Origin: Sphingomonadales bacterium
GTDB taxonomy: Bacteria; Pseudomonadota; Alphaproteobacteria; Sphingomonadales; Sphingomonadaceae
DNA length: 64,000 bases
Direction: 5' to 3'
Assembly: GCA_038230675.1 (NCBI GenBank)
Contig: JBBRMV010000003.1
Span: 33,744-97,743 of the forward strand
In this document: in pieces, positions 1 through 64,000 of the stretch
Numbering within the stretch: the stretch's first letter is position 1
How the letters are laid out: every line of letters begins with the position of its first letter
The notes under the pieces: model-generated
The model's database searches: none
Told to the model about the DNA's origin: nothing
Seen by the model: the letters and a program-made list of their open reading frames with translations, nothing else
Program-made: the position numbers and the translations under genes

Positions 1-278
1 TCACCGGCAGCGGGCACGAACGCGCTGATTTCGCACCGTGCCCAGACGCCAGCAACGAAATAGGGATCGCCCTCCAGAATTGCACGCGCGGCGGCTTCGT
101 CTTCGGCAGTGACGATGACGAGCGAGCCGATGAAGGCGCCGCTTTCGTCCTTGAGCGGCCCGGCGACAGCGATGCTGCCCATGATGTCCTCGATCCGCGC
201 GAAATGCGCATCGCGGGCGGCTGCGCGCAAGGGTGCCGAATCAGGCGCGTCCCAGCACATGATCGCAAAATGCGTCAC
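1..278 (-). CDS. YciI family protein (3' end truncated by window edge)
   Basis: Not in the ORF track; manual translation from GTG at 278 gives MTHFAIMCWDAPDSAPLRAAARDAHF...VAGPLKDESGAFIGSLVIV...EGDPYFVAGVW, with YciI-type H, GPL, GSL and DPY motifs. GTGA overlap with the MFS stop. Confidence 0.85.
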   Translation of the reverse strand, partial: MTHFAIMCWDAPDSAPLRAAARDAHFARIEDIMGSIAVAGPLKDESGAFIGSLVIVTAEDEAAARAILEGDPYFVAGVWARCEISAFVPAAG

Positions 279-1585
279 GCCGTTCTCTCCAGTTGTGCGC
301 GGTATGCGCGCGCGATCAGCGGCAACAGCAGCAGCGGCACGATGCCATAGATCAACGGCACCGATCCCACCGCCGCGCGCAGATTGGCCTCACCGAACAC
401 GCGCGTCGAAAGCACGCCAACGGTGGTCGGCCCAAGCCCGAGCCCGGCAATGCTGATCATCATGTAATAAAGCGACACGATCGTCGCGCGCGACGCGCCA
501 GGAGTGATATCGAGCAACGCGATGATGCCTGCGGCGGTCACCGTGCCGATCGCGACCGAACTGAGCGCCAGCATCACAAAGGCCAGCGCCGGCGTGGGCA
601 TGAACAACGGCACCGCGCTGAAGGGCAGCATCGCGACAAAGCCATAGGTCAGCATCCGAAAGGCGGCATCGCGCCTCCCGCTCTTGCGCCAGCGATCGAT
701 GATCGCGCCCGCCGAATAGACCGTGGCCGGGCCAACGACGAGGATGATCAGGCCGTTGACGAGTGCATAATCCTTCGCCTCCCACCCGAAGGTGCGGGCA
801 AAGGCGGCGGGGTTGAAGCCCTGCGAATAGGCGATGATCGTCATCACCGCGACGAACAATGTCATCCCGCCGAACGCGCCGATATGCCGGCCCACAAGCC
901 CGATCGTCGCGCCAAAGCTCGCCGCTGCCGCATTGCCAGGACCGCGCCGGCGTGGCGGCTCGGGCAGCAACAGAAAGCCGATCGCGATCAGCAACCCCGG
1001 CAGCCCCACCGCTAGGAACGCGAACTGCCACGGCTTCACAGCACCGAGCAGCGGCAATGTTACCCCGTCGGAAACCTTGGCCCAGCCGAGCACCGCTGCG
1101 CCGATCAGCGACGCCACGCCTGCGCCAAGCGACAGCGCCGCCGAATAGACGCCGATCGGCGTGCCGCGCTTGTCGGGCGGAAAACTGTCGCTGATCATCG
1201 ACATCGCCGACGGGCTGAGCGTCGCCTCGCCCACGCCGACGCTCATCCGCGCGACGAACAGCCCGCCAAAGCCGCGTGCCATCCCTGAAGCGGCGGTTGC
1301 GAGACTCCACAAGGTGATGCCGGCGGCCACGATCCAGGTACGCCGCGCGCGGTCCGCCAGCCAGCCCAGCGGCACGCCGATCGTCGCATAGAAGAGCGCA
1401 AAGGCCGGCCCGAGCAGATAGCCGATCTTCTCGTCCGAAAAATGCAGATCGGCCTTGATCGGCTCGATCAGCAGCCCGAGAATGTAACGATCGACGAACG
1501 AAAAGACGTAGGCGAGCGTCAGCAGCGCCACCATCGTCCAGGCGGTGCGCGCCGATGGATAGGGGGCCTCTGCCACGACGTTCAT
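275..1585 (-). CDS. MFS transporter (spinster/ACS-like)
   Basis: About 12 hydrophobic segments; FSFVDR motif in TM1, GWLADRARR loop motif, RMSVGVGEA motif. Confidence 0.9.
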   Translation of the reverse strand: MNVVAEAPYPSARTAWTMVALLTLAYVFSFVDRYILGLLIEPIKADLHFSDEKIGYLLGPAFALFYATIGVPLGWLADRARRTWIVAAGITLWSLATAASGMARGFGGLFVARMSVGVGEATLSPSAMSMISDSFPPDKRGTPIGVYSAALSLGAGVASLIGAAVLGWAKVSDGVTLPLLGAVKPWQFAFLAVGLPGLLIAIGFLLLPEPPRRRGPGNAAAASFGATIGLVGRHIGAFGGMTLFVAVMTIIAYSQGFNPAAFARTFGWEAKDYALVNGLIILVVGPATVYSAGAIIDRWRKSGRRDAAFRMLTYGFVAMLPFSAVPLFMPTPALAFVMLALSSVAIGTVTAAGIIALLDITPGASRATIVSLYYMMISIAGLGLGPTTVGVLSTRVFGEANLRAAVGSVPLIYGIVPLLLLPLIARAYRAQLERTA

Positions 1586-2025
1586 GCGGCCCCCGTGATC
1601 TTGTAGATCACCACCAGATTGTCGTCGAAATCGACGATGCCGATTTCGCGGCCGATTCGCCCGTCCTTGGTTTTCAGCACGGCCTCGTCATGGACCGTCA
1701 GGCCCAGAGCGCGCGCGCCTGCCATCACCGCATCGGGATCGTCGATTTCAAGCACGATCGCCGATCGGCGCGGGTGCGGGACGGGGGCAAGCGTTATGCC
1801 GGCGATCTCGGTGAGTGCCATCACGCGTTCCTGGCTTTGGGTCGACAGCACGCAAAAGCGCATCTGCGCGTCAGCTGGGATAGCGAAGACCGGGAAGGAA
1901 TAGCTTTCCGGGTTGTGCGGCAAGATGAACGTCACGTCGAAGCCAAGCACCCCTTCATAAAAGGTCAGCGCGCGATCGAGATCGGCGACGACGTGATTGC
2001 CGCGCTGAAACCGCACCCCGCTCAA
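1582..2025 (-). CDS. VOC/glyoxalase family protein
   Basis: Likely TTG start at 2025 overlapping the upstream stop (TTGA); VVADLDRALTFYEGVLGF and DFDDNLVVI are typical VOC beta-alpha-beta motifs. The track's longer N-terminus overlaps the next gene. Confidence 0.8.
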   Translation of the reverse strand: MSGVRFQRGNHVVADLDRALTFYEGVLGFDVTFILPHNPESYSFPVFAIPADAQMRFCVLSTQSQERVMALTEIAGITLAPVPHPRRSAIVLEIDDPDAVMAGARALGLTVHDEAVLKTKDGRIGREIGIVDFDDNLVVIYKITGAA

Positions 2026-2498
2026 GCGACGCGCTCGTTCACTTCGAAGAAATAACCGTCGAGATCGAAGAAGCTTGCTCCCACCATCGCCTGTTCCTTG
2101 CCGTCGAAACCCGTCACCGTCCAGTCGCGCGGTTCGCAGTGGATTCGGCTTCCCTCGATCCGCGCGCGATCGGTTGTCGCTCGGCAATCGGTCGCCGCCA
2201 CCACGAAAATCGGCGCGCCGAATGCAATCCGCGTCGGCAATTCGGCGGGCGCCTCCATCGGCGGATCGATCCATTGCAACAAGCCGATCATGCCGACCAG
2301 ATCATCGGCGCATTTCAGGATCACCAGCCGCGTCCGATCGCCTTTTTGGCCAGCCGCCAGTTGCGTGCCCGACAGCGTGAAGGGCGTGTCCATCACCCGC
2401 GTCATCCCGAACACGCGCTCATACCAACCCGCCGCCGGTTCGATATCGCGCACCATCAGCGTGGTTCGCTTGATCAGATCGGGTGTCTGATCAGCCAT
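2022..2498 (-). CDS. VOC/glyoxalase family protein
   Basis: RTTLMVRDIEPAAGWYERVFGM and FFDLDGYFFEV motifs; ATG at 2498 overlaps the DUF1330 3' end. Confidence 0.8.
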   Translation of the reverse strand: MADQTPDLIKRTTLMVRDIEPAAGWYERVFGMTRVMDTPFTLSGTQLAAGQKGDRTRLVILKCADDLVGMIGLLQWIDPPMEAPAELPTRIAFGAPIFVVAATDCRATTDRARIEGSRIHCEPRDWTVTGFDGKEQAMVGASFFDLDGYFFEVNERVA

Positions 2499-2796
2499 TG
2501 ATCGTCGGCGCCTCGATGAGGAGGACCTGGCAATCGGCAATGCCGTCGCGCAGCTTTTTTACTTCGGCATATTCGGGCGAGTTCCAGAATGCCTCCGCCG
2601 CTGCCCGATCGGGCCACTCTGAGATCACCATCGAGGCGCCGTCGCCAAAACCACCCTCGAGCAGCGTCACGCCCGGGCCGCGCAGCACATATTTGCCGCC
2701 GAACCGCTCGACGAGCTTGCCCGCCGCCTGGCCATAGCCGCCGATAAAGGCATCGCGGTCGGCGATCTTTGCGGTCACGATCATATAGGCGGCCAT
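2491..2796 (-). CDS. DUF1330 domain protein
   Basis: FGGKYVLRG, LEGGF, VISEWPDRAAAEAFWNSPEYAEVKKLR signature. Confidence 0.88.
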   Translation of the reverse strand: MAAYMIVTAKIADRDAFIGGYGQAAGKLVERFGGKYVLRGPGVTLLEGGFGDGASMVISEWPDRAAAEAFWNSPEYAEVKKLRDGIADCQVLLIEAPTING

Positions 2797-2812
2797 CGCT
2801 CAGCTCCCCGCG

Positions 2813-2829
2813 ATTTGTCCGGACAAGCT
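2813..2829. promoter_or_regulatory. Palindromic operator copy 1 (ATTTGTCCGGACAAGCT) overlapping a candidate -10 of the DUF1330 operon
   Basis: Perfect 12-bp palindrome TTGTCCGGACAA at 2815-2826; minus-strand TTGCGC (2852-2847)-N16-TAGCTT (2830-2825) promoter-like motif overlaps it. Confidence 0.7.
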
Positions 2830-2860
2830 ATCGCACCGGCGGTCGCGCGCAAGCGCGAAA

Positions 2861-3292
2861 TCACAGCCGCGCCGAATCTTCGTATAATCGCCGGATATAG
2901 GTGATCGCGGCATCGGGGGCCTCGCACCAGCCGACGAAACGATCATCGGCCACTAGCGCCATCACGTGATTGTCGCCGCCCATCGCCCGCCCGGCAACCG
3001 CCGCGGGGGCACCGCTCGTGAAACGGATATCCCAGCGCATCCGGGCGATCAGCATCGAAAACCGGCCATCGAGCGGCACCGGCACCACGTCGCTAAAGCT
3101 CAGCCGCAGCGTCTCGTGCATCGCCTCGTTGGCTTGCCAATACGCCACGGTATCGGTCCAGCTATTGAAAAAGCTCGACACCTCTTCGGCCTTGTAGAAA
3201 CGGAAGCCCGCGCTGTCCCAAAAGTCTGCGATCGCATCGGCACGGCCCGTCGCCCAGGCGGCGGCATAAGCGTCGAGCAGCGCAGCGCTCAT
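2861..3292 (-). CDS. SnoaL/NTF2-like protein
   Basis: LLDAYAAAWATGRADAIADFW N-terminal helix pattern, 143 aa; ATGA overlap with the nitrilase-fold gene. Confidence 0.65.
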   Translation of the reverse strand: MSAALLDAYAAAWATGRADAIADFWDSAGFRFYKAEEVSSFFNSWTDTVAYWQANEAMHETLRLSFSDVVPVPLDGRFSMLIARMRWDIRFTSGAPAAVAGRAMGGDNHVMALVADDRFVGWCEAPDAAITYIRRLYEDSARL

Positions 3293-4455
3293 TTCGGCCA
3301 GCGCGCCTTGTCGGCCAGATATTTGCCTGCGTCCTCGATGCTGGTCGGCTGATATTTGCCGAAAAGCCCTGGCGGATATTTGGAACGATAGGCCTCGTAC
3401 ACCGGCATCACCAATTCGGTGTGGACGATCGGCTGGCGGTGGCGGGCGCGAAAATCCTTGATCGGGATGCGGTGCGTGACCAGTGTTTCAAACGCCGTCG
3501 GTGCGCTTGCCACCAATTCGCCCGCCGGATCGTAAATCGCGCTGCCGCCACCGCCGGCATCCTCGAAATACAGGCCGTTATTGGGCGACGCGGCGTTGTT
3601 CGCGACGGCGGTGTAGACCCCGTTATACATGCTCGTCGCCTGGATATCGGCGGGAGTGAAGCCGCCGGTCGCGGTGCGCAGGATGATCTCCGCCCCCTTC
3701 ATCGCCATCGCGCGGAACAGTTCGGGCTCACGCTGCACGCTGCTGGTCGCGATGTTGCCGATGGGCGTGCGTGCAATCGGCACCACCCGATCGATGCCGT
3801 ACATCTCCACGTAACGATCGAGGACATCGTAGATCGTCGTGGTGAACAGCTCGAAGCCGAAGAACACGCCCTTGATGTTGCGCGCCTTCCAGTGCTTGTC
3901 GACGATCTCTCCCTTGTCGTTCATGATCGTCGTGATCGACAGCAGATTGTCCGGCCAGTCGGGATCGCGGACATAGGAGCCGAACACTAGCCAGCTGCCA
4001 TATTGGCGAGCCTTCTTGGCGAGTTGCTCGGTCTCGGGGCCCGGCAGTTCGATCGCCACCTTGCGCGCCTCGGCAAGCGACCAGCGGTAGTTATAGCCGG
4101 TGATCGGGAATTCGTGGAACATCAGCAGGTCCTTGCGACCCGAAAAACCCGACGCATAATCGATCAGGTCGCACATATGCTGCACATTGGCGGCACGGCC
4201 CTTTGCGGGATTGGCCGCATCGACCGCCAGAACGCGCGATTGCGCGACGCCGAGCGTCCACGCATCCTTCTCAAGCGGGACGGTATCGTATCGGCCGTCA
4301 CTGCGTTCGCTGAGCGGCGCGGCCCTGGCTGTCGTCGGGGCTGTCGCCGGGGTTATCGTCGGCACGCCCGCCGCGACCGAGCGACCCGAGAGCGCCAGCG
4401 CGCCGGCACCTGCGCCCGCTGCCAACAATGCCCGCCTCGACAATATATCGTCCAT
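3289..4455 (-). CDS. Tat-exported carbon-nitrogen hydrolase (nitrilase superfamily), Ser at the expected nucleophile position
   Basis: SRRALL twin-arginine leader; LLMFHEFP (Glu), HWKARN (Lys), PELFRAMAMKGAEII, GGSAIYDPAGELVA motifs; nucleophile region reads GNIATSSVQREPE with no Cys. Confidence 0.85.
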   Translation of the reverse strand: MDDILSRRALLAAGAGAGALALSGRSVAAGVPTITPATAPTTARAAPLSERSDGRYDTVPLEKDAWTLGVAQSRVLAVDAANPAKGRAANVQHMCDLIDYASGFSGRKDLLMFHEFPITGYNYRWSLAEARKVAIELPGPETEQLAKKARQYGSWLVFGSYVRDPDWPDNLLSITTIMNDKGEIVDKHWKARNIKGVFFGFELFTTTIYDVLDRYVEMYGIDRVVPIARTPIGNIATSSVQREPELFRAMAMKGAEIILRTATGGFTPADIQATSMYNGVYTAVANNAASPNNGLYFEDAGGGGSAIYDPAGELVASAPTAFETLVTHRIPIKDFRARHRQPIVHTELVMPVYEAYRSKYPPGLFGKYQPTSIEDAGKYLADKARWPK

Positions 4456-4552
4456 CGCCCCTGCCCCTGCCCCGCATTCTCATCAAGGGACCCCGCCAGA
4501 GGAGTGTTACAGTTCTGCAACAGTCAGGTCGCCGGGATGCGCCAAGATGAAA

Positions 4553-4569
4553 ATTTGTCTGGACAAGTT
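4553..4569. promoter_or_regulatory. Palindromic operator copy 2 (ATTTGTCTGGACAAGTT) in the divergent nitrilase/TBDR promoter region
   Basis: TTGTCTGGACAA at 4555-4566 within an AT-rich flank AAAT...GTTT; 15/17 identical to copy 1. Confidence 0.7.
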
Positions 4570-4625
4570 TATGGCAGAATGAAAGTCTAGTGCACAAGGG
4601 CTCTAATTCTCGGGGGGGACAATCG

Positions 4626-7274
4626 ATGCGGACGGTGACACGAATTGCGCTGATGGCGGCAACGGGGATGGCGTCGAGCGCGCTGCTGGCAGGGAATGCG
4701 CTGGCGCAACAGGCACCGGCCCCGACGACGGCCCCGGCGGCAGAGGAAGCGCCGGCGGGCCAGACCGGCCTTGAAGACATCGTTATCACCGCACGCAAGA
4801 TCCAGGAAAGCATCGAAAAGGCGCCGGTTTCGGTATCGGTGCTGTCCGATGCGAAGATTCGCACGCTCGGGCTCAACAGCATCGATGATTTCGCGAAGCA
4901 GACCACGGGCATCAGCTTCAGCCAGGCCTTTGGCCGGTCGTCCGACCGACCGGTCGTGCGCGGTGCCTCAAACGTGCTCGCCAATGTGCAGTTCGGCGTC
5001 GAATCGGGTGCCGCCTATTTCGTCGACGGTATCTATTATCAGGGCGACATCCAGGGGTTCGATCCTGAATCGCTGCAGCGGGTGGAAGTGATCAAGGGCC
5101 CGCAATCGGCGCTTTATGGTCGCAACACCTATGCCGGCGCGATCAACTTCCTCACCAAGGACCCGACCGAGAAGCTCACGGTTTCGGGTCGGGCATCGGC
5201 CGCTCAATATAATGAGTATACGATCTCGGCCTCTGTTTCTGGCCAGATCATCCCGGGCGTTCTCGGCTTCCGGGTGGGCGGACGTCATTATGAATATGGC
5301 GGCCAGTATATCAATCAGCTGACCGGCAAGAAGGTCGGCAACGAACGCACCGATTCGCTTTACGCGCTGTTGAACTTCACGCCGACCGATGACCTGAAGA
5401 TCCGCCTGCGCGGCCAGTATCAGCAGAACCGCGACGGACCGCTGGCGCTGTTCCTGCAAGGCGCGGCTGACAATAATTGCGCGCCCGGTTTTCGATCGCC
5501 CCGCTTTCGCACCGTCTCCAGTGCGCTGCCCTATATCCCCGCTTTGCTGACATCGACCAGCAACAGCCAGTATTTCTGCGGCACGATCAAGCCGCAGCCG
5601 AACAACATCCGCCTCAACACCGATCCGGTGGCGGTGACAATCCCTGGCTTCACCGGCCAGCCGCCAAATTTCCGTACCCCAACGATCAGCGGCGTCTATG
5701 ACGGCACCGCGTATGACGGGATCCAGAACGACCAATATTACGGCACGGCGATCATCGACTGGGATATCCTGGGGTCCGGCTTCGTTTTTTCGAGCCTTTC
5801 CGGTTACCGCGCCAACAACAATCTGTTCGGCACCGATTCGGATCACAGCGACTCGTATTTTTTCTTCAACACCAATCCAGCGATCGGCGGTTCGGCGCCC
5901 AACCCGCTGACGACTGAGGGGGCCTTTGCCAACACGACGCGCAACGACGGCTATGATTACAGCCAGGAAGTGCGCATCGCATCACCGACCACCTATCCGG
6001 TGCATGGCCTGATCGGCGGATATTACTACAAGCAGAAAAGCGACAGCCGCGATCTCACCTTTGCCAATCCGATCGCCGGTGACCCGGTGGGTCTGGCGGG
6101 TTCGGGCCGGAACGAGCTGGAAAACATCGCCGTATTCGGCTTGCTGACATGGGACATCACCAAGAACCTGTCGATCACCGGCGAGGTTCGTTATGCCGAG
6201 GAAACGCGCAAGCAGCTCGATTTTTCAGCGGCGCCGCTGTTTTGTGCGGGCTATGCCGGCACCACCAATGTGTTTGGAACCTTTACCACTGCCAACTGCC
6301 TGCCGATCAACAAGGATACTGGCACGACACCGCGGGTGACGGTCAACTACACGACCCCAGGCGGTGCATTGTTCTACGGCATCTACGCACAGGGCCGCAA
6401 GCCGAGCGGGTTCAACGGCGCTGCGGGGGTAACCGCAAGTGCCCAAACCGGCCAGAACTTCATCAACTACCTCTCCGAGCAATCGGAAGGGTTTGAAATC
6501 GGCACTAAATTCTCGTTGATTGAAAACCGCCTGCGCGTTCAATTTTCGGCGTTCACCACGCAGTTGACCAACGTGCAGTTGACCACCGCGATTCCCAATC
6601 CCAACGGCACTGGGGCGATCAGCTCGGTGGTCACCAACCAGGGCAACGCCCGCACCAGCGGCTTCGAGCTGGAAGTCCAGGCCGCGCCCAGCGACAGGCT
6701 GAACCTTGGCTTTGGCTTCTCCTTCGTCGATGCACGCTTCACATCGGGTTGCGATGCGGATCAGTTCATCCTCAATTCGGGCGGCTTGCGACCCAATTTC
6801 GACACCCGCAACCCGACCGCAGCAGGGGCACCTTTGTGCAGCATCGCTGGCAAGACGCTGCCGCTCGGCTCCCCCGTCACGGTCAACGGCACCGCGACCT
6901 ACACGGTGCCACTGCGGGGCAATCTGTCTTTGTGGGCGAACAGCAATTTCAGCTATGAAGCGCACAAGTTCGTTCAGGTCGACAATCTGGCAAGCGTTGG
7001 CGACGCTTTCCTCGTCAACAGCCGCATCGGCATTCGATCCGGGCAGTTCAGTATTGCGGCCTTTGTCCGCAACCTGACCGATGAAAATTCGGCACCGCTC
7101 GCCACGCGCTGGTTCGATTATCGCTACGGTGCCGGCACGGTCGGGCTTCCGGCTGCAACGACGGTTACCTTTGACGGGCGCCCGGCGCAGATCGAAACCG
7201 GCGCACCCCGCGCCTTTTTCAGCGCTTTGCGCAAAGGGCGGACCTTTGGCGTCGAGGCGACGTTCAACTTCTGA
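4626..7274 (+). CDS. TonB-dependent receptor
   Basis: Signal peptide; LEDIVITARK TonB box region; RVEVIKGPQSALYGRNTYAGAIN plug motif; C-terminal GRTFGVEATFNF ending in Phe. ATG at 4626 preferred over GTG at 4590. Confidence 0.95.
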   Translation: MRTVTRIALMAATGMASSALLAGNALAQQAPAPTTAPAAEEAPAGQTGLEDIVITARKIQESIEKAPVSVSVLSDAKIRTLGLNSIDDFAKQTTGISFSQAFGRSSDRPVVRGASNVLANVQFGVESGAAYFVDGIYYQGDIQGFDPESLQRVEVIKGPQSALYGRNTYAGAINFLTKDPTEKLTVSGRASAAQYNEYTISASVSGQIIPGVLGFRVGGRHYEYGGQYINQLTGKKVGNERTDSLYALLNFTPTDDLKIRLRGQYQQNRDGPLALFLQGAADNNCAPGFRSPRFRTVSSALPYIPALLTSTSNSQYFCGTIKPQPNNIRLNTDPVAVTIPGFTGQPPNFRTPTISGVYDGTAYDGIQNDQYYGTAIIDWDILGSGFVFSSLSGYRANNNLFGTDSDHSDSYFFFNTNPAIGGSAPNPLTTEGAFANTTRNDGYDYSQEVRIASPTTYPVHGLIGGYYYKQKSDSRDLTFANPIAGDPVGLAGSGRNELENIAVFGLLTWDITKNLSITGEVRYAEETRKQLDFSAAPLFCAGYAGTTNVFGTFTTANCLPINKDTGTTPRVTVNYTTPGGALFYGIYAQGRKPSGFNGAAGVTASAQTGQNFINYLSEQSEGFEIGTKFSLIENRLRVQFSAFTTQLTNVQLTTAIPNPNGTGAISSVVTNQGNARTSGFELEVQAAPSDRLNLGFGFSFVDARFTSGCDADQFILNSGGLRPNFDTRNPTAAGAPLCSIAGKTLPLGSPVTVNGTATYTVPLRGNLSLWANSNFSYEAHKFVQVDNLASVGDAFLVNSRIGIRSGQFSIAAFVRNLTDENSAPLATRWFDYRYGAGTVGLPAATTVTFDGRPAQIETGAPRAFFSALRKGRTFGVEATFNF

Positions 7275-7296
7275 TTGCGATGAGGCACGCAGATCG

Positions 7297-7334
7297 GGCT
7301 CCCGTCGGCAAACGCTGACGGGAGCCTTTTTTTT
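7297..7334 (+). terminator. Rho-independent terminator after the TBDR
   Basis: Stem GGCTCCCGTCGGC / GCTGACGGGAGCC (one G-U), loop AAAC, followed by 8 T. Confidence 0.9.
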
Positions 7335-7348
7335 CTAAGGGATGAGGA

Positions 7349-8101
7349 ATGATCAAAGCCGCCGTTTCCGCCGCGCTCCTGATGGCGTTGGCCGCGCCTT
7401 CCGCCAGCGCGCAGCAGGCGATCGACGGGCCAACGATCCTCAGCCGCGCGACGCAGGCCGCCGGGGGTGAGGCGTGGGCGAAGGCAAAGACGCTGACCCT
7501 TTCGGGCCGCGCCGTGTTCTACGCGCCCGTCGGTGCGGCACCACGGTCGACGGCGGATGATTACCGGATGTGGCGCGTCTATGATCCCGCCCGCGAAGCA
7601 TCGCACGCTGCAGAGGGCAAGGTGAGGATCGTCGCGACCAGCAAGGGCAAGACGCTGTTCACAGTGGGCTATGACGGTGCGACGACCTGGAACGAGCGCG
7701 GCATTGTGCCCAAGGCGGAAGCCGATGCCTATTGGGCGAATAATTTCGGTTTCGGCATCATCCGCCACGCCGGCGACCCCGGCTTCAAGGCTGAGCGTGT
7801 TCCCGACGACCGGATCGACGGCCATCCGCTTTACATGGTCCGCCTCACCGATCCGTCAGGCGGCGTCACGCTCTTCGGCATCGATCAGGCAAGCTACGCG
7901 ATCCGCTCGATGGGATTTGCCACGCCCAAGGGCTGGCACCTGCGCACTTATGACGATTTCGTCACGCTCAAAAATCCGCGCTGGCTACAGGCGCGCCACG
8001 TCACGCTCTATTATGACGGGGTGAAGGCCAACGAGGTGTTCTGGACCGATACCAAGGTCAACGCCGCCATCGACGAGGCGCTGTTCGCCCCGCCGAAATG
8101 A
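7349..8101 (+). CDS. Secreted hypothetical protein (possibly LolA-like fold)
   Basis: GAGGA RBS, signal peptide ending ASA-QQ, beta-rich body, C-terminal NAAIDEALFAPP; fold guess is weak. Confidence 0.7.
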   Translation: MIKAAVSAALLMALAAPSASAQQAIDGPTILSRATQAAGGEAWAKAKTLTLSGRAVFYAPVGAAPRSTADDYRMWRVYDPAREASHAAEGKVRIVATSKGKTLFTVGYDGATTWNERGIVPKAEADAYWANNFGFGIIRHAGDPGFKAERVPDDRIDGHPLYMVRLTDPSGGVTLFGIDQASYAIRSMGFATPKGWHLRTYDDFVTLKNPRWLQARHVTLYYDGVKANEVFWTDTKVNAAIDEALFAPPK

Positions 8102-8107
8102 CGTCGT

Positions 8108-9013
8108 TCATTTGGCAGGCGCTGCCTTGCGACCGGCATCGATCTGCTTCTTGAACACCGTCCACGTCGTCTCGTTCGGGCGCGGATCGTCACCCGGAGG
8201 CGGCGCAGTCCAGGCGGGATAGTTTTTCGCGATCTCGTCCTTCAAGACCTTGGGCAGTTCGTCGAAGCTTTTCAGCTTGGCGCCCATCGCGTTGAAGACG
8301 ATATTGCCGTGGCGCCCACGCATCTTCATCCACGGCATCCAATCGGACACGCGCACCCACGAAACCGAGGGATAGGCCGTTGGATATTTGGTATCGAACA
8401 ATTCATCGGCGCGCGCTGCGAAATCGAAAATTTCCGTCGCGTGATATTTGTTGCCGACATAATCCTGATAGTCGCCGCCGAGCGGGTTTTCATAGAATAA
8501 GGGCACCTCGACGGGCATCTGTGCCCAACCGCCCATCCGCTTGATGCTGACGATAAAGGGCTTGCCGTCCGCACCCATCGGAAAGCTTGGGCGGCCATTC
8601 ACAGGATCGTTGGCGATATGGCCAACGGGCACGGTCTCGCCCGTCCACGGATTCGCCCATTGCCGCGCGATCTCGCCCGTCTTCGGATCGAGGAACAGCA
8701 TGATTTCGCGGCTCACCTGGCGATATCCCTTGCCACGCTTCGGGTCCTCGACAGCAACGCATTGGCGCACGTTCATGCCCTCGCCAAGGAACAGCAGTTT
8801 GTCGGGTTCGCCGTCGATCCGGGAATACACCTTGCCCGACCAGTAATAGACCGCCGGGGTGCCGTCCTTGACGCCGCACTGCGTCCGCTTGCTGATCTCA
8901 AGCGCGTCGGCGGGCACATTAGGGTCGAGCTGACGCGCAGTTGCGGGCGGGGCGACGGCGATTGTGGCGGCAATGGCGGCGGCGCTTGCGGCCAACAGAA
9001 GCGAACGGATCAT
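8108..9013 (-). CDS. DUF1838 family secreted protein
   Basis: Signal peptide; YYWSGKVYS...KLLFLGEGMNVRQC, SREIMLFLDPKTGEI..QWANPWTGETV, SWVRVSDWMPWMKM motifs recalled for DUF1838. Confidence 0.75.
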   Translation of the reverse strand: MIRSLLLAASAAAIAATIAVAPPATARQLDPNVPADALEISKRTQCGVKDGTPAVYYWSGKVYSRIDGEPDKLLFLGEGMNVRQCVAVEDPKRGKGYRQVSREIMLFLDPKTGEIARQWANPWTGETVPVGHIANDPVNGRPSFPMGADGKPFIVSIKRMGGWAQMPVEVPLFYENPLGGDYQDYVGNKYHATEIFDFAARADELFDTKYPTAYPSVSWVRVSDWMPWMKMRGRHGNIVFNAMGAKLKSFDELPKVLKDEIAKNYPAWTAPPPGDDPRPNETTWTVFKKQIDAGRKAAPAK

Positions 9014-9074
9014 GCTACTCCCCCGAGTTTCTTGGCAATGTGGGCGAAGCTAACGCCTTCGCGGGCAAATGCAA

Positions 9075-9091
9075 ATATGTCCGGACAAATT
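9075..9091. promoter_or_regulatory. Palindromic operator copy 3 (ATATGTCCGGACAAATT) next to the candidate -35 of the DUF1838 gene
   Basis: TGTCCGGACA perfect palindrome 9078-9087; minus-strand TTGCAT (9074-9069)-N16-TAGCTT (9052-9047) immediately downstream. Confidence 0.7.
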
Positions 9092-10103
9092 ATCCCTGTC
9101 GACCTACGATGGTCGATGGCTCAGGCAACAGCGCCAGCAACGCAAAGGTCGCGAGCCAATGCTCGCCCATGTAATCACCTGCAACATGATCGATCGATGC
9201 CGCGATATGACGTTCGGCAGAGGCAAGCGCGACCGCGGCATCGCGTGGATCGAGCATGTCGGCGATCGCGCGAAGGCACCAGGCACGGCTGAGATTGCAG
9301 CCATCGAGATGCGCGATCTTGCCGTCCGATCGGTCCGACACGGTGGCGGGGGTGAACAGGCTTTCGGGTTGCCCGGCGCCAAACCGCGGCAGGAAGCGCG
9401 CAAACCAGCCGCGGAATTCCGCGGGCGGCAGAATGTGCGCCATGCACTGTGCTTCGGTAAGCGCCGAGGACAGAAACTCATCGCCGCCCGGCTCCCAGGC
9501 CTGGCAATCACGGTCGTTCGAGTAATAATCGCGCGCGCGCGCATCGATCAGTACGACCAGCGCCGGATCATGCGCCGTCGCCCATTGCCGCGCGAGGATC
9601 ATCGCAAAGGCAGTATTCGCATGCGCGCCGACCCGGATCGGATAGGTCAGTTTCGGGAGATGCAGCTTGAAGCGCTCGGCAAAGGCGCGCGCCAGCGGTT
9701 CGAGTGTTGCCGCCCAATCGGGCCGGTCGGAAAGCGCCGCCTCACCGTGCAGCGCCAGCATCCAGGCCCAGCCATAAGGCCGTTCAAACCCGCCCGAACT
9801 CGGCCGATCGAGATAGGCGCGCTCCGCCTCGACATTCGCCGGCGTCACCATCTCGGCAATCAACGCCTCGATCCGGGCGGTGACCGGCATGGCCGGAAAG
9901 GCACGGCGCGCGCGCAACAGCAGCCAGTACCCATGAACACAGCTATGCCAGTCATAACTGCCGAAAAAGATCGGATGGAGCGCGCGCGGACCTTGAACGT
10001 CGCCCGGCCCGGTCATCGCATGATCGAGCTTATGCGGATATTCGCGCGCCACGTGCCCCAGCGCGATTTCGGCGAAACGGCAAGCGATGGCGGCGTCGAT
10101 CAT
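9090..10103 (-). CDS. DUF2891 domain protein
   Basis: REYPHKLDH, HPIFFGSYDWHSCVHGYW, FERPYGWAW, HLDGCNLSRAW, YMGEHWLATFA motifs. Confidence 0.85.
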   Translation of the reverse strand: MIDAAIACRFAEIALGHVAREYPHKLDHAMTGPGDVQGPRALHPIFFGSYDWHSCVHGYWLLLRARRAFPAMPVTARIEALIAEMVTPANVEAERAYLDRPSSGGFERPYGWAWMLALHGEAALSDRPDWAATLEPLARAFAERFKLHLPKLTYPIRVGAHANTAFAMILARQWATAHDPALVVLIDARARDYYSNDRDCQAWEPGGDEFLSSALTEAQCMAHILPPAEFRGWFARFLPRFGAGQPESLFTPATVSDRSDGKIAHLDGCNLSRAWCLRAIADMLDPRDAAVALASAERHIAASIDHVAGDYMGEHWLATFALLALLPEPSTIVGRQG

Positions 10104-11041
10104 CGGCGGAACCCCAGGAAATAGATGAGCAGCAGGTTGACCACGAGCATGGGCAGGGCGGTGCCGATCTGCGCCTTGACGACGGCGTTTTGATCATCGA
10201 GTTCGAGCAGGGCCGCCGGCACGATGTTGAAATTGGCGGCCATCGGCGTCATCAGCGTGCCGCAAAAGCCCGCCAGCATGCCGATCGCACAGATGACCGC
10301 GGGATTGCCTTGGAAGCCGACGACCAGGATCGGCAACCCAATGGCGGCCATCATGATCGGAAAGGCGGCAAAGGCATTGCCCATCAGCATCGTGAACACC
10401 GCCATGCCGATCGCATAGACCGCCACCGCCACGAACAGATTGCCCGGCGGGATCGCCATGCCCGCAAGTCCGCCGACGACCTGCCCCACGCCCGCCAGGG
10501 CGAACAGCGCCCCCAACGACGCAAGCATCTGCGGCAGGACGGCCGCCCAGCCGACCGAATCCATCAGCCGTCGCCCTTCCTCAAGCGGCGCGAGCACCGG
10601 CGGCCTGAACCACGCATAGCATGCCGCCAGCGCGATCAGCACGCCCGCACCGAGCGACACAAGCGTCACCTGTTTGGGATCGACCCAGCCGCTGTCCTTC
10701 AAAAACACCGTGCCGAGCAGCGCGCAGACGGGCACGATCAAGGCGGGCAGGAACAGCCGGTTGCCCCTTATGGCCGCGCTTCGGGTGCGCTCCTCGACGC
10801 TCGTCGTTGGCGGATTGCCCCGTCCAAACAGACGAAACCCGGCGAGCCCGACAAGCCCGATCGCAAGGATGCCATTGCCCAGATCGCCCAGCCAATCGCC
10901 GAACAGAAAGCTGGTCGCAACCAGCCCCCAAAATGCGGCATTGCCCAAACGCTTCGGGTTCGCTTCGTCGCGCAGGCTCAACACCGCAAACGCGGCAAAG
11001 ATGATGCCGGCAAGGGCATAAAGCGCAGGCAGGCCGATCAT
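10100..11041 (-). CDS. DUF979 membrane protein (putative 5-oxoproline transporter subunit)
   Basis: Polytopic; LPQMLASLG, MGNAFAAFP, GFCGTLMTPMAANFNIVPAALLEL motifs; coupled to DUF969. Confidence 0.85.
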   Translation of the reverse strand: MIGLPALYALAGIIFAAFAVLSLRDEANPKRLGNAAFWGLVATSFLFGDWLGDLGNGILAIGLVGLAGFRLFGRGNPPTTSVEERTRSAAIRGNRLFLPALIVPVCALLGTVFLKDSGWVDPKQVTLVSLGAGVLIALAACYAWFRPPVLAPLEEGRRLMDSVGWAAVLPQMLASLGALFALAGVGQVVGGLAGMAIPPGNLFVAVAVYAIGMAVFTMLMGNAFAAFPIMMAAIGLPILVVGFQGNPAVICAIGMLAGFCGTLMTPMAANFNIVPAALLELDDQNAVVKAQIGTALPMLVVNLLLIYFLGFRR

Positions 11042-11715
11042 GCGCGGTGCCTCCCCTTGGCGAGCGAACGATCGAGCAGCAACAGGCGAACGCTGTGGAC
11101 CGCGAACGCCGCAAGCGCGCTCGGGATTGCCCAGACCGACAACTCGAACGGCGTGAGATCGATGCCGTTCTGTTTCAAAAAGCCGATGATGAGCAGGATC
11201 GATCCGATCGCGACGAACAGATCCTCGCCGAAAAACAGCCCAATATTGTCGCTAGCGGCCGCAAATGCCTTAACCTTTTGCCGGGTCGCGTGATCGATAT
11301 CGCCGTGATCGCGCTCGGCGGCTGCTTCCGCCATCGGCGCGACGAGCGGGCGGACGGTTTGGGCAGGGCCCGCAATCGAGATCAGCCCGAGCGCTGCGGT
11401 GATCTGCCGAAAGCCCATATAGACGATCAGAAATCGCCCCACCGTCGCCCCCTTGATCCCGCTGATCAACGTCCGCGCGCGTTGTTGCAGGCCGTATCGC
11501 TCGAGCAGCCCGACCACCGGCAGCAGGATATAAATGATTGTGACGAAGCGGCTGTCGTTGAAAGACTTGCCGAAAGCGGAGATGATCGCGAGCGGAGCCA
11601 TGCCGGCAGCGATCCCGGTCGTCGCCGCAGCTGCAGCCACCACGATCAACGGATTGAGCCGCAGCGCGAACCCGATGATGACGACGCCGATCCCCGCGAG
11701 CAGCCAATAATTCAC
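11038..11715 (-). CDS. DUF969 membrane protein (putative 5-oxoproline transporter subunit)
   Basis: GFALRLNPL, LPVVGLLERYGL, VRPLVAPMAEAAA, DNIGLFFGED motifs; GTG start at 11715 preferred. Confidence 0.85.
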   Translation of the reverse strand: MNYWLLAGIGVVIIGFALRLNPLIVVAAAAATTGIAAGMAPLAIISAFGKSFNDSRFVTIIYILLPVVGLLERYGLQQRARTLISGIKGATVGRFLIVYMGFRQITAALGLISIAGPAQTVRPLVAPMAEAAAERDHGDIDHATRQKVKAFAAASDNIGLFFGEDLFVAIGSILLIIGFLKQNGIDLTPFELSVWAIPSALAAFAVHSVRLLLLDRSLAKGRHRA

Positions 11716-11835
11716 GAACGCATCGGCCCCGTCCCCCGAAATAAGGTGGCCGCGCGACAAGCTCGGTCGCGGCGCACCGTCTCCACCCTAGCCGCAGGAC
11801 TATCAAATGCCAGCGCGGAACATGTCGCGTGGCGA

Positions 11836-13221
11836 TCAATCGGCGCGGCGGTCCCCCGCTGGTTCGGCCGTCACCGATCGCCGCGTCGTCCGGTACAGGG
11901 CAATGCTGGCCTCAAGCTGTTCCTGCACGTTGACGATGCGCGCATCCTGCGCAGCAATCGAAAGGTCCTGCGCATCGATCACCGCCCAGAAATCGCCGCC
12001 GCTCGTCAGATAATGCCGCTCGGCGAGCGCCGCCGTCGCCCTGGCCCGCCGCTCGATGTCCGCGATCGTGACCGCGCGGCTGCGGGCATGCTCCACCGCC
12101 GACAGCGCATTTTCCACATCGGCAAGGGCCGCGAGCAAGGTTTGGCGATAATTTGCGACTGCCTCGCGCTGTCCGGCGGCGGCAAATTCCAGATTGCCGC
12201 GCAACCGGCTGCGGCCAAAAATCGGCGCCAGCAAAGCACCGCCCACGCTCATGCCCGCAAACGGCCCGGCGGTGAGGAAATTCTCCGCCGATCGACTGAC
12301 CGACAGATCGAGCCTTGGAAAAAAGGCAGCGCGCGCCTGTGCCACATCGCCGCCCGCTGCAAGAATCCGGTGTTCGGCAGCAGCGATATCGGCGCGCTCG
12401 ACCAGCAGTTGCGAAGGGCGGGGTATCGCGGTTGGCCGATAATCGAACCCTGCCAGATCGGCTGGCGCGGTCGCGAACCGGGGCGCCTCCTCCCCCAGCA
12501 ACAGCGCCAGCGCGGTCCGGGTCTGATCGAGCGACTGGTCAAGCCGGCTGCGTTCGGCGATCAACCGCTGGACACGGATCGCCTGCAGTCCGAGCGCGAT
12601 CGGTGTCGGGGCGCGACGGCGTTGCCGTGCAGCTATCCGGTGTTGAAGCTGCGTCGTTTCGGCGATCTGGCGATCGATCAGCGCCAGTCGCGCCTGGAAT
12701 GCGGCACGCAAGACATAAACCGTGGCGATCGTAGCGCCGATGTCGAGCGCAAGTGCCTGCGTATCGAGATCGGCGGCGCGCACGCGTTCGCGTGCGGCGC
12801 GGCGCCCGGCGGCGATCCCGCCCGAAAGGTCGATCGATATGCTGGCATCGAGCGCGGCAAAGCTGCTCGTAAAATCATAGGGGCTCCTGCCGCCGACGCG
12901 CGACGCGCTGCCGCCTGCCGATGCGGAAACCAGCGGCAGGCCGGTCGCGCGGGCGATGCGGACTTGCGACAACGTCTGATCGACACGCGCCCTCGCCGCG
13001 AGCAACGCCGGGCTCGCGATCATGGCCCGATCGATCAGCGCCGCCAATGGTGCTGACCCGAGCATATCGGCAAGCGACCGGTTGATCGGCGGGCTGCCCG
13101 GGTGCGGATGGCGCGTCCATTCATCCGACAGGATCGCCGTTGGCACGGCGATTTGCGGCGTCGGCGCACAACCGGCGAGCAGGACCGCGCAGCCGGCGGA
13201 AAATCGACAAAGCGGATGCAT
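11836..13221 (-). CDS. Outer membrane efflux factor (TolC/NodT-like lipoprotein)
   Basis: Lipobox LAGC; SPALLAARARV, PSQLLVERADIAAAE, ARAAFFPRLDL, YRQTLLAALADVENAL repeats. Confidence 0.85.
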   Translation of the reverse strand: MHPLCRFSAGCAVLLAGCAPTPQIAVPTAILSDEWTRHPHPGSPPINRSLADMLGSAPLAALIDRAMIASPALLAARARVDQTLSQVRIARATGLPLVSASAGGSASRVGGRSPYDFTSSFAALDASISIDLSGGIAAGRRAARERVRAADLDTQALALDIGATIATVYVLRAAFQARLALIDRQIAETTQLQHRIAARQRRRAPTPIALGLQAIRVQRLIAERSRLDQSLDQTRTALALLLGEEAPRFATAPADLAGFDYRPTAIPRPSQLLVERADIAAAEHRILAAGGDVAQARAAFFPRLDLSVSRSAENFLTAGPFAGMSVGGALLAPIFGRSRLRGNLEFAAAGQREAVANYRQTLLAALADVENALSAVEHARSRAVTIADIERRARATAALAERHYLTSGGDFWAVIDAQDLSIAAQDARIVNVQEQLEASIALYRTTRRSVTAEPAGDRRAD

Positions 13222-13362
13222 GGCACTGCCAGGATAATGGCAGCAGCCTGAAAAGCACGCGCACGTTACGCGGGCGTATCGGGACGACGTGCCATCGGGG
13301 GACCGTGCGACTCAGGCGATTTGCGCTGGAATCGAACAGCGGGCGCCGCTACAGACTGCATC

Positions 13363-13432
13363 AACCGCGTAACTGGCGATCGGGTGGAGCACCACCGGGG
13401 AGCGCGGGGCCAAAAGCCGCATCGCCTGGGCA
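13363..13432 (+). ncRNA. ZMP/ZTP (pfl) riboswitch
   Basis: P1 CCGCG(13365-69)/CGCGG(13403-07); conserved J1/2 UAACUGGCG; P2 GGUGG/CCACC; GGGGAGC; P3 GCC...GGC with loop GCAUCGCCUG; pseudoknot GGCG(13375-78)/CGCC(13423-26); ends CGCCUGGGCA as in the pfl consensus; 25 nt upstream of the ATG. Confidence 0.9.
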
Positions 13433-13457
13433 TTTTTTCGAACCGTTGGAGGTCGAT

Positions 13458-14162
13458 ATGCCTGAACTGAGTCCGATCCGCGTCGCGTTCCTGTTGTTTC
13501 CCGATGTCACCCAGCTCGATCTTACCGGCCCTGCGCAGGTGCTGTCGCGACTCGGCAACACGACGATCGATCTTGTCGCCCGTACGCTCGATCCCGTTGC
13601 GACCGATGCGGGATTTCCACTCCACCCCACCGCAAGTTTCGCCACTGCAATCCAGCCCGATATCCTTTGCGTGCCCGGCGGCTTCGGCGTGACGGCGGCG
13701 ATGGAGGATGAGGCGACGCTCGACTGGCTCCGCCAGACTGCCACGGGCGCGCAGTGGGTGACGAGCGTGTGTACCGGATCGATCCTGCTTGCCGCCGCGG
13801 GCCTGCTCACGGGTTACCGCGCGACGAGCCACTGGGCGCAGCATGGTCATCTCGCCGCCTTTGGCGCCATCCCCGAACACGCCCGCTATGTGTTCGATCG
13901 CAACCGCGTGACCGGCAGCGGGGTGACGGCGGGCATCGATTTCGCGCTCGCGCTGACCGCGCGCATCCGTGGCGATGCCCATGCGAGGATGGTTCAGTTG
14001 AGCCTCGAATACGATCCCGCGCCCCCGTTCGACAGTGGCTCTCCCGAAACCGCCGGGGCCGATGCGGTGGCAATGTATCGCAAGCGCGCCGCCCAGCTCG
14101 CGCCTGATCGTGACGCGCGGACGCTGGCGGCGGCGGCGCGGCTGAAGCGCGGCCCGGCCTAA
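13458..14162 (+). CDS. DJ-1/PfpI family protein, isocyanide (isonitrile) hydratase InhA-like
   Basis: GGAGG RBS at 13448-52; QLDLTGP (Asp), LCVPGG, SVCTGS (catalytic Cys), ATSHW, GVTAGIDF, QLSLEYDPAPPFDSGSP C-terminal tail typical of InhA. Confidence 0.88.
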   Translation: MPELSPIRVAFLLFPDVTQLDLTGPAQVLSRLGNTTIDLVARTLDPVATDAGFPLHPTASFATAIQPDILCVPGGFGVTAAMEDEATLDWLRQTATGAQWVTSVCTGSILLAAAGLLTGYRATSHWAQHGHLAAFGAIPEHARYVFDRNRVTGSGVTAGIDFALALTARIRGDAHARMVQLSLEYDPAPPFDSGSPETAGADAVAMYRKRAAQLAPDRDARTLAAAARLKRGPA

Positions 14163-14791
14163 TTGCGCGGCTTCATGCCCTTCACGCGGTGCCAGATATA
14201 GTAAGCCGCGCCGCCCACCAGCAGGATGGCGATCAGCGCGTCGGCGCTGTGAAATGCCGCTTTCAGCCAGGGGCTGCTGTTCCATTGCTCGCCCAGCTTC
14301 ATCCCCACCCATGCCAGCCCGAAGCACCACGGCCACGATCCCACAAACGTGTAGAGATGGAACGGCAGCACCGGCATCCGCGCGACGCCTGCGGGAAAGG
14401 CGATGAACGACCTGATGACGGGCAGCAGCCGCCCGATCAGCACCGCCGAATTGCCGAAACGCGCAAAGAAGCGATCGGCGGTGTCGAGCTCGCCCGGCCC
14501 GATCAGCAAATATCGGCCCCAGCGCTCGATTGCCGGGCGACCGCCGCGTTTGCCCAGTTCATAGGCCGGGATCGACCCGATATTACAGCCGATCGCGCCG
14601 GCGGTTGCTGCCAGATACAGGTTGAAGTGCCCCGTCGAGACAAGATAGCCCGCAAACGGCATGATGATTTCGGATGGGAGCGGAATACACGCCGATTCGA
14701 TCGCCATCAGCAGCGCAATGCCGAGATAGCCCCCCGAAGAGATCACCCAGATCGTAAAGCCGGCGAGGATGGTGAGGATTTGCTCGATCAT
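14159..14791 (-). CDS. dedA: DedA family membrane protein
   Basis: MAIESACIPLPSEIIMPFAG, GRLLPVIRSFIAFPAGVARM motifs. Confidence 0.92.
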   Translation of the reverse strand: MIEQILTILAGFTIWVISSGGYLGIALLMAIESACIPLPSEIIMPFAGYLVSTGHFNLYLAATAGAIGCNIGSIPAYELGKRGGRPAIERWGRYLLIGPGELDTADRFFARFGNSAVLIGRLLPVIRSFIAFPAGVARMPVLPFHLYTFVGSWPWCFGLAWVGMKLGEQWNSSPWLKAAFHSADALIAILLVGGAAYYIWHRVKGMKPRN

Positions 14792-14891
14792 GTCGCCGCG
14801 ATTGCGCGAAGCCGACGCCGATTGGAAGCGCTTTGTGCGCGTCTCTCAAGCCTGATGGCACCAACCTGACCCGATGCATCCCGTGCAAAGC

Positions 14892-16328
14892 CTATATCGA
14901 GCGGCGATGGGCCACGATCAGCGCCCAGCCGAGCCCGCATGCCAGCACGAGATAGGCCGCAACACCCGCCCAGGGCGACCAGCCCCAGAACTGGCTCGGC
15001 AAATCGCGAAATTGGCCCGCCGCCACATCGTCGAGCAAGATCGGGCGCCATAACGGCCAGGCCTGCGTGTCGGGCGCGAAAATCTCGGCAGCGGCGACCG
15101 CGAGATTGATCAGCATCGACAGCCCGAGCAATGCCAACAGGGCAATTCGCGCGCGCGCATTTTTGATGGCGCTCCAGATCGGTGCCAGTCCCAGCGCAAG
15201 AAACGGCAGAGCGGGCACCGAATGGCGCGGGCCTGTTGAATAACCGCCATCCCAATAAACATAGGCGGCGTTCACCAGCAACACGATCGCCACGACCGCG
15301 ATCGCCACGATCGCCGGCTGACGCGTCCGCGCCTCACGGGCCATGCCGTATAGCCCGAAGGGCGCCAGCAGCAGGATCGGCGCAACCCAGAACAGCCCCT
15401 TGCGCGGCCCGAACAGGATTTCGATCAGCACGGGCAATTTGGGATAAGTGAGCCCGAACAGCCCCTGATGCATCCCGTCAAAGCCGACCACGCCTTCATA
15501 GCCAAACTTCAACGGCACCCCGAATGCCGACAGGTTATACCCGATCATCGGCAGCCCGGCGTTGATCCCCCCGGCCACCGCGATGGCCAAAAGTCGCCAG
15601 CGCGCCGGGCTGCGCCAGATGCGGACCAGCGCCCATATCGCGATCGCACTCCCCGCAAGTACCGCCTGATATTCGATCACCACTGCCCAGCCGAGCGCGC
15701 CCCCCGCCAACAGCGCGAGCCAAGGGCGTGGGAGCGCATCACGCGTGCCCCGCCACACCGCCCAGAATGCCAGCATCAGCAACGCCCCCACCGCTGCGTG
15801 GCCGAAAATCGTCGTCGACCAGCCCCAGGCCGGGCTCCCCAGGCCATAGGCAATGGCCGCGAACAGCGCGGCCGAACGGCTCGCGGTGATGGCGCTCGCC
15901 ACGTGCCATAGCGCGACAGCGGCAAGGGCGGTGAGCAGGCCCGACGACAGGATCGCCGCCAGCCGCAAGCGCAGCCGCAAAAACGCCGCAAGCCGGGGAT
16001 TGTCGATCCGCTTGTCGAGATAGCCCGATCGCTCACCCGTAGCCAGCATCAGCGCGGCCACGACGGGGGTCGCCATCAGCGTCATTCCAGGCGCCTTGTC
16101 GAGATACAGGTGGGAGCCGAAATGCGCCTTGTCGATCGTCAGATGACCGAACTCGTCGATCGTCGCGTCGCCCTGCTCGACGAGCGAAATCGCAGCGAAC
16201 ATTCGCGTCGAATTATTGGGATTAAACTCCCAGGAGCCGAACCAGGCGGTCGACAACCAAACCAGCGCGAACAGGAGCAGCGGCACCGCCCTGCCGTGCT
16301 GCAGCAACCGCGCCAACCGCTCAGCCAA
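14892..16328 (-). CDS. Polytopic membrane protein, probable GT-C fold glycosyltransferase
   Basis: TM1 followed by an acidic periplasmic loop (NPNNSTR...DATIDE...YLDKAPG), 11-13 TM segments, late WDGGYSTGPRH motif. Confidence 0.6.
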   Translation of the reverse strand: MAERLARLLQHGRAVPLLLFALVWLSTAWFGSWEFNPNNSTRMFAAISLVEQGDATIDEFGHLTIDKAHFGSHLYLDKAPGMTLMATPVVAALMLATGERSGYLDKRIDNPRLAAFLRLRLRLAAILSSGLLTALAAVALWHVASAITASRSAALFAAIAYGLGSPAWGWSTTIFGHAAVGALLMLAFWAVWRGTRDALPRPWLALLAGGALGWAVVIEYQAVLAGSAIAIWALVRIWRSPARWRLLAIAVAGGINAGLPMIGYNLSAFGVPLKFGYEGVVGFDGMHQGLFGLTYPKLPVLIEILFGPRKGLFWVAPILLLAPFGLYGMAREARTRQPAIVAIAVVAIVLLVNAAYVYWDGGYSTGPRHSVPALPFLALGLAPIWSAIKNARARIALLALLGLSMLINLAVAAAEIFAPDTQAWPLWRPILLDDVAAGQFRDLPSQFWGWSPWAGVAAYLVLACGLGWALIVAHRRSI

Positions 16329-16833
16329 ACAGAAACTGGCCGAGCATCCGGTTGAACGGGAAAGTGAAGAAGCCCGCGATCAGCAGTGCCCCTGTCACCA
16401 TGCCGCGTACCGCCCGGCGGTGGGCGACTACGCGGTGAGTATGCGCCAGCCACCAGATCAGGGGCACCTGGATCAGGACCCAGACCGACAGGATGTGGAT
16501 GAAACTGAAACCGCCATGATTGGCGTTGCGGATTCCGAACGAGATCAGCGCGCTCGCGATCATCGCTGCGATCCAGATCGTGCCCAGCATCCTGTGCCGC
16601 CGGTCGCCGCGCCGGCGCAGCAACATCACGGGGGTCAGCGCGAGCGCGATCATGATCGACCCCAGGTGCAGCCACACCAGCGACGGCACCTGGTCCCAGT
16701 AACGATAACCGCGCGCCAATGCGGCGACAACGAGGCCCATCAAAATGATCGCAGCGATCGCCAGCACGCGCTCGAACGCGTCAGCTGATAGAGGCCGTGC
16801 GGGCTTTGTTGGCGGTGCTGCCGTCGTCGCCAT
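16321..16833 (-). CDS. DUF2306 membrane protein
   Basis: WLHL, RRGDRRHRMLG..W, FSFIHILS, HRRAVRGM...LIAGFFTF..RMLG motifs. Confidence 0.8.
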   Translation of the reverse strand: MATTAAPPTKPARPLSADAFERVLAIAAIILMGLVVAALARGYRYWDQVPSLVWLHLGSIMIALALTPVMLLRRRGDRRHRMLGTIWIAAMIASALISFGIRNANHGGFSFIHILSVWVLIQVPLIWWLAHTHRVVAHRRAVRGMVTGALLIAGFFTFPFNRMLGQFLFG

Positions 16834-16868
16834 GATGATCCCCCCGGATTATCGCCCCAGAACGGCGA

Positions 16869-17276
16869 TCAGCGCTGCGGCTGATCTGCCCGGGCGGCGG
16901 CCCGCTTCGCCTTGCGTTCGCGCAACGATTGCTGGAACAGCTGGGTCTGGCATCCCGATGCGCCGCCGATGCCGGCATTGCTGCAGCTGCCATTGCCGGT
17001 TTGGCCAACGTCCTGAACCGATTGCTGGCGCACTGCCCAGCTTTCATATTCGGGTTTGATCGTTCCCTGGCGAAGCTCCTTGGGAATACGGAACTGCTCG
17101 GCGGCCGGCCGTCGCTGGCAAACGACGATCTCGTTGCCGTCCGAATCGGTCGGGCATCTGTCCTTGTCGCCGTAAAGAATGATGACGCCGCCGACGGGCG
17201 CATCCTGCGCGAGTATGGGGGTGCCCACGCCGAGGAGGGTAGCGGCGAGTGCCGCCCGGATTGCCTGCTTTACCAT
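16869..17276 (-). CDS. Secreted hypothetical protein with Cys pairs
   Basis: Signal peptide; LYGDKDRCP, EIVVCQR, FRIPKELR, GSCS...GASGC; GGGAG RBS. Confidence 0.7.
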   Translation of the reverse strand: MVKQAIRAALAATLLGVGTPILAQDAPVGGVIILYGDKDRCPTDSDGNEIVVCQRRPAAEQFRIPKELRQGTIKPEYESWAVRQQSVQDVGQTGNGSCSNAGIGGASGCQTQLFQQSLRERKAKRAAARADQPQR

Positions 17277-17389
17277 TACATCGTCTCCCTACAGCGATAT
17301 CGGAGCGGGTGGAACCACCTGCCGATTCGTGAACCGCGACAAACCTACCCCGGAACCATCCTTGATACGCGCCAAGGCATCAATCGGTT

Positions 17390-17926
17390 TCAAATCCGCT
17401 TCGCCGCCTGGATCGCGATCCGGCAGCCCAACCGAATAGCACCACTTAACAACGGATAGGCAGGCGCGCGCTCGGCACCCGATGCAAGCGCTGTTTCGCG
17501 GTGTTCGATCTCATCTGCCTGAAAATCGGCGATCGCGGCCGACAATTCGGGATCGCTGTCGCCCAGTTCGGCGAGCTGCTCAGAATAATGCTTGTCGATC
17601 TCGGTCTCGACTGCCGCGGTACACGCCATCGCTGCCTCCGGGCCGATTGCCGCCGTCACCGCGCCAAGCGCGAAACCGGCGACGTTCCAGAACGGCTGGA
17701 GCGCTGTCGGGCGCACGCCGCGGGTTGCCATCATCTTGTCGAAAAAGGCGCGGTGGCGTTCCTCCTGCGCGGCCATGCCGGCAATCGCGCGCGCTGCAGC
17801 TCCCCGGTCCCCCATCACCGCAAGCTGACCGGCATAGATGCGCGTCGCGCCGAATTCTCCGGCCTGATCGACGCGGATCATCGCATCGGTCCGGCGCTTG
17901 GCATCTCCCGGCTTCCATTCGCTCAT
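17390..17926 (-). CDS. coq7: Demethoxyubiquinone hydroxylase (Coq7, di-iron)
   Basis: MIRVDQAGEFGATRIYAGQ, QEERH, AMACTAAVETEIDKHY, DEIEHR di-iron motifs; ATG at 17926. Confidence 0.92.
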   Translation of the reverse strand: MSEWKPGDAKRRTDAMIRVDQAGEFGATRIYAGQLAVMGDRGAAARAIAGMAAQEERHRAFFDKMMATRGVRPTALQPFWNVAGFALGAVTAAIGPEAAMACTAAVETEIDKHYSEQLAELGDSDPELSAAIADFQADEIEHRETALASGAERAPAYPLLSGAIRLGCRIAIQAAKRI

Positions 17927-18414
17927 GCGCGGCCCTTTCGCAGCAACATCAACACGATCGCGGTGCCGCCTGCAATCGAGAATAGCGCATTGAAGCCGGC
18001 GAGCGAGATACCGCCAAACGTCCACTGTGCCACGTCGCAGCGCACCAGCGGCGCCGCCATCACCCGCGCGAGCATATCGGCAGCACTGCCGCCGCCAGCG
18101 CTGATCGTCGAGCTGCAGGCGGTGATGCCCTGCCACCAGTGATATTCGACGCCGGCATGGAAAACGCCGATCGCGCCGCTCGTCAGGATGGCGAGTGCCG
18201 CCAGCGCGACGAGCACGCGCTTTGCATCCGCGCCGGGCACGATGAACGCGAGCACCGCAAGCGCAATCGCTGTATAATGCGGCCAGCGCTGCCAGTGGCA
18301 CATCTCGCACGGGTAAAGCCCGCCGATGAACTGCGAGCCGAGTGCCCCCGCCATCAATGCGAGCGGCAGCAGCAGCGCGATCAGGCGCGCGGTGCGGAAA
18401 TCCCCCGTCGCCAC
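17923..18414 (-). CDS. dsbB: Disulfide bond formation protein B
   Basis: GLYPCEMCHWQRWPH CxxC, HAGVEYHWW, second Cys pair (TAC...RCD); GTG start at 18414. Confidence 0.88.
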   Translation of the reverse strand: MATGDFRTARLIALLLPLALMAGALGSQFIGGLYPCEMCHWQRWPHYTAIALAVLAFIVPGADAKRVLVALAALAILTSGAIGVFHAGVEYHWWQGITACSSTISAGGGSAADMLARVMAAPLVRCDVAQWTFGGISLAGFNALFSIAGGTAIVLMLLRKGRA

Positions 18415-18418
18415 GCGA

Positions 18419-19804
18419 TCAATTTGGCTTTGGCGCCGGCGGCGGATCCAGCTCAGCCACAACCGGCCCCGGCGTCCCCGCCTTGGCAATCGCGGCGACC
18501 TGCGTCGGACCGCCGAGCCGGGCGATCGTCTGGAGCGCATAATAAAGCTGGAAATCGTCGATCTTGCGCTTTTTCAGATCGTCGGGCGAAGACTGAAGGC
18601 GGGTATCGACCTTGGTGTCTTCCTCAAGCACCGAATTATCCACCTTCGCCTCGTTGATCAGGTGGCGGCGCAGATCGTCTTCGCGGAAGGTGGGCCGCGT
18701 CTTGTAGTCGGCGTCGCTCAACTGCGGCACCAGCACGTCGGGATCAATGCCGCCTTCCTGCACCGATCGGCCCGAGGGCGTATAATAACGCGCCGTCGTC
18801 AACCGCACCTCGGTCTTGGGGCCGATCTTGAGCAGCGATTGCACCGATCCCTTCCCGAAACTGCGCTCGCCCAGAATGAGCGCGCGGTGATGGTCCTGCA
18901 GCGCGCCGGCGACGATTTCAGACGCCGAAGCGGTGCCCGAATTGACGAGCACGACGATTGGCAATCCATTCGCGAAATCGCCGGGCTTGGCGAAATAGCT
19001 TTCGATATCGGTTTTCTCACGGCCGCGCTGCGACACGATTTCGCCGTGATCGAGGAAGCTGTCCGACACCTCGATCGCCTCGTTCAAAAGGCCGCCGCCA
19101 TTGTCGCGCAGATCGACGACGTATCCGAGCGGATCATGGCCGAGTTTCTTGCGGATCTGAGCTATCGCATCGCGGGTATAGGCGCCTGTACGATCGGAGA
19201 AGGTGTTGATGTTGATGATGCCGATATCGCCCTTCACGTCCCATTTGACGGGCTTCTGGACGATGATTTCGCGCACCAGCGATATCTCGATCGGCTTGTC
19301 GCGGCCCTTGCGCACCAGTGTTATCATGATCCGGGTACCCGGCTTGCCGCGCATCTCCGAAATCGCCTCGTCGAGCGTCAGGCCATAGAGCAGCTTGCCG
19401 TTGAGCCGGGTGATATAATCGCCCGATTTCACGCCCGCGCGAAACGCCGGTGTGTCTTCTTGCGGTGCGATCACCTTTACCGCGCCGTCCTCCATCGTGA
19501 CGGACAGGCCAAGCCCGCCATAGCTGCCCTCGGTCTGGATACGCAGATTGTCGTAATCGACGCCGTTCGCAAACGAGCTATGCGGATCGAGCGCCGCCAG
19601 CATGCCCTCGATCGCGCCTTTGACGAGCACTTTGTTGTCGACCTTGTCGACATAGTTCGCCTTGACGAGATTATAGACGTCCATGAACTGATCGAGCTCA
19701 CGATAGGTATCGGTATCGACCTGCGCCATGGCCCCGGTGGTGACGGGAACGAGCGCCATCGCGGCAACGATCGCGGTGGCTTGCAACAGCATCGAACGGG
19801 GCAT
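18419..19804 (-). CDS. ctpA: S41 carboxyl-terminal processing protease
   Basis: PDZ GGLGL, DLRDNGGGLL, GTASASEIVAGALQD, FGKGSVQ motifs. Confidence 0.93.
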   Translation of the reverse strand: MPRSMLLQATAIVAAMALVPVTTGAMAQVDTDTYRELDQFMDVYNLVKANYVDKVDNKVLVKGAIEGMLAALDPHSSFANGVDYDNLRIQTEGSYGGLGLSVTMEDGAVKVIAPQEDTPAFRAGVKSGDYITRLNGKLLYGLTLDEAISEMRGKPGTRIMITLVRKGRDKPIEISLVREIIVQKPVKWDVKGDIGIININTFSDRTGAYTRDAIAQIRKKLGHDPLGYVVDLRDNGGGLLNEAIEVSDSFLDHGEIVSQRGREKTDIESYFAKPGDFANGLPIVVLVNSGTASASEIVAGALQDHHRALILGERSFGKGSVQSLLKIGPKTEVRLTTARYYTPSGRSVQEGGIDPDVLVPQLSDADYKTRPTFREDDLRRHLINEAKVDNSVLEEDTKVDTRLQSSPDDLKKRKIDDFQLYYALQTIARLGGPTQVAAIAKAGTPGPVVAELDPPPAPKPN

Positions 19805-19927
19805 GGACGCGGCACTTTCAACTGGACGATCAAAACACGCGCGCCAGCGTTCAGCGCGCAATTGGCATTGTAACGACAAACACCGCCCGATCAAAGCGCC
19901 GAACCGATGAACCGGCGATTGACGGGA

Positions 19928-21124
19928 TCAGCCGATGAGCCGCGTCATGTCGACGGGCCGGTCGCGTCGCCTCAGTTCGATCGTCACGCGCGGCGCATCC
20001 CCCTCGCCCGCTTTGCCAATCGGCGCGCCCTGCGCCACCCGCCCGCCCGTCGCCACCGACGTCGAACCAAGACTGGCGATCAGCGACGTCCAGCCGCCGC
20101 CATGATCGATGATCACCACCGTTCCGTAAGCGCGAAAGGGCCGCGCAAAGACGATCCGGCCCGCTGCCGGCGCGATCACCTGTGCGCCGGGCACCGTCAC
20201 GATCGTCAACCCGCGCGAGCGCACGCCTGCATCCGAAATCTCGCCAAGCCCGGCGACGACCTTTCCCGCAACCGGCAGACGATAGGGCGGCGCGGCGCTC
20301 GACCAGCCAAGGCCTGCGACGGGCGACGCGACTTCCCCCGGCCGGGCGGGGCGCGGCAATGGGCCGGGGAGCGATTCGAGATCGGCGCGCGTCGTCGCCT
20401 GATCGCCCAGTTGATCCATCAGATCGACGATATCGCGCGCGCGCTCGCCAAGCGCGATCGCACGATCCGATTCGAACAGCGCATCGCGGCCCAGCGCGCG
20501 CGATTTCAGCCGATGCTCGGCTTCGAGACGGGTCAGCGCCAGCCGCTCGGCTTCCAGCCGCCGCCGGCTCTCGCCGAGCGATCGCACCGCGATCGCACCC
20601 GCCGCATCGAGCCGCCGGGTCCGCGCCAGTGCTGCACGAACGCTGGTCGTGCGCTGATTGACCTGGGGGATCACTGTGCCGAGCACGGCGCGGACATGCA
20701 CCAGATCATCGACCGAACCAGGCTGCACGAGGCTGACGATCATCGGCCGCCGCGCCAGCGACTGCAGCGCCGCAATCAGCCGGACGATCGGCGCCTGTTT
20801 TTCGGCGAGCGTCGCACGCTGGCGCTCCAACAATTGGCGGACGATCGAGATGCGCGCCTGTGCCGCCGCAATATCGGCCTCGGCCCGCTGGATGCGCGCG
20901 GCAACGGCGGCTTCTTGCGCCTGCGCCTGTCGCGCTTCGTCACGCTCCCCCGCAGCGGCACGCTCAAGCGCATCGGCGCGCTGCTGTGCGGCTGCCGACT
21001 GCACTTTCGCCTCGCGCAATCGGTCGCGGTCGTTCACGCCGCCTCCCGGCGGCACTTGCGCTACCGTTCCCGCGACCGCGAGCCCCGCCGCCAGCGGCGC
21101 CATCAGGAATATCGATCGCCGCAT
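19928..21124 (-). CDS. envC: Murein hydrolase activator EnvC family (coiled coil + M23-like)
   Basis: Long coiled coil followed by LPVAGKV...VIAPAAGRIVFARPFRAYGTVVIIDHGGG; synteny with rlmH and ctpA. Confidence 0.85.
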   Translation of the reverse strand: MRRSIFLMAPLAAGLAVAGTVAQVPPGGGVNDRDRLREAKVQSAAAQQRADALERAAAGERDEARQAQAQEAAVAARIQRAEADIAAAQARISIVRQLLERQRATLAEKQAPIVRLIAALQSLARRPMIVSLVQPGSVDDLVHVRAVLGTVIPQVNQRTTSVRAALARTRRLDAAGAIAVRSLGESRRRLEAERLALTRLEAEHRLKSRALGRDALFESDRAIALGERARDIVDLMDQLGDQATTRADLESLPGPLPRPARPGEVASPVAGLGWSSAAPPYRLPVAGKVVAGLGEISDAGVRSRGLTIVTVPGAQVIAPAAGRIVFARPFRAYGTVVIIDHGGGWTSLIASLGSTSVATGGRVAQGAPIGKAGEGDAPRVTIELRRRDRPVDMTRLIG

Positions 21125-21129
21125 CGCAC

Positions 21130-21552
21130 TCACCCTTCGCGGTGATAGGGATGATTGGCAAGGATGCTGGTCGCCCGCCACAATTGTTCGGCAAGCATCG
21201 CGCGGGCGAGCAGATGCGGCCAGGTCGCGCGGCCGAACGACAGCAATAGATCGGCCTCGGCGCGATCGGCTTCGTGAAAACCGTCCGCAGCGCCAATCAT
21301 GAAGCGGGTCTCACGCACGCCCGTGTCTCGCCAGCGCTCAAGCCGCTCGGCAAAGGCCTTGGAGCCGAGCATCTCCCCCGTCTCATCGAGCAGCACCAAT
21401 TTGGTCTGCGGCTCGCGCACTGGCACCCGGCCACCCGTATCGGGCAATTCGGTAATCCGAATTGGCCAGGCAAGCCGCTTCACATAGCGATCGACCAGAT
21501 CGGCCTCGGGTCCCCGCCCGATCCGCCCGCGCGCGACGATGTGGAGCAGCAA
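21130..21552 (-). CDS. rlmH: 23S rRNA pseudouridine-1915 methyltransferase
   Basis: FMIGAADG, LSFGRATWPHLLARAMLAEQLWRA..ILANHPYHR. Confidence 0.95.
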   Translation of the reverse strand: MLLHIVARGRIGRGPEADLVDRYVKRLAWPIRITELPDTGGRVPVREPQTKLVLLDETGEMLGSKAFAERLERWRDTGVRETRFMIGAADGFHEADRAEADLLLSFGRATWPHLLARAMLAEQLWRATSILANHPYHREG

Positions 21553-21558
21553 GCGGCT

Positions 21559-21966
21559 TCAGTCGTCTTCGTCTGACGTCGCATCCGGCACGGCGACCGG
21601 CGCGTCACCAAATGCCCACATTCGCTCCAGATTATAAAAACTGCGAACCTCTGGGCGGAACAGGTGGACGATCACGTCGCCTGCGTCGATCAGCACCCAA
21701 TCGGCCGTCGGCAGGCCCTCCACCCGCGCACTGCGCCCCGTCTCCGCCTTGATCTTCTCGGTGAGCTTCGATGCCATCGAGGCGACCTGCCGGGTCGAGC
21801 GACCACTGGCGATCACCATATGGTCGGCGATGGTCGATTTGCCGGCGAGCGGTATTGAAACCATCTCGACTGCCTGATCATCGTCGAGCGATGCAAGGAC
21901 GAGACGATGCAGCGCCTCGACACCGTCGGTGTCGGACGAACGATAGCTTTGCGGGGATGAGGCCAA
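21559..21966 (-). CDS. rsfS: Ribosome silencing factor
   Basis: DHMVIASGRSTRQV, WVLIDAGDVIVHLFRPEVRSFYNLERMW. Confidence 0.95.
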   Translation of the reverse strand: MASSPQSYRSSDTDGVEALHRLVLASLDDDQAVEMVSIPLAGKSTIADHMVIASGRSTRQVASMASKLTEKIKAETGRSARVEGLPTADWVLIDAGDVIVHLFRPEVRSFYNLERMWAFGDAPVAVPDATSDEDD

Positions 21967-21974
21967 GATAGCTC

Positions 21975-22625
21975 CTAGGTTGAAGGCGCATCGGTAGCGC
22001 CGCCGGGTGCGGTTGAAGGTGTAACAGGATCGACATGCAGAAAACGGGATTGCCAGGCGGGATCGGCCTCTCGAAGCCGGGTCGCCGACGTCTCATCAGG
22101 GCGAAAGCGCAACAGCACGAGTGCCGGCAATCTCCACCTCGTCCAGCCTTGGGCCTGATATGCGGGGTGGACGAACCGCCGCAACCAACCCATCGCGGGG
22201 GCCGCGCGGGCATCCCCTTCATATCCCGGACGCGCGATGACTGCAATCGGAACCTGTCGGGCGATCCGCCGCCAGCCCCGCCACTGATCGAACTGCGCAA
22301 GATTATCGCTGCCCATCAGCCAGATGAAGCGCTTTTTCGGATAGAGTTTCGTCAGCTTGTCGATCGTGTCGACCGTGAAGCGCGTGCCAAGCCGTTGCTC
22401 GATCGCGCTCACTCGAATGGGCGCGTGCTTCGCCATCTTGACCGCAGAGGCAAACCGCGCGGCAAAGGGGGCCATATCGCTTGCCGCTTCCTTCAACGGG
22501 TTGCCGGGCGAGACGAGCCACCACACTTCGTCGAGGTCGAGCGCTGTAAACGCCGCCATACTGATCGATCGGTGACCGCGGTGCGCGGGGTTGAACGACC
22601 CGCCAAGGATGCCGATGCGGGTCAA
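21975..22625 (-). CDS. nadD: Nicotinate-nucleotide adenylyltransferase
   Basis: GGSFNPAHRGH, WWLVSPGNPLK, WLMGSDNL motifs. Confidence 0.95.
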   Translation of the reverse strand: MTRIGILGGSFNPAHRGHRSISMAAFTALDLDEVWWLVSPGNPLKEAASDMAPFAARFASAVKMAKHAPIRVSAIEQRLGTRFTVDTIDKLTKLYPKKRFIWLMGSDNLAQFDQWRGWRRIARQVPIAVIARPGYEGDARAAPAMGWLRRFVHPAYQAQGWTRWRLPALVLLRFRPDETSATRLREADPAWQSRFLHVDPVTPSTAPGGATDAPST

Positions 22626-22918
22626 GGGTCGCTCTCCGAGCGCGGAAACCAGTTTTCACTCGCATGACGCACCCGTACAATTTCAATCTCGCCATGACGA
22701 AGCCGATAGATGATCAGATACGGCGTCGTTCGCACACCAAAGACGCGGAAAGGTTCATCCAGGCCTCGACCGATCCTGGGAAAATCGACCAGTCGAAGCG
22801 CCGTGGCCTTTATCGCTCGCACAATTCGAGCGGCAGCGACGGGGTTCTCGTCGGCCAGAAAGGCGTCGATACCAACAATGTCACGCAGCGATGCCTCGGA
22901 CCAGATCAGTCGGGGCAT
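22622..22918 (-). CDS. Type II toxin, RelE/ParE family
   Basis: 98 aa; LIWSEASLRDI, LVDFPRIGR, PYLIIYRL, IEIVRVRH pattern; overlaps the antitoxin. Confidence 0.88.
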   Translation of the reverse strand: MPRLIWSEASLRDIVGIDAFLADENPVAAARIVRAIKATALRLVDFPRIGRGLDEPFRVFGVRTTPYLIIYRLRHGEIEIVRVRHASENWFPRSESDP

Positions 22919-23169
22919 CGTGCCTCGTGCCTGGCGATCATCGCGTCGAGTTCGGCCATGACGATATCATGTGGCACCGTCCGGCCGGCATCGAGATCGT
23001 CAATGCCTTCCTGCACGAATGCGAGAAATACCGCCTCGCGCCTTGCCGCCTCGGTCACGGCCATGGCGACAAATCGAGATCGGCTACGTCCCCCGGCAGA
23101 TGCTACACGATCGACAAGATCGATCGTCTCGCTATCAAGCCGCGTGGTGACGACGATGCTCTTGTCCAT
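22906..23169 (-). CDS. CopG/RHH antitoxin (ParD-like)
   Basis: 87 aa; VVTTRLD beta strand + helix-helix, GRSRSRFVAMAV, acidic C-terminus FVQEGIDDLDAGRTVPHD. Confidence 0.85.
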   Translation of the reverse strand: MDKSIVVTTRLDSETIDLVDRVASAGGRSRSRFVAMAVTEAARREAVFLAFVQEGIDDLDAGRTVPHDIVMAELDAMIARHEARCPD

Positions 23170-23176
23170 ACACTCA

Positions 23177-23186
23177 ATGTATACAT
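23177..23186. promoter_or_regulatory. Palindrome ATGTATACAT, candidate TA operator/-10 element
   Basis: Perfect 10-bp AT-rich palindrome 8-17 nt upstream of the antitoxin ATG; contains minus-strand TATACA. Confidence 0.55.
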
Positions 23187-23199
23187 ACGATGCAGCGCG

Positions 23200-24465
23200 T
23201 CAACCGCGGACCTGCCCGGTCCCGCGCGCGAGCCATTTGTAGGTAGTGAGCCCTTCGAGCGCGACCGGCCCTCGCGCGTGCAACCGCCCCGTCGCAATGC
23301 CGATTTCGGCGCCAAGCCCGAATTCGCCGCCATCGGCGAACTGCGTCGACGCATTCCACAGCACGATCGCGCTATCGACTTCGGCGAGGAAACGCTCAGC
23401 CACACCGGCATCGCCGGCGACGATTGCATCGGTGTGGTGCGATCCGTGGCGCGCGATATGCGCCATCGCCCCTGCGACGCCGTCAACAACCGCGACCGAG
23501 GCGATCGCATCGAGATATTCGGTATCCCAATCGGCATCGCTCGCCGCCACCACGGCATTGTCGAGCCCCCGCGCCGCTGCATCGCCGCGCACTTCGCAGC
23601 CTGCCTCGCGCAGCGCCGCGATCAGCGTAGCCCCGTGCGGATACGCTCGGTCGATCAACAGCGTCTCCATCGATCCGCACACGCCGGTGCGTCGCAGCTT
23701 GGCATCGATGACGATCGCCGACGCCATCGCGGGATCGGCGGATGCATCGACATAGACGTGATTGATGCCGTCGAGATGCGCCAGTACGGGTACTCGCGCT
23801 TCGGCCTGCACCCGTGCGACCAGGCTCTTGCCGCCGCGCGGGACGATCATGTCAATGCTGCCCTGCGCCTGGAGCATCGCGCCGACCAGCGCGCGATCGG
23901 TATCGCCAACGAGCATCACCACCTCGGGCGAGACCCCTGCCGCGCCGAGCCCGGTCACGAAAGCCTCATGGATGGCGTGATTACTGCCGCGCGCTTCCGA
24001 TCCCCCGCGCAGGATGGCGGCATTCCCCGACATCACGCACAGCGCCGCTGCATCCGCGGTCACATTGGGGCGGCTTTCATAAATGATGCCGATCACCCCG
24101 ATCGGCACGCGAACCCTGGCAAGCGCAATCCCGCTCGGCGCCGTCGATGCGTCGATCACCGCGCCCACCGGATCATCCAGCATCGCCACGGCTGCGACCC
24201 CCGCTGCCATCGCCGTCACTCGGTCTTGATCGAGCCGCAGCCGATCGAGCATTGCCGCCGACAGCCCGGCTGCTTCGGCGCGCGCCATATCATCGGCGTT
24301 CGCTGCCAATATCGCGTTGGTCGCGGCACGGATCGAAGCCGCGGCGCGCTGCAAGCCTGCGCGTTTCACTGCCAATGATTGGTGGCCAAGCGAACGGCTA
24401 GCGGCGCGCGCGCGCGCAGCCATGTCGGCGATCGTCAGCGAAGCTCGGTCGTCCATTTCGGTCAT
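23200..24465 (-). CDS. proA: Gamma-glutamyl phosphate reductase
   Basis: [80 protein letters not shown]. Confidence 0.96.
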
Positions 24466-24558
24466 CGCGATTCGACCTAGCAGCGAGTCGGGCAAGCGCA
24501 AAACTTTGCGCTGCAACATAATCTTTCACGAGCGGCCAGAACTTGATACGCTCTTGCC

Positions 24559-25650
24559 GTGCAAGGGGGATTCGAGGCAGCAGGCGATATCGCCACGGGC
24601 GGCGTGTTTGCGCGTGCGATTGAATCCACTGCGGGCGAAATCGCGCACGGCATGCATAAGGCGAATAGCCACGGGCTCTGCCTCAATTGCGGCACCGCAC
24701 TTGCCGGCGAATTTTGCGCCAATTGCGGCCAGGCTGCGCATGTTCACCGCAAGCTATCATCGATCGGGCATGATCTGCTTCACGGCGTCTGGCACTTCGA
24801 GGGCAAGATCTGGCGCACGCTGCCGATGCTGTTCACCCGCCCCGGCGCACTTACGCGGCGCTATATTGCGGGAGAACGGGTGCGTTTCGTGTCACCGCTC
24901 GCGCTGTTTCTGTTCTCGGTGTTCCTGATGGTTGCGACCTTCGAGACGATCGGTGGGCCGATCGGCGGCGACAAGACGCGGACAAACCGCAACGGCTTGA
25001 CGCTGACCCCGCCCGAATTGGCAAAGGAGCTAAGCGAGAAAAAGGCGGTCCGCGCCAAGCTGATCGTCACGCGCGACACCCAGCGTGCGCGCAGGGCCGA
25101 CACCGAAGCGATCGACGGACGGATCGACACGATCGACGACGATATCGACGAATTGCAGACGGCTTATGATCTGACGACGGGAACCGTCATCAACATCAAG
25201 AAGAGCGAGATCAACACCGGCTGGCACTGGCTCGACGAGCGGCTGCAGCACATGGTGAAGGAACCCAAGCTTTATCTCTACAAGCTGCAATCGAGCGCCT
25301 ATAAATATAGCTGGGCGCTCATTCCCATTTCACTGCCTTTCATCTGGCTGCTATTTGCCTTCCGGCGCGATGTCGGGCCCTATGATCATGCGATCTTTGC
25401 AATCTATTCGCTGTCGGCGATGACGCTTGGCGCTGTTGTCTTGAGCGTCGCCGGGGCGATTGGCGTGCCCGGCGGGTTGATCGCGACGATCTTCACCTTT
25501 GGTCCGCCGCTGCACATGTACAAGCAGCTGCGCGGTGCCTATGGCGTCAGCCGTTTTGGCGCGATCTGGCGCACCGCGGCGCTGCTCGTCTTCGCCTTCG
25601 TCTCGGCGATTTTGTTCTTCGCGGTGGTGTTCGGCATCATCGCCAGCTGA
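24559..25650 (+). CDS. DUF3667 domain membrane protein
   Basis: CLNCGTALAGEFCANCGQ Zn-ribbon, HFEGKIWRTL..L..RPGALT..Y..G.R..F.SP..LFLF motif. Confidence 0.85.
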   Translation: MQGGFEAAGDIATGGVFARAIESTAGEIAHGMHKANSHGLCLNCGTALAGEFCANCGQAAHVHRKLSSIGHDLLHGVWHFEGKIWRTLPMLFTRPGALTRRYIAGERVRFVSPLALFLFSVFLMVATFETIGGPIGGDKTRTNRNGLTLTPPELAKELSEKKAVRAKLIVTRDTQRARRADTEAIDGRIDTIDDDIDELQTAYDLTTGTVINIKKSEINTGWHWLDERLQHMVKEPKLYLYKLQSSAYKYSWALIPISLPFIWLLFAFRRDVGPYDHAIFAIYSLSAMTLGAVVLSVAGAIGVPGGLIATIFTFGPPLHMYKQLRGAYGVSRFGAIWRTAALLVFAFVSAILFFAVVFGIIAS

Positions 25651-25656
25651 CGCCGA

Positions 25657-26031
25657 TCATCCCTTGCAGGGAAAACGCTGCCGCATCAGCCCGACGAACG
25701 CGGTCTTGACGCTGATGGTGCGCTTGGCAGGCGGCAGTGACGAGAAATAAGTGATCAGATCGTTGCTACCGATACCTGTCTTGCCGACGGGGGGCGGGCA
25801 GCTGTTCGGCTTCTTTCCCGCTGCGACTTGAGCGGCAAGCCCCTTGCGGTAATCGGCGCCGGCCGCCTTAATCTCCTCGGTGAGAAGGCCGATATCGGGC
25901 GACGCAATCGCGAGCATGCCCTGTTGCTTCAGCGCCGCCGCCTTGGCCAGAAATTCGGCAACCGTCATCGCCTGCGCTGCCACCGGCGCCATTGCCGCCG
26001 CAACGGCCACCAAGATCGTCATCGCCCGCAT
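25657..26031 (-). CDS. Small secreted hypothetical protein
   Basis: Signal peptide ending AQA, two Cys (SCPP, FPCKG); no recognised family. Confidence 0.65.
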   Translation of the reverse strand: MRAMTILVAVAAAMAPVAAQAMTVAEFLAKAAALKQQGMLAIASPDIGLLTEEIKAAGADYRKGLAAQVAAGKKPNSCPPPVGKTGIGSNDLITYFSSLPPAKRTISVKTAFVGLMRQRFPCKG

Positions 26032-26115
26032 CCGCCATCCCCGCTTTCGTTCAGCAGGGTGCATAATCCGACCGCCGATTTCGGCAAAGCCCGAATCGGC
26101 GGTCGCAATCGAGTT

Positions 26116-28077
26116 TCAGGCTCCGGCGGGGCTCGGCGTGCCGAATGGTCCCTTGGGCCGGCGGGTCTTTGGAATCGACGTGCCGCCGACGGGCAGCGCC
26201 GCCGATTTCGGCCCCGCATCCGCACGGCCGATCTCGTCACCGGCAATCAGCCGCTTGATCTCATCGCCCGACAGCGTCTCATATTCGAGCAGCGCGCCGG
26301 CAAGCAGGTGCAACTGATCGATATGATCGGTGAGGACGCTTGTCGCCTTTTCATGCCCGCCATTCACGATCCGCTTGATCTCGGTATCGATCAGTTCCGC
26401 CGTCTGGTTCGACATCCGCACCGGTCGAGCCGAAGAATAGCCGAGATAGGTCTCGCCCTCGGGCTCGGCATATTCGAGCGGACCGACGGCATCGGACATG
26501 CCCCAGCGCGTCACCATGTCGCGAGCCAGCCCCGAGGCATAGCTGATGTCCGACGACGCTCCCGATGACACCTTGTCGTAACCGAAGATGATCTCTTCCG
26601 CCACGCGGCCACCCATCGACACCGCGAGGTTCGCGTACATCTTGTCGCGGTGATAGGAATAGCTGTCGCGTTCGGGCAGGCGCATCACCATGCCGAGCGC
26701 GCGCCCGCGCGGGATGATGGTCGCCTTGTGGATGGGATCGGACGCCGGCTCATGCAGCGCGACGATCGCATGGCCGGCCTCGTGATAGGCGGTCATCCGC
26801 TTCTCATCGTCGGTCATCACCATAGAGCGCCGCTCGGCACCCATCATCACCTTGTCCTTGGCCTCCTCGAATTCGGCCATCGCGACGAGCCGCTTGCCCT
26901 TGCGCGCCGCCATCAGCGCGGCCTCGTTGACCAGATTGGCGAGATCGGCGCCCGAAAAGCCCGGCGTGCCGCGCGCAATCACCCGCGGATCGACATCGGG
27001 CGCGAGCGGCACCTTCTTCATATGGACCTGGATGATCTTGATCCGGCCCTCGATATCGGGGCGCGGCACCACAACCTGCCGGTCAAACCGGCCCGGACGC
27101 AGCAGCGCGGGATCGAGCACATCGGGCCGGTTGGTCGCGGCGATGATGATGATGCCCTCGTTCGCCTCGAAGCCGTCCATCTCGACGAGCAACTGGTTAA
27201 GCGTCTGCTCCCGCTCGTCATTGCCATTGCCAAGGCCCGCGCCGCGATGCCGGCCGACAGCATCGATTTCGTCGATGAAGACGATGCACGGTGCCGATTT
27301 CTTGGCTTGTTCAAACATGTCGCGCACACGGCTCGCGCCGACGCCGACAAACATCTCGACGAAATCGGAGCCCGAAATCGTGAAGAACGGCACGCCCGCC
27401 TCTCCCGCAATCGCGCGGGCGAGCAGCGTCTTGCCGGTGCCGGGCGACCCCATCAGCAGCGCGCCCTTGGGGATCTTGCCGCCAAGCCGAGCGAACTTCG
27501 TCGGGTCCTTCAAAAACTCGACGATCTCCTGCAATTCCTCACGCGCTTCATCGATGCCGGCGACATCGTCGAAGGTGACGCGCCCTTCTTTCTGGGTGAG
27601 CATGCGCGCGCGCGATTTGCCGAAGCCCATCGCGCCCGAGCCCGAATTCTTCTGCATCTGGCGCAGCACGAAGAACGCAATGCCGAGGAACAGCAGGAAC
27701 GGCAGCGATTGATAGAGCAGCACCATCCAGATCGACGGACCTTCTTCAGGCCGCGCGTTGATCGTCACGCCCTTTTCGAGCAGGCGATCGGTCAGCTGCG
27801 GATCGGCCGGGGCATAGGTGCGGAATTTCTCGCCGCTGGTCAGTGTGCCGGTCACAACATCGCCTGCGACATTGACCTCGCGGACCGTTCCTTCCTTCAC
27901 CTTGCCGAGAAACGCCGAGTAGCTGAGCCCGTTCGACGCGGCGACGGTTTGCGTACCGCCTTCAAACATCGTCACGAACAGCGCGAGCGCCACGAGGATG
28001 CCCACCCAGATCATCAGGCTCTTCATCCAGGGGTTGCCGCCGTTTTCAGGGCCCTGCTGCTTGTCGTTGTCGTTCAT
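26116..28077 (-). CDS. ftsH: ATP-dependent zinc metalloprotease FtsH
   Basis: Two TMs, Walker [43 protein letters not shown]. Confidence 0.98.
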
Positions 28078-28168
28078 GGTCGCTCGATACCTTTCGCAGC
28101 CATCAAGATAGGCATCCGCAGGTTAATGGCAATGGAACAGATTAGCAGCCCAGCACCAATATCGCCGA

Positions 28169-29218
28169 TCAGAGTGATCGACGCGCTGGGGCCTCGCAAA
28201 ACCGCCAGAAATCCGCGCTGGGAATGACCATCACGCCTGCCTGGGTCGCGGACTTGCCCGCCTCCAGCGCATCGAGAAGCGCCTCGATGTTGGTCGCATC
28301 GGAGAAATCCGGCCGCGTGATGCGGCAAAAGAGGCGGACCTCGCTGATCGCTGCGCGACTCATCCGCCGCTTCAATTCGCGCGGCAGATCGCTGATATCG
28401 AGCCAGCATTCGTTATCGGGATTGTCGATGTTGAAGGGCGTGACCTTGCGCGTCTGCCACAGCCATTGCTCCATCGCCCGAATGGCCGCATCGGCCTCCG
28501 CCGCATATGCCGCCGAGCGCGCGATCATGTCGGCAGCCAGCCACGCATTGTCGCGCAGCAACGCGCGAAACCGCGTCCTGTCGAAACGGCCATCGGCATT
28601 GCTCGGATCATCGACAAAGGGCAGCGCAAGATCGATCGCCAACTGCCGCAACTCAGCGACGCGCCAGCCGAGCAGCGGGCGCACGAGATCGATCTCGTGG
28701 CCGTGGTCGCGGTCGTGGCCGTGGTCTTCGCCGTCCAGCTTTTGACGCCGCCGAATAGCGGCAAGCCCCGAAACCCCCGACCCGCGCGCTGCGCGCATCA
28801 GGAACGTCTCGGCCTGATCATCGGCGTGATGCGCCGTCGCGAGCGCATGAGCGCCGCCTTCGACCGCCCATCGCCCCAGCAAGCGGTACCGCGCCAGGCG
28901 CGCGCCGGCCTGGACATTGGCAAGCGCAATCGAGTCGTTCGGGGTTAGCGTCGCGTGCGGAACCCCAGCCGCCGCGCACCACGCGGCCACCATCGCCGCC
29001 TCGTCCGCCGCCGCCGTACGGAGCCGGTGATCGACCGTCGCGGCAATCACCCCACCCGGAAAGGCGGCAATCGCAAGCGCCAGCATCGCCATGCTGTCGG
29101 GACCGCCCGACACCGCCAGCGCAATCGGCTCGCCGGCGGCGAGCGCCCTGCCGAGCGCCGCTTCGACATCCGCCCTGAACCGCGCAACCAGCGCCGCATC
29201 TGGCGCCGCTGCGCTCAT
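28169..29218 (-). CDS. tilS: tRNA(Ile)-lysidine synthase
   Basis: AVSGGPDSMA, TVDHRLR, TAHHADDQAETFLMR..RGSG, VRPLL, DDPSN; upstream of ftsH. Confidence 0.94.
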   Translation of the reverse strand: MSAAAPDAALVARFRADVEAALGRALAAGEPIALAVSGGPDSMAMLALAIAAFPGGVIAATVDHRLRTAAADEAAMVAAWCAAAGVPHATLTPNDSIALANVQAGARLARYRLLGRWAVEGGAHALATAHHADDQAETFLMRAARGSGVSGLAAIRRRQKLDGEDHGHDRDHGHEIDLVRPLLGWRVAELRQLAIDLALPFVDDPSNADGRFDRTRFRALLRDNAWLAADMIARSAAYAAEADAAIRAMEQWLWQTRKVTPFNIDNPDNECWLDISDLPRELKRRMSRAAISEVRLFCRITRPDFSDATNIEALLDALEAGKSATQAGVMVIPSADFWRFCEAPARRSL

Positions 29219-29222
29219 CGGT

Positions 29223-30227
29223 TCAGCTGGCCTTGCACTTCTGCTCGGCGCGGCCGCGCGCGATATCGGCCTTCATCGTCGGCGTGATCTTGGCCGCATA
29301 GACCTCGCTTAGCTCGTCATACACCTGGCAGATATCGGCCGACGGCTTGCCGAGCTTCTTCAGCGCAACCGCGAGATAATACAGGCTGTCCGGTGCGCGC
29401 TCGCCATCGTGGAACTTCTTGTAATTGTCGTAGAAAGCGAGCGATGCGAGCGACGGTTTGCCCTCATCCAGATAGGTGCGTCCGAGCAGATTTTGCGCCC
29501 AGCTCGCGCGGCGGTTGGTCGGATATTTGGCGACGACCTGTTTCAGCTGCACCTCCGCTTCGGGATAGAGCTTGGCCTGCCACAAGCGGTAGCCATAGAC
29601 ATAGCCGTCATCGGCGGGATCGTCAGTGGCCGGCCGCTCGACTGCGGCGACCAGTTTTGCTCGCGCCGGATCGACTGGTGCCGGCGATGTCGGTGTCGAT
29701 GGCGACACCGATGCCGGCGCCGGCTTTGGCTTGACGGTGCTTGCAGCCGGTGTCGCCCTGACCGGTGCGGCAGGAGCGGTGGCGGGCAACGTCAACACGC
29801 CTCCTCCTGCTGCGCCAGGCGTCCCTGCTCCCGTGCCGACCGCCTCCTCCAGTGTCTTCAGCCTGGCATCGGTCGATCGGCGATAGGCGGTGAAGGCTTC
29901 GTCGAGCAGTTGAAGTCTGTGCTGCGCCTGCTCGATCTGCCCGGTAAGCGTCGCGATCTGCGAATCGTGCGAATTCACGCGTCCGTTGAGATCGGTCACC
30001 GGGCTGGTCGCCGGTGTGCCCGGGCCGGGTGTGCCGCTTGCATCTGGCGGCGTGATCTGCGGCTCGAAATACTGGCTGTTGCCGCCGGGGAAAACCTTGC
30101 GCTGGACAGCGCGCATCTCACGTTCGAGACGATCCACCCGGCCCTCAACCGCGCTCTGGGCGATCGCCGCGCTAGGGCCCAGGGTCGCGCCAGCCACGAG
30201 GACCATCGCCATCAACAATTTACGCAT
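29223..30227 (-). CDS. cpoB: Tol-Pal/cell division protein CpoB (YbgF) family
   Basis: Signal peptide, coiled coil, C-terminal TPRs (QNLLGRTY, RAPDSLYYLA); ybgF-tilS-ftsH synteny. Confidence 0.82.
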   Translation of the reverse strand: MRKLLMAMVLVAGATLGPSAAIAQSAVEGRVDRLEREMRAVQRKVFPGGNSQYFEPQITPPDASGTPGPGTPATSPVTDLNGRVNSHDSQIATLTGQIEQAQHRLQLLDEAFTAYRRSTDARLKTLEEAVGTGAGTPGAAGGGVLTLPATAPAAPVRATPAASTVKPKPAPASVSPSTPTSPAPVDPARAKLVAAVERPATDDPADDGYVYGYRLWQAKLYPEAEVQLKQVVAKYPTNRRASWAQNLLGRTYLDEGKPSLASLAFYDNYKKFHDGERAPDSLYYLAVALKKLGKPSADICQVYDELSEVYAAKITPTMKADIARGRAEQKCKAS

Positions 30228-30290
30228 CTTACTCCCCCGGTGCCTTATCGCTATCGAGGTATAGCCAAATCCAGCGCCTTGTCGCCAGCC

Positions 30291-31307
30291 CTAAGGATTG
30301 GGCGTCGGCGCAGGGCTTGGCGGCGCGGCGGCGGGTTGGGCCGAGGCGGCATTGGCGCGCGCTGTTTCTTCGGCATCGCTGCTCCGTTTGACGGGTGCCC
30401 CATCGCCGGCAGCCCGCCTGCTCGACCTCGGCCGGGACGATATCGAAAACCGCGACGCTGTTGGGCGGACGCTGTTGGCCGGATCGAACGCCGGCGGGGT
30501 CCCGGTTGGCGATGCCTCAGCGACGGGTCCCGAACCGCTTGCCCGCGCCAACAAAGCCTGGGCACTGATGCCGACATCCTTGATCGCACGCGCGCCATCG
30601 CCGAGCGGCGGCACCGCCGATCCGTTGACCGTCACCACCAGCTTGTCGGGCCGCCCGATATTGATCATCGGGTGATCGGCATCGGCGGGCACTTCATAAC
30701 GCTCGCCGGGTTGCAATTCCTTTTCAAACAGCGATTTACCGCTTGCGTCATAGACCCGCAGCCAGACGACATCGGTTGCGGTGAGCGCCACCTGTCCGCC
30801 AGTCACCGCAGGGGTCGCAGGCACGGGTTCGGCCAATGGCGGTGGCGCAACCTCTGCGACGGTCTCCGCAACCGGGGTGCTGCCATCGCCGCGGAACAGG
30901 CTTGTGCCATACCAGATGCCCACCGCGATCACGATCAGCGCGGCGATGACCCCCACGGTCGTCGCCAGGCCCTTTGGCGGCAGGCGTTTGGGATCCTGCA
31001 TCTCATAAGGCTGATATTCCGAAGGCCGATGCGAAGCGTCCGCCTGTCCGCGAACATCGCGCCCGATCGCCACCTCATCAAGGCCGACCGCGCGGGCATA
31101 GGCCTTGGCAAAACCGATCGAATAGGTCGGCGAGGGAAGGCCCGAATAATCGGACCGCTCGATCGCCTCCAGGTGGCGCATCGGCACGCGCGTGCGTGCG
31201 GCTACCTCGGCAAGCGATAGCCCGCCCGAGTCGCGCGCCTCGCGCAGCCTTTCGCCGGCGGTCTTGGGGAAAAGATTGGCCTCTTCAGCGGGGTCAGCGT
31301 CGGTCAT
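30291..31307 (-). CDS. rodZ: RodZ-like helix-turn-helix membrane protein (DUF4115)
   Basis: GERLREAR...LEAIE HTH, YARAVGLD, single TM, LTATDVVWLRVYD...IGRPDKLVVTVNG domain. Confidence 0.85.
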   Translation of the reverse strand: MTDADPAEEANLFPKTAGERLREARDSGGLSLAEVAARTRVPMRHLEAIERSDYSGLPSPTYSIGFAKAYARAVGLDEVAIGRDVRGQADASHRPSEYQPYEMQDPKRLPPKGLATTVGVIAALIVIAVGIWYGTSLFRGDGSTPVAETVAEVAPPPLAEPVPATPAVTGGQVALTATDVVWLRVYDASGKSLFEKELQPGERYEVPADADHPMINIGRPDKLVVTVNGSAVPPLGDGARAIKDVGISAQALLARASGSGPVAEASPTGTPPAFDPANSVRPTASRFSISSRPRSSRRAAGDGAPVKRSSDAEETARANAASAQPAAAPPSPAPTPNP

Positions 31308-31388
31308 TTTCTGCTCCGGCTTGGCGTACACCGGCTTGCCCGCAAACCGTCGCCAGTGTCAACGCGGTCAAAGCGTTTCACCACGCGA

Positions 31389-33662
31389 TCAGGCCAGTTC
31401 GACATTATTCTCGGTCGCCCACGCCAGCAGGGTCGCCCGCATGTCGCGCGGCGGGGTCGCGATCAGGCTGGCCATTTCTGCCATTAAACGCGTCCGATCG
31501 AGCGACCTGATCATCGCCTTGATCGGGCCGACAGCCGCCGGCGTGATCGACAGGCGCTCGATTCCCAGGCCAATCAGGGCCATCGCCTCCAAGGTGCGCC
31601 CGCCCATTTCGCCGCACACCGCCAGATCGACGCCGGCTGCGTGCGTTGGCGCGATCACCCGGGCCAGAAACCGCAGGATCGACGGGCTCAGCCAATCGTA
31701 GCGCTCGGCGAGTTTGGGGTTGGCGCGGTCGGCAGCGAACAGGAACTGCGTCAAGTCGTTGGTGCCGATCGACAGGAAATCGAGCTTTGGCAGAAGGATA
31801 TCGAGCATTTCCGCCAGCGCCGGCACTTCCAGCATCGCGCCGTACCTGATCTGCGACGGCAGCTTGCGATTACGCGAGGCGAGCCAGGCGCGCTGCGCCT
31901 CGAACAAGGCGTGTGCCTCGTCGAATTCCCACGGTTCGGACACCATCGGGAACATCACGTTCAGAACGCGCCCCCCTGCGGCCTCGATCAAGGCGCGTGC
32001 CTGCGCCTTCATCAACCCGTCGCGTTCGAGCGCGAGCCGCAGCGCCCGCCACCCCATCGCCGGATTTTCCTCATCCGCTGCATCGTCGCGCAGATAGGGC
32101 AGCGCCTTGTCGCCGCCGATATCGACGGTGCGGAAGATGACGGGGCGGCTGCCGGCCATGTCGAGCACGTCGCGGTAGAGCCTTTGCTGGCGCTCGCGCT
32201 GTGGCAGCGTCGCCGACACCAGAAACTGAAATTCGGTGCGAAACAGCCCGATCCCATCGGCGCCCGTGAGATCGAGCGCCGCCACATCGTCGCGAAGCCC
32301 GGCATTGACCATCAACGTCAGCCGCTTGCCGTCCTTCGTCGTCGGCGGCATTTCCTTCATCGCGGCAAAGGACGCGCGGCGTTTCTGGCTGAGCAGCAGC
32401 TTGCCCTCGAACGCCTCTTCGATCACCGGCGTTGGTCGTGCGAAAACATTCCCCGCCGTCACATCGAGCAGCAGGAAATCGCCCTCCCCGATCAGCCTGC
32501 GCACATCCTTTACCCGGCCGAGTACCGGCACCCCCATCGCGCGCGCCACGATCGTCACATGCGCGGTCAGCGATCCTTCCTCGAGGATCACCCCCTTCAG
32601 CCGGCGGCGGTCATATTCGAGCAGTTCGGCAGGACCCAGATTGCGCGCGATCAGGATGGTGTCCTGTCGCAGGCCCATCTGCGCCGCCGTGCCCATCTGG
32701 CCGGAAACGATCCTGAGCAGGCGGTTCGAGAGATCCTCGAGGTCGTGCATGCGTTCTGCGAGCAACGGATCGTCGATCTGGCGCATCCGCATCCGGGTGC
32801 GTTGCTGGACGCGTTCGATCGCCGCCTCGGCGGTCAGCCCGCTGTCGATCGCCTCATTGATGCGCCGGCTCCAGCCCTCGTCATAGGCGAACATCTTGTA
32901 TGTCTGGAGCACCTCGACATGCTCGCCGCCGCCACCGAATTCGGCCTGCGCCGCCATCCGCTCGATCTGTTCGCGCATCTTGTCGAACGCGCCATAGACG
33001 CGGTGCCGCTCGGCCTCGACATCCTCGGCAACGGTGTGTTCCACGGTCACGCGCGGTTGGTGAAACACCGCCGATCCGCGCGCCATGCCGTCGACGAGCT
33101 TCAGCCCCTCGATGCGCGTCGGTGCGGTCGATTGCGGGCGGGTGGTGACGGCGCCGCTCGCATCGATCAGATCGGCGTTGGCGATCAGTTCGGACAGCAC
33201 CATCGCCACGGTCTGCAACGCCTCGACCTCGACATCGTCATAGAGCCGTGGATCGACATGCTGAACGCACAGCACGCCGACGGCACGCTCGCGCCGGATG
33301 ATCGGCACGCCGGCAAAGCTGTGGAACTTGTCCTCGCCGGTTTCGGGCCTGTAGGCGAAATCCGGGTGGGTCGCCGCTTCGGCGAGATTGAGCGTCTCGA
33401 CTTCCTTGGCAATCGTCCCGACCAGCCCTTCGCCAAGCGCCATCTTGGTAACATGCACCGCCGCCTGATCGAGCCCTTGCGTCGCGAACAATTCCAGCAC
33501 GCCTTCACGCAGCAGATAGATCGAACAGACCTCGCTGTTGGTCGCCTCACCGATGATCTGGACGACGCTGTTGAGCTTTGCCTGCGCGGTGGTTCGCGCC
33601 GCCATCACGTCATGAAGGCGCACCAGGATTTCGCGAGCGGAAGCGGCGGCGGAAATGGGCAT
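31389..33662 (-). CDS. ptsP: PEP-protein phosphotransferase EI-Ntr
   Basis: N-terminal GAF; GSLTAHVTIVAR phospho-His, GIGLFRTEF, ENPAMGWRALR, SIGTNDLTQF. Confidence 0.96.
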   Translation of the reverse strand: MPISAAASAREILVRLHDVMAARTTAQAKLNSVVQIIGEATNSEVCSIYLLREGVLELFATQGLDQAAVHVTKMALGEGLVGTIAKEVETLNLAEAATHPDFAYRPETGEDKFHSFAGVPIIRRERAVGVLCVQHVDPRLYDDVEVEALQTVAMVLSELIANADLIDASGAVTTRPQSTAPTRIEGLKLVDGMARGSAVFHQPRVTVEHTVAEDVEAERHRVYGAFDKMREQIERMAAQAEFGGGGEHVEVLQTYKMFAYDEGWSRRINEAIDSGLTAEAAIERVQQRTRMRMRQIDDPLLAERMHDLEDLSNRLLRIVSGQMGTAAQMGLRQDTILIARNLGPAELLEYDRRRLKGVILEEGSLTAHVTIVARAMGVPVLGRVKDVRRLIGEGDFLLLDVTAGNVFARPTPVIEEAFEGKLLLSQKRRASFAAMKEMPPTTKDGKRLTLMVNAGLRDDVAALDLTGADGIGLFRTEFQFLVSATLPQRERQQRLYRDVLDMAGSRPVIFRTVDIGGDKALPYLRDDAADEENPAMGWRALRLALERDGLMKAQARALIEAAGGRVLNVMFPMVSEPWEFDEAHALFEAQRAWLASRNRKLPSQIRYGAMLEVPALAEMLDILLPKLDFLSIGTNDLTQFLFAADRANPKLAERYDWLSPSILRFLARVIAPTHAAGVDLAVCGEMGGRTLEAMALIGLGIERLSITPAAVGPIKAMIRSLDRTRLMAEMASLIATPPRDMRATLLAWATENNVELA

Positions 33663-33743
33663 GAAAACGGGCTAACAGATTGCACGGCAACGCGCCAAGT
33701 TTGCTTTTTTTTCCGGTGTCGCCGCGACATCGAACCCCAGCGG

Positions 33744-34487
33744 TCAGCGCAAGCGAACGTCGCCGCGATCGACCGTGATCCGCCACAAAAATTCGATCCG
33801 CTGTCCGTCGATCGGGCGTCCGTCTCGCCGGCCGGGCGCCATCCGCAACAGCGGAACGGCCGCAAGCACCGCGCGCCGCAGGCCCGGATAAAAGGGCACT
33901 TCGCGCAGCACCCGGCATTTCACCCGGGTATCGAGCGCGATCGTGCATTGCATGCGGTAATCCACCTCGAGCGAGGCCTGCAGCAGATCTTCATCGACCA
34001 GCGGGAAGAATTCGTCATTGGTGACCTTGTGAACCCAGCGCGGGGGCATGAAGCCCGGCGCGCCGCCACCACTCCCGGTGTCGAGGTCGAACACCGCGTC
34101 GCCCTCGCCGGCGATGATCGGGCCGGACCCCGCCAACGGCGCGGCGGGCGGTGCGGCTGCGGGCGCCGGTACTGGCGCCGGTGCGCGCGGCGCAGGATCG
34201 GGCGGCGCGACGGCGCGGGCAACCTCCACGGGCGGCGCCTGCGCGCGCGGCTTCTCGGTTGTCAGATCATCCTGGGGAGTTTCGGCTTCGGACGGCTTGC
34301 CCAGTGGCAACATCTGGACGACGATCGGCGTATCGGCCTGCAGGCGAATGGCGCGCTCGCGTTGCAGGATGAGCAGGAGCAACACCGCCAGATGTAGCAG
34401 AATGACGAGCGCCATCGTGGCAGCGCGGCGGCCAACGGCGGATCGATATCCCGGCGGATCGGACCAGCGAAGGGTGGCGGCAACCAT
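33744..34487 (-). CDS. TonB-like membrane-anchored protein (start uncertain)
   Basis: N-terminal TM with HLA, Pro/Ala-rich linker, C-terminal C..RVLREVP..PG...A...RMAPGRRDGRPIDG..I.F.W resembling a TonB C-terminal domain. Confidence 0.55.
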   Translation of the reverse strand: MVAATLRWSDPPGYRSAVGRRAATMALVILLHLAVLLLLILQRERAIRLQADTPIVVQMLPLGKPSEAETPQDDLTTEKPRAQAPPVEVARAVAPPDPAPRAPAPVPAPAAAPPAAPLAGSGPIIAGEGDAVFDLDTGSGGGAPGFMPPRWVHKVTNDEFFPLVDEDLLQASLEVDYRMQCTIALDTRVKCRVLREVPFYPGLRRAVLAAVPLLRMAPGRRDGRPIDGQRIEFLWRITVDRGDVRLR

Positions 34488-34523
34488 GCCGTAGGATAGC
34501 GGTCAACACCGCTTCTACACAAT

Positions 34524-34787
34524 ATGACGCACCTTTCGGTGCGGGACTTGACGCCCGATCGCAACGCGTGGATCGTCGATGGGATCATGAGTAAAAATGT
34601 GCAAATGAAGTATATCGAGAACGAAGGGGCGCTTTTACGGGGCTTAGCGCGAGGCTGGCCCGAAGAGGTATGGAGCGCGCGCGAACGTAAATTCTTGCCC
34701 TACAAAGGCACGGTTCCCAAAGGCGTCGAATGGGGCGAATTTATCAGCGACGAAGAGGCGCAAGCGATTATGAATTTTGAGCCCTAG
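34524..34787 (+). CDS. Small hypothetical protein, low GC (true start may be 34587 or 34605)
   Basis: Open frame filling an otherwise empty gap; 34581-34780 counted at about 52% GC; no recognised family. Confidence 0.5.
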   Translation: MTHLSVRDLTPDRNAWIVDGIMSKNVQMKYIENEGALLRGLARGWPEEVWSARERKFLPYKGTVPKGVEWGEFISDEEAQAIMNFEP

Positions 34788-34853
34788 CCCACGCCGCATC
34801 GTAAATCCTGCGTTTGCGATAGCAGCGGCTGGTCTAGAGACGCTTTTGTCGGA

Positions 34854-35582
34854 TCAGGGCGTCTTAAACACCGACGGATTGATAGCAATCCGTGGCGGCT
34901 TGCCGGTCGGCGTCGTCGCCGCGACGCCAATCGACGCGCCTGTGCGCGCATAGCTGGCGAATTGCGGATTGGCGCGCGCCTCCCGCCAGCTGTCATAAGC
35001 GCGGTAGAAATCGGTGAAGGGCGCATCGAGCAGGGGAACGGCGCGCGCTGCATAATCGGCGATCGCGTCGGGCTGCACCAAGGCAATCTCGCTCGCGACC
35101 CGGGCGGCGGCGTTGCAAAATCCCGCCTGTGCAGGCGGTTGCGCAAAGTAATTATAGAGCTTGGTCATCGCCCCGTCATAGGCCGCGCGGTCGGCGTCGG
35201 AGCCGTGAAATTCGCCGATCAATCTGCGCTCGGCGGCGGCAAGCGTGGTTTTGCGGCTGCGGATCCACTGGTTGTAACTCGACACCAGGAGATGTTCGGA
35301 AGCGCCCCGGCAACCAAGCGCTGCGACATTCATCGCCACGCGCAGATGCCAGACAGCCGCGTCGGCAGACAAACCCTCGTTCGGCGTTGGATAGCTGCCG
35401 TCTGCGCGGCGCTGCGGAATCGTCAGATTGGCCGAGGCCCCGCCCGGAGGCAAAAGTGTCGGCGCATAGGCCGGCGCAGGCGCGAACGCAGTGAGGGCAG
35501 TCGCGGGCTTTTTCGACGCGCATCCTGCAAGCATCGCCGCCATGACGGCAACCGCCATACCAGCCAGACGACGATCGATCAT
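34854..35582 (-). CDS. Hypothetical lipoprotein
   Basis: Lipobox LAGC; HLRVAMNVAALGC, YNYFAQPPAQAGFC motifs; no function recognised. Confidence 0.7.
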   Translation of the reverse strand: MIDRRLAGMAVAVMAAMLAGCASKKPATALTAFAPAPAYAPTLLPPGGASANLTIPQRRADGSYPTPNEGLSADAAVWHLRVAMNVAALGCRGASEHLLVSSYNQWIRSRKTTLAAAERRLIGEFHGSDADRAAYDGAMTKLYNYFAQPPAQAGFCNAAARVASEIALVQPDAIADYAARAVPLLDAPFTDFYRAYDSWREARANPQFASYARTGASIGVAATTPTGKPPRIAINPSVFKTP

Positions 35583-35681
35583 ACCCCGGTCCCCCCGCTG
35601 CCCAATCAGCGAAAAGACCTTCAGCGTGAAACTCTTAAGGCTTGGTTAGCCGTGCGATGGAACGAGCCGGCTAGGCGCCCA

Positions 35682-36713
35682 TCAGGCCGCGCGCTTTTCG
35701 AGCGCCGCTGCGGCCTCTGCCATCAGCTGTGCGATGATCTCGGCCACAGGCTCCTCGCGCGTGACCATGCCGACCGACTGGCCCGCCATCAGGCTGCCAT
35801 GCTCGATATCCCCATCGATCACCGCGCGGCGCAAGGCACCTGCCCAATAATGTTCGATCTGCAACTGCGCTTCGCCCATCTCGACGGTTCCTGCATCGAG
35901 CAAGGCCGCGACTTCGCGCTGCTTGGCGGTGAACAGATCGCCGCCGGCATTCTTCAGCGCGCGGACGGGGATGACGGGCAAGCGCGGATCGATCTGCACG
36001 CTCGCCACCGCATCGCGCGCCGATGCGCGGAAAAACGCCTTTTTGAACGCCGGATGCGCGATGCTTTCGGTGGCGCACGCAAAGCGCGTGCCGAGCTGGA
36101 CCCCGGCTGCCCCCATATCCAGATAGCCAGCGATTGCCGATCCCCTGCCGATGCCGCCGGCGACGAACACCGGCACCTGTTCGGCAACCTCGGGCAAAAT
36201 CTCTTGCGCAAGGACACTCGTGGAGACCGGGCCGATATGCCCGCCGGCCTCCATCCCCTCGACCACCAGCGCATCGACGCCTGACCGGATAAGCTTTTTC
36301 GCAAGGCTGAGCGCGGGTGCAAAACAGATGACCTTTGCCCCCGACGCCTTGATCGCATCGAGCGCGCCTGTGGGCGGCAATCCGCCCGCCAGCACGATAT
36401 GCGTAACACCGTGCCCGGCACAAACCGCGATCAGCTCGAACAATTGCGGATGCATCGTGATCAGGTTGACGCCGAACGGCTTGTCCGTGAGCGCCTTCGT
36501 CGCGGCGATTTCGCCATCAAGCAATTCTGGCGACATCGCCCCGCACGCGATCAGCCCGAAGCCGCCGGCGTTGGAGATGGCGGAGACGAGATGGCGTTCG
36601 CTCACCCACGACATCGCGCCACAGATGATGGCGGTTTCGGAACCGAGGAAGGCGCAGCCGCGGGACATGCGGTTGGCGAGGCGGGGCGCGCCGTCGGTGC
36701 GGGTCTGGATCAT
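35682..36713 (-). CDS. Nitronate monooxygenase/FabK-like flavin oxidoreductase
   Basis: IICGAMSWVS, GGFGLIA, PFGVNLI, EGMEAGGHIG, VAGGI, GVQLGTRF, SLMAGQSVG. Confidence 0.88.
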   Translation of the reverse strand: MIQTRTDGAPRLANRMSRGCAFLGSETAIICGAMSWVSERHLVSAISNAGGFGLIACGAMSPELLDGEIAATKALTDKPFGVNLITMHPQLFELIAVCAGHGVTHIVLAGGLPPTGALDAIKASGAKVICFAPALSLAKKLIRSGVDALVVEGMEAGGHIGPVSTSVLAQEILPEVAEQVPVFVAGGIGRGSAIAGYLDMGAAGVQLGTRFACATESIAHPAFKKAFFRASARDAVASVQIDPRLPVIPVRALKNAGGDLFTAKQREVAALLDAGTVEMGEAQLQIEHYWAGALRRAVIDGDIEHGSLMAGQSVGMVTREEPVAEIIAQLMAEAAAALEKRAA

Positions 36714-36760
36714 CGCACGGCCCCTAGCCTTGGCTTCGGGCTTGAGGCAAGTAGCGACCT

Positions 36761-37555
36761 ATGATCCGGCGATCGCCTGCCCGAGCCGACCGAGCGGTCC
36801 GATCCGCTACATTGGTGCCGGCGCTCGCCGCTGGCCGGGGAGACCGATTGCTGACGCTGTGGCAACGCTGGCGCAACTTTTTCGAGGAAATCACGATCGT
36901 CGTGCTCGGCGTGTTGATCGCGCTGGGTGCCGACAGCATCGCCTCATCGCTGCGCGACCGAAGCGGGTCGGCCGACGCGCGCGCCACGATTCGCGACGAA
37001 CTGGCGGAAAATCTCGGGCGAATGCAGCAGCGCGACGCGACGCGCGACTGCGTTGACCGCCGACTAAGCGAGCTTGCCGGCTATCTCGACCGGGTTGCCG
37101 CCGGCGAGCGGGTGCCGGCCCTCCACTGGATCGGCCGCCCGCAGGTCTGGCCGATGCTCGAAAGCCGCTGGTCGGCAACCGCCAGTGCCGGCAAGGCGAG
37201 CCTGTTGTCGTCAAAGGAACAGGGCGGCTACGGCGCCATTTACGCCAATATCCGTGATTTCCAGAATAATCAGACAACCGAGCAGCTTGCCTGGGCGCAG
37301 TTGCGCCAGATCGCCGATCATCCGCGCATCACCCCGCAACAGGATGCGGTGCTGCGCAGCGCTCTGCAGAACGCGCGCTATGCCGCCTGGCTCAGCCATA
37401 TCATCGTATGGCAGGTTACCCAGGATTCGGCCCGGCTTGGCATTGCGCCGGCCACCGAGATGAAGGGTTCGCGGTCGATCTGTATCCCGACCGAAACTCC
37501 CTTTGACGATGCCGTGCGAGGAGCGGGTGCCAGTCAGTTCGGGGAACCGCGCTAA
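36761..37555 (+). CDS. Membrane-anchored hypothetical protein (start uncertain)
   Basis: EITIVVLGVLIALGA anchor followed by helical periplasmic domain. Confidence 0.65.
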   Translation: MIRRSPARADRAVRSATLVPALAAGRGDRLLTLWQRWRNFFEEITIVVLGVLIALGADSIASSLRDRSGSADARATIRDELAENLGRMQQRDATRDCVDRRLSELAGYLDRVAAGERVPALHWIGRPQVWPMLESRWSATASAGKASLLSSKEQGGYGAIYANIRDFQNNQTTEQLAWAQLRQIADHPRITPQQDAVLRSALQNARYAAWLSHIIVWQVTQDSARLGIAPATEMKGSRSICIPTETPFDDAVRGAGASQFGEPR

Positions 37556-37590
37556 AGCCTGACGACGTTACCTTGACCCGGCCGCACCGC

Positions 37591-38841
37591 TCAAGCGGCG
37601 ACCTCTTCCGCATCGAGGCCATAAGCGGTGTGGAGCACGCGCACGGCGAGCTCGGTATAATCCTCCTCGATCAGCACGCTGACCTTGATCTCGCTCGTCG
37701 TGATTACCTGGATGTTGATCCCGCGCGCGCCGAGCGTCTGGAACATCGTCGCCGCGACGCCCGCATGACTGCGCATGCCGACGCCGACCACCGATATCTT
37801 CGACACCCGGCTATCATGGACGAGCGACGTGAAGCCGATCGCCTCGCGGCCATTGTTCAGCACATCAAGGCTGCGCGGCAGATCGGCAGAGGGCACGGTA
37901 AAGGTCACGTCGGTCGAGCCCGTCGAATGAGCGACATTCTGCACGATCATGTCGACGTTGATCCCGGCATCGGCCAGCGGTGTGAAGATCGACCCCACCG
38001 CACCCGGGCGATCGGGCACCGCGGTCAGCGTGATCTTCGCCTCGTTCTTGTCATGGGCGATGCCCGTGATCAGCTGGCGTTCCATATCCCCGATTTCCTC
38101 TTCACTGACGATCAACGTGCCCTGTTCTTCATCCTCGGTATCGAGGAAGGACGACAGCACGCGAATGCGGACATTTTCCTTCATCGCAAGGCCTACCGAT
38201 CGCGTCTGGAGCACCTTGGCGCCGACGCTGGCAAGCTCGAGCATTTCCTCGTACGTCACCCGCGCCAGCTTGCGCGCGCGCGGCACGATGCGTGGATCGG
38301 TGGTATAGACGCCGTCGACATCAGTATAGATGTCGCAGCGATCGGCCTTCATCGCCGCTGCGACCGCCACCGCCGATGTGTCGGAGCCACCGCGCCCCAG
38401 CGTCGTCACGCGCTGGCCATCCGCGACACCCTGGAAACCGGGAATGACCGCGACAACCCCGTCGGCAAGCGACGCATCGAGCGCCGCCATGTCGATATCC
38501 TCGATCCGCGCCGATGCGTGGGCGGCGCTGGTGCGGATCGGCAACTGCCACCCGAGCCAGCTGCGCGCGGGCACTCCCGCCGCCTGCAGCGCGATCGCGA
38601 GCAGCCCGCTCGTCACCTGCTCGCCCGCCGACACGACGACATCATATTCGCGCGGATCATAGAGCGACGAGGCTTCGCGGCAGAAATTGACGAGCCGGTC
38701 GGTCTCGCCCGCCATCGCCGACACGACAACCGCGACCTGGTTGCCGGCATCGACCTCGCGCTTCACCCGCGCGGCGACGCTGCGGATCCGCTCGATCCCG
38801 GCCATCGACGTGCCGCCGAATTTCATCACGATGCGTGCCAT
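37591..38841 (-). CDS. lysC: Aspartate kinase
   Basis: MARIVMKFGGTS, VVVSAM, TTLGRGGSDTSAV, IYTDVDGVYTTDPR, two ACT domains, TTSEIKVS. Confidence 0.97.
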   Translation of the reverse strand: MARIVMKFGGTSMAGIERIRSVAARVKREVDAGNQVAVVVSAMAGETDRLVNFCREASSLYDPREYDVVVSAGEQVTSGLLAIALQAAGVPARSWLGWQLPIRTSAAHASARIEDIDMAALDASLADGVVAVIPGFQGVADGQRVTTLGRGGSDTSAVAVAAAMKADRCDIYTDVDGVYTTDPRIVPRARKLARVTYEEMLELASVGAKVLQTRSVGLAMKENVRIRVLSSFLDTEDEEQGTLIVSEEEIGDMERQLITGIAHDKNEAKITLTAVPDRPGAVGSIFTPLADAGINVDMIVQNVAHSTGSTDVTFTVPSADLPRSLDVLNNGREAIGFTSLVHDSRVSKISVVGVGMRSHAGVAATMFQTLGARGINIQVITTSEIKVSVLIEEDYTELAVRVLHTAYGLDAEEVAA

Positions 38842-38892
38842 CGACAGCCAGAAGTCCTTGGGTTGAGGAGGGGCGGCTGATAAGAGCGGGGC

Positions 38893-39651
38893 ATGAACAT
38901 GGCAAGTGACTCCGCAACGACCGCGCCCGATCGCGCGCGCTCGATCGACCCGCATGAGGCCGCGCATTTCGGCAAGCTGGCCGCCGACTGGTGGGACCCA
39001 AAGGGTTCATCGGCGATGCTGCACCGGCTCAATCCGGCCCGGCTCGGCTATATCCGGGCGGCAGCGGACGCGCATTGGGGCCTCGAGAGTGCGAGTTTCA
39101 CGCCGCTTGCCGGCAAGCGCGCGCTCGATGTCGGCTGTGGCGCCGGGTTGCTGTGCGAACCGCTCGCGCGGCTGGGGGCCAGCGTGACGGGCCTCGATGC
39201 CGCACCCGAGAATATCGCTGCGGCGCGGGCGCATGCGACACAATCGGGGCTCGCGATCGATTACCGCGCAGGCAGTGTCGAGGATCTGCGCGGTGAACGC
39301 TTCGATCTCGTCACCTCGCTCGAGGTGATCGAGCATGTGACCGATCCGGGCGCCTTCGTCGCCGGGTTGGTGGCGGCGCTGGCGGAGGACGGGCTGCTGA
39401 TCCTGTCCACCCCGAACCGGACGATGCTGTCACGCGTCGCGCTGATATCGGTGGCGGAAGGGCTCGGCCAGATACCGCGCGGGACGCACGACTGGGACAA
39501 GTTCCTCACCCCCGACGAACTGACCGCCATCGTCGAAGCCGCCGGTCTGCGCGTAACGGACATGAGCGGGCTAGGCTTTTCCCCCGCGCGCGGCTTCACC
39601 ATCGGCGACGATCTGAAACTCAACTATCTGATGACGGCAGTGCGCGGCTGA
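38893..39651 (+). CDS. ubiG: Ubiquinone biosynthesis O-methyltransferase
   Basis: WWDPKG..AMLHRLNPARL, LDVGCGAGLLCEPLAR, EVIEHV, GTHDWDKFLTPDEL. Confidence 0.95.
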   Translation: MNMASDSATTAPDRARSIDPHEAAHFGKLAADWWDPKGSSAMLHRLNPARLGYIRAAADAHWGLESASFTPLAGKRALDVGCGAGLLCEPLARLGASVTGLDAAPENIAAARAHATQSGLAIDYRAGSVEDLRGERFDLVTSLEVIEHVTDPGAFVAGLVAALAEDGLLILSTPNRTMLSRVALISVAEGLGQIPRGTHDWDKFLTPDELTAIVEAAGLRVTDMSGLGFSPARGFTIGDDLKLNYLMTAVRG

Positions 39652-41280
39652 TCACCCCATCACGTTCCGGCCGCGCATCACCGTCGTCGAATGCCCTACA
39701 GTGGCCGCCATCGACGGCGTCTTGACGGTGTCGACCATGACCCAGTCGTTGCTGACCTTAGTCGGCGTGATCGTCATCGCCATATAGCCTCGGCGGCTGG
39801 TGTCGGCCCATTTGAGCTCCGGATTTGCGGCGACGAGGCTCGCCGCGACCGTCTTCGGGTCGATGCCGATCCCCGATTCATAACCGGGCGAGGTGACGCT
39901 GTGACCGGCGAATTCGACGCCGGCGGGCTTGCCGTCCTGCGCCAGATCATAGGCCCAGGCGTTATGGCTGTCGCCGGAGATGACGACGAGGTTGGCGCCC
40001 ATGCCCTGCGCCGATTTCAGGAACCGCGCGCGCGCCGCAGGATATCCGCCCCAGCTGTCATAATTGGACGGCAACCCGGCCTTTGCAGCGGCTACGCCCG
40101 CCAAGATATAGGTTTTGGAACGTGGCGACGAACTGGCGCTGATCCACGATGCCGCATCGAGCGGTGCGGCGGTATTGCCCATGATCGTGCCGAAGCCGAC
40201 GATCTGCCATTTCTGGCCCGACCTGACCGAAGCGCGCATCGCATGCGCAAGCCATTCCTCCTGCTGCGATCCCATCATCGTCATCGCCGGATCCTGCCAC
40301 GCGCCGTCATGGAAGGTCTTGAGCGCGGTCGCGACGTCGAAGGTCTTGAACAGCGCCGCAACGTCGGGCTGGAGGGTGCGGGCGAGCACGCGGGTTTCGG
40401 TGCGGAACAGCGTCGCCAGCGTGCCGATGTCATAGGCTTTCCAAGGCTCGTCGGAAACCGGCATCCATTCGCGGTACGCCTGGATCGAGGCGGCGCGGCG
40501 GGCGCTCCAATCGCCTTCCTTATCCGGCTGATGGTTCTGCGCGCCACCTTCCCAGCTGTCATTGGCCGATTCGTGGTCGTCCCATTGGACGATCATCGGC
40601 GCGAGGCTGTGCAGCTTTTGCAGATCGGGATCGCTGCGATAGCTGCCATAGCGCAGCCGGTAATCGGCGATGTGGACGATTTCGGTCGCCGGCGCAGGCT
40701 GGCGATTGGCGACCGAATCCTTCAGGGCCGGATAATCGCCATTTTCATATTCGTAAAAATAATCGCCGAGATGGATCGTCAGATCGATGTCGTTGCGGGC
40801 GGCCGCATGGGCATAAGCGTTGAAATAGCCATAGGGCATATTCGAGCACGAAAAAATCGCCGCCCGGAACGCGGCGACTGGGCCGACAGGCAATGTCTTA
40901 GTACGGCCAACGGGAGAAAAGCTGCCATCGGGCGCGACGAAGCGAAAATGGTAGACGGTGTTGGGCTTGAGCCCGCCGACGGTGATCTTCGCGGTCCAAT
41001 CGCGCCACGGGCCGGTGATCTGCGCGCCGCCCGAGACGACTTTCGCAAAGTCGGCAGTCTCGGCGATCTCCGCGCGCAGATGGGCCGAATCGCCGCTGGC
41101 AGGCACGTATCGCGTCCATAGCAGCATCGAATCGCCCGCCGGCTCACCACTGGCGACCGAATGGGTGAAGCCCTTAGCCATCGTGACGTTCGCGGTCTGC
41201 GCAAAGCCCGGGACGGCGAACGCGCCGAGCCCCAGCGTCCCCGTCATGACGAACGAACGGCGATCGATCCTGATGGTCAT
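39652..41280 (-). CDS. phoD: Alkaline phosphatase D (Tat-exported)
   Basis: RRSF Tat motif; FTHSVASGEP, HLGDYFYE, WDDHESAND, WGGYP, SGDSH. Confidence 0.93.
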   Translation of the reverse strand: MTIRIDRRSFVMTGTLGLGAFAVPGFAQTANVTMAKGFTHSVASGEPAGDSMLLWTRYVPASGDSAHLRAEIAETADFAKVVSGGAQITGPWRDWTAKITVGGLKPNTVYHFRFVAPDGSFSPVGRTKTLPVGPVAAFRAAIFSCSNMPYGYFNAYAHAAARNDIDLTIHLGDYFYEYENGDYPALKDSVANRQPAPATEIVHIADYRLRYGSYRSDPDLQKLHSLAPMIVQWDDHESANDSWEGGAQNHQPDKEGDWSARRAASIQAYREWMPVSDEPWKAYDIGTLATLFRTETRVLARTLQPDVAALFKTFDVATALKTFHDGAWQDPAMTMMGSQQEEWLAHAMRASVRSGQKWQIVGFGTIMGNTAAPLDAASWISASSSPRSKTYILAGVAAAKAGLPSNYDSWGGYPAARARFLKSAQGMGANLVVISGDSHNAWAYDLAQDGKPAGVEFAGHSVTSPGYESGIGIDPKTVAASLVAANPELKWADTSRRGYMAMTITPTKVSNDWVMVDTVKTPSMAATVGHSTTVMRGRNVMG

Positions 41281-41422
41281 GTCGCATCTCCCCTTGCCCG
41301 CGCGGCCCGATCGCGCGCGATATTGTTGTTCCTGCGCTCGTGATATGGCTGCCTTGTTACAGCCAGTTGTGACACAGCCGCGCGCCAATCGATAGCGGCG
41401 CGCAACAAAGGGGGCAAACGGC

Positions 41423-42895
41423 ATGGGGGAGCGGCAACGGATTGCGGCACTTTTTGCCGCTACGCTTGTCGTGCTTTGTCTGTTGGCGTTGGCGCGACCG
41501 ATCGATCATGACGAAAGCCAATATGTCGCGGCCACCGTGCTCGCGTGGCATGGCCTGCCCTATCGCGATTTCGCCTATCTGCAGACGCCGCTCCAGCCGA
41601 TCTTGCTGGCCCCACTTGCGGCGCTGGCGGAGGGGCTCGCTTGGCCGGCGTTGCGGCTCGCAAACGCGCTGTTCGGAACGGTCATGTTGCTGTGCTGTTA
41701 CGGGGCGGCGCGAGAAGCAGGCGCTGGCGAACGTGTGGCGCTCGGCGCCGCTGCGATGCTCGGCTGCAGTGACATCTTGCTCTTCACGGCGGCCGTCGCG
41801 CGAAACGATGCGTTGCCCGGCGCCTGCCTGGCCGGGGCGATATGGCTTGCGATCCGGGCGGCCAATGGCAGGGGAACGACCCGCAGCGCCTTGCTCGCCG
41901 GGCTGCTGCTGGCGGCGGCGGCGGCGGCGAAAATCTCGTTTGCGCTGCCGGCTGCGACCTATGGCATCTGGGCGCTGTTCGACCGGCGTCATCGTCCCGT
42001 CGCGCTGACCGCCGGCGCGCTGCCGATCGCTGCGCTAGTCGCGTGGCTATATGCGCTTGCCCCCGGTGCGTTTGTTTTCGGCGTATTCACCTTTCCGGCA
42101 AAGGCGCCTGCCGAATGGTATCGCAGCGCCAACCCCTGGAAGCTGACGCTTGCCGCCAAGGCGATCGACACGCTGAAATTCCTGGCGCTCGGCCCGGCGC
42201 TGTTCGCGCTGATCATCGTGGCGCGCGACAGGGATCGAGGGGCGACCCCGCTGCTGTTGACGCTGATGATCGCCGCCGGGCTGGTCGCCGCACTGTTGCC
42301 CGAGCCAACGTGGCGGCAATATCTGCTGCCCGTCCTGCCGCCGCTGTTCGTCCAGCTGGCGATGCTATGGCAGCGGCGCCCGCCAGCGCGCGCGGTGCGG
42401 ATCGCGGTCGCGGTGTTCGTCGGCGCCGGCTTTGCAACCACCGCCGAGGGGCTGATCAACGGGCATGGCATGACAATGGCCGATGCCGCCGCCCAGGGTC
42501 GCGCGATCGGCAGGGTCGCGGCGGCTGCCGGCATCGACGGCCCGGTCGCGACATTATCCCCGCAATTCCTGCCAGCGGCGAACCTGCCTATCGACCCGCG
42601 CTTTGCCGCTGGTCCTTATTATTTCAGGACGCGATCGCTGCTCGCACCGGCGCTGGAGCCGCAGTTCGTGCTCATCTCGCGAGAGCGGATCGATTTCGGC
42701 GCAGAGCCACCGGCTGCAATCCTGATCGGCGGCGAAGGACCCTGGACGAGCGGCGATGCCGGCGACGATGCCGCGCTTGAGGGCTTTGCCGTCAGCCATC
42801 ACTGGCACCGGCTCGATATCCCGGGTGGACGGTTTCGCCTTTACACCCCGCCTCAGGCGACTGCGCGCCGCTCGCCAGCCACCAACGCCTCATAA
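41423..42895 (+). CDS. Polytopic membrane protein, probable GT-C (ArnT/PMT-like) glycosyltransferase
   Basis: RPIDHDESQY acidic motif after TM1, YRDFAYLQTPL, AKISF, QYLLP; many TMs. Confidence 0.65.
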   Translation: MGERQRIAALFAATLVVLCLLALARPIDHDESQYVAATVLAWHGLPYRDFAYLQTPLQPILLAPLAALAEGLAWPALRLANALFGTVMLLCCYGAAREAGAGERVALGAAAMLGCSDILLFTAAVARNDALPGACLAGAIWLAIRAANGRGTTRSALLAGLLLAAAAAAKISFALPAATYGIWALFDRRHRPVALTAGALPIAALVAWLYALAPGAFVFGVFTFPAKAPAEWYRSANPWKLTLAAKAIDTLKFLALGPALFALIIVARDRDRGATPLLLTLMIAAGLVAALLPEPTWRQYLLPVLPPLFVQLAMLWQRRPPARAVRIAVAVFVGAGFATTAEGLINGHGMTMADAAAQGRAIGRVAAAAGIDGPVATLSPQFLPAANLPIDPRFAAGPYYFRTRSLLAPALEPQFVLISRERIDFGAEPPAAILIGGEGPWTSGDAGDDAALEGFAVSHHWHRLDIPGGRFRLYTPPQATARRSPATNAS

Positions 42896-44031
42896 TAAGC
42901 CATCAGATCGCGGGTATGCTCGACATCGGTGCGTACCTTGCCCGCCGCCACGATCGCTGCCCGGCGCAGCATCGCGCCATCGCGCGCCACGAATCGTTCG
43001 ATCGCCGCCGCCGCCGATTGTGCATCACGCGCACGGTAAAGCTCTGAACAATGCGGATCGGCGACCTCTGCACAACCGCCCTCGTCAGGCGCGATCAGCG
43101 GCAGGCCCGACGCCATCGCCTCCGACGCGACCAACCCGAAGGGTTCGCCTTCGGAGCCATGGATCAGCGCGTCGCAACTCGCCATGATTCGCGCGAGCCG
43201 CATCCGATCATAGACCGGGCGGAACATCCGGATGTGCGGTGATCCGTTCACCCGACGCTCGATCGCCCGCCGCTCAATACCATCACCGATCAGCAGCAAC
43301 CCGACAGGCAACCCGGCCCCGGCCCGCGAGACCGCGTCGATCACCAGAGGCCAGCGTTTTTCGGGATGGTGCCGCCCAAGTCCCAACAACAGATGCGCGT
43401 CGGGCGGCAGATCACACTGGGCGAGCAACGCCGCACGCAGATTTTCGTCGCGCAAATGGGGTGAAAAATAGCCCTTCTCGATACCCAGCGTCATCGCCGC
43501 GTCGATCCGCACGCCACGCCGGGTCAACCGCTTGTAAAGCGCCGGCCCGTTCGTCACCACCGCATCGAAATGCTCAAGGAAGCGGTTCATGTAGCGGCTG
43601 TACCAGCCAAAGGCGCGTTCGATGCGGTCGGGGCTTGCCACCCCTTCGAACCAGCGTTGCGGATAGGCACCGAGATTGTCGTTGTGCATGAAGAACACCT
43701 TGGCGGCGCTCCCCTGCCACTGGCCGACGATCCAGGCCGGGCGCCACGGCGACGATGCCTCGACGACATTGGGCTTCAGCTCATCGAGCAGCTGCGTGAT
43801 CGGCGCTGCATCCCAGAACAGCCCATAGTTCGAATCGAACGGCAGCGGTGGCGCCTTTACATAGATGATCCGCCCACCGCCCGGCCGCTCCTCGACCGAA
43901 TCGGCAAGTGCCGGCGCAATGACGATCAGTTCATGCCCCATCTCGGCCATGATCGTCATCTTCCGATCGATATAGGTACGCACCCCGCCGCCGGTAGGCG
44001 AATAGAATTCGTTGACGTCGACGATCCGCAT
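42853..44031 (-). CDS. Glycosyltransferase family 4 (GT-B)
   Basis: EFYSPTGGGVRTY, GRHHPEKR, EPFGLVASEAMASGLP (EX7E) motifs. Confidence 0.9.
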   Translation of the reverse strand: MRIVDVNEFYSPTGGGVRTYIDRKMTIMAEMGHELIVIAPALADSVEERPGGGRIIYVKAPPLPFDSNYGLFWDAAPITQLLDELKPNVVEASSPWRPAWIVGQWQGSAAKVFFMHNDNLGAYPQRWFEGVASPDRIERAFGWYSRYMNRFLEHFDAVVTNGPALYKRLTRRGVRIDAAMTLGIEKGYFSPHLRDENLRAALLAQCDLPPDAHLLLGLGRHHPEKRWPLVIDAVSRAGAGLPVGLLLIGDGIERRAIERRVNGSPHIRMFRPVYDRMRLARIMASCDALIHGSEGEPFGLVASEAMASGLPLIAPDEGGCAEVADPHCSELYRARDAQSAAAAIERFVARDGAMLRRAAIVAAGKVRTDVEHTRDLMAYYEALVAGERRAVA

Positions 44032-44037
44032 CAGCCG

Positions 44038-44574
44038 TTACCTGTCCGACTTGATCGGGCCGAAGCCGCTGAAACCGCGCAGATATTGCGCATGGATCGT
44101 CGTGCTGGTCACGCCTGCACCAACGTCGATTTCGGCCATTGCCAGCTTTGGCCGGCCGCGACCCATCTTGCTGTTGCTGGGCAGCCCAGCGCCGTCGACC
44201 CAGAAATTGAACTTGTTCTTGCCGTCCCGGTCATGCGTGAAGAACAGCGCATAATGGCCGGGTCGCGGTGCCTTGATGCACAGCGACACCGCGCCGCTGG
44301 CTGGTGTGTCGGCCCATACACGGCGAAAGAATTTGCCCTCGTTGATAAGGTCCCGGTCATCGCGGAGGAAATCCTGTTCATTGCCCGGATAAAGCTCAAG
44401 CTTCAGCCGGCCTTTGCGGTCCTTCAGCCCGACGATCGTGGCGTCGATCGCAGGACCTTCGCGCGTATCGCACGCAGCGGCATCGCTGCCCAGCGCGCGC
44501 GCATCGGCAGCACCCCCAATCGGCACCGCCAGGGCAAAGCAGGCAAGCGGAACAAGCAAACTACGCGGGATCAT
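44038..44574 (-). CDS. DUF2141 domain secreted protein
   Basis: Signal peptide; GRLKLELY, PRPGHYALFFTHDRDGKNK, DGAGLPSN motifs. Confidence 0.8.
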   Translation of the reverse strand: MIPRSLLVPLACFALAVPIGGAADARALGSDAAACDTREGPAIDATIVGLKDRKGRLKLELYPGNEQDFLRDDRDLINEGKFFRRVWADTPASGAVSLCIKAPRPGHYALFFTHDRDGKNKFNFWVDGAGLPSNSKMGRGRPKLAMAEIDVGAGVTSTTIHAQYLRGFSGFGPIKSDR

Positions 44575-45494
44575 GAACGGTTCCTAAGCAGCGAATACAG
44601 GCTGAACGCGCCAATCAATACGACATGGGTCACCAACGTAAGCGCCGCCGTCATCGCAACAAGATTGGACAGCGCCTGATCTTGCCCGATAAACAGGATC
44701 GCAAAATTGGCGAAAAGAAGGTCTTTGTTCGGCACCAGCGGCAACCGCCACACCAGCAGCCGCCCCGCTGTCAGCAGCAGCCACATCTCGATCGAAACCT
44801 GCGGCATGCCGAAATGCCAGCACACCGCGAGCAGACCGGTGCCGGCAATCAGGCGCAGGCTGTGGACCATGAATATCCACCAGAGCGTGCGCCGGGGCAG
44901 CGAAAAGACGCGCTTTGAAAAGATGAGGAACGGCAAGGACATCGCCATCACCACCACCGTCGATGCAACCAACGTGTTGAACTGCCCCGACGTCAGCAAT
45001 CCATAACCAAAGGGCAGCGACAGCCCGATCATCGCGAGCGTCAGCGTGTTGCTGGAAACCGCCGACAGGATGCTGACATCCTTCACCGCGCCAAAGGGCG
45101 CCGCCACCATCTGCGATCGCTGCCGTGCCCAGGCGTAGAAATACGCCTCGCCGGAATAACCGAGCACCACTTCATTGGCGATCCGCTTCTTGATCAGCGC
45201 GGCCAGGCCCCCGATCGGCACTCCCCACAAACGCCGGAAAATCACGAAATCGCCGACCGGCAGCGAAAAATACACCAGCACAAACGCGATGTAGAACATC
45301 GGATGCCCCGGCACCGACCGCGTCAGCCCTTCCAGCCCCGATCCGAGCAGTTCGCGCGCCAGTCCCAGCACCATCGCAATCGTCAGCAAACCGCCAAGCC
45401 ACATCGGCCAACGGCTCTTGATCGATTCGATCGGTTCAAGCCCGGCAATGTCGGGCGACGACAAAACCGCCGGGTCGGCAAGCTGGGTGCTCAT
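44571..45494 (-). CDS. Integral membrane protein (possibly LPG-synthase/flippase-like TM domain)
   Basis: About 8 TMs; NEVVLGYSGEAYFYAW resembles the N..P...GE..R motif of MprF/LPG-synthase TM regions; weak. Confidence 0.5.
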   Translation of the reverse strand: MSTQLADPAVLSSPDIAGLEPIESIKSRWPMWLGGLLTIAMVLGLARELLGSGLEGLTRSVPGHPMFYIAFVLVYFSLPVGDFVIFRRLWGVPIGGLAALIKKRIANEVVLGYSGEAYFYAWARQRSQMVAAPFGAVKDVSILSAVSSNTLTLAMIGLSLPFGYGLLTSGQFNTLVASTVVVMAMSLPFLIFSKRVFSLPRRTLWWIFMVHSLRLIAGTGLLAVCWHFGMPQVSIEMWLLLTAGRLLVWRLPLVPNKDLLFANFAILFIGQDQALSNLVAMTAALTLVTHVVLIGAFSLYSLLRNRS

Positions 45495-46150
45495 CGAAGC
45501 ACCGTTCCTTCCTGCGGCGCGAAGCGATCAGGATGCGCATCGGCAAAGCCGGCCAGCGTCGCTGCGGCCGAATCGGCGCGGACCAGATGCGGGAAATCGT
45601 CGAGCGGCAGCGCAAACCGGCGAGCGTTATACAGCTGCGGGATCAGCACCACATCGGCGAGATTGGGCGCCTCTCCGCCAAGAAACGGCCCGTCATGCTC
45701 GAGCTGCGTCGCCATCGCCTCAAGCGCTGCAAGCCCGTTTGCGATCCAGTGCCGATACCAATCGTCCTTCGCCGCCTGATCGGCGCCAAACTGCGCCTCG
45801 AGCCGGTTTAGCACGCGCATATTGTCGATCGGATGGGTGTCGGCGGCAATCACCAGCGCCTGCGCTATGACCTGCGCGCGCGCCATCGCGTCGACCGGGA
45901 TCAGGCGCGGATCGGGATAAGTCGCGTCGAGAAAGTCGATGATCGCCAGGCTCTGGATGATCGTGCGCCCGTCGATTTCCAGCGTCGGCACCTGCCCTTG
46001 CGGATTACGCGTGAGATTTTCAGGCGCGAGCTGCTCGGCCGCGACAAGGTTCACGGGAATGCGTTCGTAATCGACGCCCTTAAGGCCAAGCGCGATCCGC
46101 ACCCGGTAACTGGCCGAGGAACGGTAATAATCGTACAAGCGGATCGTCAT
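45491..46150 (-). CDS. maiA: Maleylacetoacetate isomerase / GST zeta class
   Basis: LYDYYRSSASYRVRIAL, NPQGQVPTL, QSLAIIDFL, HPIDNMRVL, LIPQLYNARRF. Confidence 0.9.
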   Translation of the reverse strand: MTIRLYDYYRSSASYRVRIALGLKGVDYERIPVNLVAAEQLAPENLTRNPQGQVPTLEIDGRTIIQSLAIIDFLDATYPDPRLIPVDAMARAQVIAQALVIAADTHPIDNMRVLNRLEAQFGADQAAKDDWYRHWIANGLAALEAMATQLEHDGPFLGGEAPNLADVVLIPQLYNARRFALPLDDFPHLVRADSAAATLAGFADAHPDRFAPQEGTVLR

Positions 46151-47208
46151 CCCGCCTTTACCCCGCCGCGCGGCGGCTCTGCCCCGCGTTGCAGTGCCAC
46201 CTTGATCATCGCGACCATCGGATCGGCAAGTGCCAGGCCGAGGACACCGAACAGCGTGCTGGCCAGGATCTGCGACGACAAGGTGAGCGCCGGCGGCAGA
46301 TCGACCGTGCGGCGCGCAACCATCGGGATGACGACATAGCCGTCGAAATTCTGGACGAGGAAATAGGTGAAGATCGCCCAGTAACCCGTGTTGAGCCCGG
46401 CGCTGAACCCGACCGCGACCATCAGGATACCCGTGACGATCGCGCCGATATTTGGGATGAAGGCGAGCATCCCCGCCAAAATGCCGAGCAGCAGCGCCAT
46501 CGGCACGCCGCCCAGCCACAGCATCAGCCAGATGAGAATGCCCTCTACCAGCATCCCGAGCAGGCGCCCGGCAAGCAGGCGGCGCATCGTATACGCCATC
46601 CGGTCAATCGTGATCGCGAATTCGCCGCGCACGTCCGATGGGATCATCCATTGCAGGCCGCGTTCGTAAAGCCGTGGCTCCATCGCAACGAACAGCCCAA
46701 TGACGAGGATCATCAACAAGCTGGCCACCGCGCCGATCGCCGTGCCGACCCATGAGGTCAGGCGACCAAATGAGCCAAGGGCCTGCTGGATCAGGCCGTT
46801 GATGTCGGCGCGCCCCGGGATCAGCCCGTGCTCCCCTGCCCACAGGATAACCCTGTTGCCCTGCACTTCGAGCGTCGTCCGCAATTGCGCAAACTGATCC
46901 GCTACCTGCACGCCCGTCAGGAAGATCACAGCGACGATAAACACGATCGTCAGCAAGACGACGATTGCCAGGCGCCAGCCTCGCCCGATCGGCAGGACAC
47001 GCCCGAGTAGCCGCACGCCGCCATCAAGCATCGAGGCGAACACCAGCCCGCCAAAGATGATCAGCAGCGGCTGAATAAGCAGGACGACCAGCGCCATCCC
47101 CGCCGCCAGGCCAAGCCACACCGATGCGCGCTTCAACTCCTGACGGATCACCGGATCGCGGACATCGCTTGGGCCCGGGCCCGAGACGACCTCGGCAGGC
47201 TCGACCAT
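46147..47208 (-). CDS. AI-2E family transporter
   Basis: LAFIPNIGA, QNFDGYVVIP, LGLALADP motifs; TAATG overlap with lepB. Confidence 0.88.
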   Translation of the reverse strand: MVEPAEVVSGPGPSDVRDPVIRQELKRASVWLGLAAGMALVVLLIQPLLIIFGGLVFASMLDGGVRLLGRVLPIGRGWRLAIVVLLTIVFIVAVIFLTGVQVADQFAQLRTTLEVQGNRVILWAGEHGLIPGRADINGLIQQALGSFGRLTSWVGTAIGAVASLLMILVIGLFVAMEPRLYERGLQWMIPSDVRGEFAITIDRMAYTMRRLLAGRLLGMLVEGILIWLMLWLGGVPMALLLGILAGMLAFIPNIGAIVTGILMVAVGFSAGLNTGYWAIFTYFLVQNFDGYVVIPMVARRTVDLPPALTLSSQILASTLFGVLGLALADPMVAMIKVALQRGAEPPRGGVKAG

Positions 47209-48095
47209 TACCGGCTCTGGCTCGGATGCAATGATGTGCCAGCACGACCGCCGCGGAGCGATCCGGGCCAGGTCAGCGGGTTCCAGCTCGCGCTGCCATC
47301 GACCGAGAAGGTGATGAATTCGGCGCGTCCGCCCAGATTTTCCCACGGCACCGGTCCGCCAAGGCCGAGATTGGCGATCGAGAACCGACTATCGGCGCTG
47401 CGATCGCGGTTGTCGCCCATCAGGAAGACGTGGTTGGCCGGGATGGTGACCGGCCCATAGAAATCGCCCTCGCTGCGGCCAAGCTCGACGGTGTCGTATG
47501 TGCGGCCATTGGGCAGCGTTTCGGTCACGATAGGCAGATAGCAATACAGCTTGCCATCGGGGCCCGTGCGACGCGCCTCGCCATATTCGCTCGGTTCGCA
47601 GCGGGCATTCTGATCGACGGGGATGATCTTGTCGTGGATAGGGCCGCGTGTCAGCGGCACGTCGTTCAGGATGACGACGCCGTCGCGCACTTCCAGCCGA
47701 TCGCCGGGCAGCCCGATCACCCGCTTGATGTAATCCTCGTTCTTGCCCGGGGGTGCAACAATGACGACATCGCCACGCACGGGCAGCCTTCCGAACAGCC
47801 GACCGTGAAAGAACGGCAGGAGATGGAAAGTCGGCGAAACGAACGAATATCCATAGGGATATTTCGTCACCACCAGCCGATCGCCGACGAGAAGGCCCGG
47901 CAGCATCGATTCCGACGGAATGTAGAAGGGCTTTGCGATGAAGCTGTGGAAGCCCAGCACCGCCAATATCAGCCAGAAAATGCCGCGTGCCTCGGCGAAC
48001 CAGTCGGTGTTCGATCTTGTGGGCGGCGAAGCGGGTTTATCTCCCGGCTTCTCGCTGTCGATGCCACCGTCCAACGCCAACTCCTCGCCCGTCAT
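47208..48095 (-). CDS. lepB: Signal peptidase I
   Basis: [12 protein letters not shown] (Ser), [12 protein letters not shown] (Lys), [14 protein letters not shown]. Confidence 0.96.
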
Positions 48096-48526
48096 CGATC
48101 CTGTGCCTCAACAATTGCCGTCGCTTCGAACGCAGTCGCCTCGATGATCACAAATGCCTGCGCCCAGGGGTGATCATCGGTGAGCGTCAGATGTATCGTC
48201 GCGCCGTGGCCTTCGGGGGTGATCGCGTCAAGCCTTGCCTTGGCACCGCCCGTCAGCGCCAGGGTGGGCGCGCCGCTGCGCATATTGACGACGCCGATAT
48301 CGCGAAAGAACACGCCGCGCTTGAATCCGGTCCCTACCGCCTTTGAAAAAGCTTCCTTTGCGGCAAAGCGTTTTGCCAGAGTGCCGGCCTTGGTGTGGGG
48401 CCGCTGTGCCGCTTTGGCACGCTCGGCATCGGTAAACACGCGCTGCTCGAAACGGTCTCCAAAGCGATCGAGCGAGGCCTGGATGCGATCGATGTTGCAC
48501 AGGTCGGAGCCGATGCCGATGATCAT
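48092..48526 (-). CDS. acpS: Holo-ACP synthase
   Basis: [37 protein letters not shown]. Confidence 0.96.
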
Positions 48527-48553
48527 CTTTTGTCGCCGGAGAGAGGAAGAGTG

Positions 48554-48732
48554 TTGGTTCGCGCGGAGGCGCGGAGGCGCGGAGAAGGAGCAAGAGAAGC
48601 AATATTGCGCTGCGCACGGCATGTCTTCAGCGCCTCAGACGCCCCTAATATTTCCGGCCAATCAGTCGATCGACTATTACCGCCACTCAACCTTCCCTCT
48701 TCTCCGCGCCTCCGCGGCCCTGCGCGAACCAA
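48554..48732. repeat. Paired inverted-repeat element (REPIN/MITE-like), family A copy 1
   Basis: 34-bp arms 48554-48587 (TTGGTTCGCGCGGAGGCGCGGAGGCGCGGAGAAG) and 48699-48732, 31/34 complementary, 111-bp spacer; lies between pdxJ and acpS. Confidence 0.85.
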
Positions 48733-48748
48733 CCTTCTAGTCCCCGCA

Positions 48749-49480
48749 TCACCCACGCGCCGCATCCATCGCCGCCCGCATTCGCGCCACCGCCTCGCCC
48801 AGCCCGACGAACAGCGCCTCGCCGATCAGGAAATGGCCGATGTTGAGCTCGCGGACCTGGGCGATTGCGGCGATCGGGGCAACATTGTCAAAGGTGATGC
48901 CGTGGCCGGCATGAACCTCGATCCCGTTCTTTGCAGCGAGCACCGCCGCATCCTCCAGCCGCCGCAGTTCCTCGGTCTGCGCCGAGCCTTCAAGCTCGGC
49001 ATAGCGCCCGACATGCAGCTCAAGCACCGGCACGCCAAGTCGGATCGATGCATCTATCTGCCGCGCGTCGGGTTCGACAAACAGGCTTACCCGGATGCCC
49101 GCCGCCTGCAATTCGCTGACCATCGGGGCGAGCCGGTTATGCTGCCCGGCCGCATCGAGGCCACCCTCGGTAGTGCGCTCTTCGCGCTTCTCCGGCACTA
49201 TGCATACTGCGTGCGGGCGGTGCGCCAGCGCGATCGCGAGCATTTCATCGGTCGCTGCAATTTCCAGGTTGAGCGGTACTGTCAGTGCCGTCATCAGCCT
49301 GGCGATATCGTCATCGGTGATGTGGCGGCGGTCTTCGCGAAGGTGCGCGGTGATGCCATCGGCGCCGGCTTCCACGGCGAGTAAAGCGGCGCGAACCGGA
49401 TTGGGATAGCCGACGCCGCGCGCATTCCGCACGGTCGCGACGTGATCGATATTGACGCCAAGGCGCAGATGATCGCTCAA
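48749..49480 (-). CDS. pdxJ: Pyridoxine 5'-phosphate synthase
   Basis: [53 protein letters not shown]; TTG start at 49480. Confidence 0.96.
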
Positions 49481-50061
49481 ATCGCCAGCCCCCGGCTTCC
49501 CGGCTTCACCGGCGGCAGCGCGGCCAGTTCGGGCGGGAGCGCGTCCGCTGGATAAGCAGGGATATCGAGTGTGCACAGCGACACCAAAGGCACGCCGATA
49601 TCGGCCTTGCCGTTTGATCGGTCGATGATGCAGGCGCCGCCGAGCAAGTCGCCCGGATGCTGGCGGATGGCGGCGATGCATTCGCGCGACGAAAGACCCG
49701 TCGTCACCATATCCTCGACCATCACGACCCGCGCGCCGGCGGGTATCTCGAAATTGCGGCGCAGCTGGAATTCGCCGCCCTCGCGTTCGACGAAAATCGC
49801 GTGGCAACCGAGGGCACGCGCCGTCTCATACCCCGGAATGATGCCGCCAACCGCCGGTGACACGATCAGGTCGACATGCCCGAACCTGTCGGTGATCGCC
49901 TTGGCCAGCGCGCGTGCCAGCCTTTCGGTGCGCACCGGATCCTGGAACACCAGCATCTTTTGCAGGAAAACCGGCGAGCGCAGCCCCGACGACAGGATGA
50001 AATGCCCCTCCAGCAGCGCGTTCGCATCGCGGAATTCGGCCAGCACTTCGTCTGCGGTCAT
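49477..50061 (-). CDS. pyrE: Orotate phosphoribosyltransferase
   Basis: [29 protein letters not shown] loop. Confidence 0.95.
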
Positions 50062-50304
50062 GGTCGGGGTCGCCCTGCGATTGGTTACACCGGCCTGATA
50101 GGATCGCGCCTGCTGCCATGCAACGCCAGTGCCAAAAAAGCGTTTGATGCGCTTGAGACTACCGCCTCTCGTGCGTATAGCGCCTCGCAAACGGGCATAA
50201 TAGGGTTCGCGCCTGCGCACGATTTGCTGCTACGCAACATCGACTGCCGCGCTGCAATAGGGTAAACGATCAAGATGCGAATGATGGGTCAAATTACAGG
50301 GCGT

Positions 50305-51459
50305 ATGACGGCATTGAAGCCATTTCTGCTGGCCGCTGGCCTGCTGATTGGCTGCGCCGGCCAGGCAGTGGCGCAGGCGCCCGCCACCCCGCAGGGGGTG
50401 ACGGTTGGCACGCCAGCGGCAACCCCGGCGGCGGCAGCGCAACCTGCAGCGCCCGCCGCCGCGCCCGCCATTGCCACCGATCCGATGCTCGCGCTCGATG
50501 GCGGCCCGGCGATGCTGCCGATGACCGGGATCGGCCAGCCGGTCGACAAGGACATCGGCGTCCAGCCGCAGGTGACCCCCAATGGCCGCCGCGCCGCGTG
50601 GATGCATGATATCATCCTCGTCCCGGTGATCACCGTCATCTCGATATTCGTGCTGTTGCTGCTGATGTGGGTGATGTTTCGTTATCGTCGCGCCGCCAAT
50701 CCTGTTGCGTCGAAGACCAGCCACAACACCGTGATCGAAGTGATTTGGACGCTGGCGCCCGTCATCATTCTGGTCGTCATCGCGGTGCCTTCAATCGGTC
50801 TGTTGCAGGCGCAGTACAAGCCGGCACCGTCGAACGCGATCACGCTCAAGGCGATCGGCAACCAATGGTATTGGTCGTATCAATATCCCGACAATGGCGG
50901 CTTCGAGATCACGTCGAACATGCTCAAGGAAAAGAGCGAGATCGCCGCCGGAGAGCGCGCCCGCACCGATGCCGATGGTCCGCGTCTGCTCGCGACCGAC
51001 AACCGCATCGTGCTGCCCGTCGGCGTGCCGATCCGCCTCATCACCACATCGAACGACGTGATCCATAGCTGGGCGATGCCTGCCTTCTGGATCAAGCTCG
51101 ACGCGGTGCCCGGCCGAATCAACGAGACGAGCTTCACGATCGACAAGCCCGGCGTGTATTTCGGGCAATGTTCTGAACTGTGCGGCGCGCGCCACGGCTA
51201 CATGCCGATCACCGTTGCCGCCGTCGACAAGGCGACCTTTGATAGTTGGGTGATTGCCAAAGGCGGTTCGGCAAAGGGCGCCGCACCGGCCGTCGCTCCG
51301 GCTGCGCCTACCCCCGGCACACCGGCTGCAGAAGCGCCGACGCCCGGAACGACCGGCCCGGTGACGCCTGCCGAAACCAAGGGCGTGGCGACCGAGGAAA
51401 CCAAGCTGATGGCCAATTCCACCGATCCCGTGGCTGCTGCCGCGCCTGTGAAGAAGTAA
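50305..51459 (+). CDS. ctaC: Cytochrome c oxidase subunit II
   Basis: [24 protein letters not shown], CuA motif [13 protein letters not shown]; start may be 50275-50305. Confidence 0.96.
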
Positions 51460-51463
51460 GATC

Positions 51464-53143
51464 ATGACCGATACCGCCCTCAATCCCTCCGCCTTCCAGG
51501 CGCATGGCGATCACGCGCATCATCACGATGCCGATCACAAGCCGGCGTTTTTCGCGCGCTGGTTCATGTCGACCAATCACAAGGACATCGGCACGCTCTA
51601 TCTGATCTTCGCGATCGTCGCCGGGATCATCGGCGGGGCGATTTCGGGGCTGATGCGCGCCGAACTGGCGCACCCCGGCATCCAGTATCTGGGCATCTGG
51701 GCCAGCTATCTGCCCGGCGGCGAGGGCGGACTCGATCACGCGCTGCATTTGTGGAACGTGCTGATCACCGCGCACGGCCTGATCATGGTATTCTTCATGG
51801 TGATGCCGGCGATGATCGGCGGTTTCGGCAATTGGTTCGTCCCCATCATGATCGGCGCGCCCGACATGGCGTTTCCGCGGATGAACAACATCTCGTTCTG
51901 GCTGCTGATCCCCTCGTTCACGCTGCTGCTGGCAAGCCCCTTTTTCGGCGGCGCTGGCAATGGCTGGACGCTCTACGCGCCGCTGTCCACCTATGGCGAG
52001 CCCGGGCCATCGACCGACATGGCGATCCTGTCGCTCCACCTGGCCGGCGCCAGCTCGATTCTGGGCGCAATCAATTTCATCACCACCATCTTCAACATGC
52101 GCGCTCCGGGCATGACGCTGCACAAGATGCCGCTGTTCGTGTGGTCGGTGCTGGTGACGGCTTTCCTGTTGCTGCTCGCGCTGCCGGTGCTTGCCGCCGC
52201 CATCACGATGCTGCTCACCGACCGCAATTTCGGCACTACCTTCTTTGATCCGGCCGGTGGCGGTGATCCGGTGCTATACCAGCATCTGTTCTGGTTCTTC
52301 GGCCACCCCGAAGTCTACATCATGATCCTGCCAGGATTCGGCATCGTCAGCCAGGTGATCTCGACCTTCTCGAAAAAGCCCGTTTTCGGCTATCTCGGCA
52401 TGGCCTATGCCATGGTCGCGATCGGCGTCGTGGGCTTCGTCGTCTGGGCGCACCACATGTTCACGACCGGCTTGTCGGTGAACGTGAAGATGTATTTCAC
52501 CGCGGCGACGATGATCATCGCGGTGCCGACCGGCATCAAGATCTTCTCGTGGATCGCAACGATGTGGGGCGGCTCATTGAGTTTCAAGACTCCGATGATG
52601 TGGGCGATCGGCTTCATCTTCATGTTCACCGTTGGCGGTGTGACGGGCGTTGTGCTCGCCAATGGCGGCATCGACGATTACATGCAGGACACCTATTATG
52701 TGGTCGCGCACTTCCATTACGTGCTGAGCCTCGGCGCGGTGTTTTCACTGTTCGCGGGCTTCACCTACTGGTTCCCAAAAATGTCGGGCAAGATGCTCAA
52801 CGAAGCGCTTGGCCAGGTGCATTTCTGGATGTTCTTCGTCGGCGTGAACGTGCTTTTCTTCCCGATGCACTTTCTGGGCCTGCAGGGCATGCCGCGCCGG
52901 ATCCCCGATTATTCGGATCAGTTCGCGACCTATAATTATGTCGCGACGGTGGGCTACATGATTATGGCGACCAGCATGGTGGTGTTCTTTGTGAACCTGA
53001 TCATGTCGCTCGCGGCGGGTCGCAAGGCCGGCGACAATCCTTGGGGTGAAGGCGCGACCACGCTCGAATGGACGCTGTCGAGCCCGCCCCCCTATCACCA
53101 GTTCGAGACGCTGCCCGTGATCGAGGACGGCCACGGACATTGA
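51464..53143 (+). CDS. ctaD: Cytochrome c oxidase subunit I (type A1)
   Basis: [35 protein letters not shown]. Confidence 0.98.
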
Positions 53144-53150
53144 GTTCTCA

Positions 53151-53260
53151 CCCCTCCCGCGTGCGGGAGGGGACTGGGGTGGGACTTTGCCGCCCCCACG
53201 CAACAAAACCTGGCCGGGAGTGGAACGTCCACCCCCGGCCCCTCCCGCTGGCGGGAGGGG
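53151..53260. repeat. REP doublet (family B), CCCCTCCCGC-NN-GCGGGAGGGG units
   Basis: 22-bp palindromic units at 53151-53172 and 53239-53260 with inward-facing complementary tails (ACTGGGGTGG / CCACCCCCGG); intergenic in the cox operon. Confidence 0.85.
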
Positions 53261-53270
53261 AGGAATAGAC

Positions 53271-54176
53271 ATGACGACTACTGCAGTATCGACCGCCTAT
53301 CCGCCCTCCGACTGGCGGGATTTCCTCGCGCTGACCAAGCCGCGGGTGATGCGCTCGGTCGTGTTCACCGGGCTGTGCGGGATGCTGGTCGCCCCGGTCA
53401 GCCTGCCGCCGGCGATCGGCTTCACCGCAATCCTCGCCATCGCGCTTGCCGCCGGTGCTGCCGGCACGCTCAATCAATGGTACGAGGCCGATATCGATGC
53501 GCTGATGAAGCGGACCGCCAACCGCCCGCTCGCCGCCGGGCGCATGGACCGCGAGACCGCGCTGCAATTCGGCATCGGCGTCGCCGTGTTCAGCGTTTTG
53601 CTGATGGGCCTGTGTGTCAATCTGATCGCGGCGGCCTTCCTCGCCGCGTCGATCCTGTTTTACGTCATCGTTTACACCATCGGCCTGAAGCGCTTCACGC
53701 CGCAGAACATCGTCATCGGCGGCGCTGCGGGAGCGTTCCCGCCGCTGATCGGCTGGGTCGCTGCAACGGGCAGTGTGTCGTTGCTGCCGATCCTGATGTT
53801 CGCGCTGATCTTTTTATGGACCCCGCCGCACAGCTGGGCCCTCGCGCTGCTGATCCGCGACGATTACGCCAAGGGTGGCGTGCCGATGATGCCGGTGGTT
53901 GCCGGCGCGCGCACGACCCGGTGGCAGATGCTCGGCTATGCCGTGCTGATGGCGGCGGTTGCGGTTTCGCCCTGGCCGCTTGGGCTGGCGGGCGCGCTTT
54001 ACGGTGTGATCGCCGCGGCCGGTTCGGCGGTATTCGTCGCGCTGACGGCATGGGTGGTGATCGCCGCCGCGCCGACGCCTGCGCAAATGAAGCCCGAGCG
54101 CATCCTGTTTGCGTATTCGATCGGCTATGTGCTGGCGATGTTTGCCGCGCTCGTCGTCGACAAGTGGCTCGCATGA
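53271..54176 (+). CDS. ctaB: Protoheme IX farnesyltransferase (heme o synthase)
   Basis: [52 protein letters not shown]...DY. Confidence 0.95.
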
Positions 54177-54307
54177 CGCCCGAGGAAGAAGCGCTTCTCC
54201 GCGCCCGGCAGAAATCGCGTGCGCTGGTGATGGCGGTGATCCTGGGCGCGCTTGCCGTGCTGTTTTTCGTCGTCACAATCGCCAAGATCAAGGCCGGCCA
54301 CGCATGA
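54173..54307 (+). CDS. Small single-TM protein in cox operon (44 aa)
   Basis: Not in track; [44 protein letters not shown], with ATGA overlaps on both sides. Confidence 0.75.
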
Positions 54308-54837
54308 CCCGCAAGCTGCGTACCGCGATACTCGCAGGCATCGGAGTCTGCTGCATGACCGGGCTTGGCTATGCCAGCGTCCCGCTTTACCGGCTGTTCT
54401 GCCAGGCGACGGGCCTGAACGGCACCACCCAACGCGCAGAGGTTGCGCCGGGCGCGGTCAACCGCCAGGTGCGGATCAATTTCGACACCAATGTGAGCCC
54501 CAAGCTCGCCTGGAGCTTCCGCCCCGAAAGCCCATCCGAAACGGTCGATATCGGCGCGCGCGACATGGCGTTCTTCACCGCGACCAACAATTCGGATCAT
54601 CCGATCACCGGCACCGCGACCTTCAACGTGTCGCCTGCGCAGGCGGGCAGATATTTTACCAAGATCCAGTGTTTCTGCTTCACCCAGCAGACGCTGAAAC
54701 CGCACGAGACGGCACGGATGCCGGTGATCTTCTTCGTCGATCCGAAGATACTGAAGGACGCGGACGCTTCGGGTATCGACACGATTACGCTCAGCTACAC
54801 CTTTTACCCGGTGGATTCCGCAAAAGCCGCGGGCTAG
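54304..54837 (+). CDS. ctaG: Cytochrome c oxidase assembly protein CtaG/Cox11
   Basis: YASVPLYRLFCQATG, YFTKIQCFCF, PVIFFVDP, TLSYTFY. Confidence 0.95.
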   Translation: MTRKLRTAILAGIGVCCMTGLGYASVPLYRLFCQATGLNGTTQRAEVAPGAVNRQVRINFDTNVSPKLAWSFRPESPSETVDIGARDMAFFTATNNSDHPITGTATFNVSPAQAGRYFTKIQCFCFTQQTLKPHETARMPVIFFVDPKILKDADASGIDTITLSYTFYPVDSAKAAG

Positions 54838-54874
54838 AGCGAATTCGACCAGCTTCTAACGGGAAACGACGATC

Positions 54875-55738
54875 ATGGCCGGCGCCAAGAACCACGACTA
54901 CCACATCCTCGCCCCCAGCCCCTGGCCGTTGCTCGGCGCGTTTTCCGCGCTGGCGCTGACTTCGGGCGGCATCATGTGGATGCACAAGGCAGCCGGCGGC
55001 GGCGTGCTTTTCTATGTCGGGTTGGCCGGCGTCCTCGCGACGATGTTTTTGTGGTGGCGCGACGTGATCAAGGAAGCGCATTCGGGCGATCACACCCCCG
55101 TCGTGCAGCTTCATCTGCGTTACGGGATGATCCTGTTCATCGCTTCCGAAGTGATGTTCTTCGTCGGCTGGTTCTGGGCGTTCTTCGACTTCTCGCTGTT
55201 TCCGGCACCCGTTCAGGTCGTGGGCGGCGAGGTGAGCCGTATCGCCGAGACGGTGAAGGCCGTTGCCGGGCAATGGCCGCCAAAGGGCCTCGAAGTCATC
55301 GATCCGTTCGGTTTTCCGCTGCTCAACACGATCATCCTGCTGCTGTCGGGCACCACCGTCACCTGGGCGCACCACGCGTTGATCCACGGTGATCGGGAGG
55401 GCCTGAAAAAGGGCCTGTGGATCACGATCATCCTTGGCGCGATCTTCAGCAGTATCCAGGCATATGAATATGCCGATGCGCCGTTTCACTTCGCCGGGCT
55501 GAATTTCGGCGCATCGTTCTTCATGGCGACGGGCTTTCACGGCTTTCACGTGATGATCGGCACGATCTTTCTCGCGATCTGTCTGGCGCGGGTTTACGCC
55601 GGGCACTTCACACCGCGCCAGCATTTCGGCTTCGAGGCAGCGGCCTGGTACTGGCATTTCGTCGATGTCGTCTGGCTGTTCCTGTTCGTGTCGATCTATG
55701 TCTGGGGCGGCGCCGGAGCCCCGGTCCACGCCGGCTGA
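54875..55738 (+). CDS. ctaE: Cytochrome c oxidase subunit III
   Basis: HILAPSPWP, LFIASEVMFF, TGFHGFHV, WYWHFVDVVW. Confidence 0.97.
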   Translation: MAGAKNHDYHILAPSPWPLLGAFSALALTSGGIMWMHKAAGGGVLFYVGLAGVLATMFLWWRDVIKEAHSGDHTPVVQLHLRYGMILFIASEVMFFVGWFWAFFDFSLFPAPVQVVGGEVSRIAETVKAVAGQWPPKGLEVIDPFGFPLLNTIILLLSGTTVTWAHHALIHGDREGLKKGLWITIILGAIFSSIQAYEYADAPFHFAGLNFGASFFMATGFHGFHVMIGTIFLAICLARVYAGHFTPRQHFGFEAAAWYWHFVDVVWLFLFVSIYVWGGAGAPVHAG

Positions 55739-55742
55739 TCGG

Positions 55743-56246
55743 ATGACGGGCTGGCATCTCGCGCAGGTCAATATCGGGCGGCTCGTCGCTCCTTATCCCG
55801 ATCCGCGCGTGGTGCCCTTCTTCGACGCGCTCGACAGCATCAATGCAATTGCCGAGGCGAGCCCGGGCTTTGTCTGGCGGCTGCAGGACGAAGCGGGCAA
55901 TGCAATGGGGATCAGCTATTCGCCCGATCCGCTGCTCGCGATCAACATGTCGGTGTGGCGTGATGCGGACGCGCTGTTCGACTTTGTTTATCGAAGCGCC
56001 CACACGCCGGTGATGGCGCGGCGCCGCGATTATTTCGAACGCTTCGACGGTGCGTATCAGGCGCTGTGGTGGATAGAAGCCGGTACGATCCCGACGGTGA
56101 GCGATGCGATCGCCAAATTGTGGCTGCTCGACAAGTTCGGGCCATCCCCGCAGGCATTCACCTTCAAAACGCAATATCCAGCGCCGGGCCTGGCCGGACC
56201 GCCCGTCGATCATCAGCCCGATCCGTGGTGTGTCGGCAGCGCCTGA
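55743..56246 (+). CDS. DUF3291 domain protein
   Basis: HLAQVNIGRL, FFDALDSINAIAEASPGFVWRL, NMSVW, FVYRSAH..VM.RR..YF motifs. Confidence 0.85.
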   Translation: MTGWHLAQVNIGRLVAPYPDPRVVPFFDALDSINAIAEASPGFVWRLQDEAGNAMGISYSPDPLLAINMSVWRDADALFDFVYRSAHTPVMARRRDYFERFDGAYQALWWIEAGTIPTVSDAIAKLWLLDKFGPSPQAFTFKTQYPAPGLAGPPVDHQPDPWCVGSA

Positions 56247-56613
56247 ACCCGCACCGTCGCCGGTCCAGGTCGCGCTGCGGGGCCTTTGCCCGCGCTGCGG
56301 CAGCAAGACGTTGTTCGCGGGCATGGTGAAATTTGCCGATCGCTGCACCGTATGCGGCCTTGATCTGACGCAGTTCAACGTCGGCGATGGCCCCGCGGCG
56401 TTCCTCACGCTCATCCTTGGCGCGGTCATCGTCGTGCTCGCGATCACGCTGGAACTCACCGTCGCGCCCCCTTTGTGGGTGCACATGCTGATCTGGATAC
56501 CCGTGACGGCGCTGGGCGTGATCGGGCTGCTCAGGATCGCCAAGGCCGCACTGCTCCTCATCGAATACCGGATCGCCCTTCGCGAGGGCCGAATCGAGCC
56601 ACGCCGCGCATGA
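56230..56613 (+). CDS. DUF983 domain protein
   Basis: GLCPRCG..TLF...RCTVCGLD, DGPAAF, PPLWVH; usual position before SURF1. Confidence 0.88.
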   Translation: MSAAPEPAPSPVQVALRGLCPRCGSKTLFAGMVKFADRCTVCGLDLTQFNVGDGPAAFLTLILGAVIVVLAITLELTVAPPLWVHMLIWIPVTALGVIGLLRIAKAALLLIEYRIALREGRIEPRRA

Positions 56614-57215
56614 AGAAACTTCCGATACTGCCCACGATCCTCGTTCTCATCGCTGTCGCAACGATGATCGGGCTCGGCATATGGCAGCTCCAACGCAAAG
56701 CAGAGAAAGAGTCAGCGCTGGCCCGCTACGCGCAGAATGCGACGCTGCCGCCGGTCGCCTTTCCGTCGATCCCGATCGGCGACGCGCTGCTCTATCGCCG
56801 CACCGGCGCGTTCTGCCTCAGCCCGACAAGCTGGCGGATCGAGGGGGCGGGCAGCCATGGCTGGCGTCACATTGCCCAGTGCCGTACCGGTGCCGAAGGG
56901 CCGGGCTTTGCGATCGATATGGGCGCGTCGCAGGATTTGAACTACAAGCCGCAGTGGCGCGGCGGCGAGGTGCATGGAACGATTACGCAGGCCCCATCGC
57001 ATCAAAGCCTGATCTCCGGTTTGTTCGCGCGCCCCGTGAAAACCCTGATGATCGTGTCGGACACCGCATTGCCCGGCCTGAAACCGACCGCGCAGCCTAG
57101 CCCCGAATCGATCCCCAACAATCACCTGGCCTATGCGGTCCAGTGGTTCTTGTTCGCCGCGATCGCGCTTGGCATCTATGCGATCGCGCTGCGCCGCCGG
57201 ATGGGCGGCGGCTGA
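56610..57215 (+). CDS. SURF1/Shy1 family oxidase assembly protein
   Basis: GLGIWQLQRKAEKE and NNHLAYAVQWFLFA signatures. Confidence 0.92.
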   Translation: MKKLPILPTILVLIAVATMIGLGIWQLQRKAEKESALARYAQNATLPPVAFPSIPIGDALLYRRTGAFCLSPTSWRIEGAGSHGWRHIAQCRTGAEGPGFAIDMGASQDLNYKPQWRGGEVHGTITQAPSHQSLISGLFARPVKTLMIVSDTALPGLKPTAQPSPESIPNNHLAYAVQWFLFAAIALGIYAIALRRRMGGG

Positions 57216-57258
57216 GGCACGCTTGTGCGGCCCGACCCGGGACGGTATCGACCGGGCG

Positions 57259-58656
57259 ATGCATTATGTTAGCACCCGGGGCGCCGCGCCGATCCTAGAT
57301 TTCAAGCAGGTGACGCTCGCCGGACTGGCGCGCGATGGCGGTCTATACCTGCCCGAGACCTGGCCGACGATCCCGGCGGCCGAGATCGCGGCGATGCGCG
57401 GTGCCTCCTATGTCGATACGGCAGTGGCCGTGATGGCGCCCTTCGTCGACGGAACGCTCTCGCGCGAAGAACTGCGCGCGCTGTGCGCGCAGGCCTATGG
57501 CGGTTTCTCGCACGCCGCAGTCACGCCGCTTGTCCAGCTCGACGAGCGGCAATGGCTGCTCGAGCTGTTCCACGGGCCGACGCTTGCCTTCAAGGATGTC
57601 GCGTTGCAGCTGCTGGGGCTGTTGTTCGAGCGATTCCTGAGCGGCACCGATCGGCATCTGACCGTCGTTGGCGCGACCTCAGGCGATACGGGCTCTGCGG
57701 CAATCGATGCGCTGGCCGGGCGGCAGGGCGTCGATGTGTTCATGCTCCACCCAAAGGGCCGCGTCTCCGACGTCCAGCGGCGGCAGATGACGACGGTGCT
57801 GGCGCACAACATCCACAATATCGCGGTGGAAGGCAGCTTCGACGATGCACAGGCGCTGGTGAAGGCGATGTTCAACGACGCCGATTTCGCCGGTCGGTTC
57901 ACCGTTTCCGCGGTCAATTCCATCAACTGGGCGCGGCTGATGGCGCAGGTCGTCTATTATTTCTATGCCGCCGTCCGGCTCGGCGCACCCGATCGCGCGG
58001 TCGCCTTTTCGGTGCCGACGGGCAATTTCGGGGATGTGTTCGCGGGGTATGTCGCGGCCAAAATGGGGCTGCCGATCGCAAAGCTGATCGTCGCGACCAA
58101 CGTCAACGACATCCTCCACCGCGCACTGTCGACCGGGGACTATGCGCAAGGGCATGTCGTCGCGACACCGACCCCGTCGATGGACATCCAGGTTTCGAGC
58201 AATTTCGAGCGCCTGCTGTTCGATCTTGGCGGGCGAGACGGTCCTGCGATCGCTGCCCAGATGCACGGTTTCGAAACGAGCAAGGCGATGCGGCTGACCA
58301 ATAGCCAGCGGGAGGGCGCAGCAAGGTTGTTCGCCAGCGACCGGGTCGATCTTGACGACATGGCCCTGGCAATGCGCTGGGCGCACGGTGAAGCGGGGCA
58401 GATCGTCGATCCGCACACCGCCATCGGGCTGGCGGCCGCGCGCCGTGCCGATCTCGGGGACGTGCCTGTCGTAACGCTCGCGACCGCACACCCGGCAAAG
58501 TTCAGCGATGCGGTGGAACGCGCGACGGGCGCCCGGCCCGCTTTGCCCGCGCGGATCGGCAATCTGTTTGAACGCGAAGAACGCTATGCGACGCTGCCCG
58601 CGACCTTTGAGGCGGTGACGGCCTATATCGCCGAACGGGCAACGCCGACGCGATGA
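57259..58656 (+). CDS. thrC: Threonine synthase
   Basis: YVSTRG, GLARDGGLY, ELFHGPTLAFKD (PLP Lys), ATSGDTG, NSINWAR, VPTGNFG, ATAHPAKF. Confidence 0.97.
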   Translation: MHYVSTRGAAPILDFKQVTLAGLARDGGLYLPETWPTIPAAEIAAMRGASYVDTAVAVMAPFVDGTLSREELRALCAQAYGGFSHAAVTPLVQLDERQWLLELFHGPTLAFKDVALQLLGLLFERFLSGTDRHLTVVGATSGDTGSAAIDALAGRQGVDVFMLHPKGRVSDVQRRQMTTVLAHNIHNIAVEGSFDDAQALVKAMFNDADFAGRFTVSAVNSINWARLMAQVVYYFYAAVRLGAPDRAVAFSVPTGNFGDVFAGYVAAKMGLPIAKLIVATNVNDILHRALSTGDYAQGHVVATPTPSMDIQVSSNFERLLFDLGGRDGPAIAAQMHGFETSKAMRLTNSQREGAARLFASDRVDLDDMALAMRWAHGEAGQIVDPHTAIGLAAARRADLGDVPVVTLATAHPAKFSDAVERATGARPALPARIGNLFEREERYATLPATFEAVTAYIAERATPTR

Positions 58657-59522
58657 GCCTTGTTACCCTGATCGCCGAGCCCTGGGCCGATTACGGCCTG
58701 GTCGATTCAGGGCATGGCCGAAAGCTCGAACGCTATGGCCGTTTCCGATTCATCCGCCCCGAACCGCAGGCGATGTGGGCGCCCGCATCGGACCGCTGGG
58801 AGGCCGATGGCGATTTCATTGGCGCATCCGATGATGAAGGCGGCGGCAAATGGCATCTTTCCGCCGATGTGCCGCGCGGCGGCTGGCATATCCGCTGGGA
58901 GGAAATGCTTTTTACCGCACAGAACACTCCGTTTCGCCACCTCGCCTTTTTCCCCGACATGGCGCCGCAATGGGAATGGATGCGCGCGCGGGTAACCGAG
59001 GGGGATGAAGTGATGAACCTGTTCGGTTATACCGGGATTGGCACGCTCGCACTGGCCGGCAAGGGCGCGCGGATGACGCACGTCGATGCCAGCAAGAAAT
59101 CGGTCGATGCCGGCAAGGCGAACGCGTTCCTGTCCGACATGGCCGATCGCCCGATCCGCTGGATGGTCGACGATGCCGCCAAATTCACCGCCCGCGAGGT
59201 ACGACGCGGCAAGCGCTATGACGGCATTTTCCTCGATCCGCCCAAATTCGGGCGCGGGCCGACGGGCGAAATCTGGCGGCTCGAGGAGCACCTGCCGGGG
59301 CTTATCTCGGATTGCCGGCGGTTGATGGATGCCGACAGCAAGTTCCTGGTGCTGACGGTCTATGCGGTGCGGATGTCGGCGCTCGCGATCGGCGAACTCG
59401 TGCGTCAGGCGATGGCCGATCTTGGCGGCACGGTGGAGGTCGGCGAGATGGCGGTGCGCGAGGAAGCGCGGGGGCTGTTGCTGCCGACGGCGATTTTTGC
59501 GCGGTGGTCGAGGGCGGGTTAG
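58653..59522 (+). CDS. Class I SAM-dependent methyltransferase (RlmI/RlmK-like)
   Basis: LVDSGHGRKLERYG, NLFGYTG, HVDASKKS, IFLDPPKFGRGP. Confidence 0.85.
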   Translation: MSLVTLIAEPWADYGLVDSGHGRKLERYGRFRFIRPEPQAMWAPASDRWEADGDFIGASDDEGGGKWHLSADVPRGGWHIRWEEMLFTAQNTPFRHLAFFPDMAPQWEWMRARVTEGDEVMNLFGYTGIGTLALAGKGARMTHVDASKKSVDAGKANAFLSDMADRPIRWMVDDAAKFTAREVRRGKRYDGIFLDPPKFGRGPTGEIWRLEEHLPGLISDCRRLMDADSKFLVLTVYAVRMSALAIGELVRQAMADLGGTVEVGEMAVREEARGLLLPTAIFARWSRAG

Positions 59523-59529
59523 GAGAAGG

Positions 59530-59678
59530 TTGGTTCACGCGGAGGCGCGGAGGCGCGGAGAAGAAAAGGCGCCCGAGGCCGGCGATCGGAAGACAATGAT
59601 CGATGCAGACAGGGCGATCCGATGGCATTGAGCGCTGCCGCGCTCGTTTCTCCTCCTCTGCGCCTCTGCGTGAACCAA
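59530..59678. repeat. Paired inverted-repeat element, family A copy 2
   Basis: Left arm 59530-59563 is 33/34 identical to the left arm of copy 1; right arm 59647-59678 is complementary (reverse complement TTGGTTCACGCAGAGGCGCAGAGG...); unrelated 83-bp spacer; between convergent genes. Confidence 0.85.
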
Positions 59679-59685
59679 ATCTTCT

Positions 59686-60324
59686 TCAATCCCGCCCTAC
59701 CCGAATCGCCCCAGCAGCGACGACCGGCGCGCCCACCAGCAGCAACAAAGACACAGCACCAAGCAACTTGAGTGCCGCCGCACCGCCCTCGATCGAGCCA
59801 GCGCCGAAGATGAGCAACGGCACCGCGAGCGGCAGCATCACCAGCCCCGCAACCGCCCCCGCGCCACGCAGCCCCGCCACCAGCGCCCCCGTCGCCACCG
59901 CCAGCGCCGCCAGCCCCGGCGTCCCGATCAGCAAGCCGAGTTCGATTTTGCCAAGCGTTGCGGCATCGATGCCCAGCAACCCCGCGGCAATCACCGCCGC
60001 CACCATCAACGGCGGCCCGAAGCTCAGCCAGTGCGCCGTGATCTTGGCTGCGCTCAGCGCGATCATGCTCCCGCCGCGCACTACGATCTGATCGAGCACG
60101 CCAGCGTCTGCATCGGGTGCCACCAGCCGCTCGATCGGCAGCAGCGCCGCCAGCAGTGCCGCTGCCCAGATCACCCCGCCGCCGATCCGCGCGAGTAGTT
60201 CGCGATCCGGGCCAATGCCGAACGGAAACAGGATGCAGGCGAGCAGGAAAAAAGCGATGGGAAACACCGCCCCGCCGCCGCTCCACGCCCGGCGGACATC
60301 GCGCAGGATGAGGAGCAGCATCAT
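59686..60324 (-). CDS. ccmB: Heme exporter protein B
   Basis: LFPFGIGPD, GVIWAAALLAALL, DADAGVLDQ, LPLAVPLLIFG. Confidence 0.93.
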   Translation of the reverse strand: MMLLLILRDVRRAWSGGGAVFPIAFFLLACILFPFGIGPDRELLARIGGGVIWAAALLAALLPIERLVAPDADAGVLDQIVVRGGSMIALSAAKITAHWLSFGPPLMVAAVIAAGLLGIDAATLGKIELGLLIGTPGLAALAVATGALVAGLRGAGAVAGLVMLPLAVPLLIFGAGSIEGGAAALKLLGAVSLLLLVGAPVVAAGAIRVGRD

Positions 60325-60905
60325 TGCACCCTCCCCGCCAGCTTCATCTCGCGCGCACCCGGCAGCGCGATCGGCTGGTGCGTCGCGACAAGCACGGCGC
60401 CGCCACGGGCCCGGTGGGCGGCGATGATCTCGGCCAACCGCTCGACCGCCGCGACATCGAGGCCACTCGCCGGCTCATCGAGCAACCAGACCGGTGCGCC
60501 GCCCGCAATCAGCGGCGCAAGTGCTGCTCGCCGCCGCTGCCCGGTCGACAGCAACCGCACGGGCACATCGGCGAGGTGCGCCAGCCCGATCTCCGCAAGC
60601 GCTGCATCCACCGCCGCCCCCTCTGCGCCGTCCAGTCTTGCCCAGAACAGCAACGCGTCCGCGAGTTTGCGTTCGGGATCGAGCGCATGCACTTCGCCCA
60701 GAAAACCGCGCGCGACGTCTGCCGTTACCGTCCCAGCGGCTGGCGCGAGCAGCCCGGCGGCGATGCGGATCAGGCTGGATTTGCCAACGCCGTTCGGCCC
60801 ACTGACGATCAGCGCGTCGCCGCCATCGAGCGCGAACGACACATCTTCGAACAACAGCCGCCCGCCGCGCGCACAGGCGACGCGATCGAAGGCCAGCCCG
60901 CTCAC
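60321..60905 (-). CDS. ccmA: Heme exporter ATP-binding protein A
   Basis: [41 protein letters not shown]. Confidence 0.93.
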
Positions 60906-61291
60906 GCGCCGTCCTCAAGCGCGTGCATATCGGCGTCGGACAGCCCGAAATGATGGCCGACCTCATGGATGACGACGTGCGCGACAAGGTCGGTCAGCGA
61001 GACGCCGGTATCGACCCATTCGTCGAGGATCGCGCGGCGATAAAGGTGGATGCGATCGGGCGTCGCGCCGGAAACCCCCGACTCCTTCTCCCCCACCGGC
61101 CGGCCGTGATACAGGCCGGAAAGCGCGAACGGATCATCGATGCCGAGCGCATCGAGCGTTTCGTCATCGGCGAAATCCTCGACGATCAGCACGATATCGG
61201 CGAGATGCGCGGCAAAGGGCGCGGGCAGCCGGGCAAGCGTGGCGCGCGCGAGCCGCTCGATATCCCCCAAACTCGGCGCTTGCCCCGTCAT
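60902..61291 (-). CDS. Minimal zincin-like metallopeptidase (DUF1025-like); alternative start 61303
   Basis: [31 protein letters not shown] (HExxH); GTGA overlap with ccmA. Confidence 0.88.
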
Positions 61292-61342
61292 CCCCACCGA
61301 CATAGGCCGGGGAGCAAAGCCACGGCAAGGGAAGCGCACGCG

Positions 61343-61636
61343 ATGATCGAGCAACTGAGCGAAGCCGAACGCGCAGAAGCGCTCGATGGCCTGCCAGACT
61401 GGGATTTCGACGAGGCGCGCGACGCGATCACCCGCAGCCTCGTCTTTGCCGATTTCGTCGAGGCGTTCGGCTTCATGACCCGCGTGGCGCTGTTGGCCGA
61501 AAAAGCCGATCACCACCCCGAATGGTCGAACGTGTGGAACCGCGTGGAAATCGCGCTGACGACACACGACGCCGGCGGCCTGAGCCACCGCGACATCGAT
61601 CTGGCGCAGGCAATCGACGCGATCGTCGGGGATTAG
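61343..61636 (+). CDS. phhB: Pterin-4-alpha-carbinolamine dehydratase
   Basis: [35 protein letters not shown]. Confidence 0.93.
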
Positions 61637-62424
61637 GTCGACGCCGTCGTGCGCGCCTTTAATTGCTTTCGCAGGCCGCCCGGCATCCAGCGTGCGGCAA
61701 ACATCATGCGCTTTGCCGTCTTGCCGACCGGCGTGTGCAGCCGCTCACCGTGCACCGCATCCCAGGCCGCCTGCGCCACCTCGGCGACAGGCGTGATCTC
61801 CATTCCGCGCTCGACGACAAGGTCGCGCACCGATCGATTGGTGCCGCTCACGCCCGCCTGAATGAGCGGGGTGTCGATGAAGCTCGGCATCAGCGATCGC
61901 ACCTTGATGCCATCGGGCGCCCATTCGCCGTCGAGCGATTCGGTGAGTGCGCGCACGCCGAATTTGGTGACGGCATAGATGCCGATGCCCGCCCCGCCAT
62001 AAATCCCGGCCGCCGATGCGGTGTTGAGCAGGCATGATCCCGGCGTGGCCTTCAGATGCGGATAGCCGATCTTTGCACCATTGATGACGCCCATCAGGTT
62101 GACGCCGACGACCCGGTCGATCTCGTCGAAATCATTGTCGGCAAGCTGCCCGCCGGCAGCGATGCCGGCATTGTTGAACAAAACGTCGATCCGACCGCCG
62201 CTGATCTTCACGAAATCGCCGAGCGTTGCCGCCCACGCATCGCGGTCGCGCACGTCCATGACATGCGTCGATGTCATGCCATCGGGGAGCATCGCTGCGG
62301 TTTCGGCAAGCCCAGCAGCATTCACATCGGCAAGCCCGACGCGCCAGCCCTTGCTCGCGAAAAGCTGCGCAACGGCGCGACCGATGCCCGATCCGCCGCC
62401 GGTGATGAAAATCGCCTTGGTCAT
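61633..62424 (-). CDS. Short-chain dehydrogenase/reductase
   Basis: [19 protein letters not shown] catalytic motif. Confidence 0.92.
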
Positions 62425-62467
62425 GATGCTCCCCGTTTGACGTCGCCGCCGTCATCCCGCATCACGC

Positions 62468-63280
62468 ATGCCGATGCCACAAGAATCGCCAATGCCGCAT
62501 ACCGGCAGCACCGGGCCTTCGGTCGGCTTTGAGGGCGTCAGCAAAGTCTATCCCGGTGGCACCGTGGCGGTGGCAGTCGTCTCGATCGACCTCGCCGCCG
62601 GCAGCTTCGTCGCGCTCGTCGGCAGCTCGGGATCGGGCAAATCCACGCTGCTCAAGATGATCAACCGCCTCGTCGAGCCGAGCGAGGGCCGGGTGCTGAT
62701 CGCCGGGCGCCCGGTCGATGAGGATGCGCCGCATCTGCTGCGCCGCCGGATCGGTTATATCTTTCAGAATGTCGGCTTGTTCCCGCACATGACGGTGGCC
62801 GAAAACATCGCGATCGGCCTCAGGATCGGCGGGGCGAAGGATTATGCCGCGCGGATCGGCGATTTGCTCGATCTCGTCGATCTGCCGCGCGATTTCGCGG
62901 GGCGCACGCCCGATGCGCTGTCGGGCGGGCAGCGGCAGCGGGTGGGCGTCGCGCGTGCGCTGGCGACGCAACCCGGCCTGCTGATCATGGACGAACCCTT
63001 TGGCGCACTCGACCCGGTAACGCGCGATCAGCTCGGCGAGGCGATCCGCTCGCTGCACGACCGGCTCGGCCTGACGACGATCATGGTCACGCACGACATG
63101 GCCGAGGCGCTGATTCTTGCCGATCGGGTGATCGTCATGGACAAGGGGCGGATCGTTGCCGATTGCACCCCACGCGCGCTGATCGCCGGAGAGGGCGGGC
63201 CCGAGGCGGATGCGCTGGTTGCCGTGCCGCGCGAACAGGCCCGGCGGCTGCGCGCGCTCGAGGATGGCAGCGCGGCATGA
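62468..63280 (+). CDS. Osmoprotectant (OpuA/ProV-like) ABC ATP-binding protein
   Basis: GSSGSGKSTLLKMINRL, GYIFQNVGLFPHMT, LSGGQRQRVGVARAL, MDEPFGALDPVTR. Confidence 0.9.
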   Translation: MPMPQESPMPHTGSTGPSVGFEGVSKVYPGGTVAVAVVSIDLAAGSFVALVGSSGSGKSTLLKMINRLVEPSEGRVLIAGRPVDEDAPHLLRRRIGYIFQNVGLFPHMTVAENIAIGLRIGGAKDYAARIGDLLDLVDLPRDFAGRTPDALSGGQRQRVGVARALATQPGLLIMDEPFGALDPVTRDQLGEAIRSLHDRLGLTTIMVTHDMAEALILADRVIVMDKGRIVADCTPRALIAGEGGPEADALVAVPREQARRLRALEDGSAA

Positions 63281-64000
63281 GCAGCCCGTTCTTCGATGCA
63301 ATGGCGCGGGTGCCCGATCTGCTGGCGGCGCATGTGCTGCTCGCGGCTTCATCGCTGGCGCTCGGGCTCATCATCAGCCTGCCGCTCGCGATCTGGTCGG
63401 CCCGGCGACCGCTGGTGGCGCGCGCGGCGCTCGGGTTTGCAAGCCTTGTCCAGACGATCCCGAGCCTTGCGTTGCTCGCACTATTCTATCCGCTGTTGCT
63501 ATCGCTGTCGGCAATGGTCGGCGGCGGCATTCCCGCGCTCGGTTTCCTGCCGTCGTTGCTCGCCCTGACCCTTTACGCGCTGCTGCCAATCCTCAGGAAC
63601 GGCGTCACCGGGCTGACCGGTATCGATCCGGCGATCATCGAGGCGGCCGACGGCGTCGGCATGACGAGCTGGCAAAAGCTCGGCCTGGTCGAGGCACCGC
63701 TCGTCTCGCCGGTGTTGATGGCGGGTATCCGCACGGCGGCGGTATGGACGATCGGCGCGGCGACATTGTCCACCACGGTCGGGCAGCCGAGCCTTGGCGA
63801 CATGATCTTTGCCGGGCTCCAGACGCAGAACTGGGCGCTGGTGCTTGCCGGTTGCCTCACCGCCGCAACGCTGGCGCTGGTGGTCGATGCGCTGCTCGGC
63901 GTCGTCGAACACGGCATCGCCCATCGCAAACGCATCCGCGCCTTCTTGGCGGTCGGTGTGCTGGTTGCCGGCATCCTGGTCGCGCTCGCGCCGATGCTAC
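63277..64000 (+). CDS. Osmoprotectant ABC permease (3' truncated; may continue into a substrate-binding domain)
   Basis: Manual frame from ATG 63277: QTIPSLALLA, LYALLPILRNGVTGL, IEAADGVGMT, VEAPLVSPVLMAGIR, GQPSLGDMIF. Confidence 0.88.
   Translation, partial: MSSPFFDAMARVPDLLAAHVLLAASSLALGLIISLPLAIWSARRPLVARAALGFASLVQTIPSLALLALFYPLLLSLSAMVGGGIPALGFLPSLLALTLYALLPILRNGVTGLTGIDPAIIEAADGVGMTSWQKLGLVEAPLVSPVLMAGIRTAAVWTIGAATLSTTVGQPSLGDMIFAGLQTQNWALVLAGCLTAATLALVVDALLGVVEHGIAHRKRIRAFLAVGVLVAGILVALAPML

Follow-up and report, generated by a model that had tools for sequence, protein, structure and literature searches.

The characterised members of the HutC subfamily of GntR regulators, among them NagR (YvoA) of Bacillus subtilis and DasR of Streptomyces, are repressors (PMC4333415). 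Both join a GntR winged helix-turn-helix to a UTRA domain, and both act as local repressors of a regulon for uptake plus catabolism with a connection to N-acetylglucosamine. Their operator, dre, is the 16-bp palindrome (A)CTGGTCTAGACCA(G)T, and NagR contacts its bases through Arg48 to G-4, Arg38 to G-5 and Gly69 to G-7 (PMC4333415).

Three palindromes in the stretch of Sphingomonadales DNA analysed here (64,000 nucleotides, the window) are very probably operators of one repressor of this kind, a HutC-subfamily GntR protein encoded at C3:22512-23264(-), with a predicted regulon of seven sites and about seven transcription units. The source genome is a 2.87-Mb sediment-metagenome assembly in which the window starts at C3:33744; a search for its sequencing runs returned DNA of that metagenome and no RNA. 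A pattern scan of the whole window with ATWTGTCYGGACAARYT gave exact matches at three places:

2813-2829: operator 1, ATTTGTCCGGACAAGCT, 17 bp 5' of the DUF1330 start codon
4553-4569: operator 2, ATTTGTCTGGACAAGTT, a C-to-T variant, 68 bp 5' of the TonB receptor ATG at 4637
9075-9091: operator 3, ATATGTCCGGACAAATT, 62 bp 5' of the DUF1838 start (9013, minus strand)

No further full copy was found in the window, and 100 dinucleotide-preserving shuffles of the window gave 0 matches. The remaining matches to the 10-mer core, at 3948 (inside a coding sequence), 23163 and 63447, each carry one mismatch and have no AT flanks. The sequence-only reading, which had placed three copies in intergenic or gene-boundary positions and noticed none in the other intergenic regions, agrees with the scan on both counts. 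Operator 1 lies in a 64-bp gap between the 143-aa gene and the DUF1330 gene, where it overlaps a putative minus-strand -10, TAGCTT (2830-2825); in G032, a genome whose regulator is 91% identical, one operator is common to the DUF1330 ortholog and the receptor gene. Operator 2 falls between two divergently read genes, those for the CN-hydrolase (start 4455, minus strand) and the receptor, and its T variant and flanks (AAAATTTGTCTGGACAA-TTTAT...AATGAAAGTCT) are kept in G032. Operator 3 overlaps the DUF2891 stop codon (9090-9092) by 2 bases. The genes of the window under these sites are as follows:

2491-2796, minus strand: DUF1330 gene (PF07045), heading the unit that follows operator 1
2022-2540, minus strand: VOC/glyoxalase gene (Pfam), co-directional with DUF1330
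within 1582-2274, minus strand: second VOC (Pfam match), co-directional with DUF1330
275-1585, minus strand: MFS transporter (Pfam), co-directional with DUF1330
running off the left window edge: Zn-ADH, last visible gene of the DUF1330 unit
3289-4455, minus strand: CN-hydrolase of the nitrilase superfamily (PF00795), leftward unit from operator 2
2861-3292, minus strand: 143-aa gene with no assigned family, in the CN-hydrolase unit, read leftward from operator 2
4590-7274 (likely ATG 4637), plus strand: TonB-dependent receptor TBDR_a (Pfam Plug and TonB_dep_Rec), rightward from operator 2
7349-8101, plus strand: 250-aa gene without a Pfam hit, downstream of TBDR_a
8108-9013, minus strand: DUF1838 gene (PF08894), single-gene unit downstream of operator 3

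A strong terminator-like hairpin (7296-7327) stands 3' of TBDR_a. By synteny, the 250-aa gene has an 80%-identical ortholog in G032, and the unit of the CN-hydrolase and the 143-aa gene is absent from the G032 island.

The distribution of the motif over the 2.87 Mb is highly restricted. The exact 10-bp core TGTCCGGACA occurs at six sites, all within C3:1-46000 (1.6% of the genome), and ATTTGTCCGGACAAAT with at most two mismatches also gives six sites, all within C3:622-42834. Adding the TGTCTGGACA variant at window position 4553 to the six TGTCCGGACA sites makes seven, all within a single island of 43 kb, with four (C3:622, 16866, 17635 and 23367) lying outside the window and three inside it. 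The genome-wide scan proposed in the sequence-only reading therefore showed a motif that is not frequent, with six sites in a single island, but the claim that three copies define the regulon had to be given up, the window holding just the accessory right-hand end of that island. This end of the regulon consists of lineage-variable parts (TBDR_a, CN-hydrolase_a and the DUF1330/VOC/MFS unit) together with DUF1838, a widespread member.

A profile scan of the genome with PF00392 found just four GntR-type genes, one of them in the island, at a distance of 10.5 kb to the left of the window. Its product carries an N-terminal winged helix-turn-helix (PF00392, residues 15-77, 69.2 bits against a cut-off of 27) and a C-terminal UTRA effector domain of chorismate-lyase fold (PF07702, residues 110-240, 76 bits against a cut-off of 23.8). 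Its best full-length relatives in the PDB are YvoA/NagR (2wv0 and 4wwc; E = 3.5e-17, residues 13-244), and DasR (4zs8) matches with E = 1.5e-11. The regulator had been predicted to lie outside the window, with the region past the left edge named as the place to look for a GntR gene, and a GntR/UTRA gene was located there; the assignment of the motif to the GntR family is likewise supported by this gene and by comparative genomics, while the generic family label can be narrowed to the HutC (UTRA) subfamily. In the source genome the site upstream of the regulator itself is degenerate, with two candidates, CTGTCCGGACAG near the 5' end of, and within, the coding sequence of the divergent PrpD gene and TTGTCTGGAGAA at the regulator start codon, neither of which is conserved in G032. 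Two other island genes were considered as the regulator and rejected: the 223-aa gene between two operators (C3:16935-17606) encodes a multi-pass membrane protein without a Pfam hit, and a MerR-family gene (C3:6522-7010) is without an ortholog both in the 80 ortholog loci described below and in the islands of G019, G032 and G034 that are syntenic to this one.

The regulator thus shares the architecture of NagR and DasR, although at low sequence identity (E about 1e-17), and its operator resembles theirs. Both dre and ATTTGTCCGGACAAAT are 16-bp palindromes with a GTC-NN-GAC core, identical at G-4, T-3 and C-2; they differ at the centre (CG here, TA in dre) and at -5 (T here, G in dre), and the near-perfect symmetry of the native sites here is not shared by the Bacillus dre sites (PMC4333415). 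A symmetrised matrix of 124 unique sites gave the palindrome of half-sites TTGTCC and GGACAA with a GT...AC core, as in HutC-subfamily operators, and with flanks that are conserved although unconstrained (A in 85% at -1, T in 85% at +14). On the protein side, the equivalents of NagR Arg48 and Gly69 (R51 and G72) are invariant in 80/80 orthologs, and the residue at the Arg38 position is never Arg but S, T, N, A or H, with Ser in the source-genome regulator. A non-Arg residue at this position is consistent with the operator, in which G-4 is retained and -5 is T.

Motif and regulator are inherited together. Relatives were searched with a 12-mer, as the stricter pattern WTTGTCCGGACAAW matched just one of the source genome's own sites. 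Only 4 of 36 same-genus genomes have an ortholog of the regulator; the exact 12-mer was present in all four and in none of the eight checked genomes without one. In an order-wide sample, an ortholog (46-75% identity) was found in 24/25 same-family genomes with at least two motif copies and in 0/32 zero-copy controls. Around 80 Sphingomonadales ortholog loci (±10 kb) there were 165 motif sites, against 9 in a reversed-sequence control, with at least one site in 69 of the loci; relative to the regulator start the sites peak between -100 and -170 bp (26 loci), at +5.6 kb and at +6.4 kb. The positions relative to genes are also kept, bearing out the expected conservation in orthologous promoters: within these loci the operator stands upstream of TBDR_b (31/31), HpcH (59/60), the membrane protein (48/48), DUF1838 (14/16) and TBDR_a (2/2). 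In 16/80 loci a DUF1838 gene is found no more than 10 kb from the regulator ortholog, 14 of these with the operator; among DUF1838 orthologs of other genera, 14 of 16 carry it 40-85 bp upstream. Some genomes that lack a close ortholog contain a lone perfect copy, as in G038 and G060, where it adjoins PHB genes; having no link to a close ortholog, these copies were treated as unrelated. In G196, a related genome, the 12-mer is present 36 times.

The sequence-only reading had noted minus-strand promoter-like motifs of the form TTGCNN-N16-TAGCTT next to operators 1 and 3. The hexamers are present, as TTGCGC (2852-2847), 16 nt and TAGCTT (2830-2825) near operator 1 and as TTGCAT (9074-9069), 16 nt and TAGCTT (9052-9047) near operator 3, but a sigma-70 scan of the window called neither pair as a promoter. 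At operator 3 the scan preferred TCGACA-17-CATATT (9102-9074, minus strand), which overlaps the operator, and in 13 orthologous DUF1838 promoters the operator falls within the spacer of TTCACA-N17-TAAAGT, laid out as TTCACA-at-operator-atc-TAAAGT. The proposal that operator 3 sits upstream of a TTGCAT -35 is therefore doubtful, although those hexamers exist, and the position of this operator relative to its promoter is ambiguous. Elsewhere, HpcH promoters show a conserved TTGAC(N), then 6-8 nt, then the operator, and in the divergent region of TBDR_b and the membrane protein the operator is flanked by a conserved TTGACA and a box resembling TATAAT. Outside the window, strict sigma-70 scans of the conserved core sites called no promoter; the operator-promoter geometry is therefore based on conserved hexamers read by eye in alignments. 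In these conserved promoters the operator either occupies the -35/-10 spacer or overlies the start-site region, a placement indicative of repression.

The ambiguity at operator 3 bears on the possibility that the same GntR/UTRA protein is an activator, or a dual regulator at some sites. If TTGCAT-N16-TAGCTT were the true promoter, the operator would abut the -35 on its upstream side, centred near -46, and this assignment is conserved between G000 and G032. Such a role is nevertheless unlikely: the alternative predicted promoter overlaps operator 3, the 13 orthologous DUF1838 promoters have the operator between -35 and -10, the conserved promoters in general have it in the spacer, -10 or +1 region, and the characterised HutC members NagR and DasR repress (PMC4333415).

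A different protein might instead bind the palindrome, with the island GntR as a passenger; the candidates would be the island MerR, one of the three other GntR-types or an MscA-like factor. The 12-mer is identical to box2 of MscA, an unrelated mycobacterial regulator (PMC11711680), so that sequence alone cannot name the binding protein, and a literature search for the 12-mer returned just this box and eukaryotic primers. A MerR gene is indeed present, and the GntR gene's own promoter has no strong site in the source genome. Against this, MerR is missing from the syntenic islands and the 80 loci, the motif tracks the GntR ortholog (24/25 versus 0/32), the GntR gene itself has a site 100-170 bp upstream in 26 loci, and the recognition residues fit the half-site, making another binder improbable to a marked degree. 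Least credible of all is a reading without any regulatory role, in which the copies would be left over from a short mobile or repeated element or would form a structural DNA or RNA palindrome. The palindrome could form a hairpin, and the 36 copies in G196 hint that the sequence may also ride on a repeat; however, the shared stretch is just 16-18 bp with unrelated flanks, every copy is promoter-proximal, sites are kept at orthologous positions across genera despite diverged intergenic surroundings, and apart from lone copies such as those in G038 and G060 they are confined to regulator-bearing genomes.

In the favoured reading, that of a single HutC-type repressor, a dimer would bind the 16-18-bp palindrome AA-T-TTGTCC/GGACAA-A-TT, with the conserved recognition-helix arginine meeting G-4 of each half-site. 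Since the sites lie inside or against promoters, bound repressor would block RNA polymerase, and a pathway substrate or intermediate on the UTRA domain would free it from the operator. We infer binding, repression rather than activation (as in NagR and DasR) and effector-induced release from the co-occurrence and the promoter overlap. Control by a local HutC-type repressor through palindromic operators is of an ordinary kind; the pathway controlled is uncharacterised.

The predicted regulon of about seven transcription units and about 44 genes, including two TonB-dependent receptors, with a core conserved across Sphingomonadales, is well supported by the genome comparisons. Its contents are:

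operon, itaconate-like C5-dicarboxyl-CoA: HpcH lyase, MaoC hydratase, acyl-CoA dehydrogenase and two CoA-transferases
operon: PrpD (two), PaaK-like ligase, amidase, SDR, PuuE-like CE4, ECH and VOC
modules: two TonB-receptor uptake plus amide-hydrolase modules
operon: isochorismatase, CE4 and aldehyde dehydrogenase
unit: DUF1838

By these families the regulon combines an itaconate-like C5-dicarboxyl-CoA pathway, amidohydrolases and TonB-dependent uptake, and has no N-acetylglucosamine connection, unlike those of NagR and DasR. With the itaconate clusters of Yersinia (RipABC) and Pseudomonas aeruginosa (ict-ich-ccl) it shares the lyase (best NCBIfam match RipC/Ccl), the MaoC hydratase (best match RipB/Ich), family III CoA-transferases, acyl-CoA dehydrogenase, MmgE/PrpD and VOC, with both best matches below the equivalog cut-offs (RipC_Ccl, 198.2 bits against 375; RipB_Ich, 240.4 against 340). 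The P. aeruginosa PA0878-PA0883 cluster presumably contains the same six enzyme families. To our knowledge, the known itaconate clusters have LysR-type regulators, not GntR, and a search of the literature on itaconate with GntR or with Sphingobium found no described regulon. In a further difference from those clusters, the genes stand together with amidases, TonB receptors, a PaaK-like ligase and PuuE-like CE4 hydrolases; this suggests that the precursor is larger and contains nitrogen.

A tentative proposal, which we consider possible but hold well short of the operator assignment, is that this is a widespread and so-far undescribed catabolic system of Sphingomonadales, in which a nitrogen-containing compound would be imported via dedicated TonB-dependent receptors, opened by hydrolases and then fed into the itaconate-like CoA pathway, with one HutC repressor sensing an intermediate and lineage modules recruited by acquiring the 16-bp palindrome. 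Candidate substrates would be a cyclic imide, lactam or amide of a branched C5-dicarboxylate, with the PuuE-like CE4, amidase and nitrilase-fold hydrolases as the enzymes that open it.

The operator provides a computational handle on genes of unknown function (DUF1838, DUF1330, DUF3108-like and the 143-, 147- and 250-aa proteins) and ties in two TonB receptors and an atypical nitrilase-fold enzyme, linking them to an itaconate-like C5-dicarboxylate pathway conserved in many Sphingomonadales, cultivated strains included. The effector of the single repressor, once identified, would name the substrate for the whole gene set.

A pattern search of the whole window for ATWTGTCYGGACAARYT returned exactly three matches, at 2813, 4553 and 9075 (sites 1, 2 and 3), and none in 100 dinucleotide-preserving shuffles of the window, confirming the palindrome sites noticed in the sequence-only reading. 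When one mismatch was allowed in the 10-bp core, just three more window matches appeared, all without the flanks, at 3948 (within coding sequence), 23163 and 63447. The window corresponds to C3:33744-97743 of an assembly that comprises 2.87 Mb in 69 contigs from a sediment metagenome, and whose close relatives bear the label Sphingomonas. Allowing up to two mismatches, ATTTGTCCGGACAAAT occurs at six sites in the whole assembly, all in a 43-kb island of the contig carrying the window (C3:622-42834), and counting the TGTCTGGACA variant at window 4553 brings the total to seven. The window holds three of these, fewer than half, and the proposal that three copies define the regulon had to be revised. 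The exact 10-mer TGTCCGGACA has six genome copies, every one within C3:1-46000, so the motif is not frequent at random genome positions; control palindromes of the same composition have 0–37 copies, scattered.

Operator sites and regulator gene in the island (window sites placed by gene calls and Pfam)
C3:622, site, between an alpha/beta hydrolase gene and an isochorismatase/CE4/CE4/aldehyde-dehydrogenase operon
C3:16866, site, between the operon of the second TonB receptor (TBDR_b) and a small membrane-protein gene
C3:17635, site, 5' of an operon for HpcH lyase, MaoC, acyl-CoA dehydrogenase and two CoA-transferases
C3:22512-23264, minus strand, regulator gene, 250 aa, GntR and UTRA domains
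C3:23367-23378, CTGTCCGGACAG, 103 bp 5' of the regulator gene, best candidate autoregulatory site
Window 2813, site 1, in the 64-bp gap 5' of a DUF1330 gene
Window 4553, site 2, between the divergent genes for a nitrilase-superfamily protein (CN-hydrolase_a) and a TonB-dependent receptor (TBDR_a)
Window 9075, site 3, 62 bp 5' of a DUF1838 gene and reaching the stop codon of DUF2891, the gene before it

A genome scan with PF00392 found four GntR-type genes, one of them inside the island (match at C3:23034-23222, minus strand). This gene is 10.5 kb beyond the left edge of the window, in agreement with the expectation of a GntR gene past that edge. Since its product has both GntR and UTRA domains, it was assigned to the HutC subfamily, and its best solved full-length relatives are NagR/YvoA and DasR. 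The island also encodes a MerR protein, which was rejected as the regulator as it has no counterpart in the islands of relatives. The region upstream of the regulator gene spans just ∼40 bp; the candidate site CTGTCCGGACAG falls within the divergent PrpD gene, in the 5' part of its coding sequence, and a degenerate TTGTCTGGAGAA at C3:23267-23278 adjoins the start codon of the regulator gene. G032, the relative with a 91%-identical regulator, keeps neither site.

Regulator and motif occur together across genomes. An ortholog was present in just four of 36 congeneric genomes (91, 76, 59 and 54% identity), and all four carry exact TTGTCYGGACAA, with sites no more than ∼20 kb from the regulator gene, while none of eight ortholog-free congeneric genomes does. 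The islands of G032 and two further relatives, G034 and G019, are collinear with the source island and have operators at orthologous gaps. In a wider sample of 80 Sphingomonadales loci with a regulator ortholog (58–90% identity, ±10 kb), 165 sites were found against nine in a reversed-sequence control, with at least one site in 69 of the 80. Relative to the regulator start, the sites cluster at −100 to −170 bp in 26 loci, with further peaks at +5.6 and +6.4 kb, and the operator flanks, which the search left unconstrained, are conserved as AA-T...A-TT. Cultivated strains that carry an ortholog include Sphingobium chungbukense DJ77, Sphingobium jiangsuense DSM 26189, Sphingomonas cavernae K2R01-6, Sphingomonas fennica K101 and Blastomonas natatoria DSM 3183. 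The motif is conserved in orthologous promoters, as seen 5' of TBDR_b (31/31), HpcH (59/60), the membrane protein (48/48), DUF1838 (14/16) and TBDR_a (2/2). Per-genome motif counts in an order-wide sample were bimodal, and among same-family genomes an ortholog was found in 24 of the 25 with at least two copies and in none of 32 zero-copy controls.

Some motif copies stand apart. G196, of the same family and another genus, has 36 exact TTGTCCGGACAA copies, compared with 0–8 in every other sampled genome, and a regulator ortholog of 61% identity; the 12-mer may ride on a repeat element there. Perfect ATTTGTCCGGACAAAT copies also occur at L030:7252 and L031:9978 (genomes G060 and G038), in loci with PhaR, acetoacetyl-CoA-reductase-like and MetW genes; the nearest GntR homolog in these genomes is just 30–33% identical and distant from the copies, which are probably unrelated to the regulon described here.

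On its domains and its operator alike, the regulator belongs with the HutC proteins. NagR contacts G-4 through Arg48, G-5 through Arg38 and G-7 through the wing residue Gly69. All 80 orthologs keep the residues equivalent to Arg48 and Gly69, and none has Arg at the Arg38 position; the operator retains G-4 and has T at −5. Judged from sequence, the protein–DNA fit appears consistent in detail. The system would work like NagR and DasR at their dre sites. The same 12-mer, TTGTCCGGACAA, has been reported as box2 in the operator of MscA, a copper-responsive regulator of Mycobacterium smegmatis (PMC11711680); MscA is unrelated to the regulator here. A literature search found no paper on the regulon or motif in Sphingomonadales.

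The geometry of the conserved promoters was obtained from operator-anchored alignments. HpcH promoters have a conserved TTGAC(N), 6–8 nt and then the operator. In the divergent TBDR_b/membrane-protein region the operator is flanked by a conserved TTGACA and, on its opposite side, a TATAAT-like box, so that the start-site regions of the two promoters would both lie under a single bound dimer. In DUF1838 promoters, which have the layout TTCACA-at-operator-atc-TAAAGT, the operator fills the 17-nt spacer. Within the window, site 1 overlaps a putative −10, and site 2 overlaps TGGACA, a −35-like hexamer whose surroundings are kept in G032. The hexamers TTGCNN-N16-TAGCTT quoted earlier for two sites are present at the coordinates given; the promoter at site 3 was provisionally reassigned to a predicted TCGACA-17-CATATT that overlaps the operator, in line with the operators of DUF1838 orthologs lying within the spacer. 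The GntR-type operator interpretation is supported, with seven sites, a HutC regulator and a new candidate promoter at site 3. The layout in the window and in orthologs fits steric repression, the mode of action of characterised HutC members (PMC4333415, PMC2853113): we infer binding, repression and induction, with the operator-bound repressor sterically blocking the promoters.

Several further elements were seen near the operators. Extra GGACAA(G) half-sites adjoin those at C3:622 and C3:17635, the former being kept in G021 and G032. Paired full operators occur in several relatives, 37–43 bp apart or, upstream of one TBDR_a ortholog, 16 bp apart (L118, L125; G229:C1:1686423/1686466; G333:C1:2361940/2361982; G289:C2:683819/683861). 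Two dimers may bind cooperatively at such pairs and half-sites. A second inverted repeat, TGTTACAG-TT-CTGCAACA (window 4505-4522), lies ∼30 bp left of operator 2 and is kept as GAGTGTTACA...CTGCAACAGT between the TBDR_a and DUF1330 orthologs of G032, where the surrounding sequence has diverged; it may be a second regulator's site or part of the leftward promoter. Directly 3' of the TonB receptor gene, a strong intrinsic-terminator-like hairpin (7296-7327; 14-bp stem, 10 GC pairs, T-run) precedes an unknown 250-aa gene, whose expression may therefore come from a promoter of its own or from read-through. The minus-strand DUF2891-DUF979-DUF969 operon (9090-11760) is directed towards DUF1838 and has operator 3 at its end; no terminator was predicted between them, and operator 3 could be an additional roadblock against read-through.

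The conserved core near the regulator comprises the HpcH lyase, MaoC, acyl-CoA dehydrogenase and two CoA-transferases; two PrpD-family proteins, a PaaK-like ligase, an amidase, SDR, a PuuE-like CE4 hydrolase, ECH and VOC; and TBDR_b, an MFS transporter and the small membrane protein. More variable are the window genes left of DUF1838, which few relatives carry and which are distant paralogs (24–40% identity) of another module in the island; downstream of the DUF1330 gene, and like it on the minus strand, come two VOC genes, then an MFS transporter and a Zn-ADH. Of the 80 loci, only two have TBDR_a within 10 kb of the regulator, none has CN-hydrolase_a there and 16 have DUF1838. The top NCBIfam matches of the core enzymes are RipC/Ccl, RipB/Ich and succinyl-CoA:mesaconate or glutarate CoA-transferases, all under the equivalog cut-offs; the pathway therefore resembles itaconate/C5-dicarboxylate catabolism rather than being a demonstrated member. 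A nitrogen-containing precursor is suggested by the many amide and ring hydrolases together with the TonB receptors, and the value of the regulon lies mainly in the handle it offers on an uncharacterised pathway.

Follow-up and report, generated by a model that had tools for sequence, protein, structure and literature searches.

The model examples of the ZMP/ZTP riboswitch, those of Clostridium beijerinckii pfl, Thermosinus carboxydivorans and Fusobacterium ulcerans, act through a transcription terminator. The class, which Kim, Nelson and Breaker are said to have studied in 2015, has purH, fhs, pfl, glyA, folD and other purine or folate genes as its published targets. It corresponds to the pfl motif, RF01750 in Rfam (Weinberg et al. 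2010, PMC2864571). The second point of reference for this study is isocyanide hydratase (ICH), in which Cys101 is the nucleophile and Asp17 serves as general acid and then as general base (PMC12570138).

At the locus analysed here, which lies in a 64-kb stretch of DNA (hereafter the window), a ZMP/ZTP aptamer precedes a gene of the ICH family, and this gene is its sole target. We consider it quite probable that the aptamer belongs to a functional ZMP/ZTP riboswitch, a translational ON switch controlling this gene alone, and that the gene encodes a catalytically intact ICH-family (DJ-1/PfpI) enzyme; from the evidence discussed below we infer the ligand response, the ON polarity and the enzyme activity. 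The novelty is the target, RNA and protein each being ordinary members of their families. In line with the initial annotation, which knew of no description of such a role in this clade, our search of the full-text literature found no paper linking a ZTP riboswitch to DJ-1/PfpI, ThiJ or ICH, with the proviso that the tables of Kim et al. 2015 may list one. The features of the locus are the following:

11836-13221, minus strand: divergent gene for a NodT-family outer-membrane efflux lipoprotein (Pfam OEP; TIGR01845, 193 bits)
13320-13358, plus strand: probable promoter region, with a weak -10-like TACAGA at 13350-55
13359-13438, plus strand: ZMP/ZTP aptamer (full RF01750 model and covariation)
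13365-70 and 13402-07, plus strand: P1, CCGCGU with GCGCGG (read against the RF01750 model)
C13373-U13374 with G13398-G13399, plus strand: 2-bp helix (read against the RF01750 model)
13375-79 and 13422-26, plus strand: pseudoknot between GGCGA (J1/2) and UCGCC (P3 loop) (RF01750 model)
13384-87 and 13392-95, plus strand: P2, GUGG with CCAC (read against the RF01750 model)
13416-18 and 13429-31, plus strand: P3 core, GCC with GGC (read against the RF01750 model)
13428-13463, plus strand: predicted expression platform, GGGCAU (P3 3' strand, 13428-33) with AUGCCU (start codon, 13458-63) (minimum-energy folds)
13434-13439, plus strand: U6 tract right after P3 (alignment of leaders)
13438-44 and 13451-56, plus strand: predicted enclosed hairpin, UCGA(A)CC with GGUCGA (minimum-energy fold)
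13448-52, plus strand: ribosome-binding site GGAGG
13458-14162, plus strand: isocyanide-hydratase-family DJ-1/PfpI gene, 234 aa (PF01965, 94 bits; PDB match; 53% identity to the Pseudomonas fluorescens enzyme)
14159-14791, minus strand: convergent DedA/UptA-like gene (Pfam VTT_dom; NF052604, 146 bits)

The initial annotation had recognised a complete pfl/ZTP aptamer (P1, P2, P3 and pseudoknot) ending shortly before the ATG and had proposed the Rfam pfl covariance model as a check. This reading is fully borne out: RF01750 matches 13359-13438 on the plus strand with 54.9 bits (E 3.5e-6, model positions 1-86 of 86), well above the gathering score of 39 bits, and P3 and the Rfam match end 24 and 19 nt, respectively, before the ATG at 13458. 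It is the single Rfam match in the whole window, and a search of the whole assembly from which the window derives (2.87 Mb, 95% complete, Sphingomonadaceae) recovered no further RF01750 match. Scored against the Rfam structure, pseudoknot included, an alignment of 31 distinct ICH-linked aptamers has 91.7% of its cells paired; in controls with slid partners the figure is 38-48%. Changes on both sides are seen in nine pairs, among them six in P1 and two in P2, and the P3 core is almost invariant. The four GGCG:CGCC pairs of the pseudoknot are invariant (31/31) and its fifth pair covaries (A-U in 20, C-G in 6). The ICH-linked aptamers appear to be under selection and, judged by its sequence, the element in the window is a genuine member of the ZMP/ZTP riboswitch class, an ordinary RF01750 RNA with a translational platform.

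By all appearances, the protein is likewise an ordinary member of the ICH clade, with a DJ-1/PfpI fold and the ICH-specific C-terminal extension. Its residues 7-232 align to residues 6-231 of the Pseudomonas fluorescens ICH structures 6NI4 and 3NON (E about 5e-67) and it is 53% identical over its full length to this enzyme (PfICH). The InhA-type motifs that had been noted at the outset (LDLTGP, SVCTGS and EYDPAPPFDSGSP) are all present, together with a GxGxTAGID loop and a C-terminal EYxPxPPF segment (EYDPAPPF). Asp21, Cys105 and Thr106 of the window protein are Asp17, Cys101 and Thr102 of PfICH; these three residues, along with His121-Trp122 and Glu180-Tyr181 (PfICH numbering), show no variation among the homologs, of which 37 are riboswitch-linked and 67 unlinked. 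Between these two sets, four positions discriminate, all of them outside the tabulated catalytic motifs; no active-site position separates linked from unlinked enzymes and the chemistry of the window enzyme is therefore probably that of the characterised ICH.

PfICH Gly150 and Ile152 belong to the strained loop gating helix H. The window protein has Ser154 at the former, unique to it among the 104 aligned homologs, and Val156 at the latter, where Val is universal in the aligned set.

Because its upstream neighbour is divergent and its downstream neighbour convergent, the ICH gene is monocistronic. As initially observed, no AraC/GlxA regulator lies beside it, the adjacent genes being the NodT efflux gene and the DedA/UptA gene. 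The ZTP-ICH loci as a whole are monocistronic, with no conserved co-transcribed partner genes; the ICH gene is their constant element, its neighbours differ from locus to locus, and the NodT neighbour is not conserved. Upstream of the aptamer the consensus scan called no promoter. Most homologous leaders have, as judged by eye, a TTGnnn-N16-18-(C)TAnnnT arrangement ending 8-12 nt before P1. Contigs from root metatranscriptomes, 90-95% identical to the locus of S. kyeonggiensis, run through both the aptamer and the coding sequence, a hint that the two may be co-transcribed in this relative, given that the contigs may include DNA and are of low depth. The only public run that holds the window sequence is a sediment metagenome.

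A model for the switch may be proposed from the predicted folds. Without ligand, GGGCAU on the 3' strand of P3 would pair with the start codon (AUGCCU), and this masking helix would stack on a small hairpin covering part of GGAGG (its last two G, thus 2 of 5 nt, in the predicted OFF fold of the window), so that initiation would be blocked. Upon 10-formyl-THF shortage, ZMP/ZTP would accumulate and occupy the aptamer, the GGCG:CGCC pseudoknot and P3 would lock, GGGCAU would be withdrawn and the start region would open. A translational ON switch is predicted because the ligand would lock the P3 3' strand into P3 and the pseudoknot. Minimum-energy folds of 35 homologous leaders show this strand paired downstream in 34: the partner of UGGGCA is either AUGCCC, at the start codon, or a UGCCC box right after the ribosome-binding site, and a pyrimidine box adjacent to P3 (CCCUC, CCUUCC) pairs with GGAG. 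Forbidding the pairing costs 6.8 kcal/mol in the window, where 2% of shuffles do equally well or better, and 7.1 kcal/mol on average in 34 leaders, versus 4.0 kcal/mol when the downstream sequence is shuffled; the gain lies at or below 0.05 (5% tail) in 13 of the 34. The per-sequence z-scores of the leader folds are not significant.

The ON-switch layout of the initial annotation is thus supported by a predicted helix masking the start codon and the ribosome-binding site, with a change in the strands that would carry it. The annotation had paired AUCGCCU (13421-27) with AGG(U)CGAU (13450-57); this duplex is worth -7.8 kcal/mol, but 22% of target-region shuffles match it, and the pairing of AUCGCCU with AGGUCGAU occurs only in the window and in its closest relative (L031) among the homologous leaders. 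A helix between the pseudoknot strand and the ribosome-binding site was also rejected as a general solution: 34 distinct leaders average -5.6 kcal/mol versus -6.3 for their shuffles, and none (0/34) reaches 0.05. We thus correct the predicted switching helix to that between the P3 3' strand and the start codon. At the two loci from another family (L111 and L112), the same P3 strand, CGCCUGGGC, provides the 5' arm of a hairpin of -30 kcal/mol with a U-run, UUUGUGUUUU, behind it, and the predicted platform is the classical ZTP terminator design, with the same ON logic and another mechanism.

The window has a U-run of its own, GGGCAUUUUUUCG, directly 3' of P3, and one could argue that the riboswitch is instead a transcriptional OFF switch in which the ligand-bound P3 serves as terminator. 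We regard this as very improbable: the P3 core has just three G-C pairs and a 10-nt loop, the scan calls no terminator at P3 or elsewhere in the window, and the U6 tract is peculiar to the window, its relatives having at this place a CCCUC anti-ribosome-binding-site box (CCCUCG in L031) that pairs with the ribosome-binding site.

The survey of Sphingomonadales for pfl matches before InhA-like genes, suggested with the initial annotation, proved positive. The pairing occurs at 38 loci, 36 in Sphingomonadaceae (two ICH subclades) and two in another alphaproteobacterial family (a third subclade). All 37 loci checked by Rfam pass the gathering score and the 38th (G843) came from a whole-genome RF01750 search (65.9 bits); the 37 loci other than the window score between 49.6 and 67.2 bits. 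In a sample of 151 genomes of the same family, an ICH homolog is present in 39 and a ZTP element in ten, exactly one each. Five of the ten elements (window counted) lie directly upstream of an ICH-like gene; the others precede rpiB-glyA-nrdR (twice), folB, a phosphatase-like gene with two GST-like genes, and sul1 (below gathering). No degenerate aptamer was detected, at E up to 1, before 20 sphingomonad ICH genes devoid of a ZTP match. The aptamer is present at 30 of the 80 closest ICH loci in GTDB species genomes, where it lies 23-34 nt ahead of the start codon; these loci all belong to Sphingomonas or Sphingomonadales and all pass gathering (49.6-65.7 bits), and none was found at the 24 riboswitch-negative GTDB ICH loci that were scanned. 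The closest related locus (L031, 89% protein identity) is from a Sphingomonadales MAG, the next ones being from named Sphingomonas species. Cultured bacteria with the ZTP-ICH pair include Sphingomonas naasensis KIS18-15, S. kyeonggiensis DSM 101806, S. qilianensis and S. hylomeconis.

Further afield, 17 of 401 sampled alphaproteobacterial genomes bear a ZTP element. The 16 elements other than that of the window are associated with glyA (7), purH (1), LysE-family exporters (3), unassigned ORFs (3) and ICH-like genes (2). In two species of the other family the ICH-like gene is 43% identical to the window protein (BLASTP) and has an ICH as best PDB match (1.8e-37). The purine, folate or one-carbon target that is typical of RF01750, and that other alphaproteobacterial ZTP elements have in glyA, purH, folB or rpiB-glyA, is missing at this locus. 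Across 401 sampled Pseudomonadota, the element is present in 27 genomes and, in the 25 not already examined, adjoins an ICH gene only in the same-genus genome G843. At least 11 further ZTP-bearing Pseudomonadota genomes encode an ICH homolog elsewhere in the genome, usually next to a divergent 320-370-aa DJ-1-domain protein, a GlxA-type AraC regulator.

The evolutionary history of the association is marked by repeated changes. A maximum-likelihood tree built from 102 ICH homologs places the riboswitch-linked genes in two sphingomonad clades (32/49 and 3/7 rows) that are about 49% identical to each other, and no link is seen in Reyranella, Pantoea or a third sphingomonad clade (0/11 rows). Well-supported branches force at least five gains or losses. 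The closest same-genus relative (G109) has an ICH gene without riboswitch, and so do 17 of the 49 main-clade genes; the link is therefore dispensable. Taken with the third subclade in the other family, this means that the association arose repeatedly or that it is ancient and has been lost many times, and either history implies selection for it. That many close orthologs, one of the same genus included, do without the riboswitch might also suggest that the adjacency has no function, the element being a relic of another gene or a chance match. We find this hardly credible in view of 38 loci spread over three ICH subclades and two bacterial families, the constancy of the ICH gene amid varying neighbours, the compensatory changes in the aptamer, the conservation of the predicted start-masking helices and the separate, terminator-type platform in the other family. 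The pairing appears to be beyond chance, and the combination of three enzyme subclades with two switching mechanisms argues for a real physiological link.

What such an enzyme may be for can be addressed more tentatively. It is possible, if far from assured, that it serves in defence or repair, its induction being triggered by a metabolic symptom, and that it hydrates an isonitrile-type electrophile coinciding with, or causing, folate or purine failure; a bulk one-carbon supply is less likely. We rank detoxification or repair above metal release, metal release above one-carbon salvage, and salvage above an endogenous Z-nucleotide or folate substrate, each of the four being unlikely when taken singly. 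Isonitrile antibiotics bind metal centres. Such compounds in the environment might poison a folate or purine metalloenzyme, upon which ZMP would rise and the hydratase would be induced and destroy the poison. The complete ICH catalytic set has been kept, ICH is the sole output of the ZMP signal in carrier genomes, the ICH genes of other Proteobacteria have GlxA-type regulators as neighbours, which is what one would expect of detoxification genes induced by their substrate, and every genome tested relies on FolE, a zinc enzyme. Yet this scheme is drawn purely from chemistry, we are not aware that any isonitrile causes folate stress, and no isonitrile-related genes were found near the ZTP-ICH loci; we hold it for doubtful, albeit the first in our ranking. 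Zinc could also be the central element: its limitation would make FolE fail and Z-nucleotides rise, and the hydratase would then turn isonitrile metallophores into formamides, freeing zinc or copper in the cell, as has been suggested for Rv0052 and the kupyaphores of Mycobacterium tuberculosis. Rv0052, an ICH homolog, is expressed when zinc is low and hydrates the isonitrile groups of kupyaphore, a zinc metallophore (PMC8872721), and in B. subtilis, in the work on ZagA, Z-nucleotides including ZTP accumulate when the zinc-dependent FolE fails (Chandrangsu et al. 2019, as reviewed in PMC7264889). FolE is of type IA in 16/16 genomes tested and the zinc-independent FolE2 is found in 0/16, but the pattern is identical with or without the riboswitch, and the type of FolE was discarded as a discriminator. 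Moreover, no genes for making or importing metallophores adjoin the locus and zinc regulons normally use Zur, which makes metal release rather improbable.

The products of ICH are N-substituted formamides, and their formyl group, released as formate, might feed the 10-formyl-THF pool or purine synthesis, much as the initial annotation had supposed. Formate-THF ligase (Fhs) is encoded in three of the seven ZTP-ICH genomes tested (the window's genome G000, G113 and G001) and PurT in one (G054). However, salvage of formate predicts a formate-to-purine route, and three of the seven (G145, G486 and G179, all 99-100% complete) have neither Fhs nor PurT above the cut-off; the idea is therefore weakened, and it was set aside as a general explanation. 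In addition, no deformylase is co-transcribed at ZTP-ICH loci and isonitriles are unlikely to be abundant enough for purine synthesis, so that we give salvage slightly less credit than metal release. An endogenous substrate derived from a Z-nucleotide or a folate, with no foreign isonitrile involved, seems to us a little more improbable still. One possibility would be the clearance of toxic ZMP/AICAR, following the common logic by which an ON riboswitch controls the removal of its own ligand; another would be folate-independent formyl chemistry, FGAR and FAICAR being N-formamides, the class of ICH products. If true, either would amount to a new enzymatic step in purine or one-carbon metabolism and to an endogenous function for the ICH family.

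Whatever the substrate of the enzyme, the locus extends the known ZTP regulon: a sensor of 10-formyl-THF shortage has an ICH enzyme as its only output in many Sphingomonas genomes. Unusual riboswitch-controlled genes have repeatedly exposed new metabolism, and this conserved target, absent from the literature searched, points to a further role of the ICH family in one-carbon or purine stress. The pairing also makes the purpose of isocyanide hydratase directly testable.

Compared with the known ZMP/ZTP riboswitches, the element has the same two-subdomain aptamer, with P1/P2, P3, the GGCG:CGCC pseudoknot and the consensus nucleotides conserved, and the same predicted ON logic: the OFF-state helix draws on the 3' strand that otherwise belongs to P3 and the pseudoknot. 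It differs from the model examples in masking, as predicted, the start codon and the ribosome-binding site where those use a terminator, and in its target. The enzyme shares Cys101, Asp17, Thr102, GxGxTAGID and EYxPxPPF with PfICH (3NON, 6NI4) and the InhA of P. putida N19-2, and is set apart from them by Ser at Gly150 and Val at Ile152, its activity being deduced from sequence. It stands under a riboswitch, whereas its homologs in other Proteobacteria commonly lie beside a divergent GlxA-type AraC regulator. Like M. tuberculosis Rv0052 (PMC8872721), it is an ICH-family protein whose expression appears tied to nutritional stress, with no obvious catabolic operon; Rv0052 is actinobacterial, responds to a zinc signal without riboswitch and has a known substrate, kupyaphore. 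With B. subtilis ZagA (PMC7264889), the receptor is a protein instead of an RNA, the effector a GTPase zinc chaperone instead of a hydratase, and the host a member of the Firmicutes; in both cases, however, Z-nucleotides would recruit a non-folate, non-purine protein when folate synthesis fails.

Immediately beyond the aptamer's P3 helix, the window leader departs from that of its closest relative. The feature concerned is:

window 13434-13439, U6 tract, immediately 3' of P3

The closest relative (L031) has a CCCUC anti-ribosome-binding-site box at this place, and with the uridines in its stead the predicted OFF state of the window genome depends chiefly on a masked start codon. In many Sphingomonas loci, both the DedA/UptA gene and the gene listed next are syntenic with the ICH gene:

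window 14892-16328, minus strand, multi-pass membrane protein of 478 aa

This protein weakly matches the LA_3751/LA_3752 putative glycosyltransferase family.

A ZTP riboswitch also precedes an ICH-like gene in two genomes (G486 and G179) of an alphaproteobacterial family other than that of Sphingomonas:

L111 and L112, 101-215, ZTP riboswitch on an ICH-like gene, its platform of the classical terminator type

Here the terminator reads CGCCUGGGC...GCCCGGGCG, followed by UUUGUGUUUU, whereas the platforms of the Sphingomonas ZTP-ICH leaders are translational.

Outside the riboswitch-bearing lineages, a common partner of ICH is a divergent GlxA-type regulator (a DJ-1 domain with an AraC HTH), and in Sphingomonas ICH loci the riboswitch stands where this regulator sits elsewhere. 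Examples of regulator/ICH loci, and one further riboswitch-free gene, are:

L072 459-1418, L079 457-1437 and L021 425-1441, GlxA-type regulator/ICH loci
L011 1391-1493, long, near-perfect palindrome directly upstream of a riboswitch-free ICH gene

The palindrome is probably a REP-like hairpin element, because microRNA models matched it on both strands.

Other unusual ZTP targets were seen in Alphaproteobacteria: LysE/RhtB-family exporters in three genomes (L113, L120, L121), a dual-specificity-phosphatase-like gene with two GST-like genes behind it (L004), and folB, after which comes a 2-hydroxyacid dehydrogenase gene (L006).

One match fell slightly under the gathering score (37.8 against 39 bits):

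L010 401-487 (G089:C1:503300-503386), ZTP-like match

A gene identical to sul1 (100%) lies ~110 nt downstream. Plasmid records with sul1 number at least 5000; among the matches listed, the alignment in typical class 1 integrons begins only ~95-101 nt into the query, so that only the final few nucleotides of the aptamer-like stretch are retained. One Novosphingobium plasmid (NZ_CP063448.1) retains the stretch entire. The match may represent what is left of a ZTP riboswitch once carried by the sul1 ancestor.

Finally, one of the differences between the window enzyme and Pseudomonas fluorescens ICH (PfICH) is at this codon:

window 13917-13919, codon of Ser154 in the ICH-like enzyme

Among 104 aligned homologs, the window enzyme alone has serine at this position, which in PfICH is Gly150, the residue replaced in the experimental G150T mutant made to alter helix-H dynamics.

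What the first reader, a model, noticed from the sequence alone, without database searches (positions are those of the whole stretch)
41423..45494. Candidate glycosphingolipid synthesis/modification locus (flippase-like, DUF2141, GT4, convergent GT-C)
Seen: membrane protein-DUF2141-GT4 are tightly linked on the minus strand, and a GT-C-like gene converges with a 43-bp 3' overlap. Established: characterised alphaproteobacterial ceramide glycosyltransferases (Zymomonas/Sphingobium Cer-GlcAT, Caulobacter Sgt1) are GT4 enzymes, and later steps of sphingomonad glycosphingolipid assembly and export are poorly defined. Inference: GT4 makes a cytoplasmic glycolipid, the membrane protein flips it, and DUF2141/GT-C act in the periplasm.
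Basis: inference. Interest (0 to 1): 0.55.

Follow-up and report, generated by a model that had tools for sequence, protein, structure and literature searches.

The report
Accessory glycosphingolipid sugar-adding and flipping locus
This Sphingomonas gene set (a sugar-adding enzyme, a small exported protein, a lipid-flippase-shaped membrane protein and a facing membrane glycosyltransferase) occurs only in sphingolipid-making bacteria, so it most likely decorates and flips the outer-membrane glycosphingolipid rather than making its first sugar.

Summary
Four real genes sit at 41423-45494: a GT-C-type membrane glycosyltransferase (+ strand) converging with a 43-bp overlap on a minus-strand GT4 / DUF2141 / 307-aa membrane-protein string.

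- The GT4 is not the ceramide glucuronosyltransferase. The characterised Zymomonas enzyme (AAV90581.1, recovered letter for letter) is 24% identical to it, but 59% identical to another GT4 of this genome on contig C17.
- The window GT4 belongs to a separate clade ("GT4p"), closest to GpgS, the GlcNAc-phosphatidylglycerol synthase.
- The membrane protein has no Pfam match, but its model superposes on the MprF flippase domain (Z 15-17; next best 7).
- The trio is syntenic in 74 of 80 Sphingomonas loci and in 11 other genera.
- In a 301-genome class sample, the flippase-like gene occurs in 8 genomes. All 8 have a strong serine-palmitoyltransferase match; for the 5 outside Sphingomonadales I confirmed it above the curated cut-off. 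GT4p occurs only within those 8.
- In a distant alphaproteobacterium the same genes lie inside an spt-cerR-lptFG cluster.
- Zymomonas, whose characterised enzyme makes glucuronosylceramide, lacks the module.

Best reading: an accessory glycosphingolipid extension-and-flipping module. The substrate and the sugar are inferred, not shown. The scan found this locus type before on another genome (e1-5259001), with a similar reading.

The parts
41423..42895 (+). GT-C-type (PMT_2/GT39/GT87-like) polytopic membrane glycosyltransferase, 490 aa. It converges on the GT4 gene with a 43-bp 3' overlap.
   Evidence: ORF. Homologues are named GT39/DUF2029/ArnT-like and carry PF13231, PF09594 or PF02366. D28-H-D-E31 is invariant after TM1, and about 8 hydrophobic segments are seen. 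A gene of this type occupies this slot in 35 of 71 Sphingomonas loci; a second PMT_2-like type occupies it in 24 of 71.
42853..44031 (-). GT4 glycosyltransferase 'GT4p', 392 aa and cytoplasmic. It is a member of the GpgS-like lipid-headgroup GT4 superclade, but is neither GpgS nor Cer-GlcAT.
   Evidence: Pfam GT4 domains. NF053787 GpgS scores 183 bits over the full length, against a cut-off of 480; the next family scores 52 bits. It is 24% identical to Zymomonas Cer-GlcAT. It forms its own clade with SH-aLRT 100. In the class sample it is found only in genomes that also have the flippase-like gene.
44038..44574 (-). Exported DUF2141 protein, 178 aa, with an N-terminal signal peptide. It is a beta-sandwich with a conserved Cys35/Cys99 pair and a T-H-D-R-D motif.
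   Evidence: PF09912 scores 50.5 bits. Alignment A4 gives the invariant residues. The model has pLDDT 86. It has a generic beta-sandwich fold with best Z 6.9. It lies next to the flippase-like gene in 75 of 80 loci.
44571..45494 (-). 307-aa inner-membrane protein of a family without a Pfam model, with an MprF-flippase-domain fold. It is the candidate glycolipid flippase.
   Evidence: None of 86 family members has a Pfam hit. The model has pLDDT 89.4. In Foldseek only MprF entries stand out, at TM 0.52-0.56. VIA-align gives Z 15.3-17.0 over 273-278 residues against the MprF flippase domain, with the next best at 7.2. The family has 597 representative clusters.

Best explanation
This is an accessory module for decorating and translocating a glycosphingolipid. 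The first sugar (glucuronic acid on ceramide) is added by a different, family-wide GT4, here called 'GT4a', the orthologue of Zymomonas Cer-GlcAT. In this genome that gene is split across the ends of contigs C21 and C17.

Inferred steps:
1. The window's cytoplasmic GT4 ('GT4p') adds a further sugar to that lipid, or to a related sphingolipid, on the inner leaflet. Its nearest characterised relative uses a GlcNAc donor, which would fit the glucosamine that sits second in the known Sphingomonas GSL-3 and GSL-4.
2. The MprF-fold membrane protein flips the product to the periplasmic leaflet.
3. The exported DUF2141 beta-sandwich acts there as a binding or hand-off factor, possibly towards LptFG.
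4. The convergent GT-C enzyme adds a species-variable outer sugar from a polyprenyl-phosphate donor.

What is shown: the gene identities, the flippase fold, the synteny, the restriction to spt-positive genomes, the linkage to sphingolipid genes, and non-orthology to Cer-GlcAT. What is inferred: the substrate, the sugar, the direction of flipping, and the roles of DUF2141 and GT-C.
For: (1) Synteny. The flippase-like gene, DUF2141 and GT4p lie together in 74 of 80 Sphingomonas loci, in 11 of 11 other Sphingomonadaceae genera and in one further family.

(2) Sphingolipid restriction. In a 301-genome class sample, the flippase-like family occurs in 8 genomes. All 8 are among the at most 41 genomes with a strong Spt-like hit. 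The five that lie outside Sphingomonadales have Spt above the NF047599 cut-off (581-627 bits against 500). GT4p occurs in 6 of 301 genomes, all within those 8.

(3) Physical linkage. In genome G826 (another order) the gene order is GT4a, GT4p, GT2, ATP-grasp, flippase-like, LptF, LptG, DUF2141, acyl-AMP ligase, CerR-like epimerase, Spt. GT4a-GT4p tandems also occur in G710, G853 and G873. In more distant lineages the flippase-like gene lies next to GT4a and/or LptFG.

(4) GT4a is Cer-GlcAT. The Zymomonas orthologue is letter for letter AAV90581.1. GT4a is present in 55 of 56 Sphingomonadaceae genera at 48-66% identity.

(5) GT4p belongs to the lipid-headgroup GT4 superclade together with GpgS and GT4a.

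(6) The membrane protein has the MprF flippase fold.

(7) Zymomonas, whose Cer-GlcAT is the characterised glucuronosylceramide synthase, lacks both the flippase-like gene and GT4p. The module is also present in only 55 of 174 Sphingomonadaceae, so it is accessory rather than core.

(8) Higher glycosphingolipids with extra sugars, including glucosamine, are known in this family (PMC4018217), and their glycosyltransferases are still unknown (PMC13028669).
Against: There is no biochemical or genetic evidence for any step.

The nearest curated family is a phosphatidylglycerol-modifying enzyme, and the tree places GT4p slightly nearer to GpgS than to Cer-GlcAT (SH-aLRT 85, quick tree only).

No deacetylase lies in the locus. 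GpgD/DUF2334 was not found in this genome, and the only PIG-L gene sits on a 2.3-kb contig. A GlcNAc-to-GlcN route is therefore incomplete.

This genome lacks the second GT4 ('GT4b') that flanks the module in 68 of 76 Sphingomonas loci, so its product may differ from that of typical strains.

The GT-C link holds only within the genus Sphingomonas. The flippase fold comes from a predicted model with no detectable sequence homology (hhalign probability 0.07). Related genomes are not independent samples. Caulobacter Sgt2 could not be compared.
Confidence: 0.6

Rival explanations
1. This is a GpgSDF-like system acting on a glycerophospholipid. The GT4 glycosylates phosphatidylglycerol (or a similar lipid), the MprF-fold protein flips it, and the result changes envelope charge. 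The association with sphingolipid producers would be only phylogenetic.
For: The best curated match of the GT4 is GpgS, at 183 bits over the full length. The tree groups GT4p with the GpgS clade with SH-aLRT 85. The GT4 plus MprF-type flippase architecture matches gpgSDF (PMC12713373; true loci L100, L103 and L104). Natural gpgS-gpgF pairs without a deacetylase exist (L101, L102).
Against: The score is far below the curated cut-off of 480. Two other paralogues of the same genome score similarly (219 and 158 bits), and one of them is the Cer-GlcAT orthologue, so the hit marks a superclade rather than a substrate. The flippase-like family and GT4p were found only in spt-positive genomes. They lie beside Cer-GlcAT-type GT4a, spt, cerR and lptFG in distant lineages.
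Confidence: 0.15
2. This is a phosphate-starvation glycolipid module. The GT4 makes a phosphorus-free glycosyl-diacylglycerol or glycosphingolipid under Pho control, as with Caulobacter sgt1/sgt2 and Agrobacterium Pgt. The neighbouring PhoD would reflect shared regulation.
For: PhoD, with a Tat signal, diverges from the GT-C gene across 141 bp, and lies within 6.5 kb downstream of the flippase-like gene in 28 of 80 loci. A conserved CTGTCAC-containing repeat lies upstream of phoD. Caulobacter sgt1 and sgt2 are PhoB-regulated GT4 genes (PMC6445935).
Against: The repeat sits in the phoD promoter. It is spaced 15 bp rather than the 11 bp I recall for Pho boxes, and it is not consistently found upstream of the flippase-like operon. 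In this window the operon is preceded by GST and housekeeping genes. PhoD adjacency is absent from most loci. This reading concerns regulation and is compatible with the best explanation.
Confidence: 0.1
3. The module acts on a non-sphingolipid isoprenoid lipid, such as a carotenoid or hopanoid glycoside. DUF2141 would serve as a periplasmic carrier for hydrophobic pigments.
For: DUF2141 genes are co-located with crtG in many Sphingomonadales (PMC5989583, PMC9241875). This genome has two further DUF2141 genes.
Against: No crt or hpn genes lie in or near the locus in the window or in the 100 or so related loci compared. The DUF2141 in this locus is a distinct orthologue group that travels with GT4p and the flippase-like gene. 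GT4p clusters with lipid-headgroup GT4s.
Confidence: 0.05

Closest known systems
GpgSDF of Pseudomonas aeruginosa (glucosaminyl-phosphatidylglycerol synthesis; PMC12713373) and the analogous HexSDF of Clostridioides difficile
   Same: A cytoplasmic GT4 of the same superclade (GpgS is the best curated match) is encoded together with an MprF-flippase-fold membrane protein in a three-gene string. The logic is the same: glycosylate a membrane lipid inside, then flip it.
   Different: The GT4 scores 183 bits against a cut-off of 480. The middle gene is an exported DUF2141 beta-sandwich rather than a DUF2334 deacetylase. The flippase-like protein has no PF03706 match and no profile similarity to GpgF. 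Gene order is reversed. The module is restricted to sphingolipid producers and linked to spt, Cer-GlcAT and lptFG.
Cer-GlcAT (Zymomonas mobilis AAV90581.1, Sphingobium yanoikuyae ATI80198.1) and Caulobacter Sgt1
   Same: It is a GT4 enzyme of the same broad lipid-headgroup superclade and occurs in the same organisms. In four distant genomes it is encoded in tandem with the Cer-GlcAT orthologue.
   Different: It is 24% identical (54 bits) to the characterised enzyme. The true orthologue (59%, 441 bits) lies elsewhere in this genome. The window GT4 is absent from Zymomonas and from about two thirds of Sphingomonadaceae.
Caulobacter Sgt2 (second-sugar sphingolipid glycosyltransferase; PMC6445935)
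   Same: It is a GT4 of similar length (392 against 394 aa). It lies in tandem with a first-sugar GT4 in some genomes, as sgt2 does with sgt1, and the expected role of adding a sugar after GlcA-Cer is the same.
   Different: The two could not be compared directly, because no Sgt2 sequence was obtainable with the tools. No match to the window GT4 at E<=1e-40 was found in the other spt-positive genomes of the class sample, so close orthology is doubtful.
Mycobacterial phosphatidylinositol-mannoside pathway (PimA/PimB' GT4 enzymes, unknown flippase, PimE GT-C/GT87)
   Same: Cytoplasmic GT4 steps on a membrane lipid are followed by flipping and then by a periplasmic GT-C step. PimA is among the best solved-structure matches of the GT4, and orthologues of the GT-C hit GT87, which is PimE's family.
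   Different: The lipid anchor and the organisms differ, and the similarity is only in architecture and superfamily.
MprF flippase domain (PDB 6lvf, 7duw, 7f47, 9goe)
   Same: The predicted fold matches over about 275 of 307 residues (Z 15.3-17.0).
   Different: Sequence identity is 11-13%. There is no Pfam PF03706 match and no fused aminoacyl-PG synthase domain. The protein stands alone.

Membership tests
Ceramide glucuronosyltransferase (Cer-GlcAT / Sgt1 group) | Orthology to a characterised enzyme. Published cross-genus identity is 62-69%, Sgt1-type paralogues are about 40-45% identical, and the hit should be a reciprocal best hit. | tested here: not met
   AAV90581.1 (P0401, exact match) against the window GT4 gives 24% identity and 54 bits. 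Its best hit in this genome is C17:4-1053 at 60% and 478 bits, and the window GT4 ranks third at 39.6 bits.
Ceramide glucuronosyltransferase (Cer-GlcAT / Sgt1 group) | Transfer of GlcA from UDP-GlcA to ceramide. | not testable with these tools
   This needs an enzyme assay or lipidomics.
GpgS, N-acetylglucosaminyl phosphatidylglycerol synthase (NCBIfam NF053787) | Score at or above the curated equivalog cut-off of 480 bits. | tested here: not met
   The score is 183.2 bits, aligned over the full length (1-382 against 1-358 of 361). True GpgS proteins score 533-624 bits.
gpgSDF-type operon | An adjacent DUF2334/COG3233 deacetylase (GpgD). | tested here: not met
   The middle gene is DUF2141. 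PF10096 has no match in this genome, which is 95% complete.
LPG_synthase_TM / UPF0104 flippase family (Pfam PF03706; GpgF, MprF N-terminal domain) | A sequence match to the family model. | tested here: not met
   None of 86 family members has a Pfam hit at E<=0.01. hhalign against five true GpgF proteins gives probability 0.07. The Atlas gives only a 0.87 lead.
LPG_synthase_TM / UPF0104 flippase family (Pfam PF03706; GpgF, MprF N-terminal domain) | The MprF flippase-domain fold. | tested here: met
   The model has pLDDT 89.4. Against MprF structures Z is 15.3-17.0, rmsd 4.7-5.0 A, with 273-278 residues aligned. The next unrelated chain scores Z 7.2.
DUF2141 (Pfam PF09912) | Score above the gathering threshold. 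| tested here: met
   50.5 bits against 24.4, covering residues 46-157 over profile positions 2-110 of 112.
GT-C superfamily (PMT_2 / GT39 / GT87 type) | A match to a GT-C family model. | tested here: inconclusive
   The window protein itself gives only PMT at E 0.05, 13.6 bits against a cut-off of 22.7. Of 31 orthologues at 54-74% identity, 11 hit PMT_2, 10 PMT, 5 GT87 and 2 AftD GT-C.
GT-C superfamily (PMT_2 / GT39 / GT87 type) | A polytopic membrane protein with a conserved acidic motif in the first periplasmic loop. | tested here: met
   D28-H29-D30-E31 is invariant in 31 sequences directly after TM1. About 8 hydrophobic segments lie in the N-terminal 345 residues.
Caulobacter Sgt2-type sphingolipid glycosyltransferase | Sequence orthology to ACL94257.2. 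| not tested
   No tool gave access to the Sgt2 sequence. Indirectly, no hit at E<=1e-40 was found in spt-positive genomes that lack the flippase-like gene.

The most novel reading that the evidence does not exclude
The Pfam-less MprF-fold protein and DUF2141 together form a previously unrecognised, sphingolipid-specific export branch. The flippase-like protein would move glycosylated ceramides across the inner membrane. The exported DUF2141 module would dock them onto LptFG. This would be the same kind of role as the DUF2141 domain of Bacteroides LptZ, which binds LptF and LptG, and it would make DUF2141 a general Lpt-accessory lipid hand-off domain in sphingolipid-producing Gram-negative bacteria.
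Probability: 0.2. Interest if true: 0.8.

Novelty: new variant of a known kind. Interest (0 to 1): 0.6.

Why it matters
Sphingomonads replace lipopolysaccharide with glycosphingolipids, some of which activate natural killer T cells. Only the first glycosyltransferase is known. Recent papers state that the enzymes which extend the glycan are unidentified (PMC13028669), and I found no paper that identifies how these lipids cross the inner membrane.

This locus supplies specific, testable candidates for three functions: a second-step GT4, a dedicated flippase of a family with no Pfam model, and variable periplasmic GT-C enzymes. It also gives the first consistent genomic context for DUF2141, and links that domain to LptFG. 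In addition, the work places the true Cer-GlcAT orthologue of this genome on contigs C17/C21.

Tried and rejected
- Sequence route to the flippase family. Pfam and NCBIfam on the protein and on 86 relatives, a profile search of PDB sequences, and hhalign against true GpgF all gave nothing. Only the fold comparison worked.
- The search for related loci with the 86-sequence alignment failed because no stretch was conserved enough. It worked with 20 closer sequences.
- A GpgS-like GT4 of another alphaproteobacterial family (f17) seemed at first to be linked to spt. Its neighbour is an ordinary aminotransferase, and that family has no close GT4a or GT4p, so this was dropped.
- Four PF00155 candidates in this genome were not Spt; two of them are ALA synthases. 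Spt was then found with NF047603 on contig C9.
- The NF047603 search at E<=1e-100 also rings in E. coli, so 41 of 301 is only an upper bound for Spt. The five key genomes were confirmed with NF047599.
- DUF2141 as a deacetylase: the fold searches show only generic beta-sandwiches with Z up to 6.9, so an enzyme role has no support.
- Pho-box search: TGTCAC-N9-TGTCAC occurs upstream of phoD in a few loci but not consistently before the operon.
- The Okino 2020 and Kinjo 2008 papers are not held.
- The GT-C profile has no solved-structure sequence relative.
- The careful tree did not finish in the time allowed, so only the quick tree is reported.

Full report
**Observation.** The window holds four ORFs exactly as described:
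- 41423-42895 (+, 490 aa)
- 42853-44031 (-, 392 aa)
- 44038-44574 (-, 178 aa)
- 44571-45494 (-, 307 aa)

The convergent pair overlaps by 43 bp. The three minus-strand genes are packed tightly, with a 4-bp overlap and a 6-bp gap. An upstream GST gene ends 4 bp inside the start of the membrane gene. Pfam confirms GT4 and DUF2141. The 490-aa and 307-aa proteins have no significant Pfam or NCBIfam match.

**The GT-C gene.** Homologues of the 490-aa protein (54-77% identical) are named GT39, DUF2029 or ArnT-like. Of 31 of them, 11 hit PMT_2, 10 PMT, 5 GT87 and 2 the AftD GT-C domain. An invariant D-H-D-E motif follows the first membrane helix. 'GT-C-like' is therefore justified.

**The membrane protein.**
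- It belongs to a family of 597 representative clusters. None of 86 diverse members matches any Pfam model.
- A profile of the family finds no solved structure by sequence and shows no similarity to five true GpgF proteins (hhalign probability 0.07).
- An AlphaFold model built on the 86-sequence alignment is confident (pLDDT 89.4).
- In Foldseek only MprF entries stand out (TM 0.52-0.56, all others below 0.25).
- In VIA-align the MprF flippase domain gives Z 15.3-17.0 over 273-278 residues, against 7.2 for the next chain.

It is therefore a stand-alone protein with the MprF-flippase fold and a sequence diverged beyond detection.

**DUF2141.** The protein has a signal peptide, a conserved cysteine pair and a conserved T-H-D-R-D motif. 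Its model (pLDDT 86) is a generic beta-sandwich with no specific structural relative; the best Z is 6.9, to pilotins and transthyretin-like domains. Nothing supports an enzyme fold. The literature knows DUF2141 only in two settings. It is a crtG neighbour in Sphingomonadales (PMC5989583, PMC9241875). It is also the C-terminal domain of Bacteroides LptZ, which binds LptF, LptG, LptD and LptE (bioRxiv 10.64898/2026.10.02.756314).

**The GT4.**
- Its best curated family is GpgS, the GlcNAc-phosphatidylglycerol synthase of Pseudomonas aeruginosa (PMC12713373). The score is 183 bits over the full length, far below the 480-bit cut-off but well above the next family at 52 bits.
- The genome has two more GT4s that score similarly against this model: C6 at 219 bits and C17 at 158 bits. 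The hit therefore marks a superclade of lipid-headgroup GT4s, not a substrate.
- A quick maximum-likelihood tree resolves separate clades: the window type (GT4p, SH-aLRT 100), the C17 type (GT4a, 99), true and near GpgS (99), and a fourth type (GT4b). GT4p, GpgS and C6 group together with support 85, as sister to GT4a.

- GT4a is present in 55 of 56 Sphingomonadaceae genera at 48-66% identity, with second copies at 46-49% in five genomes. This matches the published pattern for Cer-GlcAT and 'Sgt1b' (PMC13318209, Table S8).
- One of these genomes has a 2.02-Mb chromosome with 45.8% GC. Its GT4a is letter for letter AAV90581.1, the Zymomonas mobilis ZM4 enzyme, which PMC13318209 cites as the characterised glucuronosyltransferase of Okino et al. 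2020.
- That protein is 24% identical (54 bits) to the window GT4, but 59% identical (441 bits) to the C17 gene.
- In this genome its best hit is C17:4-1053, with the first 28 residues on the end of contig C21. The window GT4 ranks third.

The window GT4 is therefore not the ceramide glucuronosyltransferase.

**Conservation of the locus.**
- Among 80 named loci, all Sphingomonas, 74 carry the flippase-like gene, DUF2141 and GT4p in the same order.
- Of the 71 loci with enough flanking DNA, 35 have the window's type of GT-C in the convergent slot. Another 24 have a second type that the protein Atlas places with PMT_2/ArnT proteins (score 0.99-1.0).
- Of the 76 loci with enough upstream DNA, 68 have an extra GT4b upstream. 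This genome lacks GT4b.
- Six loci are partial. Four of them keep only the flippase-like gene and the GT-C.
- The trio is also intact in 11 of 11 other genera of the family and in one other family.
- Across the order, the flippase-like gene is in 108 of 301 genomes, in 20 of 22 genomes of the same genus, and in 55 of 174 genomes of the family. It is therefore accessory.

**Link to sphingolipids.**
- In a 301-genome sample spread over the families of the class, the flippase-like family occurs in 8 genomes.
- All 8 are among the at most 41 genomes with a strong Spt-like match. That count is an upper bound, because E. coli also rings at this threshold.
- The five members outside Sphingomonadales carry a serine palmitoyltransferase above the curated NF047599 cut-off (581-627 bits). 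Two are labelled Emcibacter and Iodidimonas in public records.
- GT4p occurs in 6 of the 301 genomes, all within the 8. GT4a occurs in those 8 plus one more sphingomonad.
- In genome G826 one stretch of about 15 kb reads: GT4a, GT4p (40% identical to the window GT4), GT2, ATP-grasp, flippase-like, LptF, LptG, DUF2141, acyl-AMP ligase, CerR-like epimerase, Spt.
- GT4a-GT4p tandems recur in three further genomes.
- In more distant lineages the flippase-like gene sits beside GT4a and/or LptFG.
- In this genome spt, a CerR-like gene, lptF and lptG are adjacent on contig C9.
- Zymomonas, whose Cer-GlcAT is the characterised glucuronosylceramide synthase, has no match to the flippase-like profile and no GT4p orthologue.

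**Interpretation.**
- The shown facts fit an accessory module that acts on a glycosphingolipid after the first sugar. A cytoplasmic GT4 would add a further sugar, an MprF-fold protein would flip the product, and periplasmic DUF2141 and GT-C would act afterwards. The GT-C slot varies between species.
- The logic resembles gpgSDF and hexSDF, and the GT4, flippase, GT-C order of mycobacterial PIM synthesis.
- Higher Sphingomonas glycosphingolipids (GSL-3 and GSL-4) carry additional sugars including glucosamine (PMC4018217). From my own knowledge, the second sugar of GSL-4A is alpha-GlcN and the terminal sugar is alpha-1,2-Man. These would suit a GpgS-like GlcNAc transferase and a GT87/PMT-type GT-C. 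This is inference, and no deacetylase is present in the locus.
- Rival readings are kept at lower weight: a phosphatidylglycerol-directed system, a Pho-regulated phosphorus-free lipid module, and an isoprenoid glycoside system.

**Limits.**
- No experiment was done.
- Caulobacter Sgt2 could not be obtained for comparison.
- The tree is the quick version.
- Related genomes are not independent samples.
- The flippase assignment rests on a predicted structure.
- An earlier agent of this scan examined the same locus type in another genome (e1-5259001) and reached a similar reading. I treat that as a repeat, not as independent support.

Noticed in passing
G000 contigs C17:4-1053 and C21:3-86 (outside the window): The true Cer-GlcAT orthologue of this genome (59-60% identical to Zymomonas AAV90581.1) is split across two contig ends. 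Its first 28 residues lie on C21.
   Followed up: yes
G000 contig C9:32528-40182 (outside the window): A CerR-like epimerase, Spt (815 bits on NF047603), LptF, LptG and a conserved 416-aa protein are adjacent. Sphingolipid synthesis genes therefore sit directly beside the Lpt permease in an organism that replaces LPS with glycosphingolipid.
   Followed up: partly
L128 and L142 (genome G826, contig C19:298300-320000): A distant alphaproteobacterium has one cluster reading GT4a, GT4p, GT2, TupA-like ATP-grasp, flippase-like, LptF, LptG, DUF2141, acyl-AMP ligase, CerR-like, Spt. This looks like a complete glycosphingolipid synthesis and export island.
   Followed up: partly
L012:5701-6954 (-), L026:5718-6812 (-) and 66 other Sphingomonas loci: A further GT4 ('GT4b') lies just upstream of the flippase-like gene in 68 of 76 Sphingomonas loci. 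It is missing from this window and from this genome, where the best relative is 40% identical on contig C5.
   Followed up: partly
L026:9596-11143 (-) and 23 other loci: A second, unrelated-looking PMT_2/ArnT-like membrane protein (515 aa, no Pfam hit) occupies the same convergent slot as the window's GT-C in the S. elodea / S. trueperi group. This suggests a variable glycan-tip position.
   Followed up: partly
window 41282-41422; L012:11174, L013:11186: The 141-bp region between phoD (Tat signal, true start 41281) and the GT-C gene holds a conserved CTGTCAC-type direct repeat about 60 bp upstream of phoD. The period is 15 bp. It may be a Pho-box variant.
   Followed up: partly
L101:3951-6108 and L102:3981-6114 (genomes G556, G377): True gpgS genes (599-610 bits) are followed directly by a PF03706 flippase gene with no gpgD deacetylase between them. 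This is a natural two-gene variant of gpgSDF.
   Followed up: no
L093-L099 (alphaproteobacterial family f17): GT4 proteins score 394-443 bits on the GpgS model, just under the 480 cut-off, in 6 of 9 genomes of one family. Their function is unknown and their neighbours are unrelated.
   Followed up: partly
G000 contigs C55:7747-8220 (-) and C57:5134-5667 (+): The genome holds two more DUF2141 genes. They are too diverged to be found by BLASTP with the window copy.
   Followed up: no
G000 contig C68:1647-2027: The only PIG-L family deacetylase of the genome lies on a 2.3-kb contig. It is a possible missing de-N-acetylase, but its context is unknown.
   Followed up: no
window 45491-46519 (-): The GST ORF is over-extended. 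The GST domain starts at residue 124, and the long ORF overlaps the end of the AI-2E transporter gene (46147-47346). The real start is probably near 46150.
   Followed up: no
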